From: Podarcis muralis
Taxonomy: Eukaryota
Direction of reading: 5' to 3'
DNA: 64,000 nucleotides
Assembly (NCBI RefSeq): GCF_964188315.1
Contig: NC_135657.1
Coordinates: 64,604,001-64,668,000, forward strand
The notes under the pieces are model-generated. The model was given only the letters and a program-made list of their open reading frames with translations, was not told the DNA's origin and searched no databases. Position 1 is the stretch's first letter. Each line of letters starts with the position of its first letter. A program made the translations under genes and the position numbers. This document shows, piece by piece, positions 1-64,000 of this stretch.

Positions 1-1670
1 GGAGTGAGCAGACTGATTGTCATACCGAATAATATGTGCATGACACATAGCACTTGCTTCCGACTTCTAAACTAAGTATACTGGATTTCTGTACATTAAC
101 TCTCCAGTGACTTCAGGCTACTGTTTCAAAATGAAGGTGGGCACTTCAGAAGGCCACTTTGCTCATTTTAATTTAGCCAATGGACCAGTGACATAATGCA
201 CTGTGCTAGGAGCATCCCCTTGTCTTGTCAACTGTCTCCCCTCCCCTCCCCCCCAAACCCCCCAGCAGCCCAAAAGATGCAGAAAGAGAGAGCACACACT
301 CACAGCCTTTACTTTTCCAAACTATATGCATACAAAAATAGATTCCATAGAATTAACCTTTGAAAGCACATTGGGCAGTTGTTGGCCTAACAGGTCAGTG
401 CAATAACTCCCACTAGTTCATTCTGGCCAGCAGAAATACTTGGGCTGATGGAACAATCACTTTAGGACAGCATTGAATTCCAGTCATAGAGCTGAAAGAG
501 GAACTGGGACAGAGCACTACTCTTGCAACTTCCTTCTTTGGCTCGATATACTTGTTGAGGAGGAAGGTAACCACCATGATCAAGGAGGCTTGGAGCATCT
601 GAATTCAACTGAGCTCAGAGGTTTTGCAGCGGAAGGCATCAATGGTGTCGCTGTGCCCACATGTGTTGCATTGGCAATAATGCATTTGTGTGCTGATATG
701 CACATGTTGCAGAGCCCTATGCAAGTGGACTACGCTGTCCTCAAGCTACTCTTGAGAGTCCTGTGACCTGACTGGAAGGTGTTCTGACCTGTGTTGGAAC
801 TTGTATGTATTTAACAGACCTTTTCCCTCACAAAACAGAAGGGGGGGAAACAGATTAATTAAACAGGAAATTAAATATCTGTAACTTTTGATCAAAATAG
901 GAACCTAAAGCCCAGTAATGAAAAGATGGGTGCTTAAATAACATGCACACACAAAACCCTTGATCAAATTTAGATAGAATTAATTAAGGATATAATATTC
1001 TGTCACTAAGCTATCTTGAAGCTTTTGACCTAAGTTGCAATTTAATTTCAATACTGTTGATATTGAAAAATTCCTCACAGTTGGAGAAACTAATGCAGCT
1101 TGGCATTGTTAACACTTCTTGCTGGGCTCTCCTACTGGCCTTCTATATTTAGGATTAGCAAGACAATTGTTGCCATAGCGTGGATTTATCTGATGACACA
1201 CATATTGCATATTAAAATAAATGGCAAAATGCTGTTTTCATTTCCTCCATGTTGCCCACTCCCACCCCTCCAGATCCACGCAAAACTAATGTACTCGACT
1301 GGTTTAAAGCTTTCAAAAAATACACGGGAGGAAGGTGTATCTCTGGGGAGGACGGTGGGTGAAGCAGCCAAAGGATTGTCAAACATGACCATCACACAGC
1401 AAAATGTGTGCTTAAATATGCTGAATTTCTAAGTCATTAAATGCAGTTAAAATATCTAGATTATATTGTCTCTTTAGCAGCAAAGCACTTTGGCTGCTTC
1501 GGCTCTAAAAAAAGTCAGAGCTACAGCACTGCATGTGCATCTGCTCACTATTTTCTCCCTCTCCACTGCAAAGTGAGATGTATGTGTGAATCACATTACT
1601 GCATGTCACCATAGTTACTCAGGTGCCCACTCCATGCAACTGAAAAACTACTCCCATTGTGTCTACAGTG

Positions 1671-2537
1671 TGTTGAAGCCACCTAAAATTACCTAGCCAC
1701 CATTTACTGTGGTAAAGCGTGTTCTCCATAACAGAGAGCACGTGCTGCGGTTGGGAAAAACAGGCCACCCTGCAGTGACTAGGCAAATTTGGTGAGGAAC
1801 CCAAGCCTTTAAGTGGTTAAATTGGGTTGCTGGGGAGTTTTGAATGTGGCCAATTTGGAGGAGGGGTCAGAGTCCTTAAATACAGGGGCCAGACGTTGGA
1901 CGTTCTCTTGGCCGTTTTGCATCGGATCACCCGCCCTCCCGCCCTTTTATAGGGTGGTTTTTTGTTTTGCTCGCTTGACCTTGCTATTGCCTGTCATGGG
2001 GTCGCCCGCCTTGGTGCGGGGGCCTAGTAGGAATTTTGCCATCTGGCTGATTGGCTGGTGCCATTTGGTTTTTGCCTACTACGTAGCAAATCGTCACAAC
2101 TTGTAAGGTTGGCGGTTAGGCATTGGTTAAATTGGTGCTTGGAGGGGTAAGTGCCTACCCCTCCAAATGATGCGGAAAGGGAATTCCGTTAAAGGAATCC
2201 AGGGGCTTGCCATACAATTTGTCATTGTCCCCGGAGTCAGACCTGCGGCCGTGCAAGCCCCACCGGAACATGAGGGTGAGAAGTGAGGGACTGTTGCCCA
2301 GTTTCAGATTTCTCACCCAATACTTGTTTCCCACGCTGGCTTCCGTTGGTGTCCGGAAGGGCCAGCTCTGTCCTTGAGGGCAAGGACAGATAGTCATAAC
2401 CAATGCCTAAGCAACCACTCACATTTTTTGTATTTAAATAAAGTTGTGGCCAAAATTATGCCAAAAACCTTAAACAAAAATCACGTGTGAAGTGTGATTT
2501 TTTTGGTGGGTGGCACTGTGGGACTCAACACGCAACA
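1671..2537. mobile_element. Unclassified LTR-like or DIRS-like insertion (boundaries approximate)
   Basis: CpG-richer block with TGTTG...CAACA candidate ends, AATAAA near 2437 and internal inverted repeats. No matching TSD found. Confidence 0.35.
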
Positions 2538-3057
2538 TCTGATGTTTGTTTCTTTGAATAGATATATTTGAAAGAATGACTCCATTTTAAAGGTGCTCTT
2601 TCTTCTACAAGATGCATGTGGAGCATCTGACATGAATTCCTAAACTGTAGTTTCCTATAAGAAACATTCAATAAGCTGTGTGTTTGAATACCATTATCCC
2701 TCCTGCTGCTTAAGACACTCTCTCAATTAGAAAACTCGAATTCTGTATCCATCCTGACAATCTGCTTTGTTTCTCATCATATTTATGTGCCAGCTGTTCA
2801 TGACTTTGACAAATGATGTCATTACCCAAGATGGTTGGTCCCCATTTATCTTTATTGCTGTTGTGCAAAGTGTCCAGAACAAGGAACTAGTAAGTGCTGA
2901 CTGGATCTTTAATCTGGAAGGCTATGGTTGGTTACCACCATATAGGGCCACATAGTATCTCTGAGTGACTTATTTAGCAGTCTTAGTTCTGCCTCACTGA
3001 GGAATACTACATTTGGGAAAGCTACTTAAAAGTTTGTAAAAGTCAAGTAAATATGTA

Positions 3058-5386
3058 CCGTATTTTTCGCACCATAGGACGCACTTTTTCCCTCCTAAAA
3101 AGCAAGGGAAAATGTGTGTGCGTCCTATGGAGCGAATGCAGGGGGGGAGGCAGGCGGGAAAAGCCCCCAAGAGCCGCACACAAGCTCCGTGCGCTCTTGC
3201 GGGCTTTTCCACAGGAGGGAGAAGGGACTGACTGGCCGCATCAGTCCCTTCTCCCACCTCCCAGGAAAGCCAGGAGAAGCCGTGCAGCCCTTTTAAAGTG
3301 CACGCGGCTTCTGCCGGTTTTGCGGGAGGTGGGGGAATTCCCCCACCTCCCAGAAAAGCCAGGAAAGCCCTGCGCAGCATCTCCCGGCAAGGAGAGGCTG
3401 CGCGGGGCTAAAGGGGAAGGCAAAACAGCGAGCGGGATCCATCCCGCTCGCTGCCTTGCCTTCTTCCATAGCCGCGCGCAACCCCTCCGCAAGGAGAGGC
3501 TGCGCGGGGCTAAAGGGGAAGGCAAAACAGCGAGCGGGATCCATCCCGCTCGCTGCCTTGCCTTCTTCCATAGCCGCGCGCAACCCCTCCGCAAGGAGAG
3601 GCTGCGCGGGGCTAAAGGGGAAGGCAAAACAGCGAGCGGGATCCATCCCGCTCGCTGCCTTGCCTTCTTCCATAGCCGCGCGCAACCCCTCCGCAAGGAG
3701 AGGCTGCGCGGGGCTAAAGGGGAAGGCAAAACAGCGAGCGGGATCCATCCCGCTCGCTGCCTTGCCTTCTTCCATAGCCGCGCGCAACCCCTCCGCAAGG
3801 AGAGGCTGCGCGGGGCTAAAGGGGAAGGCAAAACAGCGAGCGGGATCCATCCCGCTCGCTGCCTTGCCTTCTTCCATAGCCGCGCGCAACCCCTCCGCAA
3901 GGAGAGGCTGCGCGGGGCTTAAGGAGAAGGCAAAACAGCGAGCGGGATCCATCCCGCTCGCTGCCTTGCCTTCTTCCATAGCCGCGCGCAACCCCTCCGC
4001 AAGGAGAGGCTGCGCGGGGCTAAAGGGGAAGGCAAAACAGCGAGCGGGATCCATCCCGCTCGCTGCCTTGCCTTCTTCCATAGCCGCGCGCAACCCCTCC
4101 GCAAGGAGAGGCTGCGCGGGGCTAAAGGGGAAGGCAAAACAGCGAGCGGGATCCATCCCGCTCGCTGCCTTGCCTTCTTCCATAGCCGCGCGCAACCCCT
4201 CCGCAAGGAGAGGCTGCGCGGGGCTAAAGGGGAAGGCAAAACAGCGAGCGGGATCCATCCCGCTCGCTGCCTTGCCTTCTTCCATAGCCGCGCGCAACCC
4301 CTCCGCAAGGAGAGGCTGCGCGGGGCTAAAGGGGAAGGCAAAACAGCGAGCGGGATCCATCCCGCTCGCTGCCTTGCCTTCTTCCATAGCCGCGCGCAAC
4401 CCCTCCGCAAGGAGAGGCTGCGCGGGGCTTAAGGAGAAGGCAAAACAGCGAGCGGGATCCATCCCGCTCGCTGCCTTGCCTTCTTCCATAGCCGCGCGCA
4501 ACCCCTCCGCAAGGAGAGGCTGCGCGGGGCTAAAGGGGAAGGCAAAACAGCGAGCGGGATCCATCCCGCTCGCTGCCTTGCCTTCTTCCATAGCCGCGCG
4601 CAACCCCTCCGCAAGGAGAGGCTGCGCGGGGCTTAAGGGGAAGGCAAAACAGCGAGCGGGATCCATCCCGCTCGCTGCCTTGCCTTCTTCCATAGCCACG
4701 CGCAACCCCTCCGCAAGGAGAGGCTGCGCGGGGCTAAAGGGGAAGGCAAAACAGCGAGCGGGATCCATCCCGCTCGCTGCCTTGCCTTCTTCCATAGCCG
4801 CGCGCAACCCCTCCGCAAGGAGAGGCTGCGCGGGGCTAAAGGGGAAGGCAAAACAGCGAGCGGGATCCATCCCGCTCGCTGCCTTGCCTTCTTCCATAGC
4901 CGCGCGCAACCCCTCCGCAAGGAGAGGCTGCGCGGGGCTAAAGGGGAAGGCAAAACAGCGAGCGGGATCCATCCCGCTCGCTGCCTTGCCTTCTTCCATA
5001 GCCGCGCGCAACCCCTCCGCAAGGAGAGGCTGCGCGGGGCTAAAGGGGAAGGCAAAACAGTGAGCGGGATCCATCCCGCTCGCTGCCTTGCCTTCTTCCA
5101 TAGCCACGCGCAACCCCTCCGCAAGGAGAGGCTGCATGGGGCTATGGCTTCTTTAGCCCTGTGCAGCGTCTCCCGGCAAGGAGAGGCTGCATGGGGCTAA
5201 AGGGGAAGCCAAAACTTGGCTTGCTCCATAGCTGCTCGCAACCCCTCCAGCAGGGAGAGGTTGTGCGCACCCTGTACGCTGCTCTTTGGGTCTGGGGGGG
5301 GGGGAAAGATTTTTTTCTTGATTTTCCCCCCCTAAAAACTGGGTGCGCCCTATGGTCCGGTGCGCCCTATGGTGCGAAAAATACGG
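3058..5386. mobile_element. Non-autonomous Tc1/mariner (Tc2/Kanga-like) MITE swollen by an internal satellite
   Basis: 27-bp TIRs CCGTATTTTTCGCACCATAGG(A/G)CGCAC with 1 mismatch, flanked by TA at 3056-57 and 5387-88. CCGTA termini are typical of Tc2-group elements. Confidence 0.9.
3387..5144. repeat. 102-bp tandem repeat, 17 full units plus a partial unit; each unit is an imperfect palindrome
   Basis: Units start at 3387+102n (checked at 3489, 3591, 3897, 3999, 4509, 4611, 4713, 4917, 5019, 5121). About 66% GC, 10 CpG per unit. Confidence 0.98.
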
Positions 5387-6652
5387 TATATGATGATGCG
5401 ATTCAAATAGTACAATTAACAGATGGCAGGGACAATTGTGTATTTATATTTCTGGGCAACAACATTTGGCAGATATAATTATTTTACAGGTGTTAACTGC
5501 CCTTCTATTAAGAAATGGTACATCACAATAGATGCTTCATAAAGTCAACAATTTATCATCTCTTTTCATATCCCTTCCATGAAAACCTCCACAGCTAAAT
5601 TCAGCATATGCAAGTGTACTTTCAGGTTTGAAACAACAGAACTGAAGAATAGGTGTTGAATAATTTTCACACTGGTGACTGAGAAAAGCACCCATGTCTT
5701 TCTTTTTTTAAGAAGTTAACAAGTTACAAAGTACCCATAAGTACAAGCAGATAGATTTTGTGGGTCACCAACAGCTAGAGAGAACTAGTCTGGTTTTGAC
5801 ATAGAAGCTGAATTAATACTAATACCTTTACATTTGACGCCTTGGCATTCACCCTCTTCTCCCTGCATTGAAAAGCATATAGTAGAAGTTATAGAGATAT
5901 GGAGGTCAGCACCAATCCTTTGTTCAGAAAATCCTGCACTGCTTCATCATGTATCTGTCTTTGTGGGCATATTCTCCTTCATGCTTTACAGACCACTAGT
6001 CTTCGACAATTGACATTGGAAATCAGGTGACAAGTCTGCTGTCATGTACTGTACTAAGAAAATACCCTCTATAGTCAATGGGAAATGAAGGAAGATACCT
6101 TACTCAGCACATAGGTTATCCTGAATGATTACAGTACAACTAGAATCCTATGGTATGGCATATTTAGGCTAACCATTCACAGTCCACTTAGAGTAGTCTC
6201 ATTTAGTGTTGCCACAGCATATAAATGGATTTGTCCTTGGAAGATAGCATGAAATGCTTCTTATCATAATTGCCCATTTTTAGATATGAGTTGATAGTGC
6301 TTTTTTAATAGGGTTGTTAACCTATTAACTATTTTAGTTGATGAAGCAGTAAAAAGGCAGTTGATCAATCAGCTAAATTTAATATTACCAAAGCCCAATA
6401 TCAGTGCTTTTTAAAGATATTGAAGGAAATGTAGCATGACTTGAAAACAAGAGCTATCATCATAGTTAGAACAAAAGGCCATTTTAATCCCCCCCCCCAT
6501 ACTGTATTGCAATTAGGGATTAATGAATCAGTCTATTTTTCATCTCTCTTGCTTCTGCAGGTGCTCATCCTAAACCTGTTCAATCCCAATTCCACTAATA
6601 TGCAACTTAAAAAACTTATCATGAAATTTACATTTCACTATATATTTTTAAA

Positions 6653-6814
6653 GGGACGCGGGTGGTGCTGTGGGTTAAACCACAGAGTCTAGGACTTGCC
6701 GATCAGAAGGGTCGGCGGTTCAGATCCCTGCAATGGGGTGAGCTCCTGTTGCTCGGTCCCAGCCAACCTAGCAGTTCGAAAGCACGTCAAAGTGCAAGTA
6801 GATAAATAGGTACC
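6653..6814 (+). mobile_element. Sauria SINE (Squam1-type), 3'-truncated
   Basis: GGGACGCGGGTGGTGCTGTGGGTTAAACCACAGAG...GCAGTTCGAAAGCACGTCAAAGTGCAAGTAGATAAATAGGTACC matches the recalled lacertid Sauria SINE 5' part. Confidence 0.85.
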
Positions 6815-9800
6815 TGAATTTCCCTACCTTTACCTTTGTAAAGTAGCAAAATATATTAGAGGGATGGTGAAAGACACCTTCATGTAAACCCAGGAACTAT
6901 TTACGCATGTTAGATTGCTCATATAAGCTAAAAAAGTGCAAACAGAGCACTCCTGTGCGAAGCTCTTAGAAATAGTAGAATGAGTAATAATGCAGTAGCA
7001 TTATTCCCTCAATTTTTGTCTCAAATATTAGTGTGCTTGCAAAACATAGCCTCATTCTCATGGCACTTGAAAATTCCTTTAGCATTTTGGTAGGTGGGTG
7101 CTTTGGAGCTTACCATATCATTACAAGATAGCCAGGTGGTGTATGTTCTTTATTCCCAATAAAGCAAGGGTCAGTAATCTGTGGCGTTTTGGATGCTGCT
7201 AGACTCCCAGCTCCTATTGTTCCCATGCTGGGACTGATGTGCATTGGAGTTCATCAACATTTGGAGTGCCACAGATTTCTCACCCCCTTGTAGTAAAGTC
7301 TGCAAAATAATTTGCCTTTTACATTAGCAATCCACTGGGTATGGAAAACAATGATGTCTATAACTATTAGTTAGGCGGCAGGAGGAATAAAGGTTTTGTG
7401 GGTTTTATAAGTGTTTAGGTTTGTCTAGCGCCTACTTAATTTGGGTACCCAATGCTTTGGCAGAAGAAAGCCGGCAGTCCACATGTTATTATCATTGAAA
7501 TAAAGGAAAGGGTAATGTTCCTTGATTACATGTGTTCTACTCAAATTATTTGGTCAATAGCCAAAGAGTTACTTTAGGGCCCAGTGGCATTTGTTGTTGT
7601 TGAACTAGCGGAGTTACAAACTCCTTTTTAAATTCCCCTTGCATTTTCAAAGCCGCTGTTGTTGTGTAGTGGTAGGTTACTGGTCATAATCTCTGGGTCC
7701 TTCCTGGGCTGGTAGAAACACTGCTCTAGATCTTGGGATCGTGCTGTTTGTCTTAAAATTCACCCTGTCCAAGGCAGGGTGTAGAGAGGCTACCTTGCCC
7801 TTGCAGCTTATAAAAATGCCAACCAGAAGTTTTAATTCAGACTTTCTGCTGCAGTTTCCCCATCTAAGCACTTGGAGGAAAAATGCCAAGCATCAGTCAG
7901 AGCTCTTAATGGGCCTGGAAAGCAGTGTGAAGAGAGCAGTGTTGGAGCTTCGAACAAAAGGAAATTAACTTGACCCAAACTCCTTGTTTTAACTACATCC
8001 ATTCAGTACTTCCCTCTCTCCCCCATCTCCCGGATATTTGATATTCTTGGTTTTGAAATACAAGGGAGAGGGCTGCCAGCAAAACTTTGTCTCATTTTCT
8101 TTGACTAGAAATCACAGAAGCATGTTAACTGAGCAAAAAGGATTTGGTTTCACAGACATGTCTTTATGTTTGGCCTGTGACTCTAATTTGAATTGTCCCA
8201 AAGGAGGTTTATATGTCTTGCAGAAAAGAGACCAGTTTTCAAGCAAAAGAAGGACACAATTGTTTTTTGCACTTGAACACGATTTTGCTCTGTTCTGTTT
8301 ACAGTGGAAGACAGCATGACCCACTTTTCTGACTCTGGTGGCAATATGATACTTGAACAGAGACAGTACAGATTTTTTTTAAAAAAAACACAAGCCACCT
8401 AAATTATGCTGATTATAATATCAAACAAATGTTTGGGTAATGCAATTGTGAATAATTATGAATAATTTACCATGCAACAACTTTTGTTAGTGGCTGTGAC
8501 ACCTTCCCACATATAGTCACTGACTGACTAATCTCTGTCTCCTAATTCCTGTGTTTGGAATACATATGGGAGTTGGTACCATGTGGGGGCGTCTTATATA
8601 TGGTAAAATACGGTACATACATTAATGCAATTTTGCCCAATCTACATATTTTTATAAAGCAGTTTTCTGTAATACAGTTTTGTGTGCTATTTTCAGTAAT
8701 ATATGCACACTTTACCATTTTTGCATGTATTACTTGGCTGGAAAACTACTTTTCAAAATTCAGAGAAGTGTGAATTCTGAAGGATGGCATATTGTTTCAG
8801 AAAGTGTTTTATATAGGTTTGCCTTTAATTGCAAACTGAATCAGTTTTCTCATCCATCAAAAGTGTCTGCTGAACCTTAGGAAATGATTGCATTTGCATG
8901 TCTCTTTCTGGTCCAGGACCCACAGAGACACCAAGTCTCAGAATACATGCAGATGGCCACCAGAAAGAAGCCTACATTGCACTCTGGGGTCTTCCTTCCT
9001 TCCTGTTAAAAAGCATGTGGTTTTGTGTTATCAGAATCAAGCCTGTGGGTTGCAGCTTTCTAGAAAAATGGTGTAAAAGTGCAACGTTGATTTGTTTATG
9101 ATTTTCTGCAAACCCTCGGATCTGCTTACAAAATCTGCTTATGTTGAACAAAGCTCTTCCTACTGTATGTAAAAATTAAGTTATTTAGCATATGGTATGC
9201 GTTGGTTGATTTGATATGTTTCGGCTCACATTTGGCACTTCTCAAAATTCAGAAAAGATATGCAGATTAATTCATGAAAGCAAACGTGCATGTTCCCTCT
9301 GGTATATTTTAAATTAGAGAGCAGACCTCCAGGTTGTATTCAATGCAATTTTCACACAAGTTTGAGCCTCCTCCACTGCAAAACAAATATTGGATGCAAA
9401 AACAAAAATGGCCAGCAATTGATACAGATGGCAAGATTTCCCCTGATAATGACTATGCCAGATTTCTTAGAAACAGTTAAATAACTCTTGTGTCGTTCAC
9501 CTCTAAGTGCATGATGTGCACTCAGTTTTCTCATAACTTCCAGTCAAAATCAGTTGGCCCATTCCCACCCATCTGGCACCCAAGTCATGAAGCTGCTCTA
9601 AATGGGCAAAGATGTGGGGGAAAGGAAACTGTCTTCCTCATGTTGAGATCCATGAGCCCCAAAACATCCCTGGAAGTCTTCTCACTCCAGTTGTGATGCT
9701 TTGAGTCACATGTTGCATCATTCCCCCCCCCCAACCTAGTGCCTTCCAGATATTTTTTAATACAACTCCCATCACTCCCACCCAGACTGATGAGAGCTGT

Positions 9801-11009
9801 TATTCAAAACATCTGGAAGGCACAGTGCTGGGATAAATTGGTTTGGAGCTTCTTCTTTTCCACATTTCCCTTAATATATGAACCAGCAGTCAGTGTGCTA
9901 GATAGAATACCTGATTTTCTGGTCTCTTCGGGCCCGATGGTTCTATAATTTGAAGACTGACACTTAGAAGCAGCAAAGATGTAGCAGCTTTTGGGGGGGG
10001 GAGGGCGCGGAATTGATGCTGCCCAACTCAATTGCTTCCTAATGTTAAAGACAAACTAAATACCTTAGAGAAATAATCTCGGAAAATGCTTGTGCCATTT
10101 ACAATTCAAGCAAAGCTTTTCTGGCGTTGGTTTGTGTTTCCTGTCACATTTTTTGTTTCTTTGCTGTTTCATTTTCATGCTTGTTGACATGCTCATTCAC
10201 ATTTTATTATACCAGATAGGTTTGATTCATCTGGAGGAATGAGTTTAAAGAGGTCACACCTTATAATCATGCTAGCATTTCCACTCGTTGAAGGCTATAT
10301 ATTTTCTTTTTAATTTAAATGCTGGAAAATGCTCTCGGATTACTACACCTAAGCTGAGGAAATCAATGGAATTTATTATCAAGGGATGTCTAATCTCCAC
10401 AGCTAATACAAGACTGCACAGCTATTGATTACAGGTGAGGGATACACAAACTGTTAATCATGAATGGAGGCTGCAGAATAAACATACCATCAGATAAACA
10501 GACAAGTAATTGCCAACAGTGCAGTTATATCTTTGTCTCTTTGCTCTGTCTCTGCAGCAGGGACAAATACATTTTGAATGCATAAGTATATGCGGTAAAA
10601 TATATTGATAATCCCCTGGTTTCTGTTGAAGCTATGATGAGACTGCTGATCTTAACAGTAAGTTCCCTAGATCCATAAAGTTAATTAATAATAATAACTA
10701 ACGATAATATCCATAAATTAAGTCAGGTGTTTTCTTTAGCTCCCCACAGACATTAACAGATTTAGTCCTTTCACCTGGAAAAAGGAGAAAACAAAAAGCT
10801 AATAGTTTTTCACAAACTCAGAAGAAAAAGAAAGGTATAGAACCACTTCACTCCTTATGTATATTTTAGGTAGGTGGTCCCTTGGATTTCATCTCACCCC
10901 TGAGATTACAGTTATGTAGAATTGGTTGCATGTTGGCATACTGGGTCTGTATGTATGATGCATTCTAAACTTAGCAACCATGGAATGATGGGCAGTCCAC
11001 TTGTGAATC

Positions 11010-11476
11010 AGGAACAGGTTAAGCAACAGGAAGCAAAGAGTAGGACTAACTGGACGCCTGATGGAGGTAGAAAGTGTAGTCTCCCAAGGATCGGTATTGG
11101 GAGCTGTGCATTTTAACTTGTTTGAAAATGATCTAGAGTTAGGAGTGAGCAGTGAGTTGACTGAGTTTGATGATTATACTAAATTGTTCAGGGTCAGTAA
11201 AACAGAAAAGGATTGCAAACTTAATGAACAGGCCATAAAATGGAGAATGCATTTGGTGCAGACAAGTGTATAGTGATATATATGTTGCAGTGAAAAATCG
11301 TAATTTCACATATATGCCCATGAGATCTCAACTGGCAGTGACTGACCAGGAACAAGTCCTTGTGGTCAGAGTGGATACCTCAATGAAGATGTTGACTCAG
11401 TTTGCAGCAGCTGTGAAAAGGCAAATTTCATGCTAGGGATCATTAGAAAAGGAATGGAAAACAGCCAGTATCATAA
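11010..11476 (+). mobile_element. CR1 LINE reverse transcriptase fragment (degenerate)
   Basis: Translates SQGSVLGAVHFNLFENDLELGVSSELTEFDDYTKLF (decayed PQGSVLGP...FADDTKL). Downstream DNA encodes CR1-like AVKKANxMLGIIRKG. Confidence 0.85.
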
Positions 11477-11583
11477 GGCAGCGGGAGGCCCCATTAGCTA
11501 AAGTGGTGTCTCAGGTTAAGAACAGTTTCAGGTTAAGAATGGACCTCCGGAACGAATTAAGTTCTTAACCTGAGGTACCACTG
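11477..11583 (-). mobile_element. Half of a Tigger-like MITE (same family as 53400-53625)
   Basis: Ends GAGGTACCACTG|TA. The interior is the reverse complement of the 53400 element's left part. Confidence 0.8.
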
Positions 11584-14500
11584 TATAAAAGGAGAATTCC
11601 TAGATGCCAAGATCCTGGTTTGGGGCAACTACTCTTTGGTGAGAGAACCCTAGCAGAGATTTAAAATCGCAAAACATGCAGCAAAGTAAAGTGTGGAAAT
11701 ACAGGCTGTTGGACCTTAAAAATGTGCCCGTGTGAGTTCCAAAACTCCCTCTTCCCCCAGCATATAAAAAGACCACATGTTTGGTAAGTTTAAAATTGGT
11801 TTACTTACAAACGCTTCAAAGGTCAGGCTCTTGTGCTTTTCCATATTTCAGTCAAAAATGTTGCATAGGCGGTAAAACTTGGCTTAGTTGCAAAGTGATG
11901 AAAGTTCCTAAATTATTGGTATTGTAACTAAAGAGAGGATTGTTAAAGCCATTCAGCTAAGAGGCTAGCAAGCAGCTTTGTCTCTTCACACGTTGAGCTG
12001 CTTGGATAGACTGGGAACCCAAGGTGAGCTAAGCCTGGCCAGATAGAATGCTAAAAACTCTATAGTTTTTAGCGTTCATGCATTAATCAGACTTAAGCAT
12101 GTTGGTTATATGAGACTGGATATCCCACTGCCCAAAACATTTGAAGGGCGCCATGTTGACTCCCCTGATCTAGAGCATCCTGGAAGGAGATGTGTAGGGC
12201 AGCTTTTGACCCCTAAACCATCTTTCCCCCCTCCTTTTTGTTGAGAGAAATATTCATTATTGTGTTTTTAAACCGCCCTATGATCCTCAGATAAAGGGTG
12301 GTATATAAATATAATAGAGAATAGAGAATATATTTGATCTCAGGATGCCTTGAACATGTTCTCTGTTCTTTCTGGGACAATGCTGTATTTCCTTTGTGCA
12401 TGGGACCTTATTATTCTGTGCTGTTCTAGCCACCCCTTAATTAATCCTAGGTTTGCACTGCTTTGGTGAATCTTAGATGTTCTGGAACATCACAAAAAGA
12501 TTACTTGAAAAACAACCAACTGGATATTTACTTGTGATCTGCCCATCTTGAATTATATCCTATGCTACCAGGATATGTGGGCAAAGAACATGTCTGTGCT
12601 TAAAGGTTGGACTAAAGCAGAAAGGAAATAATTCAAGCACAGTAACTCAGAAATGACCTAGTTGGTCATTGTCATTACAGTTTGTCTCATCATAGTAAGA
12701 TTCAGCTCTTGTAAAGTAAACCGATATTATTGTTCTTATAGTGCAGAAGGAGAGAAGAGGTTGACAGAAGTATGGCAACCTTGGCAGGTTTGAGGTTGAG
12801 AAAGAATTTGATCCTGTAACTTCCAATCTTGTAGGTCACAGTCATCGCTACTATGCTATGTATGTAAGAGGCTTTTCCAGTGTCCCATGAACACTAAGTT
12901 GTGGGCCAGTAGTAAGTCACTACGTACCATGCTTGTGAAATCTTTGGCCTGGCTCCTGATTATGTCTTGCAGTTTGAGAACAAGAGAGCGCAAGGAAAGT
13001 AAAACTGCTAAGGCATCAAATATTCTTGCTGTTCTCTTTATCGTCATCCTTTGCCTTTGCTATGAAATTTGTTTCATTGTTTTCAATTTCACACTGACAA
13101 ATGTGAATGTTATCTTTTGACCAGAAAAGCCACTTCCTTTTATTTTAGATAAATGAAACTGAAATTGTGCATTCTGATCAACCTATGGGATTTCTCTTGA
13201 AAAGCGGCAACAGCAAAACACTTGTCATGCTTGAGTGTCCTATCCTTGTGTACATCTTTGAGAAATAGCCTTTTTGTCACAGGCCCTGGGACATACTCTG
13301 CTTTTCTTTGACTGACAGCAGGTAATGTGTTTTATCATTAAAATTGGTTCTGAGGAGATGCACGCAGCTCTCCTTTTTTCTTTCCCAACTGTGGAGGCCT
13401 TTTTGTTTTGAAAACAATCTCTGAATAAATGGAGATAATCTCTACAAAGGGGCACTGATATTGAACTGTCATATTGTGTGTTGCTTATCAAGCGCTAAAG
13501 AAATCGAATTTCATTTTAGCCATTATCTAGAGCTACTTATTAAATCATTCTGCTGTTGAAAGGTGGCTGATGGGTCAACAGGTTTTGTGTCTTTTCTTCT
13601 ATCTGTCTGTCTATTATTAACCTTTAGAGAATACTAAAGCTATTATTCATTGTATCTTATAAAGTGGTGCTCAATCTTCCTGATCCATAATGGTGTGTAT
13701 GTGTACCTGCCATGGCTATAGTCTCATTCTTATATATGCAATTTTTGTATTGTTGCCTGGGAATGTGTGGAATTTCTCTTCCCTTATTACTATTGAAGAA
13801 GCATCAGTTTCATCTCTGATACAAGGCTTAAACATTTGATACTAAATCGCCAGTGATTAAAAGTACACCTTGTGGTGTTATTGAAAACAAATAAGGATGG
13901 GCACAATTCTTTCAATTCTTCCTTTCTCCCTCCTTCCCTTCAACTTCTTGTTTGGACCTCAGTGCATGCACATTGCAACACAACAGTCATTATACAGAAT
14001 AGAAGGACTCTCCACACTGCTCATGCATTTATCCAACCATTGCACTCTTCCTTGGGGGACTGATTGTGCTGAATGGGACCTTGCAGAGGACAGTGATGGC
14101 TAGAAGAGTGCATGAAAGATGGCATGGACATCTCATTTGTGTAATTGTCCGTTTGCTGCAGTGTACAATTTATTTTTTATCCATAATTATAAAGGCACAT
14201 AGCACTACATTAAGCTCCAGATACTAGCATTTTGGGTTTCATACAGTACTATACAAAATTACAGAGGATAGTGTTGTATTCTTGTGTGAGAAGACATTCC
14301 TAGGCTAAGGTCAATAAAACTGCTATTTTCAGTGGGGTAGTTGTTATGTTAGTCTGTCAAAAGCAACAAAGGCATCTTAAAGACTAATGAATTTATTATG
14401 GCATAATCTTTTGTAGACTAGGGTCCAATTCATCAAAAGCTGGAGTTTGTGTTGATCTTTGATTTTAATTCCACTATTTTAATTCCACTATTATCTGCAT

Positions 14501-14627
14501 TCTATTTCTTTTGGAAATAAATGAATTAGCAGTTTATTTCAAGTCATAAATGGTACATTACGGCATGATGTGGCTTACTTCATTTGAATGAGTTAGATGA
14601 GAGAGTGGATATTTTGTGCTGGTTTAA

Positions 14628-14814
14628 AATCATAGAATTGTAGAATTAGAAGGAACTCCAAGGGTCATTTAGTCCAACCGCCTGCAATGCAGAAATCTTA
14701 GTTAAAGTATCTATGACAGATGGCCATCCAACCTCTGCTTGAAAACCTCCAAGGAAGGAGAGTCCACAACCTCCCGAGGGAGACTGTTCCACTGTTGAAC
14801 AGCTCTTACTGTTA
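14628..14814 (-). mobile_element. CR1 3' end
   Basis: ATCATAGAATTGTAGAATT...GGGTCATTTAGTCCAACC is the reverse complement of the CR1 (ATTCTATG)n tail and 3' UTR. Confidence 0.8.
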
Positions 14815-14916
14815 TGATTTAGCTTTCTGTTTGGATGAACACTTTTATTGTTTTATATTTGTATGGTTTTATTGACTCTCTTACATATTTCTATTGCAAA
14901 TCGCTTAGGGAGTTCT

Positions 14917-15310
14917 TGTTGGGTGATAACGCCAAGGCCAGTGCCTCCCCCCCACCCATGCAGCGTCACCTGGGATTCATCCCTCCGGTCTCCCATCACG
15001 TTGATGTGACCCATATCCAAGGATGTGAGCACACGACTAGCAGAGTCCAAACAGAAGCTAAGCCTTGAGGAGTAACATTTAAGCCTAATTTATTGCAAAT
15101 TAAATCAAACAGAATGGAACAAAGAAAAATACGGCCCCTCTCTCTTTCTTTCTCGGAGTGAGAACTGCAAAAACAATGGCTATACAGAGCGGAAACAGTG
15201 TATCTCCCTTTCCACTCACAAGACTCCAATAATCAGTGCTGGAATGTAAACAGACATGTGACGTAACAATCTCACACATCTGCAGCGCGGGAGAAATGGA
15301 ATTCTCAACA
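14917..15310 (-). mobile_element. Solo LTR (394 bp)
   Basis: TGTTG...CAACA ends, perfect 5-bp TSD GTTCT (14912-16 and 15311-15), and a minus-strand AATAAA at 15089-94. Confidence 0.85.
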
Positions 15311-15354
15311 GTTCTATGGATGTGTAACGTGATATATAAATAGCGCACTGGAAG

Positions 15355-15599
15355 CAGTGGTGGAGAAACCCTCTCCGGTACCCGGGGCGGGGCAGCCCAT
15401 ACAGAGTGCTCATGTATGGCATCCCGTACGGATTGCGCATGTGTGGCATCCTGTACGGAGTACGCACATGCGGCAGCCCGTATGGACGCCCTCGGCCGCT
15501 CTACAGCTGGAGGGAGGCAGGGGCCATCTTGTCTTCCCCCCCCCCGAGTGGCACCTGGGGCAGCCTGTCCCCTCCACACTCCCCCTTCCTACACCCCTG
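15355..15599. mobile_element. hAT-type MITE with an internal 27-bp tandem repeat (about 3.5 units from 15392)
   Basis: Perfect 8-bp TSD ACTGGAAG (15347-54 and 15600-07). Imperfect TIRs CAGTGGTGGAG / CTACACCCCTG. Confidence 0.8.
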
Positions 15600-17142
15600 A
15601 CTGGAAGGTTGCTTAAGCTGAGTCCTCACTTAGCAATGAGTTACGCTTCTTTTCAGTCTCTAATGCACAGAGAGTTGTACATTAGGAGAATAGGCATTCC
15701 TTGAATCTAATTAGAAATTTTATTGGGTGTGTGTGAACAAATAAGCTTGTGAGCCTCTGTGAAGATGAGAATAATAAAAAGTATAACTTGATGCCCTTTG
15801 GAAGTATTGCCTGCATCTTGGAGGCAAAGCCCTTAGATAGAATTGAGTTGCAAATGGGCTCAGCTGACATTCCGTAGGGCAGAGAAGCCCGGAAGAGTAA
15901 TAAACGGAGCACATTAGTTCTCTTCCAGTTTCAAATGAAATTATTCTTAATGAGATGCAATTAGGTTTTTTTGGAATTTACTAAACAATCTAGCGACCTC
16001 TTATCTGGCAACATAATTATTAGGAGATTACTTTCTACTGAGGCTCTGCAGATGGAGGCTTTGTGGTGCAGCAGTTTAAAACAATTGAACCTGATCTCCA
16101 GAGACCCTGTTATGAATGTTGCTCCGAGAAGAGAGCAAAAAATTGCATTTTGAAGCACCATTTTCAGCAGCAGAGGGACAGTTGGCAGAGTTTACCAAGG
16201 CTGCTGAGAGCCGCTACAGACTTTAATTACCATCTCAGCCTTAATAGAAATTGGTTGGTCTCTGCCAATGGTAAGCACGGTGGTGAGAAATCTCAACTTG
16301 TCTTTCCTCTCCGCTCCCTCCACCCTTTTTCTGGCAGGCAAAATAAAGGATGCCTTTAATGTGCCTTCCAATACTGGGGCACGTCTGTTACATTGCAAGG
16401 AACTTTGAAAACATTTTCTGCTCCACCTTTAACTTTTTTTAATATCTAGTGTAATGCGGCCAGAATGCTTATTAGTGTTCCTGCCTTGAGGAAACTAAAT
16501 CAAAACACTTTGAAATTCAGTGTGACAGACTGAAACCTCACATCCCAGTCTTATTCTTCGCTGTTAAGGAGGTTCAAGCAGTGGCCTTGATTCCAGGAAG
16601 CGTTGCAGTAAATTGTGTTTTGGGGTAGGGGAGGGTAAAACTACTTTTAGCCTTTCAAGCAAATGCAACGTGAAATTAAAATGTCAGGGCCAAACCAGTC
16701 AATATATTCACTGTGTGTATACATTTAATGTGTCGACGTCTTCTTTTTTTACTTTAACAAGACTACCTATGGAGGAGGGACGCATCTGACAATTGTAGTG
16801 ACAATTCTCTCAAACGTCCGTCTGTAGCTGCTCTTCAGCTGCAATGGCAGCTTCCCTCCTAGTGGAACAAGGAAGTTCAGAGGGAGGGGATTTTCCATTG
16901 GGTGCCAGCACAGGAGGAACGAATTGTTGTTGTTTTTAAAACACCCAGCACTCACATGCTATAGACTGACTTCTGATGGTGGTTTCCACAGCAGTACAAA
17001 ACAATCTCCTAATAACTGTGTTTACAGATAAGAAGTTTATTTTATTCACCTAATAATAATCACCTAACTTCACACACACACGGACAAGCAGAGGGTGAGG
17101 ATCAAGATGCCACTTCTGATGACTACAGCAATGTATCATAAT

Positions 17143-17357
17143 GGAAATAAGAAGAGTCCTGCTGAATCAGGCCAAAGGCCCATCTACCCCAGCAACCTGT
17201 TCTCACAATGGCCCACCTGATGCCTATGGGTACCCCTGAAGCAGAACCTGAGTTCAACAGCACTCTCCCCACTTGTGGTTCCCAGGAAGGTGTTCAGAGG
17301 CACACTGTCCCTAGCAGTGGAAGTAGATCACAGCCATCGTAGCTTAGTAGCCATGGA
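17143..17357 (-). mobile_element. CR1 3' end fragment
   Basis: AATAAGAAGAGTCCTGCTGAATCAGGCCAAAGGCCCATCTA... resembles the squamate CR1 3' UTR in reverse. Confidence 0.7.
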
Positions 17358-19806
17358 ATGTAAACCATAAACAGTTGACATTGGAGAACTTGCCCATCTC
17401 CGTCTCAGAAGAAGCCTAGATATTGAAGTTGCTTGGAACTTTGTCAAAGTTCCAAAAGTGTTTTAAAAATTCAAAAATAAAAAGGAGAGATTCCTGTGTG
17501 CAAACACCACATCTCAGATAGCCTTTTTTTTTACAGTCGTTATGGCAATGTCTGGTTACAACACTAAATCAAGAGACTAGGCCTAGCCTCCTTTCCCTCC
17601 CTCTCCCCTTCCAGTATGAATTCCCCTTCCCTTTTAGATTCACAACTGTTTATTGTGTCATTCAAACCTTAAACTGTGGTTAGTGAAAGCAAGCCGACTT
17701 CATAAGGCATGGCTTGAAGTTGGTTTGCTTCCACTAACCTTAGTTAAGAGGGTTGTGGGGTTTTTATAAAAAAAAACTCGTTAATTCGTTTTTTCTGTTT
17801 TCAATACAAACAGACATGCATTGAGATCACTGGGGTGGGAGGAGATTCATAAATAAGTGTGGAAATGAATTGGATGGGAGAAGGGGAAAAGAAAATGGAA
17901 AATGGAAGTGAAGGTTTCTGAACTTCTTCTGGCTGTACTAGAGGAGACAGGGAACAAGCAAGCCTGGGTGGAGACTGTTTTTCCCCCTTGCAGTGCTAAC
18001 CTATGGTTTAATATTATGTCCAAACTAGCTCAGGGTGAGTTTGCCTTGAGCTTAGTGGATGATGACCAAGCCAAAAGGCACAGGTCATTGGAAAGCTACC
18101 CAGGTGCTAGGAGAAGGCTCCAAGAAGATTCCTGTGTGCATCCACGGTGCATCCACATACATATATTTTCCGCTTGTTCATGAGGGGGTTGCTGATTCTC
18201 CAACTTTTCACACAACATGAAATACTTCTCCATAGGCTTCCTCTCCTTTAGGCTTCACTTTTAGGGAGCTACGTTAGGAAGGAGGAGGGGTGAAAAGCTT
18301 ATTCAAGTGCATGGCCCTTTGAAATCCAGGCCTGGACCACTGGATCTTGTCCATGCTGCTACACACTGAAGGCAGCATTTTGCAGAGGTCCTTGCATTCA
18401 TGAAAACAAGCTGATTATCGCTCAGGTGGTTGAATATATATTTTCAACATTGGTCTCCTTCGTCCTACTTCCGAAACTCAAACTATCTACCTCTTTAATG
18501 AATAAATTAATAGCTAATACAGAAGAGAAAACATCTAAGTGGAAAGCTAGTCACTGTGAGGAGTAAATCCATTAATCTGTATGTAGCACACTAATTCAGA
18601 AAAGCCCATGTATCTGACAATAATATTGCAAGGATGGGGGGGTGGGGACGGTTAAATGGTTGCATTGTCTTGTAAGCTGTATGCTTGAGTACATTTATTG
18701 GAGCCCCTGTTTGGCTGTGCCATCTGTGCCTTGTGCTGTTTGCTTAGTTAAGATTTTTCGTTTGATAAATGAGCGTTCTTAAAAGACAGTGAAGGCTTAT
18801 GAATGGATAGAAGAACGCTTGGCTCATTTGGCTTCACCCTTAATCTGGCAGAATACTGAGATACACAAACTATAACTTCCTGCTGTAAATAAATATACCA
18901 GGAATGTAGAATGTAGGAATGCAGTGTGTGTTGAGTGAATTTTTAGTATATGTGGTCATGGTCATGACTTTCATTGTGTAATCACTTTAATTAAGTCAGG
19001 CTATAAAGTTAGTCTTGCATGAGGAATGAATACACTAGGGAGATGGTGATGGATTGATGGCTGTTGAGGGAGTCAGACAAGTGTTGCTGGTGTTTTCCAG
19101 TTGAGTGGAGAGCTGTGCACATGTTAATGGTTGAGCTTGGGTGATAGTGCAGACCTTTACCATCTATGGTGTTTATGGGGGGGGGGCGGTCAAGGAAAGA
19201 AGAGCATGACATTTTGTAGTGGTGTCGTATTTTTGTTTTGGCTTTTTTTGTCGATGAATAATGGCATTACCCAAGTAATAAATTTTAATTAATATCTGTA
19301 TCATTTTGGTTACTGCTAGTTTAGTAGAGCAATTAGTGTAATTAGTAAACAGCATTGCTTGGTGGCATGATAAATCACAGTGCAGAGCACACTGACTCTT
19401 CACCAGGATGATATATTATCCAATTTACTCAAATTTAATGCATGCCGAAAGAAACCCCAAAGCACACAGAAGCATAGCAACAGCTGTGGTGGTCTTTGGT
19501 TGCTCTTGGTGGGTTTGCTGTCAGAGACTTTGAATTGGTCCAACAATGTCAGCTAATTAAACATTTTAGTGTGGATTTTTTTTTTACAGTTGTCGTTCCT
19601 TTTTTTAAAATGTAGATTTACAAATGTTTGTAAATGCTGGCAGATGTGACAGCAGAACGGGATGGAATTCTTAGGTCAAGTCAAAGCAGATATGCAGTGG
19701 GCATTGTGCAGACTTAATCCACTAATGAGGGTTCTGTATTTCTTGTGTCACTTCTATGCTCGAACACTCCTGAAAGTATCTCATGTTCTCTCTGTGTGTG
19801 TTTTAG

Positions 19807-20109
19807 AGCCTATGAGAACACCGAAAACATTGAAGATCGCTGAGATCCAGGCCCGACGCATTGCTGTGGATTGGGAATCTCTAGGTTACAACATTACTCG
19901 CTGCCACACTTTCAACGTCACGATCTGCTACCATTACTTCCGTGGCCATAATGAAAGCAAGGCGGACTGCTTGGATATGGACCCCAAAGCACCTCAACAT
20001 GTTGTGAACCACCTGCCTCCTTACACTAATGTCAGCCTCAAAATGATCCTGACTAATCCTGAGGGGAGAAAGGAAAGTGAAGAGACAATAATCCAAACAG
20101 ATGAAGATG
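19807..20109 (+). CDS. PTPRK: PTPRK exon 8 equivalent (303 bp), FN3 repeat 2
   Basis: ttttag|AGCCTATG...GATGAAGATG|gtaggt. Translates (E)PMRTPKTLKIAEIQARRIAVDWESLGYNITRCHTFNVTICYHYFRGHNESKADCLDMDPKAPQHVVNHLPPYTNVSLKMILTNPEGRKESEETIIQTDED. Phase 1 to phase 1. Confidence 0.98.
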
Positions 20110-20420
20110 GTAGGTTGAAATTCTTCTCTTCTTGATGCCTTAGCTCTCAAAGCAGGTGTTGAAAGAATTCTTAGCTGTGTTGCCTGCTTGAAAATTATGT
20201 TTACATGTTCATGTTAGCCTGTGAATAGTTGAACAAAATGCCCAGACGTAAATGATAGTCATGTCAGCACATATCAGTGTAAATAGCTTACATGGATTTT
20301 TGTTTAAGTGCTTTGCTTGTACCAACCTTTAATATTGGAGAAAGGGGATAAACTCCAATTTGGGTGTGCAATGAGTAGCTTTAAAGGATAAGGAATGATC
20401 TGCAGACTCACAAGTGGCTG

Positions 20421-20538
20421 TTGTTGTCATTGTTTAGTCGTTTAGTCGTGTCTGGCTCTTCGTGACCCCATGGACCAGAGCATGCCAGGCACTTCTGCCT
20501 TCCACTGCCTCCCGCAGCCTCCCGCAGTTTGGTCAAAC
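20421..20538 (-). mobile_element. Bov-B/RTE LINE 3' end, 5'-truncated
   Basis: GTTTAGTCGTTTAGTCGTGTCTGGCTCTTCGTGACCCCATGGAC is the reverse complement of the Bov-B 3' end. Perfect 10-bp TSD CAAGTGGCTG (20411-20 and 20539-48). Confidence 0.85.
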
Positions 20539-21188
20539 CAAGTGGCTGATAGACAGGTGCAAAATGAGCCTGGTGCCTGGCAAATTTTGATTGCTAGTAA
20601 TAGTGACAGGCAAAGCATGTGTGAGGGGCTTTAATGCATGAGAAAGAACAGCTGATGAATGTCCATAGGTGACTCTGTGGGGGTACCCATTAATGCTGGT
20701 ACTAGCGTTACATCTGAACCAGGCCTAAGAAATTTCAAAGTTGTTGAGAAATGGAAAATGGAAAAATATGTGTCAGTGTTTGTTTGTCTCTAAATTCAGA
20801 GTCGTTTCTACAAATTCATGTTTACAGTGCTGTGTTCTTACAACTCACTAAGTAATTATATCTGCATATATTGAGATTACTGCCTTAAAATATCCTTTAT
20901 TTACTTCTGCTAACAGCATAACTTTATTTACCTTATTTGAGGGGTAATAAGGGACACTTTATATGTTTACAAAGCTCTTTAGTGATTATCCTTTTTATGA
21001 ATCTAAATTTTCAACAAATTAAAATAGCATTAAATGAAGTTCCTAATTAGATGGAAATTACAATATGTAGAAGTAGCTTAATGTTCATGTAGTCAGGTTT
21101 GTGACTAACTGCATATTCAAAATGCAGGAATATTGGCAAATGTGTATCTCTTAAAAGCCTTGTGCCTAAGCAGATTTACATGTTGCAC

Positions 21189-21313
21189 CAGGGTTGCTAC
21201 CCTGCAATGCTCCGAATATTGTTGGACTCCAACTCCTGTCAGCCCCATGGCCAGTGGTCAGAGATGATAGCTGTAGTCCAGCAACAGCCGGAGGGCACCA
21301 GGAGCCACCCCTG
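21189..21313. mobile_element. Short palindromic MITE-like repeat; related copies near 7190-7275, 23430-23510, 29330-29405, 31319-31456, 35355-35450 and 54090-54215
   Basis: Recurrent TGTTGGACT(A/C)CAACTCCCATCA...TGATGGGAGTTG(T/G)AGTCCAACA fold-back core with CAGGGGT-like ends. TSDs not confirmed. Confidence 0.6.
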
Positions 21314-24300
21314 TTATGACCAGTGCCTCATCAAGTACAAGCAAAATACCCTGTTCGCTTCAATAGAGAGGGCAGCTTTATATGCTCAAAGGGATGCACC
21401 CATAGATTCAGAGTCACATGAGATACTGGATTGGAACAAGTAGCTATAAGGGAAAAGCTGAATCATTGTCAGTTGTTCCAGCATCACACCAATAACCTCA
21501 ACTAAGATGTGGTATAATCGACAAACCATGGTTTCAGATCATCTGGCACATCAGAATCAATTCATGTATTTTGCTAACTGGACTTTGATGTAATGTCTGA
21601 ATCGATAAGGCATTGATCTGATTCCAGAAGCCACCACATCTAGATAGGACTCCTGAGCAGATGGAAGAATAAAGACAAGCTGTTCTAAACCAGGTCTGCC
21701 TGGTAGTTTAGAACCTTCACCTATGGTTGATACACAAATCATTAACTGAATTTAACCAAAGAAAGGTTGGAGAGAGGGGTGTATATGATGTGAGGATGTA
21801 GAATTTGTAAGTATTTGCTAAAATGTATAAATAAAGGGTGTGGCAACCATTCACTCGTTTAGAAGAAAGCGCATAATTGCTGTCAGTTGTGCAGCTGAAG
21901 TGACTCATAGCCCCAAATGAAACCCGCTCCCACATGGCGGAGTGGCAAATATTGCCCCTTATCTCAGCTGTGTGGGCTACAGTTGGGAAGTGCTACTAAA
22001 AAACCCTTCTCCCATTACTGGCATTTGGGTAATTGGCACAGTTGATTCAAGATGACATCATTGGATAAATGGCCTTGAAGTTCCTCCAGTTGTACACGAA
22101 CCAAAGCTTTAAGAGACTGAAAGTTTTGCTCTATCCCTGATACATGCATCACTTGGCCTAATTTCAAAAGTCCTCTGCATGTGATCAGTCCAGCTCTCTG
22201 GCAAGAGTGACCTGTCCCTCCCCAGAACAAAGAGAATAGAGTGACAGAGAGGGAGAGAAGGTGGTGGTTGGCCCTGGCCTAGCTCACCTCTCATACTTGA
22301 TGTGTGGGGGGGGGACTCCAACCCTGTACTAAAAAATGGGGGGCCCCCCATTCATACACACACACTCCAACACATCTTATTTTAGTTGACATTTTATTTT
22401 AGCTATGGCCTGAGGTAGGTGACATTAAATTAGGTTAATCTTCGTGGACTGCAGCCGCATGAAACATTTGACAGTGAATATATTTTTAACAAAAAACAAA
22501 CAGAAATTATAATATTGTATAAGTATGAATCTATCTGATATCTTATGACTTTTGTTCTGGATTCAGAATCAAAGTGTCCCTAATGTGTCTCTGAATAATG
22601 CCCAATTTCTTTTCTGCAACCTAATCTGTGTTTTTGACAAATTGTAACACAGTGTTACATTTTATTTATGTATTTTTTTTGTTGCTGGTAAACAAAGATG
22701 CAAATTATACTAATGCGCTGTTTCCAGTCAACTCTACTTCCGCCAACAAAATATATGAATCCAGGAGTGTGGAATGTGAGCTGGCTGCTGGTTTCTTTCC
22801 CTTGGGGTCCTTAGAAAGAAATGTGGGGATACAAGGAAAGACATAAATCTCTTGCAGGCCCAATATTGCCATCTCCAGATGTTCAAAAATCTGTGATTTA
22901 TATACATACAAAAAATGTATAATACAAATGTGAAGTTATATTATTTTACATACTGGGATCTTCAGGTGCTCGTATAACAATTCCATATTTCCAGCTATCG
23001 TATGCCCTTTATTTATTTTCTGAAGACAAGTCTTTCTCCTTTTCTCTTTCTCTCTCTCATATCAGATATCCAGCAGAAGAGGCAGGGAGTTGAGACAGAA
23101 ACAGTAGTTGATCAGAAAGGGGCCTCTAAATAAAAACTCTTTAGCACTTGTGCTTGGAAAAAACTATTGGAGGAATAATAGGGAGGCTGGTCAAGAGATA
23201 CAGTGTCTAGTAGAGATGGGACAAAATGAGCTTTGAGACAACACATTGCTTACAGATAGTGGAGACCTGGCTCCCCCTTGTTATGTTTTATTATTTTCAG
23301 TTCCAAGGAGAAAGTAGTATAGGGCAAAAGTGCACCCAAGTGTAGGTATGTGTTTGTACTATTACCAAAGAGCTCTCTGCCTGCTAAGTCTGGAGCAGAG
23401 TTGAGGACCCAGTTAGCCATCATCCTTGACCATCGCCATGCTGTCTGAAACTGATCTGAGTTGGGAATCCAACAGCACCTAGAGTTCCACAAGTTGCCCA
23501 TCCCTGGTCTAGAGTCTTGCCATTAAGAGGGGAATTTTGCAACAAATTGATTCTTCTGTTAGTTTGGTATTATGACTTCTAGGGGACAAAAAGAAGTGAT
23601 TTGTAGCAGAGCTGAATCACGTATCTTTATCTGAGCTAACCAACCAGTTATTTAGCTGCTGGATTCTAGGCTCTCTGTGGGGTGATGGTTTTCAGTCCAG
23701 CAGTCTTGTATTCAGTTGCAAAGCACTTTAGTTGGCCATAAGCTTGCAGCCTTAAATAACTCTGTTTGTAATGAACACTCAAGCATTGTGCATACTATAA
23801 TCATGTTCATTTGCTAGACACATTTCAGTGCAGTCTGTCATGTGCACATTCAACTGCCAAGGGATGTCTATCACCTGGGCTAGACCCTGTGCAATATATG
23901 CTCCATTTGAACTGTAGACAAGAGAAACACAGAGCACTGCCATAGAAAACAGAAAGATGCCTACAGCACATCAGCAAATGCCACAAAACAGCACAGGGGG
24001 ACTGTCAAGGGACATCAGCCATCATCTCTGCTTGAATCTTTGTCAGTATTGTGAAGCAAAGAATAGTAGTCTTCAGTTGACTGATGGGTGAATATAACTC
24101 ATGGAAGCTGAGTACTTGAATCTCATCTGTGCACCTATAGACTTTTTGCTCCATGAATTTATTTTTAATTCACCAAATTAATTTGTTTGTCCCAGGGGCA
24201 GCATATTACTGTTAGTTTCATAGAATCTGAAATAATTCTGATACTTGTGATAGACCTCTTGATGCCTACTGCTTATAGTTCTTTTGATTCAATGGCTTTG

Positions 24301-24790
24301 TTTCTGCCCATTACAAATTTGCAACATGTTTTGGGAACAAATCTTTCAGAAAGGTCATATATGGAACTCGTTGCATTTTAAGGTTTAAGAGTTTGAGGCT
24401 CAAGGGGGAATAATTTAAAAGGTAGGCTAATACAAGTTTAAATAGAAGTAACTTGTTGGAGCTTTCTTAATTTCCCCCTCCCCTTTGCATTGTCCCACAC
24501 TTTCTTTTTAGATACACACCTTTGCCAAATGATCTGCTGATAATTCCAACAGGCTGCAATGTGGCTCATAACTCACCTGTGGAATTGCAAAGCTGACTCA
24601 TTTTGAACCAATGTATTCATGGTCCAGGCTGCTATTTAAACAACAATCCATCCATTCTCAAAACCAAGCTGCCATTTAATGTGGCTTGATTCTAAGCCCA
24701 ATACTTATTCATTTGAGGGGGTTATCTGACTTTTGGGATGATTGTTTCACTAACACCTTTAAACCTGAATGTTTTTTGTTTGTTTTACAG

Positions 24791-24900
24791 TGCCTGGTCC
24801 TGTACCAGCAAAATCACTAAAAGGAACTCCCTTTGAAGACAAGATCTTCCTAAACTGGAAAGAACCTATGGATTCAAATGGGATCATCACACAGTATGAG
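24791..24900 (+). CDS. PTPRK: PTPRK exon 9 equivalent (110 bp), first half of FN3 repeat 3
   Basis: ttttacag|TGCCTGGT...CAGTATGAG|gtattt. Translates (V)PGPVPAKSLKGTPFEDKIFLNWKEPMDSNGIITQYE. Missed by the ORF track. Confidence 0.97.
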
Positions 24901-26194
24901 GTATTTTTAAAAAAATAAAAAATGGCTGCAGTGTCCTGTGTTTGGAGTATGCACGAGAATCTTGGGGATGATATGTACATTTTCCCTAAAACTTTAAGCT
25001 ATGCTTCATTCTTCACTGGCATGCTGGTCTTCAACTTAGAGTGTGCCAATGTAGTTGGCCTGGAAAATGTCTCCAGTCAAAATCATCCTGATCCATATTC
25101 AAAACTGGCTCCGAGGAATCTGAAAGAACTATTTCTTCCATTACTTTGTAGGAATGAGATATGTTATAAGTTTGTCCCTTCTTTTGAGTCTCTTTTTGGT
25201 GCATGGGAATTTAATGATAAACTTAATCTTTTTTTTTTTTAAAGTGAACTCTCTTTCTGTGCAGAACAGAAAAGTATATAATAATGTGAATCTATTCACG
25301 GTGCTGTCCACACAATGACTGACCTGAGCCTGAAATCAGTATGTCATAATAATCCTTTAATTAAATTACAGAATGGTTGAACTATTGTGATTTTAAAAAA
25401 ATTAAGAACTCCTTCTAAAATTATATAATGATACAGGCTTGCTCTGCCAATAGACTTTGAATAAATGATGAAACCTAGAGCTTAAATTTGTAACTTTGAT
25501 TTAGATCTGGTAGCATTAATATATAGCCTTCCTGAATCATGATTTAATGGAGCCCTGTCCAGTGAAGGCTACAGGTAATATATGTGAAAATTTATTAATA
25601 GAAACCTGACAATTCTAGTCTTCAAGGTAACGTGTTTTTCCCCTTCAAGAAACTCTGAATGCAAATTCTGGTGATTCAAAAAGCAGTAACAGTGGTTTGA
25701 TGAATGAGCCCTTGGGGAAGGAAGGGAAAACAATAATTTTGCACCAAATTTCCTGTGTATCTATCATACTCTGAACTGGGCAGCCTTGACAATATTACTT
25801 TTCTGCTTAAAAAACAAATTAAATACTTACAGGAGGCAGTTAAATTCCATCATATTTTACATGACCTAGCATATTTCTGCTTGTCCTCATTAGCGCTTTA
25901 CATTCTTGAATTTCACCACTATACTAATGAAAAAGCTCAGTATATCATGGGTGGGCTTGAATACATACGTAGTATTGCTTCACTATATTTAAGTAGTACT
26001 TTTTAACAGAAAGAGAGGAATGAAGGAAATAAGCAGCTGTCTGCCACTTTACGATAACGAAAGCAAACAAGAGGGCTTCCTGCCTTCACCTGGATGACAA
26101 GATTTGAAGTAGATATCTGATTTTGTAGAGAAATTAGAGAAAGCTCACACAACTTGTGGCTCAACAGTCACAGTAGCCTGGGGTCAGGGGACAG

Positions 26195-26446
26195 GAAGAA
26201 GAAGAAGAGTTTGGATTTGATATCCCGCCTTTCACTCCCCTTAAGGAGTCTCAAAGCGCCTAACATTCTCCTCTCCCTTCCTCCCCCACAACAAACACTC
26301 TGCGAGGTGAGTGGGGCTGAGAGACTTCAGAGAAGTGTGACTGGCCCAAGGTCACCCAGCAGCTGCATGTGGAGGAGCGGAGACGCGAACCCGGTTCCCC
26401 AGATTATGAGACTACCACTCTTAACCACTACACCACACTGGCTCTC
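26195..26446 (-). mobile_element. Squam3-type tRNA-derived SINE, full length
   Basis: Reverse strand starts GAGAGCCAGTGTGGTGTAGTGGTTAAGAG (A box), has B box GGTTCGCGTCTCC, and ends in a (CTT)n tail. Confidence 0.85.
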
Positions 26447-27139
26447 AATATAGGACACAATATACGTCTAAATTTTGACACTTGCCAAGCTGCAGTCAGC
26501 ATGATTGGTCCAACGTTGTATATAGTAGGTCCAAGGGACGGTTTTCTGCTGAAGGGCCATGTCCCCTGGTGATGAACCTTTGGGGGCCTACATGTCTGAT
26601 GTTCCAGAGGCAAAAGTGGTTGAGGAAATGGATGCAACTCTTCCTGTGTATAGTGGACTATATTCCAGCCATGCATGTTTCTATTCACGTGCGCGCGCAC
26701 GCGCGCACACACACACACACACACCATCCAGGCAAGTAAGAGGCATGTTTACAGTTAAAGGACAATTTCCTATCAGGCAAAAGTACTTGAGGATGATGCA
26801 GAGCAGGGTTGCTGAGGGAACATGGTCTGGGGCCTGTAGGGTCTGGGGTTCCCTATTGTAAAGCCTTAAATTAGTGAAATGTAGAACCATTTTGTTCATC
26901 TCATAAAAATTATACAAGCCAAAACATTTTTTATGATGTTATAGATTGATTTACCGAGCTTACAGAGAGCCAAGGTGGAGAGATTGTCGTGTGTCCATTG
27001 CCACTATATGCTAAGTTTGGATTTGAAAGCAAGGTTCTTTCGCTGAAATCCAGAAGCTTAATCTAAACGTTTCACTGATTCTCAGAAATTCCTTAATCCT
27101 GCCAGGGATCCTGCTAAGACTCTGAAATTGTTTCCACAG

Positions 27140-27341
27140 GTCAGTTACAGCAGCATAAGATCATTTGATCCCGCAGTTCCAGTGGCTGGGCCAGCTCAAA
27201 CTGTGTCAAAGCTATGGAACAGTACACATCATGTCTTTTCCCATCTACATCCCGGGACTACCTACCAGTTTTATATAAGGGCCAGCACGGTGAAAGGATT
27301 TGGGCCAGCTGCGGCAATCAATGTAACCACCAATATTTCAG
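27140..27341 (+). CDS. PTPRK: PTPRK exon 10 equivalent (202 bp), second half of FN3 repeat 3
   Basis: ttccacag|GTCAGTTAC...ATTTCAG|gtaatg. Translates [67 protein letters not shown]. Confidence 0.98.
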
Positions 27342-28216
27342 GTAATGGCAAGCACACACACACACAAAAATATTTTTCATATTCTTACATATTTGTTTTT
27401 ACATAAATTGTTACCCCTTCCCTTCAGGGAATTCTAACAAAACATGCTGGCTGCAGTCAAGAGAAGATCATTGGGTTTAATTAAACATGCAAGAAGGGGA
27501 TATTGTGAATGAGAGTGCAAGCTGCATCCCATTCCCCTTGCTCTGTGCATGTTCAAGGCTGATTATCTGCTGTGGGGAAGCCTCCTTTGTTCATGGAGGT
27601 AACTGCATGTTTGCAACCCTGATACTCCAGGCATGGGAGCCTCCACGACTACTGGGGGCTTGCTTGCTGAAGACAATTGTCCCTGAACATGTGGACTATG
27701 ATTGAGATGGAGGGCAGTGTAGAGAGAGAGAGACCTACTGCACTCATGCAGTCTCCCCTCCTTGTGTGTTAATTTAGTCTCCATAATATGGGGGTCGCTA
27801 ACACAGTGCCTGCAGTGCCTGTGAAGGCTGCCTTTGGTGCCCCGGGATAAACCAGAATCCTCAAATTCAAAGCTTTCATTTTTTAACAAATAAAATTTCT
27901 ACCGTTTTTAGAACTTGAGGTATGATGCAAAAATTACTTGTCTCTCCCATGCTCCCTCCTCACCCCTCTCTTTCGGTCCACCCTTTCAGCATTTACTTTG
28001 CACTCACCTGAAAAATTCTAGCAGAGGTGGGAGAGAGGGAAAGGTGAAGCATGCATGTATAAGACAAACACAGAAAGATGTCTATGTGTCTGTGTTCCAT
28101 ATGCATGTCTGCGCTCTTTAAGAGTGAACGTGGTATGGCCACCTGATACATCTTTTGCCTGGTGCTGAGACAAATTATCCCTGTTGCTTTTAGACAGCAA
28201 CAGCATCTGAGTGTAC

Positions 28217-28218
<2 letters not shown>

Positions 28219-28256
<38 letters not shown>
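28219..28256. repeat. (GT)n microsatellite
   Basis: About 19 GT units read directly. Confidence 0.95.
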
Positions 28257-28259
<3 letters not shown>

Positions 28260-28631
28260 TAATATTGTGCGATCTCCACAATTGGGACCAGCAGGACATA
28301 GCTGACTTCCTGTGGCAAGCATTTTGTTCAGTTTGGTCCCCACCCCCCAAAATTTTGTGCTATGCCACACCCCCAGGCCATGTTGTCCCTGGTGCCCACA
28401 ACACTTTCTCAAATTTAATAAATGTGACCCCTACGCAATGAATGCCTGGAAAGGGTTAATGAGTGAATGGTAACAGATAACAAGAGTGTTTTGCACAGTG
28501 TTCTGCTCAGGTGGACAAACACTTAGAAAGGAGATTATATACACAGTCTGAAACCCACATGGAGTAATTTGGATTATTTTGCATCCTTGTAGAAGAATAT
28601 CCAACCCTCTTGTGCAGTTATACATACACAC

Positions 28632-28740
28632 AGAATCATAGAGGCGTCGAACAGGAAGGATATGCAGGAATGTTTTTGCCCAATGTGGGGCTCAAACCCA
28701 CAATGCTGAGATTAAGAGTCTCATGCTCTACCAATAGAGC
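28632..28740 (-). mobile_element. tRNA-Lys(CTT)-derived SINE with CR1-type tail, degenerate
   Basis: Reverse strand GCTCTATTGGTAGAGCATGAGACTCTTAATCTCAGCATTGTGGGTTTGAGCCCCACATTGGGC, followed by TTCCTGCAT and CTATGATTCT. Confidence 0.7.
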
Positions 28741-29409
28741 CATGTTCACGGTACTATTTATATAGCATGAGCTGTGTGTTTAATTTCATTTATTTTACTG
28801 AATAATGGAAATTGGTTTAGGGTGCTAAAATCCAAACCGAGATGCATAAATGAAAATAATGCACCTCTAATTTAAGGTTGTTCATCGTTTTATACTTTAC
28901 TGTGTTTGCTATCTTTTATGTACAACACAAAATAGGTAAGTAGTGTTTGCATATGAGTAATATCAAACAGGAGGCTAAAGCACCCACAGTTCTTCAATAG
29001 CCTAGCAGAAGGTTCTGGGCTTGTTTGGAAACTGAGCTTTGTAGAGCTACTGGAAGTGAGTGCTGGAGTCCTGGGAAATGAATGCAATGTGTTACATCAG
29101 CTGCTGTTTCTCTGTATCATTAACATGGCCGTTAAGGGACACACACATTTTGCCACGCTGATACAGCATTTTGATTTTGGGCCAGGTTGCTATACACTAT
29201 TCACTTAAAGAGCATGGGACGTTTACTAGATCCAGCTATGTTGGGAGATTTTCATAAAATGTTCCTGCTTTTTCATTCTCCTACATTGTGCCATGGATTT
29301 AATGCAGAGGTGGAGAACATAGTGCAACAGATGATGTTGGACTTCACATTCCATCAGCCCCAGCCATCATGGCCAGTGTTGAGGGATTGCAGGAATTGTA
29401 GTTGTAGAT

Positions 29410-29604
29410 GGGAAAGTACCATAGCTCAGTGGTAGAGCATCTTCTTCACATGCAAGAGGTCCCACGTTCAATCCCTGGACCCTCCAGGTAGGGCTGGGTG
29501 ACACCACTTTATGAAGTCCTGGAGAATTGGTGCCAATCATTGTAGACAATACTGGGCTAGGTGGACCACTGGTCTGACTTACTATTGGACAGCTTTCTGT
29601 TTCC
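29410..29604 (+). mobile_element. tRNA-derived squamate SINE
   Basis: CCATAGCTCAGTGGTAGAGCAT...GTTCAATCCCTGG (A and B boxes) followed by GTAGACAATACTGGGCTAGGTGGACC. Confidence 0.8.
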
Positions 29605-30254
29605 CTGTGTAATCTGAGAAGGTTATGGAGACACCATGTTAGTTTAGCCCTGAACTGATACATTTTGAAATAATTGGGCTAGAATCCAAAGTAGCGCTAA
29701 ATCTCTTGTTCCCTCAGTGCAAGGATGGAAATCCTTGTGCTTTCTAGGGGTTTATAAAACATTTTTGAGCAAATCTGGGAACACTGTAGGACATACGGAG
29801 TGAAGGAGAAAGTCCTGTTGTGCAAGCAGAAATCTTTATGCTGATGGGACATAGCAGGATGTTGGTTATCACAGCAAGAAATGAGACATGGGACCATGAA
29901 TGACTTCTGTATTCAGAAGGAACAAGTATTGACTAGGCTCCCATGTCTATGGCAACTGCAAATCTTATTTTTTTCCTGTCGAATACATGCCGAAATCAGT
30001 TCATAATGGCAGTACAGAGAGGAGATAGCCTGTCTCTACAGAAAGCTGTATAAGGGTTAGAAGAGAGTCAGAAGCTGCTTGCTGTTGAAATGCAGGATAT
30101 CCTTTCATTTGAATAGTGGTTCTTTATCACCTGGCAGCCTCAACAGAAAAGTGATTCTGTTTCAAAAGGCTGGGATTAAACATCAGGTTTCTAGAGATGA
30201 ATAATTTAGGAAGGATAGATTCAAGTTTTCAGAAGACCTGAAAAATTATAATTA

Positions 30255-30601
30255 CCGTATATACTCGAGTATAAGCCGACTTTTTCAGCACATTTTTTAT
30301 GCTGAAAAAGCTCCCTTCGGCTTATACTTGAGTGAGGGTCCTTGTCGTTGGTGGAGGAGGGGGAACGAGCAGCCTGAAAGCAACCCTTTCGGGCTGCTTG
30401 TTCTTTCTCCGCCGCTGCTGCCACCAGCCTCTACCTCTTGGCAGCACCCTAGGTAGGCAGGGGGACGGGAGGGACTGGGGAGAGAGGTTTGTGGTGTGGT
30501 AAACTGGCTTATACTCGAGTCAATAAGTTTTGCCAGTTTTTTGTGGTAAAATTAGATGCCTCAGCTTATATTCGGGTTGTCTTATACTCGAGTATATACG
30601 G
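30255..30601. mobile_element. Tc2-like MITE (347 bp)
   Basis: Perfect 21-bp TIR CCGTATATACTCGAGTATAAG with TA on both sides (30253-54 and 30602-03). Confidence 0.9.
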
Positions 30602-31150
30602 TATTTTACCATGTACAACTGTTAATTCTAATGTCTTTCATCCTGAGCTGCCATATCACTGTCATGTCATTTCATAATTTCAATCAGTTAAGTGGGGGCG
30701 GGAATTGATCATGGTAGAACAGTTTATACATAATATATACACAGTTCCACAATATGCTCCTGCTGTTACTTGAGGAGTATTTCTTATGCAACATTTGTTG
30801 AAACACTGAATAAAAATGGTCATGATTTCTTCAGATCATAAGTCTACCCACAAGTTTTTTCACTGAGATTATTTCCATTCATTAATGTACGCAAATATTT
30901 ATATACCAGTCATGATGCATCTCCCAGAACAATTAAAACCAATATGCAGTGCATTCCAGAAATACAATAGTATTCTTCATCATCATCATTCACTTTCTTC
31001 ACAAAAGTGAATCAAAGTAATTTATATAAACCATAAAACACTGAAACAACCAACCATCTGATCACAATTGAGAAATGTGGTTGTTTGTACATTGTAGAAA
31101 CTGGTAGAAAAGCTATGTGTTTTGGCTGATTTTATTTTTCTTCTGATTAG

Positions 31151-31250
31151 CTCCCACATTACCAGACTATGAAGGTATTGATGCATCTTTCAATGAAACA
31201 GCCATCACTGTGCTCCTGAGACCAGCACAAGCCAAAGGAGCTCCTATCAG
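31151..31250 (+). CDS. PTPRK: PTPRK exon 11 equivalent (100 bp), start of FN3 repeat 4
   Basis: tctgattag|CTCCCACA...CCTATCAG|gtaaaa. Translates (A)PTLPDYEGIDASFNETAITVLLRPAQAKGAPI(S). Phase 1 to phase 2. Missed by the ORF track. Confidence 0.97.
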
Positions 31251-32039
31251 GTAAAAAACAACCAGCACCACAATATGCAAACCATTCTATAGTTAAAGCC
31301 TATGGCTAAACATTTAGATCTGAGTAGCCAACTACTGTCCCTCCAGAAGTTGTTGGACTACAACTTCCATCATCTCCATCTAGCATGGGTAGTGGGCAGA
31401 GATGATGGGAGTTGGAATCCAACAGCATCTGGAAGGCCACAGGTTAGCTACCCCTGATTAGATAATAAAATAATTTTTCAATTATCAGTAATCTTAGCTA
31501 TTCAAGGCCTGATCCATTGAAAGGCTTCTTTGATTTTGTCAAGTTCTTGTTTAATTATTTGATCTTGTACTACTATTAGCATTTGTGAAATATGGAAGAT
31601 GCTCAGTCCTATGCAGATAGGACTTGACATTTGAGTAAACCTGCAACCCTTATATGGTGATATGTTCCTGGTTCAGTAGTAAAAGACTTGGGCGGTCTAG
31701 GTTCAAGTCCCCTTCTGCCATGGACATACCAGGAGGCTATGGGCCCAGGTGATGTGTCCTGGCCTCAGTTCCCTGTTGTTAAAAAGTGGAATAGTGGTGG
31801 GGATACATATGCATAGGGGATAATGCTCTGCAACCACACTTGCCAGAAGAATTAAGAAAATTTGCACAACCTTGTTTGCATATGAAGCAAGATTCTGTTT
31901 CTTGCTTCAGCAAGTTCTTGGACATGACTTCTGTAGTCTGGATATCTCAGCTTAAAAATCTGTGTTTCACCTCTAGACGATGTGGTGCGTGTTGTTTTTG
32001 TTTAATTTTTGTAGCCTTTGATGTTAATAGTTTGTGTTT

Positions 32040-32540
32040 CTATTACTTATTTATTTAAACTAATATCCTGCCCTTCTTCCAAAGGAGTCCTGGTGGCAAA
32101 CAGAAAAGTTAAAACATTACAGTTAAAAATAAAATGAAAACATATGGAAAACATTATTTATTTATTTATTTATTTTCAAAAAGCAAGTGTCAAGTGTTAC
32201 AAACATTTTAAAACATTTTTAAAAGAATCACATACCCTCACATGTAATGGTTTCAAACTTGCCGGGAACATAGTCTTTCAACCTGGGTAAACATGAATGT
32301 TTTTATGCTTCTCCTGAACATTGTTAATGAGGAAGACAGAGAGAAGCACCTTGCCAGGGAATACATTCCACAAATGGGGAGCTGCCACCAATAAGGCCCT
32401 GTCACTGGTCAACAATTCTGCATTCAAGCTGCTGTTTAAGCATTGAATGTAAGCCATTGAATATTAGCAAACCCCAGAGCTCTTCCATATGAGGAAGAGA
32501 CCCTTATATGAGAGACCCTCCTCACACAGAGGAGCTTTTT
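32040..32540 (-). mobile_element. Degenerate L2 LINE 3' portion
   Basis: TTATTTATTT tail-like start and ATTCCACAAATGGGGAGCTGCCACCAATAAGGCCCT (reverse of the L2 RAFSVAAPxLWN motif). Confidence 0.6.
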
Positions 32541-33282
32541 ATGGTGCAGTAGTATCTGCTCCCTATTTACTATGGCACTAATTTCTGCTCTTTTTAAAAC
32601 AATTATCTGGCTTAGCTTCAGGTTACTTAGTTGTGGCAAGATAAGTCCCAGCTGACGTTCTGAAACCAGAACATCTCAGGATGTATTTTTGACAGCCCAT
32701 TTCTATTCTCGATCTCTCGGGGAAATGCCAATGTTAAACAGTTCAACAAACTTACTCAATTTAAATATGCAGCATCTAATTATGTGTTTTAGGAGTCAGC
32801 CTTCCTGATATAAATGCTCCCTTGTATTCCTTGCCTGCTTTGTGCACATGCCTCTTGAAGCAGATGTTTGGGTAATCCAATTCAAATTTGCAGGTGCCGT
32901 CAATCATTCCTTAAGATGCAACATGCGGCGGTAGTCACAGCTCTAATCATGACATAATCGTGTCTTGCCTGCCAAGCGTTATCTCATAATCTCTAGTTTT
33001 CTTTATGGCCTCCTGAAGTTGTAAGCCAAACAGCAGACATGAAATACAAAGGGAGACTGGATGAATCAGTATTTATAATCAGATATTAAGTCTTACTTTT
33101 ACCAAGCTGGAGGCTCTCAGCTCAGCCAGGAAGGAAGAAACATTTATTCATCAGTGAGCTGCAAAGAAAGGTGATTTGCTTATCAGTGGCAGCATGCACT
33201 ATTTAATCCTCTCTACTGAACAGGGTCCCTGAAATTAATAAATAAAGGTGGCAAGTAATTGCCAATGAGTGATTATAAGGAC

Positions 33283-33775
33283 CAACTAATCCAGAATGCG
33301 GCAGCAAGACCGGTGACTGGGAGTGGCCACCGAGACCTTATAACACCAGTCTTGAAAGACCTACATTGGCTCCCAGTACGTTTCTAAGCACAATTCAAGA
33401 AGTGTTGGTGCTGACCTTTAAAGCTCTAAACAGCATCAGTCCTGTATACCTGAAGGAGTGTCTCCACCCCTATCGTTCAGCCCGGACACTGAGATCCAGT
33501 GCCAAGGGCCTTCTGGCGGTTCCCTCACTGCGAGAAGTGAGGTTACAGGGAACCAGGCAGAGGGCCTTCTCAGTAGTGGCACCCACCCTGGCCCTCCCAC
33601 CAGATGTCAAAGAGAACAACAACAAATCAGACTTTTAGAAGGCATCTGAAGGCAGCCCTGTTTAGGGAAGCTTTTAATATTTGATAAATTTTTGTATTTT
33701 AATCTTTTGTTGGAAGCCACCCAGAGTGGCTGGGGAAACCCAGCCAGATGGGCGGGGTACTACTACTACTACTAC

Positions 33776-33811
<36 letters not shown>
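33283..33811 (+). mobile_element. L2 LINE 3' end with (TAC)n(AAT)n tail
   Basis: Encodes IQNAAAR...ITPVLKDLHWLP...VLTFKALN...RTLRSS...RAFSVVAP, the C-terminus of L2 ORF2, followed by a microsatellite tail. Confidence 0.88.
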
Positions 33812-33812
<1 letters not shown>

Positions 33813-33929
33813 TCCATGTTATCTTCCCCACCCCTCTTTCAAACTAGTGGAGCTATCCTGTTGCTGTTTTCTTTATTTATTTAAAAGCATTTCTAAACTG
33901 CCTGATATTTTAAATTGTTTCATTACCTT

Positions 33930-34347
33930 TGTATCCCACCGCACCATGGCTCTCTCCTTCACTGCTTTATCTTCACAACAATCCTGTGAGATGGGTTAGA
34001 CGAGGCATGTCCAAAGTCCACTTTGGGGGCCTAATCCAGCCATTGTAGCAGCATAGGTCTTCCTTAAAAAAGCAGTATAGGTCATCCTAAAAAAGGGTGA
34101 AATTGTAAAATAAGCTCAACAAATTCAGTCCTAAAAAAAAAGCTCAATAACTTTGCTTGGCCCTCACGCATGTTCACTTCATCAAATCTGGCCCTCTTTG
34201 AAAAAAGTTTGGGCACCCCTGGGACTGTGGATGGCCCAAGGTCATCTTCCAGTGAGTTTCATGGCCAAGTAGGGATTTGATTTCCCAGGTTTTAGTCCTA
34301 CACTCTAAGGTAATCTATAAAATGAGCAGTACACCCCACTGGCTCTC
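33930..34347 (-). mobile_element. Squam3-like SINE interrupted by a hAT/Charlie-like MITE (about 34002-34221)
   Basis: SINE halves CACAACAATCCTGTGAGATGGGTTAG and GGCCCAAGGTCA...CACTGGCTCTC flank GGCATGTCCAAAG...AAGTTTGGGCACCCCTG. TSD not clean. Confidence 0.6.
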
Positions 34348-35645
34348 ATTACTCTCACTGTGTTCTGTTTTCCAGGACTACATAGGAAGAGGGCTGGTTA
34401 AACTTGTAGACTGAATTCTGCTTAGCCATGTGTGCAAATAGCAGATTAAGTGACAAAACTGTTCTGGGATTATACTATGGGAGGAGCATTCTCATGATAG
34501 ATTGTTCATCCAGTTAAAATAAACTCACTGCAAGTTGAAACCTAGATGTTCTTCAAACCCTTCTCCCTGATATACTAGTCTTGTATGTGCTGTACACCCT
34601 CCTCAAAGCAGGCAATCTCCTGTTTGCCCCCTGAAATGACATACTCCAGCATCAGATTTACCATCTCGTCTGCTTCTTCTGGTGAATTAAGCTTCAGTGC
34701 CCTTGAAATAGCAAAATTTGAACACTTCCTCTGTTGCCTCCCTAAAAGATAATGAATGTTTGTAACTCCTCCCTTGAATGAAACCTTGGTTTCATGCTAA
34801 AACATAAATTGAATCATAAATAAATGAAACATTTCATACGCACGCTTCACCCTGCTTCTGCTCTTCCCTTGGGCTTTATTCTTCTAAAGTGGCCAGATAT
34901 TGGAATTGACAAGTTTACTGATCTCCTGGCATTTTGGAGAGTAAAAGTCTTGTCATTTGTTTTGCGTTGGCAGCGCTCGAGAAAGGAGTGACAGTGTCTG
35001 CAGAGGCAAGCATTAAGATGTCCATTGTTCCCAAGAGGGAAAGCCAATTGCTTATGCAAAACTTAGATTGCATTGCATTACTGCCTAGATTCTTAAGGGA
35101 GGGAATGAATAAAGCATGTAGTATTTAACATCTTTTCATGTGAGAGTATCTGAAAAGAAAATTAGGGATTGTATCCAACTCAGCCTAAATTGAGTGGGTC
35201 TTCTCTGAGTATAACTTGGTTGGATATCACCCTAATGGAATAAGCTTCCCCGACTTTCGCCCCCTTTACTCCAATTTGTCCGCACTGCTTCTCATTGCTT
35301 GAGGTCATGCTCACTTTGCTTTTTGCTACCTTAGCAGAGTTTAGCAGGGGCGGGGGGGGGGGTGAACCTGTGATTCTCTGGATGTTGTTGGATTCCTAGC
35401 AGCCCAAGCCAACCTGGCTGCTGATCAGATTTGATGGGAGTTGGAGTGATGAGCATCTGCAGCAGAGCATTAGAAGCAACTAAAAATGTCCCTTACACCT
35501 ACATGAATCCCAACTAGCTCAAATGATTTCTATGCGACATTGCATGCGGATCTTTTGGTATATGGTCCCATTTTATTTTATTTCATTGTGGGAGTCTAGG
35601 GAGGAAGAGATTTTGACGTACTTGAAAATGCCGTGGTTCTTTTTG

Positions 35646-35857
35646 TTTTTTGTTTTTTTTAAAATAAATTTTTATTAGTTTTTCATAAGTAAAAAGGAAA
35701 CAAAGCAAAAACATAAACAAACACAAAATCGACTTCCCCGTACCACCCCTTTTCTGCATTCTTGTTTCAAGATTTTTCAGCAACCCTTTCGTAATAAACT
35801 TATTTATATTTCATAAATTTAACTTCCATAAGTTATTAATACAACTGTAGTTCTTTA
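35646..35857 (-). mobile_element. 5'-truncated L1/Tx1-like retro-insertion
   Basis: Poly-T tail on the + strand. Flanked by a perfect 23-bp direct repeat TGAAAATGCCGTGGTTCTTTTTG (35623-45 and 35858-80). Confidence 0.75.
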
Positions 35858-36892
35858 TGAAAATGCCGTGGTTCTTTTTGAAACAGGAGCTCAATTCAAC
35901 TTTGTCCTTTATGGCACTTTCTAACAGAACATCCAAGTGCTGATTATCAATTAGTCTAATGTTTCAGTTGTTTGCCTCTTTCCTCTATAGGGAAAAGAAG
36001 AGCTATAATTACATTCTCTGGTAAAATGAGATTTTTATGAGGAATGACCAAGAGCTGTCATTGCGAGGAAGGTATTGGCAAGTTTAGGCTGAAGTTTGTT
36101 TTGGGGGTTAGCTTTTTTTCCCCGTCCTTTTTTTTTTTAATAGGCTAGATGCCATCTGCTCTAGCAATTTGTAACGTTTTTGTCAGTGGCAACTGTAGGG
36201 AAAGGAGTCAGACTATTTGGAGGGAGTGGACAGATTTCCGTCCATCTGTGCTTGTATTACAGGATGTCGCTTATACTTTAGATCTGCATAGCTGTGAGCC
36301 AAGTTAGATGCCACAGCAAGGTCAAAAGGTGGAGATGCCTGTCGACGCGCTTCTGTCTCTAGTAATATGACAACAGCAAATTGGTGCTTCAGGCATTGCT
36401 TGGAGGCTGCCACGACGGGCCTTGAAGCCGAGCTTCCTATAATATCCTTTCAAAGGCAAATGCTGACTTCAAATGCTGCAAATTATCAAGCAGAAGGATT
36501 AATCTATTAAAAATGTCTGTGCTTAATGTAAGATCCAGTCGTGGTCTGCTTAATAGTTCAAAGTCTACATCAGTGATGAGAAAGACTTTCCTGTTCCATT
36601 AGATCTTTTGGGGAAGGGAGGCTGAGAGCGACGTTGCTGTGGAAATAAAGGAGGGAACTGAAATTAAAATTAGGAGAAATAAAATGACCACCTTCCACTC
36701 GGGGCCTATTGCTGAATATGATTTGGTTATGAGACGCATAAGCTGCCATTTTTAAACCTGCTTCTCTGCTTGACTTGCGCTTCTGAGCTGAGTGTGGTAC
36801 TATTTGGCGCAACATAGTTACATGATATAGTGTTGTGTGGTGTCGGTCTGGCATCCTCTTATAAGTCATGTTTTTCTCTTGGCTTTTAACAG

Positions 36893-37166
36893 CGCCTATC
36901 AGATTGTTGTTGAAGAGCTGCATCCTCATCGGACAAAACGAGAAACAGGTGCAATGGACTGCTACCAGATTCCTGTCACATTTCAAAATGCTCTGAGCAG
37001 TGGCTCGCCATATTATTTTGCTGCAGAATTGCCACCTGGTAACCTTCCTGAACCAGCTCCTTTCACGGTTGGTGATAACAGAACTTACCAAGGCTTCTGG
37101 AACCCACCATTGGCTCCCCGTAAAGGATATAATATCTACTTCCAAGCTATGAGCAGTGTCGAGAAG
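36893..37166 (+). CDS. PTPRK: PTPRK exon 12 equivalent (274 bp), FN3 repeat 4 with furin site
   Basis: ttttaacag|CGCCTATCAG...GAGAAG|gtaggc. Translates AYQIVVEELHPHRTKRETGAMDCYQIPVTFQNALSSGSPYYFAAELPPGNLPEPAPFTVGDNRTYQGFWNPPLAPRKGYNIYFQAMSSVEK. Confidence 0.98.
36930..36941 (+). other. PTPRK: Codons for the furin/proprotein convertase S1 cleavage site RTKR
   Basis: CGG ACA AAA CGA gives R-X-K-R. R2B RPTPs are known to be cleaved here into E and P subunits. Confidence 0.9.
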
Positions 37167-37517
37167 GTAGGCACCTCCCTGAATTTTCTTCTGGGGAAAA
37201 AAATTAGATCTGTTGCTAGAGGTTGTTTGGACTATCAGGCCAAAGTCCAGAAAGATCTTCATGGCACAGACAACTAGCTTGCACATGAGCAGCACTGAGC
37301 TTTTGACTTGTTCCTTTCATACAGCAATCCCTCCAGCCAGGTATGCACAGTAAACAACTTTTGATTTCCCTAGCCTATCTCAAAAGAGGCTTGTTGAGCA
37401 GCATGCAGACTTGTCGGAGGGGTGGTGGAGAGGAGTCAAAAGTCACATTTGCTTTTATTTCTTGAAAACATTTTGATCCTCTCTTTCCAAACCAAGGAAG
37501 CAAACTGCAGTAAAATA

Positions 37518-37522
<5 letters not shown>

Positions 37523-37600
<78 letters not shown>
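37523..37600. repeat. Compound (CT)n(CA)n microsatellite
   Basis: Read directly. Confidence 0.95.
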
Positions 37601-37603
<3 letters not shown>

Positions 37604-39285
37604 CTAAAACAGAGAGCAGCAAAGTTTAAAACAGCAACCTAAATGCACCCAGTAAAACAGCTTCTGTGTATAGACCTAGACTCATATCCAGCGGTTGCTC
37701 AATATGTTTTTGTTCCTGGTATGAAAAATATCGCCTAAATAGACAGTATGCTTCCCTTTAGTGGTATCTTCATATCTGCCACCTGAGGCAGAGGCCATCT
37801 CACCCTGTCTAAAGCATCTGGATGTAGGCCAAAGTTGTTGGGTTCTTGTTATTGCAAACCCTTTCTGTGGTTTCCATTTTCAAACGGCATGGCTCTGTGC
37901 CATTCATATTCCACACACCATTTCCCCCACAGCAACTATTACTGTTTGAAAATTTAGTAAGTTTCTTTGGGGCCGTAGCATCGGTAAAATAAATTTCAGC
38001 CATGTATGTTTCCACATTCCAGGGAAATAACGCCCCTCCTACTGTTCTCGATGCCCAGGTAGTTCAGGAGATTAAATTGCTTCAGGATAAACAAAACCCA
38101 GCCTGCTCAGCAGGCCTAATAAAGCAGTGCCCCACATGCCGAACATCAAGTAAGAAAAAAATAAGTTTGTTTTAAAAAGCCACTGTAACTCCCATAGCAG
38201 CTACATGTTTGTGAAAAGCATCAGTACACAGGTTTGCTTCCAAATTGCTTGACCACTGTGCTGGTAGGAAAGGTATGGCTGCAGATCGCCATTGCTATTT
38301 CCTCCCCATTTGATATCTTGACACCATACAGCACTGCTTCTATTTCAGTATGCATATTGATAGAGAACAAAGCAACAGGAAGTTAAATACTGCAGGCAGC
38401 TCTAGGTGTGAAAAGCAACATGACTTGATAAGCCCCATGCTGCTTCTGCCACTGAATCATTTTCCTTTTGTAAATAGAAATACAGGACGGGAAAGGGAGG
38501 AAACAGCATTTAGAACAGTGGCGGAGATATTTAAAACTTAGATTTGAGAATTAAGTATAGTCTTGTATGAAATCTCTGTCTCCTGGTTATTGTGCCCCAG
38601 TAGCAGATGGCTGAGGCGCGAGGAGGAGGAGAGGAGGGATTTGGGGAAGATTGCACCTAGATTGATAGGCTTCAGGAAGGTTAATCTGCTTTCAAAAGAA
38701 ACCAAAGCGATTTCTACCCTGCCATTTGGATTTCAGCTGCAGCTAGTAATGAAGAGATCACAGCTATCAATGACTTTGCCTTTGAGGCTCTAGAATGAAG
38801 CTTCGCCTAATGTCTATAATTATAAGAATTAGCTGTTTATCATAGCAAGATGAGGAAAATGTCACAGCTTGTGAATTTGTGTGCTAGAATAGCTGTGGAA
38901 CTGGAGGATTTTCCTGATGGGAGAAACTCGTGGGTTTTTTTTAAACAAAAATAAAAATGGATAATTTTAGAATAATTGCATTCTGATATTAGGAAATCAA
39001 ATTTGCAAATGAAGCTGGAGGTAAAAAGATTGGCAGGAAATCTGGGAGGCCCTATCTAAGTATTTCATTATGTGCCACTATAAAATAGATGTTTTATTAA
39101 ATCCCATGATGTTTTATTAAATCCCATGACCTAGCTTTAAACATGGTTTACAGTCTATGCTGGAAGGGGCACTTTCTTCCACATGTGGTGGGAAAATAAA
39201 TAAGTACAGAACTTTCAGCTTGATGCCTTAGACTTGATGACAGGCTCCAACATTCTCCTACATCTAGCCCACATTTTGCTACATT

Positions 39286-39745
39286 TTGTTATTTATTTAT
39301 ATTTATAGACCACTTTTTGGGGGGGGGGATTATCCAAGTAGTGTACAAATCCAACTACAATTAACATACGACTAAAACACACAGACCAAATGAAAAACAA
39401 GTACACATATTACCATCATTAAAAACAGAGATAAAATCAATAAATCATGAAAACAAATGCAACTAAATCAAGTGTCTGGATAGGCTTGCTGAAACAGAAA
39501 AGTTTTCAACAGGCTTCTAAAGCTGTAAGAACATCAGAAGAGGCTGCTGGATCAGGCCAATGGCTCGTCCAGCATCTTGTACTCATAGTGGCCAACCAGT
39601 ACTGATGGGAAGGCTGAAAGTCAGACCTGAGCCCAACAGCACTCTCTCTACCTACAATTCTCAGCATCTGGTACTGTTGACATAAGACAGCATAGCAAAA
39701 ATACCTGCTTAATGTCAACAGTACAGTGAAGGTGCCTGCTTGACA
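39286..39745 (-). mobile_element. L2 3' end apparently interrupted by a CR1 3'-UTR fragment (about 39525-39680)
   Basis: TTATTTATTT tail with AAAAGTTTTCAACAGGCTTCTAAA (L2-like), and TAAGAACATCAGAAGAGGCTGCTGGATCAGGCC (CR1-like). Confidence 0.5.
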
Positions 39746-40110
39746 CTTACTCTTACCCTTCCTGTATTTTTCAGTGGCTCGTTAATAGTGTGGGATTTTC
39801 TCATTGCTGAGAAGACTGCAAAGAAAATTAACATTGTCATGGGTGAACCTAAACTAGAAGCCTTTCTGCTTACCTGGAGTCAATTCACTGAGTGTGCCAG
39901 AGATCTTGATAGATTAGAAGCCCAGCCTGTAGAAGCTATATACATATATGAAAGGAATTTTAGCTCTGCATTATACTTTCACTATCAAAAGTGTTTGCCT
40001 TATTCATTGTATATGTAAGTAGTTCATAAGTGTATTTGCACAGTGACCTCACTGAATTTCCCAAGCTACTGGTGCTAATTGCATTTTTCTCCCATTTTTC
40101 TTCTTAACAG

Positions 40111-40147
40111 GAGACCAAAACTCAGTGTGTTCGAATTGCTACCAAAG
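40111..40147 (+). CDS. PTPRK: PTPRK exon 13 equivalent (37 bp)
   Basis: ttcttaacag|GAGACCAAAACTCAGTGTGTTCGAATTGCTACCAAAG|gtaaga. Translates ETKTQCVRIATK. Confidence 0.97.
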
Positions 40148-41735
40148 GTAAGAGGTTTTCCCCCTCTGAACTTTGGTAACTTTCTTTGGAGCTTATTCAA
40201 TGTGACAATTCTGTTGCTGTGAATTTGTACTTGGAGCTCAGATATAGTGCCAGTAAATGTTTGGGATCCTCTTGACATCTAAATATGTGACAGAGTGGAG
40301 CCTCCTGGATGCTTTGGTTTCTGTTTTTGAGGAGGAGGAGAGGTGCTTATTGGTAAAAAAAAAAGAACTGGCATGTTAGAAGACATGTTTCTAAGGGGTT
40401 GGTAGGTTCCATTTCTTGTGATGAGCCGGAGAATTAGGCAGCTGTAAAAATTCTAAGAGAGAAATTATTTGAGGCAGCAGGACAGCACTGCAGTGTGGTA
40501 TAACATGACAGCTTGTGATGTTCCCCTGTCATTTTGGTTCCATCTTAAGCTAGTGTAAGCACTGGGACAGTACTGCATTTTTCTGCTCTTGTTAGGGCTG
40601 ATCATGTAGCTATTTCTTGTTTTTAAATGGCCTTTTTAAAAATAAGAATGGAAAACTGAATAACATGTGGATCCAAAACAAATGGATAGCTCACAGGCAG
40701 GTTAATTTCAGTTTCTCCTTATACAACAGCTTAATTTTTAAAAGTTGCATCTTCAGATATAAACTTAGAACTCATGGTCTTCTCTTCTGCTTTGTGTTTA
40801 CAGCACTCATAACTGAGTTCACTTTATAGAATGATTAGACAGAATTAGATGCTGCATTCAAGCAGAGAAAACATGGAGGAGTACTATTAAATAATCAAAT
40901 AGTACTTGTCACATCTTGGTGTGCACTCATTCTATGCATTTGTAGATATAATCAGCAACTGTCTCCGGGAAAAGAGCAAAGTATTCCAGATTTGCTAACA
41001 GAGATGAGAAAGATTTCTAGAATAAATGCTTAAGGGAAGCGTAACTTATTGTGTAACCAATGTACAATTTTTTTTTTTACTATAACTTCAAAGTTATAGT
41101 AAACTCCTGTATGTGAGCATGTTTTTAAGTTAGTATTCATTACCCTTTCATCTGCCCCAGTTGCAACAATCATTTCTGTCCTGTATCGGACTGTACAGCC
41201 ACAGCAGGTAGCTTCCAGCAGTTTGACTTCACCTTCAAAGGCCCACTCCTCTATTGTCTCCTGAGACAGATGGATGCTAGCCAACCTAATGAAAACCCTG
41301 GGTTGTTATTCAGTATTACTATAGCCAGTTGCCAATGAAGGTGTGTTCCTAAAGTAAGATTCAAACGACACCACAGAAATCCCAGCTCACTGTCCATTAA
41401 TCTACACCAGCTTTTATTTGGAAAGTGAGCTGGTTCAGACGTATCATAGCTTAGATGTGAAAGAGCCTTGTGCACATATTCACACATGCAGCTCGTTCAC
41501 ATGAGTTTTGATCAAACTGGATCAATTTTTCTGATTTATCCATACCAAAAAAGTATGGTTAGCAGAATTTGAACAAATTAGGACATTAAACTAATTTTAA
41601 TATCTGGACTTGTTCCAAAGCTAGTAATCATAGGTTCCCAGATTGGCTGAAATGAAATCCATGGTTAATTGTAGACTTCCTGTTTTGTTTGCTTGCAAAG
41701 AAGCTGTGTACACAAATAAACAGCTTGTTCATATA

Positions 41736-41975
41736 CAGTGGTACCTTGGTTCTTGAACTTAATCCGTTCTTGGAGTCTGTTCGACTCCCGAAACCGTTCA
41801 AAAACCAAGACACGGCTTCCGATTGGCTGCAGGAGCTTCCTGCACTCAAGCAGAAGCTGCATCAGACATTCAGCTTCCGAAAAGCATTCACAAACTGGAA
41901 AGCTTACTTTCGGGTTTACGGCATTTGGGAGCCAATTTGTTCGGGAGACAAGCCATTCAAGTACCAAGGTATTGG
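41736..41975. mobile_element. Tigger-like MITE (same family as 46705-46946)
   Basis: TA|CAGTGGTACCTTGGTTC left TIR and a decayed right TIR (GTACCAAGGTATTG). Shares the internal GATTGGCTGCAGGA motif with the 46705 copy. Confidence 0.75.
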
Positions 41976-44026
41976 TTTTTAAATCCAAGATAGGATCATT
42001 GAAATGTATAGACCTGAAGCATTAGCTACCCACCCCAACCATCATGTTAAAGATTCTGTTGTGAAGGCTATAAAACAAACAAACCAAAGTCACCATCTTG
42101 GACTTGTATAATACCATAATCTTGTCCAGAGGAAACCACTGCTGATATCCAGATACAAGTGTGGGATAGCAGCATGTTACCACCTCTTTGTTTAGGATTT
42201 TACAGATAAGACACACACACACAAAAGTTTCCATTTTCTGTTTAATGGCTTGGAACTGGAAAGAGTCAGAGTCAAATCCAAATTCCCACCTCCCAAGCCA
42301 AACTCACAAGGTAACCTGGCTGTAATGCCTATCTCCTAGCCTAATACATCATACGGTGTTATTTTGAGGATACAGTACAGAGAAGTGGCGCGGTATAAAC
42401 ATGATAAAAAATGGGTGGTCTTTTTTGTAGAACAGAATCAATTCATAGAGCAGGTTGATCCCGATCATCCCCCCCCCCTGCTCTTCCAAGATTAGTTACA
42501 ATAACACTTTCCTGCAGAGCCTCCAAACCTTTCAGTATAAGAGTTTGCAGTGAATGGCATTTTTGGGGGGGGGGGTATTTTTTTCATAGCAAGCTGCTCT
42601 TGGCAATTCAAGGTTCCTTTCTATGGACACCTACGGCAAATTTTAAATTACTTAATACCTCTGAGGCTTGGAGCATTGCCCAGAGTGGGAAAAATGAAAT
42701 CAAATTATTCTGATAAACACATCACATAATCACAAGCAATAAAGAGCAAGGACCAGAAATCATTTTGCAGGCTACTTTGGCAACTTTCCCAAACTCTGCA
42801 ATAGGCTTGTTCCCTTCTCTAATACAATTTACAAGCCTGTCCGTCAGCCAGCGGTGAGCCACTTAATGTTTCCAGATAACTCTAATTGCATTACATTTTA
42901 AGGGTGGTTACATATAAACACAGAAGTAATTTTATGTTCTTGGGCCCTTCCCCAAATGCTTTTTTGTCACTGTTGTACATATTTAAGTGTGGCTCAGAAC
43001 CTAGAGCTGTTTCATAAGACACACTGCATGTGGACAGAGTGAAATAACTTCTCAAAGAAGTTTTCATATGGAAAAGTTTTTAAAATAATGCGGTGACACC
43101 CAGCCATGAATGGATAGCCTTGTTTTTAAAATATGCATGGTTTTTGAAAAGGCACAAATTCCTTTCTAAAATCTAAATTCATTTTCAAGCCCAAACAATA
43201 AGCAATAGAACCTACTTTTCACATGCTGTTGCAAGTTTGTGCACAGGAAAGGAGCAGGGAGACTGGGATAGCCGTTTGACAGAGGACAGTCCTCTGTTAA
43301 AAAGAGTCTTTGAATGGCTATCTGAACCAAGTCCATAGATAAAGAACTGCCCATAAACTGCCCATAAGCAATGGACGCCTGGACAATAGACAGCAAGCAC
43401 ACAGGTTGCAGTCTTTCTCACTATGGTGAGATCTGTTTATGGGGTAGGGACCATAAAGGCAGGCAAGGGACAAACGTTTTAAGAAATGTTTGTTAAGACC
43501 TTCCATATCAAGGAAAAATGAGCAAACAAAAAAACAACAACACAAAAACACACCAGTAAAAACTCAACACATACATTACCTATACATTTGGTTACAACAA
43601 ACAGAAGAGCAAAACAAATAGGCAACAAAATCTCCCACAAATATACAATCCACAATGCACTAATAAACACTTAAGTGAAGCAATCAGGGAACCATCATAG
43701 AAATAAACAACTAGCCAAGCATAAAGAAAAGGGGGGAAATTAATTCAGTCAGTCTATAATATTACTCTATAAAGTGTCATGAGTTGATGGAGGAAACCAA
43801 TCATGCTATTTGACTGAAACATATTTAATAAAACAAACCATTTCCCACAAAACACTTTTTTTTATCCTTGAATTCTTCCTTCCCCTGAGTTGACAAGTAC
43901 ATTTTCCCATGAAGGTGACATCTGTTCCTGTTGTTATGGATACTTTTCAGTTTGTGCAGCCAGTGGATGTAGATGGAATCCTTGAAGGAGTGGGGTCAAC
44001 ATGTTTGACTCTTTCATTTCTGGGCA

Positions 44027-44070
<44 letters not shown>

Positions 44071-44170
44071 CCCGCCCATCTGACTGGGTTTCCCCAACCA
44101 CTCTGAGTAGCTCCCAACAGATTAAAAACAGAATAAAACGTTAAACTTTAAAAAATAAAACTTCCCTAAA
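44027..44170 (-). mobile_element. L2 3' end with (ATT)n tail (same family as 33283)
   Basis: (AAT)n then ACCCCGCCCATCTGACTGGGTTTCCCCAACCACTCTG, the reverse complement of 33720-33760. Confidence 0.8.
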
Positions 44171-44582
44171 ATGGGATCTGGAGTGGGACCGGCCAAACAA
44201 GTGGGGGAAACGGTGAATATGTTCTTGAGGGAGTGTGTGGTGCCTATGAAGGAAGCAGTGGCATTTTTTAAACATCAGTAAAAGAATAGGCAGTATGAGT
44301 AGATACACTGAAACGCTGAGTTCATCTCTCTTTTGAGTTGAAAAAGACATTCGACAGCTTTTGCTGTTACGTCTCATAGAACACCTCAATGTGTACTATG
44401 GCCTACAGTTTAAGAAACAACTACCATAGCTTCTTTTAAGAATGAAGGGCAAAATAAGAAGAATGAAAACCATGGCATTTTTTATCAGGATGTAGATCGT
44501 TCCACATTAGACTAATACATGTGGCCATTAGTTCTGAAGATACATTTTTTTGTTCTGAGGCTGCAGTAGGAGCTCTCCAAGC

Positions 44583-45423
44583 CAGGGCAGTTCAACATGC
44601 AACCTGTGGCAACATTTAACACACACACACACACACACACACATGTTAGAATTCCTGCTCGCTGATTGCAACCATGGGATCGTTGTCTTTCACATGATGG
44701 TGTAGGTTTTGACTTCACAAAGTGGGAAGTGACGGAGACAGGATGTTTGTGTTACTGTGTTCCTTGAAGTGGGACTGTTGTCCTTTGTTTTTTCTCTTTG
44801 CTGTCTGATGCTAGAGAGAGAAGGAGCCAGGTTGCAGTGCTCTGTGTGTGTTTATATGTAAATAAAGTAGATTAGCCAAAATGCTGAGTTGCTGAGGTCT
44901 ATTACACAAGCTGCGAAGACTCTGTGGATCCCTAAGTGTGCCAGTGTCTGTTGGCATCAGTTGCTGTGATGTTCAGGCTGAAGAAAGCTTTTGAAGCTTC
45001 CAAACGATCGACCAGGAGGGAGAGAAAAAGTCAGTTGGGCATGTGTCTCTGCCAGGGTCCCACTCGAGTGTAGGAGCTCCTAACACACCACCCTTGTGCT
45101 GTCTTCCCAAAGCCAGGTGAGGTGCTGGGCTTTGGGAAGGAGGTGTGAGGGCTCTGACAGGGGCCTAGAGTTCTCCACCCTCCTTCCCAAAGCCTAGTTA
45201 CCTCTTTCCCAGCTTTGAGGAGAAGGTGGGAGGGCTGTAGGACCCTGCCAAAGCCTCGCGCCTCCTTCCCAAAGCTCAGCATCTTACTTACCTGGCTTTG
45301 GGGGGTGTGTGCCAAATTTTGGTCTTGCTCCCCACCGCCACACAACAAGACAGTGTTCGGCCCACGAGTTCCATGTCGAAGTACTCTTGCAGCCCACTTG
45401 ATATGAAAAATTGGACTGCCCTG
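44583..45423. mobile_element. hAT-type non-autonomous element carrying a nested LTR-like segment (about 44644-45030)
   Basis: TIRs CAGGGCAGT(T/C)CAA and an 8-bp TSD CTCCAAGC/CTCTAAGC (7/8). The nested segment starts TGTTAG and has AATAAA at 44861. Confidence 0.65.
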
Positions 45424-45623
45424 CTCTAAGCATACTCTGAAAAATCACATTTTTATGACATAGAGAGACCTCCACTGTTCTTTGTGGTATCTGTTGGGCA
45501 ACATATTAGTTCTGTTTGCAGTAAACTGTATCCTATTCTTTAGTCTGCTTCGCAATTCATTTTTTAATGAAGTTCTCTGAAACTTTATTGGTTTGCATCG
45601 CTGCAACTGTTTTTGCCTTTATT

Positions 45624-45817
45624 GGAACATAGTAAGCTGCCTGATACTGAGTCACACCATCAGGGCATGTAGGTCAGTATTGCTTACACAGGTTGGCACA
45701 AGCTGCTCATGGTTTCAGGCAGAGGCATCTTCCAGCCCTACCTAGATGTCAGGGATTGAACCTGAGACCTTCTACACACAGAGCAGAGGCTCTACCACTC
45801 GGCTATGGCACTTTCCC
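45624..45817 (-). mobile_element. tRNA-derived SINE (same family as 29410)
   Basis: Reverse strand CCATAGCCGAGTGGTAGAGCC...GGTTCAATCCCTGACATCT...GGCAGCTTACTATGTTCC. Confidence 0.8.
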
Positions 45818-46704
45818 TGTTGTGACATTGGACTTGGTTATTTTCTTGCAAAATAGGCCTGACAGTAATGTTGTCAGTCAGGCTGTGCTTCTTATTTATG
45901 AAAGTACTTTTAATGAAGTTAGCACTAATCCTAAAATTATATGCTATTTCTTATCTGCTAGCTGTATAATTGGGCTGTGTAATTGCACACTTCTCAGTGA
46001 ATTGTGCAAAAAGATCATCAGAGGAGTGGAGAAGTAGGTTTATAAAATACCTGATAAAGAGACTTCTATTAGAAATTAGGTTGTGAGATACACAGTTCTC
46101 AACTTATTTTCAGTGTGGTTAAACATCTTTGAAGGCTAGTGTCAGTTTTCCCACAGGATATATAAAATATTGATGCACACTTTTATGTATGTTGTGACAT
46201 GCCTTCTAGTGTGTTTCCCAGAAGAATTATATTCTTTGTGGATTTGTTTGTATTCAAAGAGCATCTACTTGAAACCAGATTTGTTTTTCATGCTCCCTAG
46301 AGGGAGTTGTTTACTAAAAATAAATGGCAAGTTTCATTTCCTGTATGTACTCCATTTGTATTTAACCAGTTAGATACACAAGTAGTATTAAGTGTCACAC
46401 CAAGTTACAGATTACACTGAATAGCTGACATATAGATATATGGTGACAATTCATGTACATAGAATTCTCCTGACTGGAATGGCTTTGGCATTGATTTAGC
46501 TAGAGAAATGAATGAAGATCCATGATAAGTTCCATCCTTCATATTGCCAGTCATCACATATTTGTGTAGGGATTGAAAAATAACGATCACTTCTTTTTAA
46601 AATAGTTGAGTCACATGTGTGAAATGTGAATGAGTGAATCATTGGGTCAGTTTGTGTAGGCTGGGTAAATACGGGGTATTTACTTGGACTGTGTATTATC
46701 TGTA

Positions 46705-46946
46705 TAGTCGTACCTTAGTTCTCAAACAGAATGTGTTCCGGGAGTCCATTTGACTCCTGGAACCATTCGAAAACCAAGGCACTGCTTCTGATTGGCTGCA
46801 GGAACATTGTGCAGCCAATTGGAAGCCACACCAGACGTTCGGCTTCCGAAAATTGTTCAAAAACCGGAACACTCATTTCTGCATTTCGATTGTTCGGGAG
46901 CCAATTTGTTCAGGAGCCAAGACCTTTGAGATCCAAGGTACGACTG
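46705..46946. mobile_element. Tigger-like MITE
   Basis: TA|TAGTCGTACCTT ... AAGGTACGACTG|TA. Confidence 0.85.
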
Positions 46947-48289
46947 TACATTGAAAGCCTTGGGGCTATGTTCATGGCACCTGAAGCTAGTATGAATAAA
47001 CTTAAATGATATTTCTTTCTCTCGTTTCTCTTTAACGGTATTAGACTATGAATGGGTCTTTGGTTTAATTCAAGCCTGAGCAGTATGAGGATTACACCCA
47101 ACCATGTGCATATTTCATCTCTTTGTGCGCTTTATCGTGATGATACAAATTTATAAATCTTTAATGCTCTTAATGCTAACCCATATGTTGTGTAGAAATC
47201 CCCAGAAATCTGCAAAACTGGGAATCAAGAAGATACTAATAGGCTCAGAAAGCTGAATGCAGTCCTAAACCATTCAAGCAGCTAAAGATTTGTCAACCAC
47301 AATCCTAATACTCCTGTCCTCTAACATAACAAATGCTGGCTTCTCCAACTCATCCCATTATATCCTGGGTATCTTAAATCATTTTACCGACCGCTTCCTC
47401 TCACTGCCCGCCCTCCCCCTTCTCAATCCAGCTCCTAGATTGAAAGTGTAGCTGTGGCATCTGTGCTATTGCCCCAAGTGCTCTCCTTATGTGCTACAAT
47501 CAGCAAAGCTTTTTCTTAGATTTATGCTTCGGGGCATATGGACAACTGGAAGTCATTTAGCGACACAACAACATCCTCATTTCTTTAATATATTATCCTT
47601 ATCCACAAGCTTCAGTTTCGAAAGCTGTTGGTGTCTCCCTTTTTTGAGCTTACATCTATGAGGATATATTTTTAGTGTGGTGTCAAAAGTGACGTTGAAT
47701 GTAATCAAAAGTACATTCATAAACAGAAAAGTGTTTATAACTGGCTAAATGTTGCAGTGGGAAGAAAAGAAGCCAGTAATTAATTATTCTAGTGGTGAGA
47801 ATATATGCTTCCCATTAAAACTCTTCATCTACACAGAGCTGCTAATAGTGATCTGTTTGCTAGCTCAAGGCACTTTTTCCTCCCCCCCCCCCCTTTTTGT
47901 TCCTTTAGAGCCACATTTCAAATCCAGAGGATTTACATGTATGCACCATTAGTAGTTTTGACACAACTTTAATCTTCTTCAATGCAATTTAAACTTCCAT
48001 TACTTTATCCTTTGTTTGGTAGATTTAAGTTAAAGTGGAGGGATTTCATGTTGTTGTTTTCATTGTTTTTAAATTGCATTCTTCAAAGTGCTATAGGCCA
48101 GTTGCAAACATTCCCTTCCTTGGCAAGTGGTTGTTAGCCAGTTCTGGGTCCTTTCTGGATCCAAAGCAAGGTAACAGCTTTGGTTACCCTGTGATATGAG
48201 AGAGGGACAAGGGGAATGCATCTCACTTGATTTACTTGACCTCTCAGCTACTTTCATTACTATCAACCATAGTACCTTTCTAGATAGGC

Positions 48290-48450
48290 AATCAGAGTTA
48301 GGGATTGAAGGACCTACACTGTAATGGTTCTGCTCTTACTGGATGGCCAGTTTCAGAAGGAGGTGCCAGATGAGTGCTTTGGTACACTAGTAGACTGGAT
48401 GAGATCCAATAGACTAAGACTCAGTCCAGATAATATTGAGGTGTTTTGTG
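48290..48450 (+). mobile_element. L2 RT fragment with internal deletion
   Basis: Translates LGIEG..L.WF and DWMRSNRLRLSPDNIEV (L2 WMxxNxLKLNPxKTE motif). Confidence 0.6.
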
Positions 48451-48547
48451 TGTGTGTGTGTCCCCCAAGCTGTGTGGTGTTCAGGCTTTTTTGCAGGAAG
48501 TTGCACTCACAATAAATGATTATGTTTGCAGTTCAGAGGTGCTAATA

Positions 48548-48790
48548 CATGGGAAGGCAAACTAAGGCCCAGGGGCCGGATCCGGCCCAATCACCACCTA
48601 AATCCGGCCCATGGACAGTCCAGGAATCAGTGTGTTTTTAGATTAGTGGAATGTGTCCTTTTGTTTAAAATGCATCTCTGGGCTATTTGTGGGGCATAAG
48701 AATTCATCCCCCCCCATATATAGTCCGGCCCCCCACAAGGTCTGAGGGACAGTGGACTGGCCCCCTGCTGAAACCCTTTGCTGACCCCTG
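48548..48790. mobile_element. hAT/Charlie-like MITE
   Basis: Perfect 8-bp TSD TGCTAATA (48540-47 and 48791-98). Ends CATGGGAAGGCAAAC / TTTGCTGACCCCTG; internal GGCCGGATCCGGCCC. Confidence 0.9.
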
Positions 48791-49293
48791 TGCTAATAGG
48801 TCCAGCATTGTCAGTGGAGGCATTTGGAGATCTTCATATGCAAATGTACAGTCAATTCACAACTTGTACGCATTTCACTTGTGCGCTCACAGCTTTACAC
48901 ACTTGGCAGCCAGCCAGCCGTGATGGCACAAATTAAACACACACAAGGCAGAGAGCTTAAAAGCTCTTCCTGTGCTGGGTTTTCCTGCTGTGGAGGGAGT
49001 TTTTAAGATCTATGCCTTGCTTACCAGGCTCTGGGAAGCTCCCATGGGACATGTCCCAGAGCTGGTAAGCAAGGCAGAAAACTTAAAAGCTCTCCACCTT
49101 GCATGTGGGGTGAGACCCACTTGATAAACTGGCTCCAGAAAGGTAGGGGTGGTTATGCGGGGACATTTCCGGGGTTGATTTGGCTGCACACAATTTCACC
49201 TACATGTGCAATCCCCACAACCTAACTGCTGCACAAATTGTGAGTCATCTGTATTGCAACACTGATTTTGGCCCAGAAATTTTCCCCCCTATA

Positions 49294-50144
49294 CAGTGGT
49301 GCCTAGCAAGACAAAATTAATTCGTTCCGCAAGTCTCTTCGTCTTGCGAGTTTTTCGTCTTGCGATGCACGGTTTCCCATAGGAATGCATTGAAAATCAA
49401 TTAATGTGTTCCTATGGAAACCGCCTTCAGACCAGGTCCGGGGACAGTCTGTCCCCCGACCTCTTCTGAAGGCTAGGGGGGGGAACAAGGGCTTTTCTTC
49501 CCACCCCCAGCATTTTAAAAAACCCTGGGACAGCGGAGGACTTCTCCGCTGTCCGGGGCGATCTTAAAATGCTGGCGGGCGGCATTTTAAAATCGCCCCG
49601 GGACAGCGGAGGTCCAGGACCTCTTCTGAAGGCGGGCGGGGGGCGAAAGTCTTTGCTCCCCCCCCCCCCCGCCTGCCTTCAAAAGCCGTCCGGGACAGCG
49701 CGTTTCTCCGCTCTCCCGGGAAGGCAGGCAGGGGGGAACAAAGACTTTTGCCCCCCGCCGGCCTTCAGAAGGTGTTCCCGCCCCGCCGCCCGGCTTCGGA
49801 GCATCGTTCTGAAGCCGGGCGGCGGGGGGAGGTGTTCCGTCCCCGCCGCCTGGCTTCGGAGGGAGGTGTTCCCGCCCCACCGCCCGGCTTCGGAGCATCG
49901 TTCCAAAGCCAGGCGGCGGGGGGAGGAGGTTTCCCGCCCCGCCGCCAGGCTTCGAAGGAGGTCCGAGGACAGTGGGGAAGACGCGCTGCGCTTCCCCGCT
50001 GTCCCGGAGATTTCCCTATGGGCTGTCGTCTTGCGAAGCAAGCCCATAGGCAAATTCGTTTTGCGAAGCGCCTCCAAAACGGAAAACCCTTTCGTCTAGC
50101 GGCTTTTCCGTCTTGCGAGGCGTTCGTCTTGCGGGGCACCACTG
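49294..50144. mobile_element. Tigger-like MITE (851 bp) with a GC-rich hairpin-repeat interior
   Basis: TA|CAGTGGTGCCTAGCAAGAC ... GTCTTGCGGGGCACCACTG|TA. Confidence 0.9.
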
Positions 50145-52281
50145 TATTGTGATCCGACAGCCATTCAGGCTGGATGACTCCTTAGGCCAAAATGATAGTT
50201 TTTCTGTGCGCTATTTCTTTGTTCCATTTTGGTATGGTAAACTCACCATGATGTGACTATTCAAAATCAATGTCAAGGCTTATTCCATGATAAATTTCCG
50301 TTTCTCCGATAATCACCAGTTCTTGACGAACTACTGGAAGCTAAAATTTTAAAGTGTATATGACATCTATGGGTCTCCAAAAAATTGGGAAGGCAAAACT
50401 TGTGGCTTTACCATGTGAGAACTGAGCTATACTTCCAAAGTAGGACCACATTATTCTCCGTTTACAGTGACTCTAGGATACAAGAAACTAACCATGAGGA
50501 GCCACAGCCATGCCTATACTGGGCAAATTTTTAGAATCTATTTGTCATGTCCATCCATCCATTGCATGTTTAGATCCACACCCAAAAAGGGTGAATGCAT
50601 AAAGAAGCAAGTCTCTATCCCATCCTTGAAAACAGCCATTTTAAGTAGGGAACTGCAATGAAGCCTGTACTTCGAACACAGGTTGTATGACTTATTATCT
50701 ATAAGAAATACCTCAAAGTCATAATCAAACTCTGTTAATACATATTTTATTACTGCCCATCTCAGGCATCCACCTTGTTTTGAAAACTTCTGAGTAAGAA
50801 TTATTCATCTTGATTATTTGAAATAATGATATGTAGGATTTGGTACTACGAAGAAAACATTTTGCTTTTTTGTTTTTGTTTACTTCAGCATTCTCTGAGG
50901 AAAACTTCCTGCAGTTATTTATACAGTAGATGTTGGATGTGCAGTAACTAAATTTCCATTATGGAAGTTTTTTGCAGTGCCTGAAGTAATAGTTCCATTT
51001 GTTTTCTTCGTGTTATCCCATTTTCCTATTTTTCCTCTTAATTTAATCTTTCATCTTCACATAATTCATCACACTTCATTAGTTCCCTCAGAGAACAAGC
51101 TATTTTCCCCTTGCACTAGCTCTAGTAAATAGGATGAAAATTAGATTTTTCGTACCTATCACATCCAAGCTTTTCCACTGTCCTGTGGAACTGACTGCAT
51201 CCCCTCTGCAACGAATCAATCTTCTGTGGCGAAGTTAATGGATGACTTCCCAATTGCTTTATGTTAGTCTAATCAGATTTGCTATCTCTATCCATCAAGC
51301 TGCCTTTTTCGCTTCTTTCAAAGCTCTCCTAAATATGCCCTCCTCCTGTGAAGCAGTTCTTGGACCATCAATAGCTGCACTATATATATATATTATAATA
51401 CACTCTGTTATCATTCACGCTACCATAATTTGAACTTTTTAATGCTTACTGCCCTGGAATCCATCTTTGAATTGAAGAAAGAGGAAAAAACCGCCGCATA
51501 AATAAATACTATGCAAATCCCCACTGTTTAGTACACACTGCCACATTTTTAATAGCTCTCCTGCTTACATAGTTGGCAGACCATTTGTTTAGACAGGGCG
51601 CGTGCAACTTTAGCATTTGGAAGATGGTTTTGCTTGATTCACAGTACATTGCCTTCTCCATTGTTGGCCTGGCAGTTATCCTAACTTCATAGTTTTCAAG
51701 TGTTCATCCAAGTAGTCTGCTTTTGCAAGCTCTTCAACCTATCTCTCCCACCACCACGCACACCTTTCTCTGTGCCACCTTGAACTCTTTGACTCACCCC
51801 TAGAATCCTAAGCCCCGCTTGATTACTGTGCCTTACAGCTGCTAATATGACCCCTGCCCTTTGATTGATTTAGAGCTTGTAGTTTATACTTCAGCTCTCC
51901 AGGTGTAAAATTCAGTGCTTCTCCTTGCCTTGCCCTTTTCTTCACCCTGTTCTCCAATTATTGGAGCAGTTGTTCAGCAGCTACCTACCTGTGACCTAGT
52001 TGTGACCTACCGTCCAGACCACCCACCAGGAACTTGTGCTTGGGGAGGAACTAGAAGAAAAATGTGAGAACCGCCATCCTCAGTGTTAATTAAGACTGAA
52101 TGGAAATGTTGGCTTGTTTTTATTGTTTCTAGGAGCTATACAACATTTTTGAAAAGACAAAACAAAAATGCAATTGCTGCCTACAAAATTACAATCCAAT
52201 AGGCATGGTAGAAAAGGAAGAAAGGGCTGCAAGAGAATGAACAAAAAATAAAATACAGGGTTGTATTCGACATAGCACTAA

Positions 52282-52434
52282 GGTCCACATAGCTCAATTG
52301 GTTAGAGAGCATGGTGCTGATAATGCCACGGTTACAGGTTCAATCCCTGTATGGGACAGCTTCATATTCATGCATTGCAGGGAGCTGGACCAGATGATCC
52401 TCAGGGTCCCAACTCTGCAATTCTATGATTCTAT
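52282..52434 (+). mobile_element. tRNA-Ile-derived SINE with CR1-type 3' tail
   Basis: TAGCTCAATTGGTTAGAGAGCATGGTGCTGATAATGCC...GGTTCAATCCC head, then TGCATTGCAGGGAGCTGGAC...ATTCTATGATTCTAT. Confidence 0.8.
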
Positions 52435-53399
52435 TAGATGGTTCCATCAGCACAAGCATTTCTTCTTGTCTGATGGAACCATCTCCCCTCTCCCCGCTGT
52501 TTTTGGTGGTTTTCTACAGTTGTCTACGAAGGAAATTTGGAGAGGGCACAGAAGGGCACCTGACAAGAGGCAGGGGGGTCCCATTGCACTAGCAGGAATC
52601 CATTTGCTGGCTTCTACTAGTTCAACAAGTTAGTTGAATACAACCCCCGTTTCTGACCACTGCTTCGCACAGTAACTGCTTCAAGCATCAACTGAGATCC
52701 TGTTCAGTGGCTTCTTCCTGTGCTGTAGTTGAAAACCAAGGTCTATTATTTGATTACTGATGTAAACCTCCAAAATGTATTTTGTATAGTTAAGTTTTTA
52801 TCTCTATCTTCAGTACATTTTATTGCTATGGCTAGTGGCTGATGCAAATAAAGATTCTTCTGATTTGACTAAGGTGAGGTCAAGCTGATTTCTGTATCTG
52901 AAATAATACTCAAAATACTCAAAATCCTGAATTAACCTAATGATTATTGTCTATGGTTGGTTGGTTTTACTTTTTTAAAAAAAGTATAGTTTTTGTACTT
53001 TCAACATACCCTGGGACCTTATAGTGAAGGGTAGGTAAGAAATCTTAATAAACCACCACCACCACCATTATTTAATATTACCTAACTAATTATTGGAATT
53101 ATTTTGACAGTACAGTATACATTAATACATGAAATGTTAACTTCCAGCAAGAATATGCGGGAGGAACACAATTCATGCACAGCAATAGCTAGCACAAAAA
53201 AACTGAAAGCCAGATTTCAGTCAGCCGAGAGCTTTAATTAGTGTGGGAATTGGATAAGGTTATAGAATATGACAGTGTTATAGGAAGCAAATGAGTAGTG
53301 ATCACCAGGGATGATTAGACAGTTGGCAGTGATAAAATGGCAGGGTTTACATGTCTCTTTATCTGACAATCAAGCCATGGAGGAAGCTCAGTTTGAATA

Positions 53400-53625
53400 C
53401 AGTGGTACCTCTGGTTACGAACTTAATTCATTCCCGGGGTTCCTTCTTAACCTGAAACTGTTCTTAACCTGAGATACCACTTTAGCTAATGGGGCCTCCT
53501 GCTGCCACTGCGCCACCAGTGTGTGATTTCTGTTCTCATCCTGAGGTAAAGTTCTTAACCCGAGGTACTACTTCTGGGTTAGTGTAGTCTGTAACCCAAA
53601 GTGTTTGTAACCCGAGGTACCACTG
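53400..53625. mobile_element. Tigger-like MITE (226 bp)
   Basis: TA|CAGTGGTACCTCTGGTTACGAAC ... GTTTGTAACCCGAGGTACCACTG|TA. Confidence 0.9.
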
Positions 53626-54232
53626 TAATACCTGATAACAAAATGATTGTTTAGTGTTGGATATTTCACAAGTCAAATATGAAAAGACCAATAGATCTGT
53701 CTCATTCCTCCACCTAAGTCTTTTTTGTTGGGGGGTGTTAAATTTTACTGATATACTGGGTAGATGTGTCAGGCTACTTCAGAACTTAGGCATGACATGG
53801 CTCCTGGCGACATGTTATGAAGTGAAAACCACTCTGTGACTGGATCCACAGTGCTGCTGGCATCCACATACAACCTTTAGAAGCTGCAGCATGCACATGC
53901 AGCCTCTGCTCACAGTTCTGTATCTATGAGCAGCACATTCTTCTGTTTAAATCCATTCCACATCAAAACCACCATTTTTCTAGCTAGCCTATGTCTTCTC
54001 CCATTGCAGATCCCGCATGCTAATTTGCAAACTGGAAGGAGTGGAGGGAGTTAGGAGGAGCACAATCTTGAACTGTGGTCACTATTTATATATTAACTCA
54101 TGGGACACTGAAGATGCTGTTAGACTGCAATTCCCATCATCCATGGCAGCTGAAAATTCTGGACTGGTGGGATTTGGAGCCCAGCAACTTCTGGAGGGCA
54201 TCACATTGGCTTCCCACTGACTCACTGATTTA

Positions 54233-54452
54233 AGGCAGGATGGTCTAGTAGTTAGTGTGTTGCACTAGGACCTGGGAGACCAGGGTTCAAATCCCTGCTC
54301 AGCCATGAAACTGACTGGGTGACCTTATGCCAGTCACAGTCTTTCAGTCTAGCCTACCTCACAGGATTGTTGTGAGGATAAAATAGGACAAGAACTACAG
54401 CTCCTTGAGCTCCTTGGAGGAAAGTTGAGGTGTAAATGTAATAGATAAATAA
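54233..54452 (+). mobile_element. Squam3-like SINE, diverged
   Basis: TGGTCTAGTAGTTAG (A box), GGTTCAAATCCC (B box), GGGTGACCTTATGCCAGTCAC, CTACCTCACAGGATTGTTGTGAGG. Confidence 0.7.
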
Positions 54453-57400
54453 TACATACTGGTAAATAAAATTCAAACTCATGTTAGATTGCCTAATTAA
54501 TATTATGTTTGTGGGTGGCGTATTTTTTAAAACTCTTTTTGTCCCAGTAGACTGCTAGTTCTATACGCTGCCTGTTCCCAGAACGGTCTGTTCATCTACA
54601 CACATCAGCATAAGTTCTGACACATACTCTCTCCCAATAGACTGTTTTCCCCACAGCAAAGACTGTGCTTCCTTCTTGGTAAGAGAAGCAGGAGTGTCTT
54701 CTTGAAAAATTTGTAAGAGTATTCAGGCCTGATATTCAGCCCATTTAAGAACTGAACTATTTGTAATATTTAAAAATATATATGAGCACATATGAGCATA
54801 ATAAGCAACCCGACTATGAAAGGCTGGGATTTTTATCTTTCAGCATTTTAGCTGTCATGTATTGATAATTTTTGGTTATGTTTCCAACATCTGGAATGTT
54901 ATAAAGGGCAGAAGTTTTGTTTTCATTTTTCTTAGTTTGCTGCAGTTAATGTATCATCGGTTTCAATTGTTTGTAGCCCTGCCATTAAACATAATGTATT
55001 TTGCCCTAAACATATCTTTAAAATCAGCTGGTCTTGGTTGATAATAACATTTTAAAATTTTAAACTAATTGGAGTTTAGCACTGTATGGTGTAATCCATC
55101 TTTAATGTCTGCCTAATATTGTAATATTCAAGCAGACCCTGCAAGATTGCTTGCCAACATTTCTGTGTATTTTAGACAGGCATAATGTTTCACAGTGGTT
55201 TGAGTACAGCTGTGTATGTAGTTCCTACATTTTAATGAAAGGCTTGCGGTTTTCGGTTATCAACCCATAGCATTATGAATAATCATGCCTGTTGAATATA
55301 AAACCTGAGTTTATTTGGAATGAAAGCCAACTCTGTGCAATATGTTTGGATCTGAACAACTAAATCAGTCAATTTCAGTGGTGTCAGAAAATGGAGAGCT
55401 ACCACTGATCATTCCTTCTGGGAGCAAACACCTTGTTTATAAACATATTAATCTGAAACACCAGAGCCATTCAATAAATTATGAGAAATTATGGCATCAC
55501 ATGCCACCATGGCTAACACTGTAATATGTAGGAGCAACACTTTTTGAAAAATACTGTAAAAACATACCCAGTATTTGTGATTTGCAGAGGCTGACATGCA
55601 CATATCAGTTGCATATCTTCAAGCTAGAATTGCCACCTTTGGTCAGGCAAACTAAAGGACAGGTTGGTAGGGTGGGGGGAAGTTGAGGGGCTAAAAATTA
55701 CTTTCCCTGGTGCAGAAATGACTTCAAAGCAATCCATTACAATGTCACACAGGGTTTACATTATTCAATGAAAACAACAGCAAAAGCACTATGATTTACA
55801 ACTGTAAGAAAAATATGCACCTCTGCCTGTTCCACAACTCTCTTTCCCAATCCCTCCCTGCTCTCCATTGATTGGGCGGACCAGGCCTGCTCAAACCTCC
55901 GTCTCCAACCCACCTGCTCTGCCCATGTAAAATCTCTTTTCCCCAGCTTTCCACCAGGGCCATGCAAACCCCCTCACTTGCTCTCCAAATCTGACCCACC
56001 CCCTTTGCCCGCGCAATAACTCTCTCTCTTCTGCCCCAGACTACCCCCCTGCAACCCCCCCTCTCTCACTCTCCAACCCAACTGCTGCCCCCCCCATGGA
56101 AAACCCAAGACTCCACCATAGCAGGCCCATGTTACATCGCTCTCCACAACCCACCCTTTGCCCATGCAAAAACTTTCTCAAACTCCTCCTCCCGGCCCCA
56201 CCTCACCCTCTGCCTGCGTTCTGTGATAACTCCTGCTCTCACTCTTGGCTCTTCTCCTCATGAACCCACACTCTGCCCACAGAAACTCCCGCTCAGGCTT
56301 TTGCTCTCCTCCTCCCAACAGACGCACCTTCTGCCCACACAGTTTGGAGGAGGAGGAGGAGCTTAAATATATTAAAAATGTGTCCCTTTTGAGTCCAAAC
56401 AGGACAGGGGACACTTTTCTCCAAAAATGGTGGACATATTTTTCTAGGTACTGGTGGCAACCCTACCCTCAGCTCATCCCCCTCAGAGAGCCAGTGGTAT
56501 CTTTATCTCACCATGGAAGTAACTTGAAGCCGATCTATTTGTGTGTCACTGTAGAATAAGTTTGTTTAGGACTGCAGTCTAAGGAAATGAATGTTGCTGT
56601 TACAGAAAGTCACTTGGATTCTATTCTTAAATTTCTCTATTTTTTTAACCACAGCTCTCAAAATAAGATCTAATGTGATCATGCCTATAAGTGGCCACGC
56701 AGATCTGAAGCAAATCCTATTGATAGAAGGCATAATTATTGTGTGTGTATGTTAGTGTTACTATAAATTAAGTATCGTGTATTTAAAAAGACAAAAACAC
56801 CCAGAAAATAAGGAATTGGGTCTCTGATTGTTGATCAGCTTATATGTTTCCAACACCAGAGAAGATGTGATCATTCTGTATTTTCAAATTTAAAGAATAT
56901 GGTTATTCATAGAGACATCCTCCTAGGTTTGATTTAATAGAATTACTGTCATCTCATAAATGAGGACATGTTGTATCCTCATTTTAATCAGATCACAACT
57001 GGTTAAAATCCTTAAATCTAGATTTAAAGTGCAAAAGCTGCTTTTGTAATCTGGTTCACTTGGAACCATTCTGAAAATTATAGTTTCTATTTAATATAGC
57101 TCGCTTTGTTTTGCTCCTTTTTCCCTTTAAAGGCAATATGGAAAATTAGAAACATATTAATATCTGAATCTCAAGGTCCCTCAGAACTACATCTAAACAA
57201 AAATGTAGCAGGAAACATGTTGATACAAGTTTTTATTGGTATAACCACTCTAGCTTTAAATATAATCTATATTACTATACAAATAGTTATTGCTTAGAAG
57301 TTTCCTTATTCGCCTTCTACACTTTCCTAGTCCCTTTGTTCACTGTCCCATGACAACATTTCCCACCATCTAACCCTGAGTTTGAGTCCTAGGAAGTCTT

Positions 57401-57834
57401 GTTATTGATGTACCTTTCATCAGTAGGCTGTATCCAGTGCTACTGCCCTGCTTCTACAACAGACCTCAAAATCTAGTCCAGAGAGTTGGAGGACCCTCTG
57501 CAGCAAATTTGGGGGCAGAGAGCAGAGAGGAAGGAGAAGTAGGATACAACTGAATGCCCACCATTTTTGCCCACATGCCAGGGAGACACTCTCCCTCTTA
57601 ATTCTTCTTGATCTCTTGGTGGGTTTGATACAATTGACAGTGGTATTCTTCTGGACCAGCTGTCCAAGTAGGATGGGCAGTGCTGCTTTGTGGTGGTTCT
57701 ATTCCTACCTAGATTGCTTGGTGCTTGTGGGTGATGTTTGGCTCCAGAGAATCTTCACTGTGAGGTGTTGCAGGGTTCAGATTTATCCCCCATACTGCTC
57801 TAATATCTACATGAAACTGATGAATACCCAAACT

Positions 57835-58010
57835 GATGAATGGCGTCATCAAGAGTTTTGGGGCATGCTGTCACATTATGCTGATGATATGCAGCTCTGT
57901 TTTTTTTACACCTGCAGGTTCAACAATACCTGTGCTAACTCACTGTCTGGCCTCAGTAATGAGAGCCAATAAAGTGAAGCTGAATACAGATAAGACTGAG
58001 GCACTCTTAT
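57835..58010 (+). mobile_element. L2 RT fragment
   Basis: Translates HYADDMQL (YADD catalytic motif) and, after a frameshift, MRANKVKLNTDKTEALL. Confidence 0.7.
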
Positions 58011-58074
58011 TCCTATACTTTGTTTTAGTAGTTCTACTCTTACATTGTAAGTCACTTTGAGGCAGTTTTGTGTC

Positions 58075-58115
<41 letters not shown>
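58075..58115. repeat. (GATA)n microsatellite, left part
   Basis: Read directly. Ends in the TA that the Tc1 element duplicated. Confidence 0.95.
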
Positions 58116-59715
58116 CAGTGGGGTATTTGATCCCCTGCTATATTTGCCCGTTTGCCCTCTGATGAAGAAATGACCAGTCCATAATTTTAATGGTAGGTTT
58201 ATTGTAGCTGAGAGACAGAACAACAACAGGAAAACCCCCAGAAACCCAGAAGACAAAAGTCAGAAATTGATGTGCAGTATAATGAGTGAAATAAGTATTT
58301 GATCTGCTATCAGCCAGCCAGATGTCAGGCTACCTGGTATCTTCACTGTATGTAACAAGCTGAGATTAGAGGCACCTTACCTGTAATCCCAGCTCATTAC
58401 AGTACCTGTACAAAAGACACCTGTCGACAGAAGCAATCAATCCAGCAGATTCCAAAGTAGCCACCATGACCAAGACCAAAGAGCTGTCCAAGGATGCCAC
58501 GGACAAGATTGTAGACCTGCACAAGGCTGGATTGGGCTACAAGACTATTGCCAAGCAGCTTGGTGAGAAGGTGACAACAGTTGGTGCAATAATTCGCAAA
58601 TGGAAGAAACACAAAATAACTGTCAACCTCCCTCGGTCTGGGGCTCCATGCAAGATCTCATCTCGTGGAGTTGCAATGATCAGGAGAACGGTGATGAAGC
58701 AGCCCAGAACTACATGGGGAGAACTTGTCAATGATCTCAGGGCAGCTGGGACCATAGTCACCATGAAATAGTCATACCACCAGTTGGTAACACACTACGC
58801 CGTGAAGGACAGAGATCTTGCAGGGCCTGCAAGGTCCCTTTGCTCAAGACAGCACATGTATAGGCCCGTCTCCAGTTTGCCAATGCACATCTGAATGACT
58901 CAGAGGAGAACCGGGTGAAGGTGTTGTAGTCAGATGAGACCAAAATCGAGCTCTTTGGCATCAGCTCAGCTCACCGTGTTTGGATGAGGAGGAATGCTGC
59001 CTACAACCCCAAGAACACCATCCCCACCGTCAAACATGGAGGGGGACATATTATGCTTTGGGGGTGTTTTTCTGCTAAGGGGACAGGACACCTTCACTGC
59101 ATCAAAGGGATGATGGACAGGATCATGTATCATCAAATATTGGGTGAGCACTTCCTTCCCTCAGCCAGGGCATTGAAAATGGGTCAAGGATGGGTATTCC
59201 AGCATGACAATGACCCAAAACACATGGCTAAGGCAACAAAGGAGTGGCTCAAGAAGAAGCACATTAAGGTCCTGGAGTGGCCTAGCCAGTCTCCAGACCT
59301 CAATCCCATTGAAAATCTGTGGAGGGAGCTGAAGGTTCGAGTAGCTACACATCAGCCTCAAAATCTTACTGACTTGGAGAGGATCTGCAAAGAGGAGTGG
59401 GATAAAATACCTCCTGAGATGTGTGCAAACCTGGTGGCCACCTACAAGAAACGTCTGACCTCTGTAATTGCCAACAAGGGTTTTGCCACCAACTACTAAG
59501 TCATCTTTTGCAAAGGGATCAAATACTTATTTCCCTCATTATAATGCACATCAATCTCTGACTTTTGTCTTCTGGGTTTCTGGGGTTTTTCCTGTTGTTG
59601 TTCTGTCTCTCACAGCTACAAGAAACCTACCATTAAAATTATGGACTGGTCATTTCTTCGTCAGAGGGCAAATGGGCAAATTTAGCAGGGGATCAAATAC
59701 TCCCCCCCCTCACTG
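58116..59715 (+). mobile_element. Full-length Tc1 DNA transposon (1600 bp), IR/DR type
   Basis: TA TSD (58114-15 and 59716-17). TIRs of about 200 bp (58116-58305 and 59517-59715), each with an inner copy of the terminal AGTATTTGATC motif. Confidence 0.97.
58466..59499 (+). pseudogene. Tc1 DD34E transposase pseudogene (reconstructs to 340 aa)
   Basis: N-terminal paired-like HTH region and LPRSGAP linker. Catalytic residues (W)[13 protein letters not shown] and PIENLW with 34 residues between D2 and E. Lesions: net 11-nt insertion at 58769-82 and TAG stops at 58861 and 58927. Confidence 0.95.
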
Positions 59716-59739
59716 TAGATAGAGATAGATTAGATAGAT

Positions 59740-59784
<45 letters not shown>

Positions 59785-59790
59785 GATAGA
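59716..59790. repeat. (GATA)n microsatellite, right part
   Basis: Read directly. Confidence 0.95.
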
Positions 59791-61703
59791 GATGACCAGC
59801 CTAAACCTGAGGGTCCCTTGGGTTATTTAGTGATGTATAAAATAACTGAATTGTGGGCATTGCGGTGGGCAGATGCTTATGGTGCAGTGGACAAATTCAT
59901 GATGTAATTGCTATGAAGCTTTTCTCCAAATGTGATATATGAAGCTCTTTTCTAAAAAGGATGCCTTGCAGGTGATGAGCAATGTGTTAAATCAAATATG
60001 TCAGAATGATTTCTAGAAGAGACTTTAGTATGCCGGGGCACTACTCATCATGCCCTCACTGATTGTGTTAGGTCAGCAAGATCAGGAATCTGCAAACTAG
60101 TAGGTTTTAAAAGCCTGTTACTGGCTGGATCGTGAGACACTGAATCTCAGTGGTGTCATGTCACAGAAAATCATTTTAGCATTTAGAATGATGGGAGAGA
60201 ATATTGCAAAGTATAATATATATTTAAATGCAATAGTATGACAGTCTGGGTAACTAACGAATTCACAATTTATTCCTTTGTCAAGTTGTGCACATTCTCC
60301 ATGCCTTTAACTGAAAGCCAGAGTCTAGACACATTCTCCATTCAGTGCACATAAAACCTAACATATACAATGCACTCAGAGAATGGTATGAGGGCATCCT
60401 GTTCATGCATATGCTACCTGGGAAATCATTGGAGAACACAGCTCAATGAAACATACCTCATGCTATTAATGTTTAGCATTGTGTTGTAAACTTCTCTGAG
60501 GTCCTGGAAAAAACAACAACTAATATATGTACTATTCTATTATAATTTTGTTAAAGGTCAGGCTTTCTTGGTTCTGGACCTAATTGCAAGTGCAGATCTA
60601 CAAACATAGGCTTTCTCCTTACATTTGTATATTCACAATGCTGGTTGATGAACTTGTGGAGTTTACAAATTATTAAAACTAATGGTGGCATTTTTTAAAA
60701 GTCACCAAATCTACAGTGATGCTGGTCAAACAAGTGTTCTGAATATGGAATCCTCCAGAGACGCTCTGAAAGCTCTACCTGGATTTTACTTTACTCTTCC
60801 TTTAAGACAATTTCCATTGTGCATACAGTTCCTGCTTAACTGTACCACAGACAGAGCCATTGTTTACCCTCATCTTAATGCAAATAGTTCTGTTAACTAT
60901 TCTAAAATACAGGATGTTCTCCGGGGATAATGACAATGTCTATGTTTGGATTTAATGACACAACCAAGGTCACATGAATGTCCTCGGGACAATGTGTTTC
61001 TTGCAGGGTAGTTATAAAGTGAAAATGCAGAACTAGCGCAGTGTTAAAAAATCCACATTATTCCAGGGTGCATTAGAGATTAAATGGAAATTGACATTTG
61101 AAGCAGCAAACGGTGGGTGGTGGGGAGGCATCAGCAGACAAAGTTACAAGGCCACAACTTTATAAAAGTGAGATAAGCAAAGTGACTGTCTGAACACCTT
61201 GTCTGGCTCCGTAGGGTGAAGGTGGGGCACCTGGCCTACAAACTCTGCTAACTCACTTGCACAGGCCAACCCTGGAAAGGTCTATACATGCTACTGCACC
61301 CAGTTGAAGCTGGATAATTTTGTTTCATTAGCTAACATCAAATTCTAGTTTTAAGTGTAGGGGGAAACACACACTGTACCATCCGTAATTTTATTAACCC
61401 CCATGGTGTCCTTTATTCATAGGGAAGATGCTCTGGACCCCAGTAATTTTGGTTGCCCTCAGAACGTTTTTCAAACTCTACAATATATTTTTTTCAGTGT
61501 GGCAAGGCAGCACTGTTTATCGTATTTCAAGTTTGCATAAGGGTGTTGTGATACTGGAAGTTTTAACTTTCAGTTCATCATATTGTAACTCCTAGCATGG
61601 GATTTGCTTTTTCGTAGCTTCTGCACACACAGGCTGAATTCAGACAACTTTTTATTCCATTCCCCCAGCATTTCTTTACCAATTTATTGGCTGGAGCAAC
61701 CAT

Positions 61704-61887
61704 GGGCTAATCCACACTTTCTAGGCACAGGTTAGAGCGGTTTTCCATTCACGCTGCCACTTTCCTCTGGAAAACCTGCTGTTTACCACCGATGTGGAAC
61801 AAATCTCCATTCACAGAAAACCCAGCTGACATTTGTTCTGATTCAGCAGTAAACAGCTGGTTTTCCATAGGGAATGTGGACGAGCCC
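61704..61887. mobile_element. Possible PIF/Harbinger-like MITE
   Basis: Imperfect TIRs GGGCTAATCCACAC / ATGTGGACGAGCCC, TTA on the right only, and internal inverted GGAAAAC/GTTTTCC motifs. Confidence 0.4.
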
Positions 61888-62299
61888 TTAGTGTTGTGTC
61901 CCAATGTCCGGAGGATTGCATGAATGACACCCACCACATTCTCTTTTTGTTGTTATTGTTTACATTTTCTTAGGAGAGAGAGTTCAAGACAAGACATGCA
62001 AGATAGACAAAGGAACATAGCAGAGAGAAGCGAAAGGGAAGGATAGGGAAAAGATGAATATGCATCTCAAAAGTCCAATATTAAGAATCCCTTCAATAAG
62101 GCTGGAAGCCTATCCATCAGATTTTCAAGTGGAAGATAGCAGGATTCAGTTCCCTTTCTTCAAAGCAGCTGATCAGTTAGCTTTTTAAAAGTGATCCTTG
62201 TGTGTGGCCCAGGTTAACATTCTGGGACTCCTTTTGATTGGGGCCATGATCTCCTCTGATCCGAGGAATTCAAATAACTTTTATTTCTTTTTCTCTCAG

Positions 62300-62438
62300 C
62301 AGCAGCAACAGAAGAACCAGAGGTAATTCCTGACCCAGCTAAGCAGACGGATCGTGTTGTGAAAATAGCAGGGATAAGTGCAGGAATTCTGGTCTTCATT
62401 CTCCTCCTCCTCCTTGTCATATTAATTGTCAAAAAAAG
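62300..62438 (+). CDS. PTPRK: PTPRK exon 14 equivalent (139 bp), stalk and transmembrane helix (62365-62430)
   Basis: ttctctcag|CAGCAGCAACA...AAAAAAAG|gtaggt. Translates (A)AATEEPEVIPDPAKQTDRVVKIAGISAGILVFILLLLLVILIVKK. The start can shift to 62303 or 62306 (tandem CAG acceptors). Confidence 0.97.
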
Positions 62439-63267
62439 GTAGGTATCGTAAATTTGCCGTTTTCTTTTCATTGGGTGTTGTCAAGTAATCTAAAAGAATT
62501 TTTTTCACAGGACATTTCATGAAAAGCTTTGTCAGGGACTACATTCTTATTCTGAAACTAAGACATATTGCAGAGTAGGGAACTAGTATTTTAGAGTAAA
62601 TAGCAAACTTTCTGAAAAGTCCAAGGCTATTAAATGTATACAGACAATGGCATGTACAAAACATCGATGTAATTGAAATAATTTTTCTTATTTACCTACT
62701 ATCCTATTTCATAAGGTTTAAGGCAATATTGGTATTTGCATTGGCGCTAATGAGTCTGCTGTATCTAGCCAGATTGTCTTAGAAAAGATTCTATGAATTA
62801 TGTCACCTTCATTACCACCTTTGAAAATATTAGAAGGCAATAGTTAAAATCACATCACATCACCATATTTTTTCCATTGAGTTATAAGTACACAAACCTT
62901 CAAATGCAAAAGTGTATTGGCAGGAGTCTGAACAAAAACACTTTTTTTCTTAGTAATCTCCAAAGGCATGAGGAAAAAACCAATAGCGCCATCTTCTGGA
63001 ATAATAAAGAACTCAGGCAAAAAGGAATGATTGTAAAACTTCGCAGGGAATGGCTTACATGTTTCTTTTTAAATAACATTGTACTTTTAAGTGAAATATG
63101 ATTAACTTTGTTAATCTGGCATAAACTTGCATAATCATCATCAATGGATTGTTAAGGGGCTAATAAGAAATGACCGCATCCCTCTTTTCCTGCATTTTTT
63201 CTTCCTTTCAATCCCTTTTGGATGCACAAACCTCAACATTTCAGAGCAAGACAGTTTGGAGATACGA

Positions 63268-63427
63268 AACTGCTTCTACCGAGTCAGTTTCCATCTCGCC
63301 CCAGCACTGATCGCTCTGAGAGGACACAGGTCTTCAAGGTCTCAGACAGATTTCATTCCCACCCAACCTGCAGTTCCTTAACTAGAGATGCTTGAAAATG
63401 AACTTATGCTTTGCCACTAACTATGGG
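63268..63427 (-). mobile_element. Degenerate tRNA-derived SINE (related to 29410/45624)
   Basis: GAGTCAG..CCATCT...CCAGCACTG...GAGATGC...TGCTTTGCCACTAACTATGG resembles the reverse of that family. Confidence 0.45.
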
Positions 63428-64000
63428 CTGGTTCAAAAATTTTGTGCATTGCGAAGAGTTTTCTCTTTTTCAAAATTAAAAAACTCCGCAAGGTACAATT
63501 TTTTTTTGAAAGTACTTAGAACAAGGATAAATTTGTTTCTCTGTCATGTTGAAATGAAATAATTTTTCTATCCATTTTTACCAAGTAGGAAAAAAAATTA
63601 GAATTGTACCTGAAAGTCATATATGTCTAAATGGTTTCCATTAGATTTTTTTTTTTTTAATTTTTTGCCTTTTTACAATTACCCCCTGGAGATATATAAC
63701 ATGGAGAAGAAACGTCTGCATTAGAAACCTTAGGTATGCTTATAGTGTTCTGTGTTAGTTAGATACATATGTGATTTTCCCAACAGTGCTTTCACTTTTT
63801 CGTTTCCTGTTGTGTACCTCTGTGCTTAAGAATAAACATAATACTGTAGGGCAATTCATATTAAAGTGACAAAAAGCCCGACTTTATTAGGCATTCATGC
63901 AAACTAAGTTGCTGATTTTTAAAGTCCCAATCTCTGCTGAATCTAAAAATAATTTATTGTTAGGGTTGCAAAGATATTTCAGTAGGGAATGTCCTTAGAA

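What the first reader, a model, noticed from the sequence alone, without database searches (positions are those of the whole stretch)
3387..5144. Satellite built entirely of fold-back units: 17 x (48-bp arm + CC + 48-bp inverted arm + GCAA)
Each 102-bp unit is a near-complete palindrome. The arms match at 39/48 positions, with a perfect 13-bp central stem CAGCGAGCGGGAT-CC-ATCCCGCTCGCTG. The 1.75 kb array is thus an alternating chain of inverted half-units that could extrude many cruciforms, and it would form a long multi-hairpin, dsRNA-like region in the PTPRK pre-mRNA on either strand. Such a region could be a substrate for ADAR editing or small-RNA processing, or a fragile site. The structure is seen directly; the consequences are inference.
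Basis: partly seen in the sequence, partly recalled or inferred. Interest (0 to 1): 0.75.

Follow-up and report, generated by a model that had tools for sequence, protein, structure and literature searches.

The report
Hairpin-repeat array inside a lizard transposon
The 1.76-kb block of 17 near-identical 102-base hairpin-forming repeats is real, but it is the swollen middle of a common cut-and-paste transposon sitting in an intron of a receptor tyrosine phosphatase gene, so it is an ordinary, young piece of selfish DNA with no sign of a function of its own.

Summary
Positions 3387-5144 hold 17.2 head-to-tail copies of a 102-bp unit, 99.6% alike. Each unit is a 48 + CC + 48 + GCAA near-palindrome: 39/48 arm matches, a perfect 13-bp central stem and one BamHI site per unit.

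The array is the interior of a 2,329-bp non-autonomous DNA transposon (3058-5386). It has 27-bp terminal inverted repeats (26/27), TA on both sides and no coding capacity. Its arms are themselves chains of shorter hairpin modules, two of which are shorter relatives of the amplified unit.

Contig depths in two DNA runs put the transposon ends at roughly 10^4 and the unit at roughly 10^3-10^4 times single-copy depth, as a rough guide only. The scan had already found sister copies of this family on other DNA of this genome, including a 14 x 102-bp one.

The host gene is an R2B receptor tyrosine phosphatase on the + strand. PTPRK is plausible but not proven.

Two RNA runs gave no reads on the unique flank, almost none on the array and no RNA-only A>G changes. 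The dsRNA/ADAR, small-RNA and fragile-site ideas therefore remain untested inference. This is a new member of a known kind: a MITE-borne tandem repeat.

The parts
3056..3057 (.). TA next to the left end (putative target-site duplication)
   Evidence: Read directly from the sequence. RNA reads from many other loci stop matching at 3055/3056, and their loose ends agree poorly (0.45-0.57). An X1 contig covering 2509-3057 ends here.
3058..3084 (+). Left terminal inverted repeat, 27 nt
   Evidence: The 21-nt core matches exactly at 3058-3078 (+) and 5366-5386 (-), with 0 expected by chance. The local alignment gives 26/27.
3058..3141 (+). Terminal hairpin module: the repeat plus an inward inverted copy of the 13-nt motif GTGCGYCCTATGG. 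This is the highest-copy part of the family.
   Evidence: Inverted repeat 3066-3084 / 3118-3136, 95%. RNA fold -39.8 kcal/mol, z -7.5. Motif copies at 3072-3084 (-) and 3118-3130 (+). Summed contig depth reaches 1.44 million against 139.9 for the unique flank in X1.
3157..3259 (+). Two further hairpin modules of the left arm (3157-3210 and 3213-3259)
   Evidence: Inverted repeats I4 (94%) and I3 (95%). The fold of 3050-3400 gives -112.2 kcal/mol, z -13.3.
3299..3386 (+). Palindromic module centred on GAATTC. Its 3' part (3366-3386) is a paralogue of the 3' arm of module S1 and pairs with the first array unit.
   Evidence: I1 has 43-nt arms at 74%. 3366-3386 matches 5155-5175 directly at 19/21. 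See also alignment A2.
3387..5144 (.). Tandem array, 17.2 x 102 bp. Each unit is GCAA + 48-nt arm + CC + 48-nt inverted arm. GC 65.4%, CpG observed/expected 0.89.
5121..5175 (+). Module S1, a 55-nt short hairpin. Its first 24 nt are also the partial last array unit.
   Evidence: 5121-5144 is identical to 5176-5199. RNA fold -36.4 kcal/mol, z -7.2. See also alignment A2.
5176..5248 (+). Module S2, a 73-nt hairpin. It equals the 102-bp unit without its central 29-nt palindrome. It differs mostly at CpG sites and carries one G-C to C-G paired swap.
   Evidence: Alignment A2. RNA fold -34.5 kcal/mol, z -3.9. It matches the unit's 5' 28-mer with 2 mismatches.
5293..5334 (+). G-run / C-run hairpin of the right arm
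   Evidence: Folds.
5342..5386 (-). Right end: two direct copies of the 17-nt subterminal motif (5342-5358 and 5359-5375). The second lies inside the 27-nt right terminal inverted repeat (5360-5386).
   Evidence: Direct-repeat family D3. Motif hits at 5343-5355 and 5360-5372. Repeat match.
5387..5388 (.). TA next to the right end (putative target-site duplication)
   Evidence: Read directly from the sequence.

Best explanation
The array is the internally expanded core of a non-autonomous, TA-targeting cut-and-paste DNA transposon. The element is MITE-like and most likely belongs to the Tc1/mariner superfamily. It spans 3058-5386 and lies in the sense orientation in an intron of an R2B receptor tyrosine phosphatase gene of a lizard.

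The interior of the element is a chain of imperfect hairpin modules. One 102-bp module already existed as an imperfect palindrome, with arms only 81% alike. That module was then amplified as a direct tandem repeat to about 17 copies. The likely mechanisms are replication slippage and unequal sister-chromatid exchange, which hairpin formation on single-stranded DNA would favour (inferred).

Shared variants show that at least one exchange moved a 5-unit block. Near-identity of the units and an undepleted CpG content show that the expansion is recent.

The family spreads by transposition and so seeds such arrays across the genome. At this locus the array is most likely neutral passenger DNA. Its cruciform and dsRNA potential is a by-product of its build, not a device.
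For: Shown:
- Terminal inverted repeats match at 26/27, with TA on both sides.
- There is no real protein domain in the element. The long open frames exist only because 102 = 3 x 34; Pfam gives only summed repeat noise with 0 passing stretches.
- The arms are significant hairpin chains, z -13.3 and -6.8.
- S2 is the unit minus its central 29-nt palindrome, and S1 is shorter still.
- Arm-to-arm identity is 81% while unit-to-unit identity is 99.6%. Seven of the 9 arm mismatches never vary among the 17 units; the other two (arm positions 15 and 25) are each touched in two units, by G88A and G29A. The palindrome therefore predates the tandem amplification.
- Units 6 and 11 share A24T + G29A, five units apart. 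Unit 13 combines A24T with the G88A also seen in unit 17.
- CpG observed/expected is 0.89 in the array, 0.50-0.62 in the arms and 0.25-0.30 in the flanks.
- Family abundance: in X1 the unique flank has depth 139.9. The terminal module sums to 0.6-1.44 million and unit bins to 0.2-0.35 million. X3 shows the same pattern.
- RNA reads on the terminal module have loose ends of low agreement, and 94% of laid reads run on into unlike sequence, so they come from many loci.
- Joints in DNA contigs show family members with other module contents (tables 5 and 5c).

Context:
- Tc1/mariner MITEs with an internal satellite of variable copy number are a described phenomenon, e.g. Xenopus miDNA4 and Xstir, bivalve MITEs and Tetris (review PMC12628747).
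- Earlier scan notes report sister copies in this genome. I did not check them.
Against: No other full copy of the family could be fetched, so the TA duplication, the ancestral single-unit state and copy-number variation between loci rest on one locus plus indirect read evidence.

Summed contig depth is only a rough proxy for copy number, as the tool itself warns.

No autonomous partner or transposase was identified. The only transposase remnant in the window (58370-59496) has no matching terminal repeat.

The superfamily and 'Tc2' assignment could not be tested against a transposon library.

Whether the array expanded at this site or arrived already expanded is unknown.
Confidence: 0.85

Rival explanations
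1. The array is transcribed within the phosphatase pre-mRNA and folds into long dsRNA. It then acts as an ADAR-editing or small-RNA-producing locus, or as a cruciform-prone fragile site that affects the host gene.
For: The fold potential is very strong on both strands. The array lies in sense orientation in an intron of a + strand gene. A 13-bp perfect stem is within the range that extrudes cruciforms in supercoiled plasmids, as in the classical ColE1 case (my own knowledge).
Against: In two RNA runs, each read to about 12%, depth is 0 on the unique flank 2576-3023 and 2 or less on the array. No RNA-only A>G change was seen, and all listed differences also occur in DNA contigs. Rfam hits are all far below gathering scores. 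The same unit occurs thousands of times elsewhere, so nothing is specific to this gene. Arm identity of 77-81% is low for palindrome-driven fragility (established knowledge from yeast inverted-repeat studies, not tested here).
Confidence: 0.06
2. Assembly artefact. The unit and the transposon are real, but the figure of 17 copies, or the contiguity of the array, was produced by the assembler.
For: The copy number could not be verified. Only short-read contigs were available, and they break at the repeat boundary (the contig covering 2509-3057 ends at 3057). Read laying cannot lay the full array.
Against: The array carries four distinct variant units at defined positions (6, 11, 13, 17), which a collapsed or padded array would not show. 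Both junctions to the arms are clean. An array of 1.76 kb is far shorter than current long reads (inference). Earlier scan notes describe sister copies with similar arrays (unchecked).
Confidence: 0.05
3. A host-side regulatory element. The array acts as an intronic CpG island, working as an alternative promoter, an enhancer or an insulator.
For: It meets the formal CpG-island criteria: 1,758 bp, GC 65.4%, CpG observed/expected 0.89, in a genome at 0.30.
Against: No reads start at or flank the array in the two RNA runs. The high CpG content is explained more simply by youth, given 99.6% unit identity. Two of the four distinct unit variants are already CpG transitions. The older arms of the same element are CpG-depleted at 0.50-0.62.
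Confidence: 0.03

Closest known systems
Xenopus miDNA4 (Tc1/mariner MITE carrying an internal satellite; Scalvenzi and Pollet, as summarised in review PMC12628747)
   Same: It is a TA-type MITE whose interior holds a tandem repeat, present as one monomer or as arrays of variable copy number. The transposon acts as carrier and seed of a dispersed satellite.
   Different: Here each unit is itself a near-complete palindrome and belongs to a series of nested hairpin modules (55, 73 and 102 nt). The units are GC- and CpG-rich rather than flanked by AT-rich microhomologies. The host is a lizard. No sequence comparison was possible.
Xenopus Xstir, and bivalve tandem-repeat-containing MITEs (e.g. the Donax trunculus element cited in PMC12628747)
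   Same: The tandem repeats derive from the internal sequence of a MITE, and composite MITE + array forms exist. Stem-loop formation is invoked in their origin.
   Different: In Xstir the proposed mechanism joins two neighbouring elements. Here the array grew inside one intact element, between two unique arms.
Foldback transposons (Drosophila FB, Tetris)
   Same: These are elements dominated by self-complementary repeats that can give rise to satellite DNA. The whole array here is a 77% palindrome.
   Different: Foldback elements have long terminal inverted repeats that are themselves built of tandem subrepeats. Here the terminal repeats are only 27 nt, the two arms are otherwise unrelated to each other, and the array is a single central block.
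Anolis carolinensis non-autonomous Tc1/mariner families (Novick et al. 2010, PMC3014272)
   Same: The anole has many non-autonomous TA-type families without a known autonomous partner, one of them with Tc2-like ends.
   Different: That paper does not describe internal hairpin arrays. The words hairpin, palindrome and minisatellite are absent from it. The terminal-repeat string of this element was found in no paper of the library.

Membership tests
Tc1/mariner-type non-autonomous DNA transposon (MITE-like) | Terminal inverted repeats | tested here: met
   27 nt, 26/27 complementary, at 3058-3084 and 5360-5386.
Tc1/mariner-type non-autonomous DNA transposon (MITE-like) | TA target-site duplication | tested here: met
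   TA at 3056-3057 and at 5387-5388. Reads from other loci keep matching up to 3055/3056, which includes the TA. Only one full locus was seen, and a 4-nt TATG reading with element ends TACCG...CGGTA is not strictly excluded.
Tc1/mariner-type non-autonomous DNA transposon (MITE-like) | No transposase gene; high copy number | tested here: met
   Pfam finds no real domain in the element's open frames. Summed contig depth is 10^3-10^4 times the single-copy flank in two DNA runs from different studies (rough measure).
Tc1/mariner-type non-autonomous DNA transposon (MITE-like) | Small size (usually under about 800 bp) | tested here: not met
   The element is 2,329 bp with the array. With a single unit it would be about 670 bp. 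It is therefore an array-expanded derivative and not a miniature element as it stands.
   No transposon library was on hand. The window's only transposase remnant (58370-59496; HTH_SB, DDE_3) shares no terminal repeat with the element.
Classical satellite DNA | Head-to-tail tandem monomers | tested here: met
   17.2 copies of 102 bp at 99%.
Classical satellite DNA | Long arrays free of transposon ends (tens of kb or more, typically heterochromatic) | tested here: not met
   The array is 1.76 kb, enclosed by intact transposon arms, and sits in a gene intron. It is better called a transposon-borne minisatellite.
Foldback (FB-type) transposon | Long terminal inverted repeats built of tandem subrepeats | tested here: not met
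   Left arm against reverse-complemented right arm aligns only over the 27-nt ends.
Known structured RNA or miRNA family (Rfam 15) | A hit at or above the family's gathering score | tested here: not met
   The best hit is 33.6 bits against a gathering score of 98. All hits are generic hairpin matches.
CpG island | Length over 500 bp, GC over 55%, CpG observed/expected over 0.65 | tested here: met
   1,758 bp, 65.4%, 0.89. The unmethylated state, which is the biological criterion, cannot be tested here.
ADAR / endo-siRNA dsRNA substrate | Transcription of the region, plus RNA-only A>G changes or small RNAs | tested here: inconclusive
   Depth is 0 on the unique flank and 2 or less on the array in two RNA runs read to about 12%. 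No RNA-only differences were seen. No small-RNA library was available.

The most novel reading that the evidence does not exclude
The TA-flanked transposons of this lizard may share a so far undescribed growth mode. Their interiors would be built by repeated local fold-back duplication: hairpins that lengthen at the tip (55 to 73 to 102 nt) and keep pairing through arm-to-arm correction. Single modules would then be blown up into CpG-island-like palindromic arrays. On this reading the family is a genome-wide generator of dsRNA-forming, CpG-rich islands that could feed small-RNA silencing or perturb methylation and replication in hundreds of genes.

Hints: a second element with unrelated terminal repeats in the same window has the same hairpin-chain build. 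There is one G-C to C-G paired swap between S2 and the unit. The - strand RNA hairpin is the better one.
Probability: 0.08. Interest if true: 0.55.

Novelty: new member of a known kind. Interest (0 to 1): 0.25.

Why it matters
The finding matters mainly for annotation and for studies of repeat evolution.

- It is a clean, young example of a satellite-like array caught while still inside an intact transposon. The shorter ancestral-looking modules sit next to it.
- The family is common enough to scatter CpG-island-like, hairpin-forming arrays through genes.
- Such arrays yield false CpG islands and false long ORFs: 588 and 619 codons are open here.
- They are also likely sites of assembly error and copy-number polymorphism.
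- Nothing indicates a role in the phosphatase gene.

Tried and rejected
1. A metagenome scan for the 21-nt terminal repeat gave one hit, L001. It is a bacterial coding contig with no second repeat and no array, so the match is chance.
2. A viral-contig scan for the 28-nt unit core gave nothing.
3. An Rfam scan at permissive E-values gave only sub-threshold generic hairpin hits (mir-605, mir-2545 and others).
4. The coding-repeat idea is rejected. Both strands are open across the array only because the period is a multiple of 3. Pfam 'hits' (TetR_C_11, TraI_2) have 0 passing stretches and are summed repeat noise.
5. The idea that the array was built by alternating inversion-duplication (rolling-hairpin-like) is rejected. 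The arms are 81% alike but the units 99.6%, and the arm mismatches are essentially the same in all units.
As the tool suggested, I laid 2000-3900 instead.
7. A literature search for the terminal-repeat string gave 0 papers. The anole transposon paper has no held supplements.
8. A regex for PTP catalytic motifs in six frames found none. The window covers only the fibronectin-domain exons.
9. I ran no further search on resolving the phosphatase paralogue or on fishing for junk ORFs of sister arrays. The expected yield was low and the operators had flagged the cost.

Full report
**Observation**

Tandem Repeats Finder reports one array at 3387-5144: period 102, 17.2 copies, 99% matches, no indels. 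Cutting it into 17 units gives a consensus from which only 7 of 1,734 cells differ.
- Units 6 and 11 carry A24T + G29A.
- Unit 13 carries A24T + G88A.
- Unit 17 carries C43T + G88A.
- A 24-nt partial unit closes the array.

The unit is GCAA + 48-nt arm + CC + 48-nt arm. Arm against reverse-complemented arm matches at 39/48, and the innermost 13 pairs are perfect. The 28-nt centre occurs 17 times, against 0 expected by chance. GGATCC occurs once per unit.

Because of this build the array is a palindrome at every scale. The largest pair of arms is 3391-4254 / 4257-5120: 864 nt, 77% complementary, 2 nt apart.

Predicted folding is far beyond shuffled controls.
- One unit as RNA: -75 kcal/mol on the + strand (z -10.1) and -83 kcal/mol on the - strand (z -11.3).
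- The hairpin centred on GCAA is equally good, at -78.4 kcal/mol.
- Two units as DNA: -89.9 kcal/mol, z -12.6.

**What surrounds it**

The array is not free-standing. A 21-nt string at 3058-3078 recurs inverted at 5366-5386 and nowhere else in the window. The alignment extends this to 27 nt at 26/27. TA lies directly outside both ends.

Between the ends and the array lie a 329-nt left arm and a 242-nt right arm. Beyond the terminal repeats they are not inverted copies of each other. Each arm is a chain of hairpins.
- Left arm: 3066-3084/3118-3136, 3157-3174/3193-3210, 3213-3231/3241-3259, and a palindrome centred on GAATTC at 3299-3376. Fold z is -13.3.
- Right arm: S1 (5121-5175), S2 (5176-5248) and a G-run/C-run hairpin. 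Fold z is -6.8.

A 13-nt motif, GTGCGYCCTATGG, occurs twice at each end and nowhere else in the window.

Alignment A2 shows that S2 is the 102-bp unit without its central 29-nt palindrome. S1 is a still shorter hairpin on the same base. The 21 nt before the array (3366-3386) are a paralogue of the 3' arm of S1.

S2 differs from the unit mostly at CpG sites (CGCG against CATG; CCGCGC against CTGCTC). It also carries one paired G-C to C-G swap (GGCAA/TTGCC against GCCAA/TTGGC).

Pfam finds no real domain in the open frames of the element.

**Family abundance**

In DNA run X1 the unique flank 2576-3023 sits on one contig of depth 139.9, which ends exactly at 3057. Summed contig depth then jumps to 0.6-1.44 million over the terminal module (3024-3151) and to 0.2-0.35 million over unit sequence. 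X3, from another study, shows the same profile.

The tool warns that summed depth is not a copy number. I take it only as an order of magnitude: thousands of ends and thousands of units per genome.

Joints and inserted letters in contigs (tables 5 and 5c) show relatives with other module contents.

The scan's own earlier notes list many sister copies in this genome. They include a 2.2-kb copy with 14 x 102 bp, and arrays of 60- and 119-bp hairpin units. I did not see their sequences, so I use them only as leads. In this sense the scan has found this thing before, on other DNA of the same genome.

**How the array arose**

The two arms of a unit are 81% alike, while units are 99.6% alike. Seven of the nine arm mismatches never vary among the 17 units. 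The imperfect palindrome is therefore old, and the amplification was a recent direct tandem duplication of a ready-made 102-bp module. It was not a chain built by alternating inversions.

The shared double variant in units 6 and 11 points to an exchange that moved a 5-unit block. Unit 13 looks recombinant.

CpG observed/expected is 0.89 in the array, 0.50-0.62 in the arms and 0.25-0.30 around the element. Two of the four distinct unit variants are CpG transitions. The array is young, or less likely protected from methylation.

Slippage and unequal exchange, helped by hairpin formation, are the inferred mechanism. This was not tested. Whether the expansion happened at this site or in a master copy is open.

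**Host gene**

A Pfam scan of the 150 longest stop-free stretches outside the element found Fn3_PTPRU (1.8e-35) and fn3. They map to 36831-37274 (+) and 27062-27403 (+) respectively.

PDB searches align 19803-20108 (+) to human PTPRM residues 357-460 (6.7e-32) and 36891-37157 (+) to residues 599-687. I judged identity at about 60-65% by eye on the printed alignments.

The gene is therefore an R2B receptor tyrosine phosphatase on the + strand, and probably not the PTPRM orthologue. The array lies about 14.7 kb upstream of the second-fibronectin-domain exon. That places it in an intron, in sense orientation (inference from exon order).

PTPRK is plausible but was not separated from PTPRT or PTPRU.

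**Test of the functional ideas**

Two bulk RNA runs, each read to about 12%, give zero depth on the unique flank, depth of 2 or less on the array and 17-45 on the terminal module. There the two mate orientations are about equal. In all, 94% of laid reads run on into unlike sequence, and loose ends agree poorly, so the reads come from many other loci.

The one difference listed inside the array (3473 C>T) also occurs in DNA contigs, as do the A>G differences on the element's left arm except the one at 3076. They are most simply read as family variants, not editing.

Rfam gives nothing near a gathering score.

The ADAR, small-RNA and fragile-site readings are neither supported nor excluded. They would apply equally to thousands of sister arrays.

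**Comparison with known things**

Tandem repeats that expand inside MITEs and turn into dispersed satellites are well described. Examples are Xenopus miDNA4 (a Tc1/mariner MITE with one to many monomers), Xstir, bivalve MITEs and the foldback element Tetris (review PMC12628747).

The anole genome has many orphan non-autonomous Tc1/mariner families, one with Tc2-like ends (PMC3014272).

This element matches that kind. What sets it apart is that every module, the amplified one included, is a hairpin, and that modules of nested length sit side by side.

It fails the foldback-transposon definition, because it has no long repeat-built terminal repeats. It also fails the classical-satellite definition, because the array is short and enclosed.

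**Verdict**

This is a new member of a known kind, of low to moderate interest.

No sequence was taken for human.

Noticed in passing
window 49293-50145: A second TA-flanked MITE-like element with different ends (CAGTGGTGCC...; 25 nt, 88%). Its interior is again a chain of GC-rich hairpins with short tandem arrays (94 bp x 2.3 and 34 bp x 2.1). The hairpin-chain build is therefore not peculiar to one family.
   Followed up: partly
window 19803-20108, about 27200-27310, 36891-37157 (+): Exons for fibronectin-III domains of an R2B receptor tyrosine phosphatase (Fn3_PTPRU 1.8e-35; about 60-65% identity to human PTPRM). No catalytic-domain motifs occur in the window.
   Followed up: partly
window 58370-59496 (+): Remnant of a Tc1/Sleeping-Beauty-like transposase (HTH_SB 1e-23, DDE_3 1.2e-11). 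It shares no terminal repeat with the array-bearing element.
   Followed up: partly
window 2000-2511: Another very high-copy interspersed repeat just upstream. Summed contig depth reaches up to 1.1 million against 139.9 for the unique flank, with a 14-nt perfect inverted pair at 2116-2129 / 2397-2410.
   Followed up: no
window 3391-3488 (every unit): Seven of the 9 arm mismatches are transitions. Five become G-U pairs in - strand RNA and two in + strand RNA, so the antisense hairpin is the more stable one (-83 against -75 kcal/mol). The numbers are too small to be significant.
   Followed up: partly
window 3296-5152 (-) and 3297-5060 (+): The array is open for 619 and 588 codons on opposite strands because the period is 34 codons. 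Gene callers could report these as spurious repeat proteins. Pfam gives only summed noise.
   Followed up: yes
window 15391-15486: A 27-bp tandem repeat, 2.6-2.8 copies at 78-81%, in a GC-rich patch. Its nature is unknown.
   Followed up: no
window 6650-6700: A tRNA-like SINE head (GGGACGCGGGTGG...GGTTAAACC...) that resembles squamate Sauria-type SINEs from memory. This fits a lizard source.
   Followed up: no
L001 3511-3531: An exact 21-nt match to the terminal repeat lies inside a bacterial coding region of a metagenome contig. It is a chance match.
   Followed up: yes
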